Positions 1 through 12,464 of a stretch of 12,464 nucleotides of DNA are shown here, one piece after another. Both the position numbers and the translations under genes were made by a program. This DNA is from Candidatus Nanobsidianus stetteri (GTDB lineage Archaea > Nanobdellota > Nanobdellia > Nanobdellales > Nanobdellaceae). The first letter of the stretch is position 1; each line of letters opens with the position of its first letter. Under the pieces are notes generated by a model. It did no database searches. It had not been told where the DNA came from and worked only from the letters and a program-made list of their open reading frames with translations. The stretch spans positions 1-12,464 of the forward strand of contig NZ_QEFP02000008.1 in assembly GCF_003086415.1 (NCBI RefSeq), read 5' to 3'.

Positions 1-84
1 AAAATCATAGTATAATAATTAATAAAAAGGATATATCAAAGGCAAGGGCTCAAATGAATTTAATATTTAGATTATTAAAGATAT

Positions 85-573
85 ATGATAATCTTAACAG
101 ATTCTTGTCCAGTTTGTAATTCAAAAAATATTGAAATAAAGACAATTGAATATGATTTTCCAGAGATAGGTAAGTCATTACTTTATACATTTAAATGTAA
201 TTCTTGCAATTATAAAACATTTGAAATAATACCATTAGAAGATAGAGGTTATATAAAAATAGAATATAAAATAGATAATAAAGAGAAAGCAAGAAAATTA
301 CTTTTAAAATCTCCTTATGCAAAAATAATATTAAAAGAAATTGAAGTTGAAATAACTCCTGGTATTGAATCAAAATTTGAAATTAGAGCAATAGATGATT
401 TCTTAATGAATATAAAAAACAATTTAGAAAGATTTAAAATATTATATTCCGATGATAAAGAAAAATATAACAAAATAATAGAAAAAATAAATTATATAGA
501 AGATGTGTTAAATAATAAAAAGGAATTAACTATAATAATAGAAGATGAAAAGGGATTATCAAAAATATATTAA
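85..573 (+). CDS. ZPR1-type C4 zinc-finger protein (archaeal ZPR1 homolog)
   Basis: The N-terminus has paired CxxC motifs (CPVC...CNSC) with the spacing and context of the ZPR1 zinc ribbon (..IEYDFPEIGKSLLYTFKC.SC.YK..E). A beta-rich domain of typical archaeal single-module ZPR1 size (162 aa) follows. The 3' end overlaps the convergent sepF by 4 nt. Confidence 0.65.
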   Translation: MIILTDSCPVCNSKNIEIKTIEYDFPEIGKSLLYTFKCNSCNYKTFEIIPLEDRGYIKIEYKIDNKEKARKLLLKSPYAKIILKEIEVEITPGIESKFEIRAIDDFLMNIKNNLERFKILYSDDKEKYNKIIEKINYIEDVLNNKKELTIIIEDEKGLSKIY

Positions 574-962
574 GGTTGCTGATCTTCTTGTTTTACTTCT
601 TCAACTGCAGACATTTGATGTCCTCTCCAGATTCTTACATACGGTGGTGTAGCAATAATCCAATCTTTACTTACGGCAGCTATATCTCCACCAATTGCAT
701 CTACAACAGATTTAATTCTAGATACAACTCTCTTTACTTCTACAAGATCTTTACCAGTATTTAATCCAGATATATCAACAAATACTATATAATTTCTTTC
801 TCTTAATGAATCTACAACTGCTTTAACTTCTGATGGATCCTTTATCCTAAATACTCTAACATAAATTTTTACCTCCTCAGCCTTCTGAGTGGGTATTACC
901 TCTACATACTGATCAGAAGTTTCCTTCTTTTTTGACTTAAATATGTTTCCTAAAGATACCAT
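570..962 (-). CDS. sepF: Cell division protein SepF-like (FtsZ-anchoring, DUF552-type)
   Basis: 130 aa. The core VRVFRIKDPSEVKAVVDSLRERNYIVFVDISGL...DLVEVKRVVSRIKSVVDAIGGDIAAVSKDWIIATPPYVRI matches the archaeal SepF pattern: a region preceding G-x-ivlvdl, then ..R.id.l......gGdi..i..d.li.tP..v.i. Confidence 0.7.
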   Translation of the reverse strand: MVSLGNIFKSKKKETSDQYVEVIPTQKAEEVKIYVRVFRIKDPSEVKAVVDSLRERNYIVFVDISGLNTGKDLVEVKRVVSRIKSVVDAIGGDIAAVSKDWIIATPPYVRIWRGHQMSAVEEVKQEDQQP

Positions 963-1031
963 ATAAATATATATTTCTCCATTATTTTTATGCCTTTGGT
1001 TAATATTTTTGATTATCTTTTATGATATTAT

Positions 1032-1388
1032 TTATTTAGACTGTAGATTGGATCTTTTTAATAAATCATTTAATTCTTTCGTTAAAGAATTTAACTTTTC
1101 TTTATATATATCGGACTGCTTTTTTAATTTTTCTGCTTCAACCTTTAATATTTCTTTATCCTCATTTAACTTATTTATCAATTCTTTTTTATCTTTTTCT
1201 ATTAATACATTTCCTATCATAAAATAAACTTTTTTACCATCTGGTAAATTTGATAATTCTTTTAATGCATTCTCTGTTTCAGCTAAGTCTTGTAAAACTT
1301 TTTGTCTTTTATTTTCTATTAATAAATATGCTTGTCTTAAATTTTCAAACTCTTCATACTTTGATGTTATTTCTTCCTCACTAACCAT
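1032..1388 (-). CDS. pfdB: Prefoldin beta subunit
   Basis: 118 aa coiled-coil protein with the central beta-hairpin motif ALKELSNLPDGKKVYFMIGNVLIEKDKKELINKL typical of archaeal prefoldin beta. Size and heptad-rich termini fit. Confidence 0.8.
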   Translation of the reverse strand: MVSEEEITSKYEEFENLRQAYLLIENKRQKVLQDLAETENALKELSNLPDGKKVYFMIGNVLIEKDKKELINKLNEDKEILKVEAEKLKKQSDIYKEKLNSLTKELNDLLKRSNLQSK

Positions 1389-1418
1389 TTTTATATATTA
1401 TAAAAATTCATTTAAAAA

Positions 1419-3131
1419 TTATTTGTGCATATATATTAAGTAATCTTTTTCTCTCTTAAAGAATCCATACCTTATTCCATGGATTACTTCCCCATCTTTT
1501 GTTAATTCTAATACATATTTTTCTGCAATTGCATTTATTATACCATCTTTTTCCCATACTTTTATATTAATCTTATATTCTTCAGGTACCCATTGAACAA
1601 TTTTTGCATTCAATTTTCTTGCATCTTCCATACTATCTGATAAATATTTAGCAACAATATAATCTTCCCTTTTATCTATTATTTCAATATTAAATCCTTC
1701 AAACAATCTTAAATATTTATTATTTATATCATTTATATCTATATAAAATATGTTAGATTTTATTATAAATTCCCTATATCCCAAATCTACTTCTGGATGA
1801 TTTTTAACTTTTATTATTTTATTTGATGGTAGATCATTTATTATAACTTTCACAGGATTTCTTATTATAAAAAATCTCTTAGCCTTTTTATCATATATTT
1901 CTCTATTATATGTGTATATTTTATTCCAATCAATAACTACATCTACAGGATTTGGCCCTATTTCTAAAATATATTTTCTTATTGCCTCTCTATCAATTCC
2001 CCTTCTTCTCAATCCTCTTAATGTTGGTAAAAATGGATCATCCCATCCAGATATTTTTCCTTCCTTTATTAATTTCCTTATTTCAGATTTATGCAATGGT
2101 AAATCTTTTACTAATAGAGCCCCATAATTTATTATTGTCGGAAATTCCCAACCAAAATATTCATAAATATATTTTTGTTTATATGAATTTACTTCATGTT
2201 CTTTCATTCTCAGAACATGTGTTATTCCCATTAAATGATCATCTATAGATACAGAAAAATTATATGTAGGCCATAACCAATATCTTTCTACATAATTTTT
2301 TCCATATTTTCTTAATAAATATGGATGTGGATTTTTATTTGGATCAACAATTCTAAATGCAATCCAATCTCTTACAGATGGATTTGGATGATTTAGATCT
2401 GTTTTAATTCTTATTACTGCTTTTTCTTCATCATAATATCCATTTAACATTTTTTCAAATTGTTCTAAATGCCATTCTGGTTCTTTCAATCTATATTCTG
2501 TAGGAATTCCTTCTGCCCTATATTTTGATATTATTTCTTTTGGAGAAAGATCAACATATGCAAATCCCTTTTCAATTAATTCTTTTATATATTTATAATA
2601 TATATCTAATCTTTCAGATTGTATATAAAATTCATCTACCTTATCATTTATTAACCATTCAACATCCTCTTTTATTGAATCATATACATCAGGATCTGGT
2701 TTTTTAACCTTTGGATCTGTATCCTCAATCCTTAATATAAATTTTCCTTTATACATTTTTGCATATTCATAATTCAATATAATTGCTCTTGCATGACCTA
2801 TATGTAAATATCCTGAAGGATTTGGGGCAAATCTTGTCTTAACTTTACCTTCTACTGCATTCTTTAATTCTGGTAATCCTTTTCTTTCCTCTTTTTTCTT
2901 TTCTTCTAATAATTCTGGATATTCTTTTAATAATATATTATAAGCTTCTTCTCTAGATATATTAGACAAATTATTTATTTCTTCTTTGACTTTTGGGATT
3001 ATTTCCTTTATGTTTTTCTTTAAATCAGGATTTTCATATACTATTTTTGATACAACAGAATTTAAATCCACATTTCCATACTTATATTTATTATATAATA
3101 CCCATTTTTTTATTAATTTATTTATATCCAT
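1419..3131 (-). CDS. gltX: Glutamyl-tRNA synthetase, archaeal/eukaryotic type
   Basis: 570 aa. It has the class I HIGH signature in RFAPNPSGYLHIGHARAIILNYEYAKMYKGKFILRIEDTDP, followed by WLWPTYNFSVSIDDHLMGITHVLR and an archaeal-type C-terminal anticodon-binding region. The start codon lies 1 nt after the spt4 stop. Confidence 0.95.
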   Translation of the reverse strand: MDINKLIKKWVLYNKYKYGNVDLNSVVSKIVYENPDLKKNIKEIIPKVKEEINNLSNISREEAYNILLKEYPELLEEKKKEERKGLPELKNAVEGKVKTRFAPNPSGYLHIGHARAIILNYEYAKMYKGKFILRIEDTDPKVKKPDPDVYDSIKEDVEWLINDKVDEFYIQSERLDIYYKYIKELIEKGFAYVDLSPKEIISKYRAEGIPTEYRLKEPEWHLEQFEKMLNGYYDEEKAVIRIKTDLNHPNPSVRDWIAFRIVDPNKNPHPYLLRKYGKNYVERYWLWPTYNFSVSIDDHLMGITHVLRMKEHEVNSYKQKYIYEYFGWEFPTIINYGALLVKDLPLHKSEIRKLIKEGKISGWDDPFLPTLRGLRRRGIDREAIRKYILEIGPNPVDVVIDWNKIYTYNREIYDKKAKRFFIIRNPVKVIINDLPSNKIIKVKNHPEVDLGYREFIIKSNIFYIDINDINNKYLRLFEGFNIEIIDKREDYIVAKYLSDSMEDARKLNAKIVQWVPEEYKINIKVWEKDGIINAIAEKYVLELTKDGEVIHGIRYGFFKREKDYLIYMHK

Positions 3132-3132
3132 C

Positions 3133-3336
3133 TTATAATACTCTTATTGCCCACTTACCCTCTTTTAAATTTAATTTTTTAGAGAATTCAGAATTTTCTT
3201 GATTTACAATTATAATAAATCCAGAATAATCTTCAGATAAATCTGTAGAACCACAATATGGACATCTATCTACATCTTTATCAATTATTGCCTTACAGTT
3301 TCTACATACTTTTCTTTTTGGTTTTCTATATGCCAT
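3133..3336 (-). CDS. spt4: Transcription elongation factor Spt4 (RpoE'')
   Basis: 67 aa. It has a zinc ribbon (CRNC...CPYCGS) followed by S.DYSGFIIIVNQENSEFSKKLNLKEGKWAIRV, the archaeal Spt4 pattern. Its start shares 1 nt with the rpo7 stop, which is the conserved rpoE'-spt4 pairing. Confidence 0.85.
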   Translation of the reverse strand: MAYRKPKRKVCRNCKAIIDKDVDRCPYCGSTDLSEDYSGFIIIVNQENSEFSKKLNLKEGKWAIRVL

Positions 3337-3881
3337 TATTTACCAGATTTTTTCTTTTGTTCAAGCCATTCCAATTTTCCCAATCCTGGTTGTTTCATTG
3401 TCATTGCAATCCTTACATTAGATACACCTTTATAACTTACTGTAACTATTCTTGCCTTTACCATATCATTTACCTTCAATACTTTTCTACTATTCTTTCC
3501 AATTAAAGCTTCTCTTCCAGAAACTGATACCTCGTCATCCATTATTTGAGAAATATGAACCAATGCATCTATGGGTCCTATATTTATAAATGCTCCAAAT
3601 TCTGTTATAGATGATACAAATCCATATGTTAGTTCAGAAATATTTGGAAAATACGAAATTGCAGTAAATTTTACCTTATAATATACTCCTCCATCTTCAA
3701 AAACCATTATACCTTCAGATATTTCATCTATGGATTTTATTGTTACAATTATCCCATATTCTTTTCCACCCATTCCAACATAATTATTTAATAGTATCTT
3801 TTCTATCATTTCATTTACATTATCTGTTATTTCATTTGGTGGTACTCTTACTACATCATATATTTGAACTTCATAAAACAT
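3336..3881 (-). CDS. rpo7: DNA-directed RNA polymerase subunit Rpo7 (RpoE')
   Basis: 181 aa. The N-terminal MFYEVQIYDVVRVPPNE... is followed by an S1 domain (FGAFINIGPIDALVHISQIMDDEV...VKARIVTVS...RIAMTMKQPGLGKLEW), matching archaeal subunit E'/Rpb7. Confidence 0.9.
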   Translation of the reverse strand: MFYEVQIYDVVRVPPNEITDNVNEMIEKILLNNYVGMGGKEYGIIVTIKSIDEISEGIMVFEDGGVYYKVKFTAISYFPNISELTYGFVSSITEFGAFINIGPIDALVHISQIMDDEVSVSGREALIGKNSRKVLKVNDMVKARIVTVSYKGVSNVRIAMTMKQPGLGKLEWLEQKKKSGK

Positions 3882-3949
3882 TATTAGAATGATTTTATAA
3901 ATTTTTATAAATCTTTGTAATTTTTATTTTTTTGCAATAAAAAAATATT

Positions 3950-5341
3950 ATGAGTATAATGTTAAATAATTTAATTAAATTCTATCAAAATAATAGAGAG
4001 ATTTTAGAGGATATGGTAAAAATTTCTCAGAATAGAGAGGTTGGATATCTATTATCAAATAATAATTTTGGACATAGACCATCAAAAATAGAAACAGAAG
4101 ATGATATAATAAATTATATTAAAAAAGGTGCCATTTCATTTCATATATCGATTGAGAGATGGATTGATATAAATATTTTGAGTGAAAAAGTTTCAAAAAA
4201 GGATTTGAATGAATATAGATTGGGATGGGATTTTATAATAGATATAGATGCAAAATCTTTAGATCTATCAAAAGTTACTGCAAGAATTATTGTTGATTAT
4301 TTAAAAGAAAAAAATATTAATCCAATATATATTAAATATTCTGGGGGAAAAGGTTTTCATATAGCAATTCCATGGGAAATATTTCCAGAAACAATAAATA
4401 TATATAAAAAAGATAATCTTATAGAAGAAGAGACAAGAAAATTATTCCCAGATCTTGCAAGAATATTAGCATTATATATATCAAAAGAAATAGAAGAGAA
4501 ATTAAAGAAAATAATATTATTAAAATTTAGTGAAGAGGAATTAAAAAATTATGGAGTAAATGATATAGAAAGATTTAATCCATATGATATAATTGAAATA
4601 GATACAATATTAATATCATCGAGACATTTAATTAGATGTTTATATTCAATAAATGAAAAAACTGGAAATTTATCTATACCAATAAAGGAAAATTATATAG
4701 AAAAATTAAATCCTGAAGATTCTAATATAAATAATTATTCATATGAAGGTATACCATATTTAACTGAAGATTTAGAAAGAAAAGAATCTAAAGAATTAAA
4801 AGATCTAATTAAAGATTCATTATTATGGAAAATAAAAAATGAAGTTGAAGTAATAAAATTTAGCAGATTAGCTGAAAATTATAAAAATCAGGAAGGAATT
4901 GAAGAAACAAAAAGAGATGTAGAAGAAATAAAGAAAAGAAAGATAGAAATAAATGAAGATTTATTTCCTCCATGTATAAAAAATATATTAAATAATAAAG
5001 AAATGGATGATGGAAGGAAAAGATCATTATTTATATTAATAAATTTCTTTGCAAATATTGGATGGGATTGGGATAAAATTGAAAGATATATAAAAGAATG
5101 GAATGAAAGTTTACAGGATCCCTTAAAGGATAGATACATAGAATATCAATTAGAATGGCATAAGAAATTATATAAAAATAATAAAAAATATTTAACTCCG
5201 AATTGCAATAATGAAATATATTATAAGGATATTGGAATATGTACTCCAGATAATATTTGCTCATTAATTAAAAATCCTTTATCATATCCAATTAAAAAAA
5301 TTAAAAGTACAAAATCTTCTCAGGATTCTCAAAATAATTAA
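3950..5341 (+). CDS. priS: DNA primase, single-chain fusion of the PriS catalytic (AEP) domain and a PriL C-terminal Fe-S domain
   Basis: AEP motif I is WDFIIDIDA (aa 93-101). Motif II is SGGKGFHIAIPW (aa 131-142). Motif III is IDTILISSRHLIRCLYSINEKTGNLSIPI (aa 217-245). The C-terminal third carries the PriL-CTD hallmark FPPCIKNIL...GRKRSLFILINFFANIGW and four Cys (aa 342, 419, 431, 437) suited to a 4Fe-4S cluster. Confidence 0.85.
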   Translation: MSIMLNNLIKFYQNNREILEDMVKISQNREVGYLLSNNNFGHRPSKIETEDDIINYIKKGAISFHISIERWIDINILSEKVSKKDLNEYRLGWDFIIDIDAKSLDLSKVTARIIVDYLKEKNINPIYIKYSGGKGFHIAIPWEIFPETINIYKKDNLIEEETRKLFPDLARILALYISKEIEEKLKKIILLKFSEEELKNYGVNDIERFNPYDIIEIDTILISSRHLIRCLYSINEKTGNLSIPIKENYIEKLNPEDSNINNYSYEGIPYLTEDLERKESKELKDLIKDSLLWKIKNEVEVIKFSRLAENYKNQEGIEETKRDVEEIKKRKIEINEDLFPPCIKNILNNKEMDDGRKRSLFILINFFANIGWDWDKIERYIKEWNESLQDPLKDRYIEYQLEWHKKLYKNNKKYLTPNCNNEIYYKDIGICTPDNICSLIKNPLSYPIKKIKSTKSSQDSQNN

Positions 5342-5687
5342 TATAAAACTTTATTTCATCAATACGCTTTCTTAAATCTTCAACTTCTCTTACTTTAAAA
5401 TATTTAAAGAATCTTCTCCTTTCAATATCATTTATAATTATTCCATCAGATTCTAGTAAATTTCTTACATATTTATATAAAATCCTTCCCTTATTATCAT
5501 TATCTGTTAATATAATTGCTTCTCTATAATTTAGAAATACACTCTCATCCTTTCTTAATTCATATATTGTATATACATTATTAAATCCAAATTCTCTTAA
5601 TACTTCCTTATCTCTCTTACCTTCTACAACTATAAGTGAATCCTTTTTCTCCCTTAGCCTATGTAAAAAAGATATTATCTTATACAT
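5301..5687 (-). CDS. Small Toprim-domain protein (RNase M5 / DnaG-like Toprim fold)
   Basis: 128 aa. The conserved Toprim glutamate is in LIVVEGKRDKEVL and the DxD motif is in AIILTDNDNKGR, with typical spacing. The last 41 nt overlap the 3' end of the convergent primase gene. Confidence 0.7.
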   Translation of the reverse strand: MYKIISFLHRLREKKDSLIVVEGKRDKEVLREFGFNNVYTIYELRKDESVFLNYREAIILTDNDNKGRILYKYVRNLLESDGIIINDIERRRFFKYFKVREVEDLRKRIDEIKFYINYFENPEKILYF

Positions 5688-5731
5688 TATAAAAAGTTTA
5701 ACTTTTAATTATTAAAGTTTTTTTATTTATT

Positions 5732-6217
5732 ATGCCACCAAAGGAGAGGGTTGTTGATGGTAAAACATTCTCATATACTGGACTAATTGACTTTCAAAAC
5801 TTCTATAAATCGATGAAAGAATTTTGGGATAATAAAGGATTTGACTTTTTTGAAAATAAACATGAAGAAAAAGTAAAAGATGATGGATCTAGATCTATAA
5901 GTTTAGAATGGCATACAGAAAAGAAGATAACAGATTATGTAACATATAGTTATGATATAAGTATTTCAATAGATACATTAAAATTATTAGATAATATGAA
6001 ACAGTATGCAGAAAATCTAAATATAAAAATAAATGGGGATTTAATAACTGATTACCAAAAATATTTTGGGGACAAACCATTCAATATATTTCTTAGAGGG
6101 TTATTTGAAAAGTATTTATATGATAGCGAATTAAAGGATCATAAAAAAAATATTGGAAAAATTGCAGATGATTTTTTAAATTTAGCAAAAGATTTTACAG
6201 CATCATTTAAACTATGA
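5732..6217 (+). CDS. Hypothetical protein (161 aa), first of an overlapping pair
   Basis: Long ORF with a codon and amino-acid profile like its neighbours and no competing ORF. Its stop overlaps the start of the next gene (ATGA at 6214-6217). No family was recognised by eye. Confidence 0.55.
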   Translation: MPPKERVVDGKTFSYTGLIDFQNFYKSMKEFWDNKGFDFFENKHEEKVKDDGSRSISLEWHTEKKITDYVTYSYDISISIDTLKLLDNMKQYAENLNIKINGDLITDYQKYFGDKPFNIFLRGLFEKYLYDSELKDHKKNIGKIADDFLNLAKDFTASFKL

Positions 6218-6756
6218 CCTGGGAAGCAATATATAAAACAAGAGTAAAATCAAAAATAAAATTTATTCCACAGGACTTTTATGAAAAATTCAAAAAATTC
6301 CTTGAAATTAATAAATGGGAGGGGATATTTAAAAAAGATAGATATGAAAAATATTACTTTCATAGATTAACTCCGGAAGGTTTATTATTTGTAGAAGCTA
6401 AATGGGAAGCTTATAAAAATTATTGGAAAGAAGAACCAAAGATTGATTGGAAAATTGAATTAACAATACTTATTAATGCTTATAATATAAATACATCTGT
6501 TGGTGATTTAGATATAAGTATAGAAAGCTCACATAATGTAGAAGAATTTAAAGATTTTGATGTAAGTAAAGCTAGTACAACCGAAAAAATATTATTACGT
6601 TTCGGGTTTTCAAAAGTATTAGGTTCTTTAAAATCTAATCTAGAAAAAGTTAGAGGAAAAAATAAATTAATAGATATGTCTGGAAGAGATTTATATAATG
6701 ATTCTGAAAAGATAAAAAATTTTATACTAGATTATTTCAAATTATATAAATATTAA
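6214..6756 (+). CDS. Hypothetical protein (180 aa), second of an overlapping pair and a possible distant paralog of the upstream gene
   Basis: ATGA overlap with the upstream ORF. It shares an N-terminal motif with that ORF (PQDFYEKFKKF here, FQNFYKSMKEF upstream) and a similar downstream layout (..EK.., a W-containing strand, I-x-I/L-x-I strand). No family was recognised. Confidence 0.55.
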   Translation: MTWEAIYKTRVKSKIKFIPQDFYEKFKKFLEINKWEGIFKKDRYEKYYFHRLTPEGLLFVEAKWEAYKNYWKEEPKIDWKIELTILINAYNINTSVGDLDISIESSHNVEEFKDFDVSKASTTEKILLRFGFSKVLGSLKSNLEKVRGKNKLIDMSGRDLYNDSEKIKNFILDYFKLYKY

Positions 6757-7126
6757 ATATTAAAAATTTCAATATTTAGTTCTTTTGCCCTATTTATTAT
6801 TTGTTCTCTTTTTCTTTTTCCAACATTAGAAGCAATTATTGCACATTCTTTTTCTTTATCTATTTTTTCCAATTCTTCTACATTATGTACTAATACAGGT
6901 TTCTTACCATTTGGCAATAATCCCTTTACTTCTCTAGGAGAACCATATCCAACCTCTACCATAGAAACCCTGCTTTTCAATTTCCTTCTTATTTTGTTAT
7001 GTATACCCTTGGTCTTCTCCAAGATTCTTTTTTATTTCTTAATTTTATTACTTTCCACCACTGAAATCTAAAATAATCTGGTTTTTTCCTCTTAATTATT
7101 TTTCTTAATTTTAATAACTTATTCAT
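6753..7126 (-). pseudogene. rpl32e: Ribosomal protein L32e (eL32), reading frame interrupted by a 1-nt frame change
   Basis: The C-terminal part (6753..7022, TTG-initiated in the ORF track) reads KGIHNKIRRKLKSRVSMVEVGYGSPREVKGLLPNGKKPVLVHNVEELEKI...ASNVGKRKREQIINRAKELNIEIFN, which is eL32. The N-terminal part is in another frame (7126..6989): MNKLLKLRKIIKRKKPDYFRFQWWKVIKLRNKKESWRRPRVYITK*. Its ATG overlaps the L6 stop (TGATG). The two frames meet inside the conserved W-R-(K/R)-P-(K/R)-G-I motif. Confidence 0.8.
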
Positions 7127-7659
7127 CATGGTTTTTGGATAATATAAATTCCATCTTGAAACTTTCTTAAATCCTTTTCCTTTGGTTTTACTGAATTTTC
7201 TATCAATCCTGCCAAGTTTCCTAATACTTCTATATCATACCCTTCTAATGTGATTTCATTTTCCTTCAATGTAGCTTTTACTCCTTCAGGTATTTCTATT
7301 TCTTTTATATCCCTTCCACCCATGTAATTTTCAATTATTAATTTATTATTTTGTAATTTTAATTTTAATGGGAAGTGTATTGAAACACCCTTTAATTTAT
7401 ATACAAAACCTTTTGTTACACCTTCAATATCATTTTTTATATGTGCAACCATTGTATTCATATCCCTAATTATTTTCTTTGATGGAAAATATGCCTTAAA
7501 TATTATTTTATTTTCCCTTATTTCAATAATAATATTTCTATTGTTTATATTTCTATATTTTTCTCCCTTTGGTCCCTTTATATATATTTTTCCATCTTCT
7601 ATTGATACATTTACACCATTTGGTATTTCTACATAATCTATCATGATTGGAAGTCTCAT
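7126..7659 (-). CDS. rpl6: Ribosomal protein L6 (uL6)
   Basis: 177 aa with the two-repeat uL6 pattern: IPNGVNVSIEDGKIYIKGPKGEK... and ..IPEGVKATLKENEITLEGYDIEVLGNLAGLIE. An alternative start at M6 (7644) is possible. Confidence 0.95.
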   Translation of the reverse strand: MRLPIMIDYVEIPNGVNVSIEDGKIYIKGPKGEKYRNINNRNIIIEIRENKIIFKAYFPSKKIIRDMNTMVAHIKNDIEGVTKGFVYKLKGVSIHFPLKLKLQNNKLIIENYMGGRDIKEIEIPEGVKATLKENEITLEGYDIEVLGNLAGLIENSVKPKEKDLRKFQDGIYIIQKP

Positions 7660-7690
7660 TTTATCTTTATATTATAAAAAATATTAAAAA

Positions 7691-8221
7691 TTATTCTTTT
7701 ACAATATTTACACCAAAATTATTTTTTAAATATTCTATAACTTCTTCTTTTGTAGTTCTGTGTCTTTCGGGTATCTTTGATCTTTTAATTCTTCTATACA
7801 TTACTCTATATCCAGGTCTCCTAACGGTTACTATAACATCCATACCATATATACCAATTGATGGATCATATTTCATACCTGGTATCCATACATATTCTTT
7901 TATTCCAAATCCAAAGTTTCCATATTTATCAAATTGTGATTCCTTTAATGTATTATTTACTGCTTTTAATAACCATTTCAATACTTCTTCAGCTTTCTTA
8001 CCTCTTATTGTTAATTTAACCCCAATTTCCAATCCTGGTCTAATTCCCCATGCTTGTACCCTTTTCTTTGCCTTTGTTCTAACAGGTTTAAGATCTGGAA
8101 ACATCTTTTTTAATAATTTTTCCGCCTTTTCCAAAGGTTCACCAGGTTTACCTACTCCAATATTTATTGTTACTTTATCAATAATAATTCTTCTCATTAT
8201 ATTATTTTTGTTTGAGTTCAT
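7691..8221 (-). CDS. rpl5: Ribosomal protein L5 (uL5)
   Basis: 176 aa. IDKVTINIGVGKPGEPLEKAEKLL...KPVRTKAKKRVQAWGIRPGLEIGVKLTIRGKKAEEVL...GNFGFGIKEYVWIPGMKYDPSIGIYGMDV is typical archaeal uL5. The start overlaps the S4e stop by 4 nt. Confidence 0.95.
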   Translation of the reverse strand: MNSNKNNIMRRIIIDKVTINIGVGKPGEPLEKAEKLLKKMFPDLKPVRTKAKKRVQAWGIRPGLEIGVKLTIRGKKAEEVLKWLLKAVNNTLKESQFDKYGNFGFGIKEYVWIPGMKYDPSIGIYGMDVIVTVRRPGYRVMYRRIKRSKIPERHRTTKEEVIEYLKNNFGVNIVKE

Positions 8222-8949
8222 CTTACAGTAATTAAAGGTTTGTCTTCGCCTATTACAACCGAATAATCAAATATTGTTTCTTCCTTTTTATTATTATCCA
8301 TATTTATATATTCTATAAATCTTGTATGTCCAAATGGTTTTCTAAATATTTTTATATTTTCTAATCTTCCAATTGTACTTACTTTTGCTCCATAGAATAT
8401 ATATATTAAATTTCCCTTATTCATTTTTATTATCTTTTCTATCTTATTTTCTTTTGTATTAAATAGAATACTATCTCCTGTTTTTATATCTTTATCATCA
8501 ATTATAAAATTCCTTCCATCAATTCCAGTAACCTGTATTTTTCCTCCCTTAACAAGATTTTTCCTTACAATTTTTATTATTTTCAAATCTTTTTCTTGTT
8601 CTGGAATTTCAATTAATTTTAATTTTAAATTATTAGACATAACAACCCTATAATTTTTATTTAAATCTTTAATTGATATAACATCAAATAATCCAACGCT
8701 ATATCCTAAATCTTTTATCTTCTTATTATTTACCAAAACTTTTTCATTTCTTAATAAATATTTTGCTTCCTTCTTATTTTTTACAATTTTTAAATAATCT
8801 CTTAACCATAATAATATTGGCATACTATATTCAAACTTATATCCATTTGTTGATGGTCTAATAATCCAATAATATTTCTTTCTACTTATTGGCCATGTTT
8901 TTGGTATTGTAATATTTCTTAGATGCCTTTTATTGGAAACATGAGCCAT
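8218..8949 (-). CDS. rps4e: Ribosomal protein S4e (eS4)
   Basis: 243 aa. The N-terminus KRHLRNITIPKTWPISRKKYYWIIRPSTNGYKFEYSMPILLWLRDYLKIVKNKKEAKYLL...VLVNNKKIKDLGYSVGLFDVISI matches the eS4 family. Confidence 0.95.
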   Translation of the reverse strand: MAHVSNKRHLRNITIPKTWPISRKKYYWIIRPSTNGYKFEYSMPILLWLRDYLKIVKNKKEAKYLLRNEKVLVNNKKIKDLGYSVGLFDVISIKDLNKNYRVVMSNNLKLKLIEIPEQEKDLKIIKIVRKNLVKGGKIQVTGIDGRNFIIDDKDIKTGDSILFNTKENKIEKIIKMNKGNLIYIFYGAKVSTIGRLENIKIFRKPFGHTRFIEYINMDNNKKEETIFDYSVVIGEDKPLITVR

Positions 8950-8986
8950 TTTATTATTTTTTAATAACTATTTTTAAAATATTTCC

Positions 8987-9520
8987 TTATTTAAATTTTT
9001 TGTTCAATTCGGTTACTTTTGCCAATTCATCTTCCTTTACTGAGAAATTATTTACCAATTGATTTACTAATTCTTCTATTTTATTTTCTTCAATATTTTT
9101 TGATTTCATTTTTCTTTTTATGATTTCTATTCTCTTTTTATCCTTTAAATTCAGCCTTAATATTAATAATTTTGAACTATGAATTGGTCTATAAACTTCT
9201 CTATTTGCCTTATTTGTAAATTTAATATTATCTATATATACTTTATATCTTTTTCTATCTATATAGATTACAAATCCTTCAGTATTTCTATATTTACCTC
9301 TTAAAACTTTAACATAATCTCCAACCCTCAAAGGTAAAGAATTTATTTTAATTAAATTCTTTATATCTTTTGATAACATTGAAGAGATTATCTTACCCCT
9401 AATATGTAAAGGAGCATTTATTATATATTTTCTTTGTTTTCTAGAATTTTTAGAAGATTTCCATGATGAACTCCAATCTTTATAATCAATATTTTTTATT
9501 TTTAGAACCATTTTATACAA
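8987..9520 (-). CDS. rpl24: Ribosomal protein L24 (uL24) with a C-terminal K/E-rich extension
   Basis: SRKQRKYIINAPLHIRGKIISSMLSKDIK...LPLRVGDYVKVLRGKYRNTEGFVIYIDRKRYKVYIDNI...REVYRPIHSSKLLILRL is the KOW-containing archaeal uL24 core. About 45 extra residues follow it. The start is ambiguous: 9520 overlaps L14 by 8 nt, while M4 at 9511 gives no overlap. Confidence 0.9.
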   Translation of the reverse strand: MYKMVLKIKNIDYKDWSSSWKSSKNSRKQRKYIINAPLHIRGKIISSMLSKDIKNLIKINSLPLRVGDYVKVLRGKYRNTEGFVIYIDRKRYKVYIDNIKFTNKANREVYRPIHSSKLLILRLNLKDKKRIEIIKRKMKSKNIEENKIEELVNQLVNNFSVKEDELAKVTELNKKFK

Positions 9521-9917
9521 TTATACTTGCAATTTTTCCAATTTCTGGCCATCTTTCAACAACTTCTCTTGCCACTGGTCCTCTGATAATTGTACCTGCC
9601 GGTGTTCCGGTTTTTTCATCTTTTATAATTACGCAAGCATTATCTTCAAACTTTATTCTTGTACCATCTTTTCTTCTATATTCTTTTCTTTGTCTAATTA
9701 TAACAGCTTTCATAACCTTTCCAACTAATGATAAATCTCCATCTATTATTGATACAGAAACCATATCAGCAACTCCTGCTCTAGCATATCTTCTCTTTAC
9801 ACCTTTATATCCAACCACAGAAATTACCTTTGCTAATTTTGCCTTTGAATTATCTGCAACCTTTAAAATCGTACCAACAGTAATTCCCCTTGTTACTTTT
9901 GCACTAATTGGCTTCAT
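9513..9917 (-). CDS. rpl14: Ribosomal protein L14 (uL14)
   Basis: 134 aa. GTILKVADNSKAKLAKVISV...ARAGVADMVSVSI...GKVMKAVIIRQRKEYRRKDGTRIKFEDNACVII...GTIIRGPVAREVVERWPEIGKIASIIV is canonical uL14. There is a 4-nt overlap with S17. Confidence 0.95.
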   Translation of the reverse strand: MKPISAKVTRGITVGTILKVADNSKAKLAKVISVVGYKGVKRRYARAGVADMVSVSIIDGDLSLVGKVMKAVIIRQRKEYRRKDGTRIKFEDNACVIIKDEKTGTPAGTIIRGPVAREVVERWPEIGKIASIIV

Positions 9918-10249
9918 TTTTTACTAATTACAACGAAATTTATTGTTTTTGATATTGGCCTTGTCTCCCCGATAATAACTTCATCACCTTCTTTTATATC
10001 TAAACATTTTGGAACATGGGCTTTAATTTTTGATCTTCTTATCATATATCTTTCATATTTTTGGACATAATAATATCTATAAAAGGTTATTAAAGCAATT
10101 CTTCTCCTAACTCTCTCAACTTTTCCTTCAAATAATAATCCTCTTACTCTTATTTCCCCATGCCATGGACATTTTTTGTCATCACATACCTTTTCCGGAG
10201 GATTTATACCTTCAATTCCAATATCCTTAACATGAGTCTTTTGTACCAT
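9914..10249 (-). CDS. rps17: Ribosomal protein S17 (uS17)
   Basis: 111 aa. CDDKKCPWHGEIRVRGLLFEGKVERVRRRIALITFYRYYYVQKYERYMIRRSKIKAHVPKCLDIKEGDEVIIGETRPISKTINFVVI is the archaeal uS17 pattern. Confidence 0.95.
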   Translation of the reverse strand: MVQKTHVKDIGIEGINPPEKVCDDKKCPWHGEIRVRGLLFEGKVERVRRRIALITFYRYYYVQKYERYMIRRSKIKAHVPKCLDIKEGDEVIIGETRPISKTINFVVISKK

Positions 10250-10293
10250 TTTATGATTAAATTATAAATAGATTTAAAAATAATATTTCTAGA

Positions 10294-10347
10294 GGGATGA
10301 TGATGGATCAACGACCTGAATAGTGATGATTGATGGGCAAACTGAAA
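10294..10347 (+). ncRNA. C/D box sRNA (2'-O-methylation guide)
   Basis: All four boxes are canonical with archaeal spacing. The order is: C box ATGATGA (10297-10303); 12-nt guide TGGATCAACGAC; D' CTGA (10316-10319); 3-nt loop ATA; C' GTGATGA (10323-10329); 12-nt guide TTGATGGGCAAA; D CTGA (10342-10345). This is a GC-richer island in an AT-rich intergenic gap. A TATA-like TTATAAATA lies about 25-30 nt upstream. The exact ends are not determinable. Confidence 0.85.
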
Positions 10348-10349
10348 AT

Positions 10350-11282
10350 TTATAAAATTTTTAATAATAGTTCTAATCCTTCTTTAAGATAATCTTCATT
10401 TACTTTATCAATAGTATCTGCTTCTGAATGGTAGAATTTTATCCAATCATTATTAGATTCTGATATCTGTATAGATTTTTCATATAAATATTCTGACATT
10501 ATTGGAAATGCTTCTCTAATATATTCTTTTGTTAATATTGGCTTTGAATGTCCAAACATATCATATACAATAATCTTTTCGCTTTTTTCTAATATTTCTT
10601 TATATTCATATTCAAAAACTCTATAACCATATCCCCAATAATATGGTTTATCATATGATAATTCTTCACAACCTGAAAATACTATTAGATTTTCTTTAAG
10701 ATTTATTTTATTATTTATTATTGCATATAATAAGGTTGCTGTTCCTGAAGAATTATCTACAGTTCCATTAAATACTGTATCGAAATGAGTAAAAATTATA
10801 TTTTTTGGATTTTTTATATTTCCAATTAATATATTTTCATTTTTTATTAACTTTCTTTTTACATTAACATAAACCTTTATTTCTTCTGAATTTATAACTT
10901 TAATTAAATCTGATTTTTTTATATTTATTACTGGAAAATCATAGAAAATTACTCCAGAATATGCATCATAATACTGATTATAATTTATATGTGGTACACT
11001 TATTTCTTGCTTTATATTTTGACTTGAATATATATTTTTCTCTTCAAAATATCCAGAAACAAAAGAATTTGCCTTTCCAATTATTTTTTCTCCATTATCT
11101 AAAATTATATATGATCCTTCATCAAAAGGTATAGAAACATAAAAATATTGATCAAAAAAATCTATTCCAACTTTCTCCAAATTTTCTTTTATGTACTTAA
11201 TTGTTTTATTTATAGCTTCTTCATTATTCCTTGGAGAAAACTTTTCTAAATCTTTGATTATATCTATTATTTTATATTCCAT
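10350..11282 (-). CDS. M28-family zinc metallopeptidase (aminopeptidase-like)
   Basis: 310 aa. The five M28 metal and catalytic positions are recognisable in order: THFDTV (H), GTVDNSSGTATLL (D in the DNxSG motif), FSGCEEL (EE), IVYDMFGH (D), FYHSEADTIDKV (H). The start overlaps the stop of the upstream 335-aa ORF by 11 nt. Confidence 0.75.
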   Translation of the reverse strand: MEYKIIDIIKDLEKFSPRNNEEAINKTIKYIKENLEKVGIDFFDQYFYVSIPFDEGSYIILDNGEKIIGKANSFVSGYFEEKNIYSSQNIKQEISVPHINYNQYYDAYSGVIFYDFPVINIKKSDLIKVINSEEIKVYVNVKRKLIKNENILIGNIKNPKNIIFTHFDTVFNGTVDNSSGTATLLYAIINNKINLKENLIVFSGCEELSYDKPYYWGYGYRVFEYEYKEILEKSEKIIVYDMFGHSKPILTKEYIREAFPIMSEYLYEKSIQISESNNDWIKFYHSEADTIDKVNEDYLKEGLELLLKIL

Positions 11283-11286
11283 ATAT
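11224..11286. repeat. Direct repeat copy A (63 bp), covering the start codon, first 19 codons and 4 nt upstream of the peptidase gene
   Basis: TTATTCCTTGGAGAAAACTTTTCTAAATCTTTGATTATATCTATTATTTTATATTCCATATAT is identical at all 63 positions to 12402-12464. The left flanks diverge immediately (a at 11223, t at 12401). Confidence 0.95.
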
Positions 11287-12279
11287 ATATCTTATAGTAT
11301 TTATAATATAAGGAGTTATATTTTTACTTATAAATTTTACATAATTTTCTTCACCAATTATTCTTCTTTTTATTAGTTTTTGCATATATAGTTCTAATGG
11401 TAGTATATCATATCCTGTTTTATTCTTTGCTTCCTTATAGAGACGTCTTGTCTTTTTACCTGCTGATGGTTTTCTAGGGTCTTCTTCGAGTAATACATAT
11501 CCACTTCCTGACAATAATGCTAAAGCTATATATGGGTTCATTTCCATTTTATATTTCTTACTTTCTTCTTTATAAATATGACTTGCATCGTATATCCTAA
11601 ATCTTAATTGTTTGTCGTTATATTCGAAAGATAATTTATATCCAGATATTTTATATTCAACTTTATTTGCTATCTTTATTCCATTTTTAAATTCCTTATT
11701 CACTAATTCTATCTTATCTTCAAATTCCTCTATTTTATAATTATTAATTTCAAAAATACGCTTAGATACTCCACCTATATAATATAATGTTGCTAATCCC
11801 CAGAAGTCTAATATATTTACTATACCATTAGTTACTTTTCCTCTATTTCTTAAATAATTCAGAGATTCATTCATATATGTTAATTCAGTTTCTTCCGCCA
11901 TTTCACTTATTTTATTGACATCTAGATATACATCTCTTATTATTTTAATATTTTTCTTCAATTGAGATTTTGATTCAACTGCTATATTATATCGAGATTT
12001 GCTATATAATATTTGAGGTCTAACAAATATTTTCTTTTTTTGATTGTAAAAAGAAAATTTATCATCTCCCCACTGTAGGATATCTAAAATTACATTATTT
12101 ACTTCATATTCATATTTATCTATTGTATTTATTATCCCTTTAATATGCAATAATGCTAATATTGTTTCTATATTGTATGGTGCTATTGGCCTTGCAAACA
12201 TAAACTTTAACTCTCCATCTTTTCCTGCTTTTTGTAAAATCTTTTCTAGACTTCTCCTTATATATTTATAAAACCCCAC
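11272..12279 (-). CDS. Hypothetical protein (335 aa), orphan ORF inside the repeat-bracketed unit
   Basis: Uninterrupted 1008-nt ORF. It can only start at GTG 12279, because an in-frame TAA lies at 12286-12288, or at the first ATG (M27, 12201). No confident family assignment. There are three weak LAGLIDADG-like helices (LALLHIKGII, GLATLYYIGGV, ALALLSGSGYV) that lack the acidic residues. Confidence 0.6.
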   Translation of the reverse strand: MGFYKYIRRSLEKILQKAGKDGELKFMFARPIAPYNIETILALLHIKGIINTIDKYEYEVNNVILDILQWGDDKFSFYNQKKKIFVRPQILYSKSRYNIAVESKSQLKKNIKIIRDVYLDVNKISEMAEETELTYMNESLNYLRNRGKVTNGIVNILDFWGLATLYYIGGVSKRIFEINNYKIEEFEDKIELVNKEFKNGIKIANKVEYKISGYKLSFEYNDKQLRFRIYDASHIYKEESKKYKMEMNPYIALALLSGSGYVLLEEDPRKPSAGKKTRRLYKEAKNKTGYDILPLELYMQKLIKRRIIGEENYVKFISKNITPYIINTIRYIYGI

Positions 12280-12401
12280 CCCGCCTTATCTCAGAATGGT
12301 AGGTGTCCATAGTAGTATGATTTTCATAAAAACTTTTAAAAATTTTATTGAACAATTACTATACTTTCTCAGCTATCGCCAGTACCCATACAGACGTAAG
12401 T
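11287..12401. mobile_element. Candidate small inserted element or remnant between the direct repeats (alternatives: tandem duplication or assembly artefact)
   Basis: The segment is bracketed by perfect direct repeats of a gene 5' end. It carries one orphan ORF and a compositionally distinct 122-nt non-coding end. No recognisable integrase or transposase motifs were seen, so confidence is low. Confidence 0.25.
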
Positions 12402-12460
12402 TTATTCCTTGGAGAAAACTTTTCTAAATCTTTGATTATATCTATTATTTTATATTCCAT
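12359..12460 (-). pseudogene. Duplicated 5' fragment of the M28 peptidase gene fused to unrelated sequence
   Basis: The minus strand from ATG 12460 reads MEYKIIDIIKDLEKFSPRN, identical to peptidase codons 1-19. It then diverges to KLTSVWVLAIAEKV and stops (TAG), giving 33 aa in total. Confidence 0.6.
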
Positions 12461-12464
12461 ATAT
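12402..12464. repeat. Direct repeat copy B (at least 63 bp, truncated by the window end)
   Basis: Identical to 11224-11286, at an offset of 1178 bp. The match runs to the last base of the window, so its true right-hand extent is unknown. Confidence 0.95.

What the first reader, a model, noticed from the sequence alone, without database searches (positions are those of the whole stretch)
11224..12464. Perfect 63-bp direct repeat duplicates the peptidase gene start and brackets an 1178-bp unit
Positions 11224-11286 and 12402-12464 are identical at 63 of 63 positions. The repeat contains 4 nt of upstream sequence, the ATG and the first 19 codons of the M28 peptidase. Copy A continues into the intact gene. 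Copy B continues into unrelated sequence and stops after 33 codons. The only content between the copies is an orphan 335-aa ORF and a 122-nt non-coding stretch of unusual composition. The orphan ORF's stop overlaps the peptidase start. In a genome this compact, an exact duplication of this size is unexpected and must be recent or maintained. I see three readings. First, it could be site-specific integration of a small element, or the remnant of a larger one, into the 5' end of the gene, with att-site duplication restoring the gene. Second, it could be a tandem duplication whose second unit lies beyond the window. Third, it could be an assembly join of two strain variants at a contig end.
Basis: partly seen in the sequence, partly recalled or inferred. 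Interest (0 to 1): 0.7.

Follow-up and report, generated by a model that had tools for sequence, protein, structure and literature searches.

The report
Tandem gene-array junction in a nanoarchaeon
The perfect 63-bp repeat is the seam between two head-to-tail copies of a fast-evolving gene that sits between the 5S rRNA gene and a peptidase gene in a tiny symbiotic archaeon; it comes from ordinary tandem duplication plus gene conversion, not from an inserted mobile element.

Summary
Positions 11224-11286 equal 12402-12464 at 63 of 63 bases, against a chance maximum of 15-23 nt. Copy B ends exactly at the window end.

The window is from a nanoarchaeote related to Ca. Nanobsidianus stetteri. The 335-aa "orphan" ORF is not an orphan. 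It belongs to a lineage-restricted family of more than 120 clusters, always found between the 5S rRNA gene and the M28-like peptidase, in 0 to 3 tandem copies.

The 122-nt spacer has two parts:
- a decayed copy of 5S rRNA nt ~62-115 (window 12401-12347)
- the conserved promoter/leader of the family gene (window 12346-12280)

The 1178-bp unit therefore reads [5S 3' remnant – leader – ORF – first 59 nt of the peptidase]. This is the signature of a tandem segmental duplication.

An independent metagenome contig from a close strain (L009) crosses the same junction. It shows 5S, then three paralogs, then the peptidase. Sequence diverges immediately beyond the 63 bp.

Neighbouring paralog DNA is only 78% identical, and the 5S remnants are old. 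Copies A and B also share strain-specific variants. The perfect identity is therefore best explained by gene conversion. The window probably ends there because the assembly broke at the repeat.

There is no integrase, no viral relatives and no empty site. Interest is modest. The fast-evolving family gene (dN/dS 0.5-1.1) is the more interesting part.

The parts
10350..11282 (-). M28-like peptidase gene (310 aa), intact. Its first 59 nt lie inside repeat copy A.
   Evidence: ORF list. Pfam PF04389 scores 23.3 bits against a cut-off of 21.3. Relatives are 85-98% aa identical at the same position. dN/dS is 0.06-0.16.
11224..11286 (-). Repeat copy A. It holds the last 4 codons and stop of the family ORF, the overlapping peptidase ATG, and peptidase codons 1-19 plus 2 nt.
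11272..12279 (-). Family ORF, 335 aa (the third paralog, 'P3', of the array as seen in L009). It belongs to a lineage-restricted, fast-evolving, copy-number-variable family and has a confidently predicted fold with no match in the structure libraries searched (Foldseek against PDB and BFVD only).
   Evidence: At least 123 homologous clusters. 100% aa identical to P0001, DDW05_01020. AF2 pLDDT 89.2. No match in PDB or BFVD. dN/dS is 0.5-1.1.
12280..12346 (-). Conserved A/T-rich leader and putative archaeal promoter of the family ORF: AAAATTTTTAAAAGTTTTTATGAAAATCATACTACTATGGAC... The same sequence follows the real 5S rRNA gene in relatives.
   Evidence: Alignment of all unit junctions and of the true 5S downstream regions. 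Promoter function is inferred, not shown.
12347..12401 (-). Decayed copy of the 3' part of the 5S rRNA gene (about nt 62-115). It accounts for the 'unusual composition' of the spacer.
   Evidence: BLASTN against the Nst1 5S gene: 5S nt 64-98 match window 12398-12364 at 86%, E = 6.6e-6. Alignments. Intact 5S genes confirmed by Rfam in relatives. No Rfam hit in the window itself, consistent with a truncated pseudogene fragment.
12402..12464 (-). Repeat copy B. It is a duplicated peptidase 5' fragment marking the 3' end of the next unit upstream. By homology, the paralog beyond the window ends inside it. It is fused to the 5S remnant at 12401/12402.
   Evidence: The same junction is crossed by independent contig L009.

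Best explanation
The 63-bp repeat is the unit boundary of a chromosomal tandem array of a lineage-specific gene family in a Nanobsidianus/Nanopusillus-type nanoarchaeote.

The ancestral order, seen in single-copy relatives, is 5S rRNA – family ORF – M28-like peptidase – S17/L14/L24 operon. A tandem segmental duplication had one breakpoint in the 5S gene (about nt 62) and the other in the 5' part of the peptidase gene. It produced units of [5S 3' remnant – promoter/leader – ORF – peptidase 5' fragment]. The array later grew to three units in this lineage. The window holds the last unit plus the tail of the one before it.

The paralogs and the 5S remnants have diverged, so the duplication is old. 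The peptidase fragment (copy B) is kept identical to the functional gene start 1178 bp away by gene conversion. This step is inferred from concerted variants and from the contrast with the flanks.

The same direct repeats are the substrate for unequal crossing-over that adds or removes units. The Nst1 arrangement is the predicted product of a B x A deletion.

The window stops exactly at the far edge of the repeat, most probably because the assembler could not resolve it.
For: Shown:
1. The repeat is exact and far beyond chance.
2. The spacer next to copy B aligns to 5S rRNA nt ~62-115 and to the sequence downstream of the true 5S gene.
3. Rfam finds an intact 5S gene directly upstream of the family ORF in L001, L002, L003, L005, L006, L007, L009, L010, L011, L014 and L015.
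4. Copy number between 5S and the peptidase varies:
- 1 copy in L002, L003 and L005
- 2 copies in Nst1 (L001) and L011
- 3 copies in L009
- 0 copies in L006 and L007
.
5. Every inter-paralog spacer has the same build, a peptidase 5' fragment followed by a 5S 3' remnant with the same 5S breakpoint.
6. A 29-nt probe across the B/5S junction hits one independent metagenome contig, L009. That contig continues 3.5 kb upstream through two more paralogs to the real 5S gene.
7. In L009, copies A and B are 62/63 identical, while the 306 nt just upstream are 78% identical. The two 5S-remnant spacers are about 64% identical.
8. Evolution is concerted. The window has GGAATAT...TTTAGAA in both copies, and L009 has GGACTAT...TTTGGAA in both copies.
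9. Conversion tracts also exist between the two Nst1 paralogs: 272 nt at 94% and 63 nt at 100%.
10. The QEFH MAG is broken at this locus into two contigs. One ends inside paralog 1. The other starts 8 nt from the junction.
Against: - The sequence beyond 12464 in the window's own genome was not seen. What lies there is inferred from L009, which is about 1-4% diverged.
- The evidence for concerted evolution rests on only two variable sites.
- The junction in the window and in L009 junction 2 carries peptidase codons 1-20. The junctions in Nst1, L011 and L009 junction 1 carry codons ~1-10 plus ~25-41. It is therefore unresolved whether there was one ancestral junction with later deletions or two separate events at nearly the same 5S position.
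- Perfect identity of copy B could be partly an assembler consensus effect at a contig end.
Confidence: 0.8

Rival explanations
1. Site-specific integration of a small mobile element (or its remnant) into the 5' end of the peptidase gene, with the 63 bp as duplicated att sites and the 335-aa ORF as its recombinase.
For: Exact direct repeats bracket a single ORF of integrase-like size, and the target gene is restored. The repeated reuse of nearly the same 5S breakpoint in two junction types is slightly odd for random duplication.
Against: - No recombinase or any other domain in Pfam, PHROGs, NCBIfam or PADLOC.
- The confident AF2 model has no match to recombinases or to anything in PDB or BFVD.
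- No relatives in IMG/VR.
- The gene is at the same chromosomal position in all relatives, including single-copy genomes without any repeat and Nanobdella aerobiophila.
- The spacer is a piece of the adjacent chromosomal 5S gene, and base composition equals that of the host.
Confidence: 0.03
2. A plain, very recent tandem duplication in which the perfect identity simply continues for hundreds of bp beyond the window.
For: The repeat is truncated by the window end, so its true length in this genome is unknown. Arrays at this locus expand and contract.
Against: - In L009, which has the same junction and a 99%-identical last paralog, the upstream unit is a different paralog (64% aa), and identity ends at the base matching 12465.
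- The 5S remnant beside copy B is heavily decayed relative to the real 5S gene, so the junction is old.
- The related assembly QEFH has its contig end 8 nt from the 12401/12402 junction, and the window ends at the far edge of the repeat.
Confidence: 0.07
3. An assembly artefact. Copy B is a k-mer overlap or a chimeric join of strain variants at a contig end, and does not exist as such in any one genome.
For: - The repeat ends exactly at the last base of the window.
- 63 is a common k-mer size (my own knowledge, not tested).
- Two other assemblies fragment here.
- Many family members sit on 1-4 kb contigs.
Against: The junction peptidase-fragment::5S-remnant lies internal to the window, 63 nt from the end. 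It is reproduced base for base over a 29-nt probe in an independent 6-kb metagenome contig that spans it on both sides. Homologous junctions exist in Nst1 and L011.
Confidence: 0.06
4. The peptidase 5' fragment downstream of each paralog is kept identical by selection for a function, such as translational coupling, a leader peptide or a terminator, rather than by gene conversion.
For: The family ORF's conserved C-terminus (...IYGI*) overlaps the ATG in nearly all members. Copy B retains an intact ATG and a 33-codon ORF.
Against: In the other junction type (Nst1, L011, L009 junction 1) the fragment has internal deletions and substitutions, so it is not generally constrained. Selection would not explain why strain-specific variants are shared by A and B.
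Confidence: 0.04

Closest known systems
Tandem segmental duplication / paralog arrays homogenised by gene conversion and resized by unequal crossing-over (concerted evolution, as in rRNA operons, tuf genes and bacterial surface-protein arrays)
   Same: - Head-to-tail units.
- A junction built from fragments of the two flanking chromosomal genes.
- Copy-number polymorphism among strains.
- Short tracts kept identical while the rest diverges.
- Strain-specific variants shared by both copies.
   Different: - The array sits in a ~0.6-Mb reduced genome of an obligate ectosymbiont, where duplications are rare.
- One breakpoint lies inside a 5S rRNA gene.
- The amplified gene diverges fast (dN/dS about 0.5-1.1) while only 63 bp of hitch-hiking peptidase sequence stays identical.
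Integrative elements that target the 3' part of RNA genes (tRNA/tmRNA-targeting archaeal and bacterial integrases, SSV- and pNOB8-type)
   Same: A displaced 3' fragment of a stable-RNA gene lies next to a ~335-aa ORF, and direct repeats flank the unit.
   Different: - No integrase or any recombinase signature.
- The ORF is a vertically inherited, syntenic chromosomal gene.
- The repeated segment that is identical is the peptidase fragment, not the RNA-gene fragment.
- No empty site and no viral or plasmid relatives.
Terminal k-mer overlaps and contig breaks at repeats in de Bruijn-graph assemblies
   Same: The repeat ends at the last base of the window, and related assemblies break within a few nt of the same place.
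   Different: The junction itself is internal and is independently confirmed. The artefact, if any, explains only where the sequence stops.

Membership tests
Integrated mobile element with att duplication | Encodes a site-specific recombinase (tyrosine/serine integrase) or transposase | tested here: not met
   No hit in Pfam, PHROGs, NCBIfam or PADLOC for the ORF or for 38 homologs. The PDB profile search gave only a weak winged-helix hit, E = 0.04. Foldseek against PDB and BFVD found nothing at E <= 1e-3.
Integrated mobile element with att duplication | Relatives show an empty site lacking the element, with patchy non-syntenic distribution | tested here: not met
   In every locus retrieved that carries a family ORF, it lies between 5S and the peptidase (or S17 where the peptidase is absent). 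This includes single-copy genomes with no repeat and Nanobdella aerobiophila. It is absent from IMG/VR.
Integrated mobile element with att duplication | Direct repeats flank the element | tested here: met
   63/63 identical repeats. They are equally expected for a tandem duplication.
Tandem segmental duplication / gene array | Head-to-tail units with paralogous content | tested here: met
   L009 has 3 paralogs, and L001 and L011 have 2, all on the same strand with the same spacer build.
Tandem segmental duplication / gene array | A novel junction joins the distal end of the unit (peptidase 5' part) to its proximal end (5S 3' part) | tested here: met
   Window 12402/12401: peptidase nt 59 is fused to 5S nt ~62. 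The same junction occurs in L009.
Tandem segmental duplication / gene array | A further unit is present upstream in the same molecule as the window | not testable with these tools
   The window ends at 12464 and the source contig was not found. This is inferred from L009, and from L010 plus L008 of the QEFH MAG.
Concerted evolution by gene conversion | Copies within a genome are more alike than orthologous copies between genomes, and more alike than the flanking paralogous DNA | tested here: met
   Two strain-specific variants are shared by A and B in the window and in L009. Identity is 62-63/63 against 78% in the adjacent 306 nt. The sample is small (2 sites, 2 genomes).
5S rRNA gene (Rfam RF00001) | A full-length match to the covariance model at the gathering score | tested here: not met
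   No RF00001 hit in the window even at E <= 10. Only nt ~62-115 are present, at 86% over the best 35 nt. It is a truncated pseudogene fragment, not a 5S gene.
Peptidase family M28 (Pfam PF04389) | A score above Pfam's gathering threshold | tested here: met
   23.3 bits against a cut-off of 21.3, E = 5.8e-5, covering profile positions 16-102 of 193. This is marginal. Catalytic residues were not checked.
Assembly artefact at a contig end | The junction is not reproducible in independent data | tested here: not met
   Independent contig Ga0081473_142721 spans the junction. Whether 12464 is a contig end could not be checked.

The most novel reading that the evidence does not exclude
The family ORF may be a diversifying, copy-number-variable determinant of host or virus interaction in Nanoarchaeota. 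The protein is cytoplasmic and probably DNA-binding, with a winged-helix-like core and a fold that has no match in PDB or BFVD. Under this reading, the conserved flanks of each unit (5S remnant plus leader on one side, peptidase 5' fragment on the other) act as homology handles. These handles would allow whole alleles to be swapped, added or deleted between strains. That would explain why the last paralog is nearly identical in three strains whose flanking genes differ by 1-4%.
Probability: 0.2. Interest if true: 0.55.

Novelty: new member of a known kind. Interest (0 to 1): 0.3.

Why it matters
For the repeat itself the result matters little. It is an ordinary footprint of tandem duplication and gene conversion, and it warns that this locus breaks short-read assemblies of nanoarchaeal genomes.

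The by-product is more useful. In genomes of about 0.6 Mb that have shed almost everything dispensable, one lineage-specific gene next to the 5S rRNA and ribosomal-protein operon behaves differently:
- It is amplified up to three-fold.
- It varies from 0 to 3 copies between strains.
- It evolves with dN/dS near 1 while staying intact.
- It has a confidently predicted fold without a match in PDB or BFVD.

Such behaviour is typical of genes in an arms race (host recognition, virus defence or counter-defence). This makes it a candidate for the poorly understood specificity of nanoarchaeote-host associations.

Tried and rejected
- **tRNA or split-tRNA half in the GC-richer spacer.** ARAGORN found none, and Rfam at E <= 10 gave only noise.
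- **Intron or homing-endonuclease idea.** No LAGLIDADG or other domain was found.
- **SSV-type integrase idea, suggested by the 335-aa size.** No support.
- **Exact-sequence look-ups of the window's two proteins.** These failed. The 335-aa ORF's database twin, P0001, was found on QEFH01000005.1, probably because the GTG start is translated differently. The window's exact 310-aa peptidase is not on record. The copy on that contig is 97.7% identical.
- **Literature.** No paper mentions Nst1_294 or Nst1_295, and Jarett et al. 2018 (PMC6142677) does not mention tandem duplication, 5S rRNA or hypervariability.
- **Bacterial sigma-70 promoter scan.** Uninformative for an archaeon: 12 sites found against 11.2 expected.
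- **History of the two junction types.** I considered deriving the window-type junction from the Nst1-type by a template switch or deletion at the GGAATA microhomology present at peptidase codons 18-19 and 38-39. This is plausible but not demonstrable from the data.
Full report
**1. Check of the observation**

Positions 11224-11286 and 12402-12464 are identical at 63 of 63 positions, with a start-to-start spacing of 1178 nt. The window has 24.3% G+C. Its next-longest exact direct repeat is 15 nt. In 100 first-order Markov simulations the longest repeat averaged 15.9 nt and never exceeded 23 nt. The repeat is therefore far beyond chance.

All relevant genes lie on the minus strand:
- a 310-aa peptidase at 10350-11282
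- a 335-aa ORF at 11272-12279, whose stop overlaps the peptidase ATG

Copy B opens a 33-codon reading frame that leaves peptidase sequence after codon 19. The spacer 12280-12401 is 122 nt and somewhat richer in G+C (0.30-0.32 against about 0.22). One important detail is that copy B ends at the very last base of the window. The length of 63 bp is therefore a lower bound for this genome.

**2. The organism**

Several features identify a nanoarchaeote:
- a fused PriS-PriL primase
- SepF
- the archaeal S17-L14-L24-S4e-L5-L6 ribosomal-protein block
- a C/D-box sRNA

The peptidase finds 85-96% identical genes in Ca. Nanobsidianus stetteri Nst1 and in several Ca. Nanopusillus MAGs.

**3. The ORF is not an orphan**

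The ORF has at least 123 homologous 90%-identity clusters, all from Nanobsidianus/Nanopusillus-type sequences. Among them are two adjacent genes of Nst1, Nst1_294 and Nst1_295. An exhaustive profile search of 1.84 billion cluster representatives found only 14 proteins, so the family is lineage-restricted.

Every member for which I could obtain context lies at the same place, directly downstream of the 5S rRNA gene and upstream of the peptidase (or of S17 where the peptidase is absent). This holds even in the complete genome of Nanobdella aerobiophila, AP019769. The 5S genes were confirmed with Rfam at the gathering score.

The number of family ORFs between 5S and the peptidase varies between genomes:

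| Copies | Loci |
|---|---|
| 1 | L002, L003, L005 |
| 2 | Nst1 (L001), L011 |
| 3 | L009 |
| 0 | L006, L007 (peptidase also truncated) |

**4. What the 122-nt spacer is**

BLASTN with the Nst1 5S gene matches window 12398-12364 to 5S nt 64-98 at 86% identity. Alignment of all inter-paralog spacers with the true 5S genes shows that each spacer has three parts:
- a fragment of the peptidase 5' end
- a decayed copy of 5S rRNA from about nt 62 to its 3' end
- the same A/T-rich sequence that follows the real 5S gene and precedes the first paralog, AAAATTTTTAAAAGTTTTTATGAAAAT.ATACTACTATGGAC. I read this as the promoter/leader of the family gene (inference).

In window coordinates the 5S remnant is 12401-12347 and the leader is 12346-12280. 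Rfam does not call the remnant, as expected for half of a decayed 5S gene. In this very A+T-rich genome the G+C of the 5S fragment explains the "unusual composition".

The 1178-bp unit is thus [5S 3' remnant – leader – ORF – peptidase nt 1-59]. A junction that joins the distal end of a chromosomal segment to its proximal end is the signature of a tandem segmental duplication.

**5. What lies beyond the window**

A 29-nt probe across the 12402/12401 junction found exactly one metagenome contig, Ga0081473_142721 (L009, 6069 bp). It comes from a close strain: the last paralog is 99% aa identical and the peptidase 97%. L009 spans the whole locus:

| Feature | L009 coordinates |
|---|---|
| 5S rRNA | 1026-1140 |
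| Paralog 1 | 1208-2206 |
| Junction 1 | between paralogs 1 and 2 |
| Paralog 2 (401 aa) | 2355-3560 |
| Junction 2 (the window's junction) | between paralogs 2 and 3 |
| Paralog 3 | 3731-4738 |
| Peptidase | 4728-5660 |
| C/D sRNA | 5663-5717 (-) |

Upstream of copy B, L009 reads ...GGAAAT|ATATATGG, while copy A of the window reads ...GATATAT|ATATATGG. If the window's genome resembles L009, identity ends exactly at base 12465.

The related MAG GCA_003086475.1 is broken at this locus into two contigs. QEFH01000027 ends inside paralog 1. QEFH01000005 starts 8 nt from the junction. I therefore infer that the window stops where it does because the assembly could not pass the repeat. The junction itself is real, because an independent contig crosses it.

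**6. Age of the duplication and why 63 bp are perfect**

Several lines of evidence show that the duplication is old:
- In L009, paralogs 2 and 3 are 64% identical in protein.
- The 306 nt immediately upstream of the repeat are 78% identical.
- The two 5S-remnant spacers are about 64% identical.
- The remnant is far from the real 5S sequence.

Against this background the peptidase fragment is 62/63 identical in L009 and 63/63 in the window. At a background identity of 78%, a value of 62/63 or better has a probability of about 3e-6 (my own binomial calculation from the numbers).

The two sites at which the window and L009 differ within the repeat (GGAATAT against GGACTAT, TTTAGAA against TTTGGAA) carry the same state in both copies of each genome. 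This is concerted evolution and points to gene conversion between copies A and B. The evidence is small, at two sites in two genomes.

Conversion is active elsewhere in the array. Nst1_294 and Nst1_295 share tracts of 272 nt at 94% and 63 nt at 100%.

The same repeats are substrates for unequal crossing-over. Nst1 lacks the third unit, and its second paralog overlaps the true peptidase start directly. That is the product expected from recombination between B and A. This last point is inference.

**7. Two junction types**

In Nst1, L011 and L009 junction 1, the peptidase fragment contains roughly codons 1-10 plus 25-41. In the window and L009 junction 2 it contains codons 1-20. The 5S breakpoint is the same within about 3 nt.

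There are two possible histories: one ancestral junction (peptidase nt ~1-124 fused to 5S nt ~62) that suffered different internal deletions, or two separate events. The hexamer GGAATA occurs at both peptidase positions (codons 18-19 and 38-39) and could have mediated a deletion or a conversion end-point. I cannot decide between these histories.

**8. Tests of the mobile-element reading**

The ORF and 38 homologs have no hit in Pfam, PHROGs, NCBIfam or PADLOC. A PDB profile search gave only a marginal winged-helix hit, MJ223 at E = 0.04 covering residues 75-164.

No relative exists in IMG/VR viral contigs. Together with strict synteny and host-like composition, this rejects the integration model.

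**9. What the family gene looks like in evolution**

Pairwise Nei-Gojobori dN/dS for family ORFs is 0.5-1.1. For example, the window against L011 paralog 2 gives dS 0.118, dN 0.126 and a ratio of 1.06. The adjacent peptidase in the same genome pairs gives 0.06-0.16.

The ORFs remain intact in more than 120 clusters. They have 24 invariant columns and a confident fold. They are therefore real genes under a mixture of constraint and either relaxed or diversifying selection. I could not run site models.

Conversely, the last paralog is almost identical between the window, L008 and L009 (1 and 7 differences in 1008 nt), while the flanking genes differ by about 1.2% and about 4%. This hints at a recent spread of this allele among strains (inference).

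**10. Verdict**

The mechanism is an old tandem duplication of a chromosomal segment bounded by the 5S rRNA gene and the peptidase gene. The array later expanded, and the peptidase fragment is homogenised by gene conversion. An assembly break at the repeat explains where the window stops.

This is a new instance of a well-known kind of genome dynamics, so interest in the repeat as such is low. The amplified, fast-evolving family with no fold match in PDB or BFVD is the part worth following up.

Noticed in passing
window 10293-10347 (+): A C/D-box sRNA candidate lies between the S17 gene and the peptidase gene. It scores 34.8 bits against Rfam sR2, below the gathering score of 42. Boxes C, D', C' and D are visible. 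The orthologous site in L009 scores 39.7 bits.
   Followed up: partly
window 3950-5341 (+): A single 463-aa protein carries both the primase small-subunit and large-subunit Pfam domains. This fused PriS-PriL arrangement is known from Nanoarchaeota (my own knowledge) and helped to place the window taxonomically.
   Followed up: no
L004 1-~2000 (NZ_JBBHKR010000075.1, labelled Stygiolobus sp. CP850M): The contig is nanoarchaeal by gene content, although it is filed under the host's name. A CRISPR array of at least 34 copies of a 24-nt repeat (GTCGAAATAAGGAAGAACTGAAAG, 57-60-nt period) runs to the contig end. It abuts the last 52 codons of a truncated family ORF just upstream of the peptidase.
   Followed up: partly
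L006 9837-10276; L007 6606-6963; L015-L017: The locus also undergoes deletions.
- In L006 the family ORF's first ~10 codons are fused in frame to peptidase codon ~219 (MEDGIEFYGY|EYKEILEKS...).
- In L007 only a peptidase C-terminal remnant is left.
- In the P0117 clade the peptidase is absent and the family ORF is followed by S17.
.
   Followed up: partly
window 11272-12279 compared with L008 115-1122 and L009 3731-4738: The last paralog is far more similar between strains than its flanks. It has 1 and 7 differences in 1008 nt, with dS 0 and 0.016. The neighbouring peptidase has dS 0.06 and 0.145. This suggests a recent spread or exchange of this allele.
   Followed up: partly
P0014 (Nst1_295), P0022 (L009 2355-3560): Long family members carry an N-terminal extension made of 2-4 repeats of a ~25-residue motif (...S/DGYKKISLDEI...). 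This motif is present once in the short members such as the window's ORF.
   Followed up: no
L001 8141-8412 vs 9471-9742, and 8433-8495 vs 9757-9819: The two tandem paralogs of Nst1 contain tracts of 272 nt at 94% identity and 63 nt at 100% identity, inside genes that are otherwise about 75% identical in protein. These look like mosaic gene conversion within the array.
   Followed up: partly
window 12299-12276 (-): A G+C-rich hairpin followed by a T-run (CCATTCTGAGATAAGGCGGGGTGG GGTTTT) overlaps the GTG start of the family ORF. It is the only terminator-like site in the region, against 0.2 expected. Its meaning is unknown. It may simply reflect the G-rich start region conserved in the family.
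   Followed up: no
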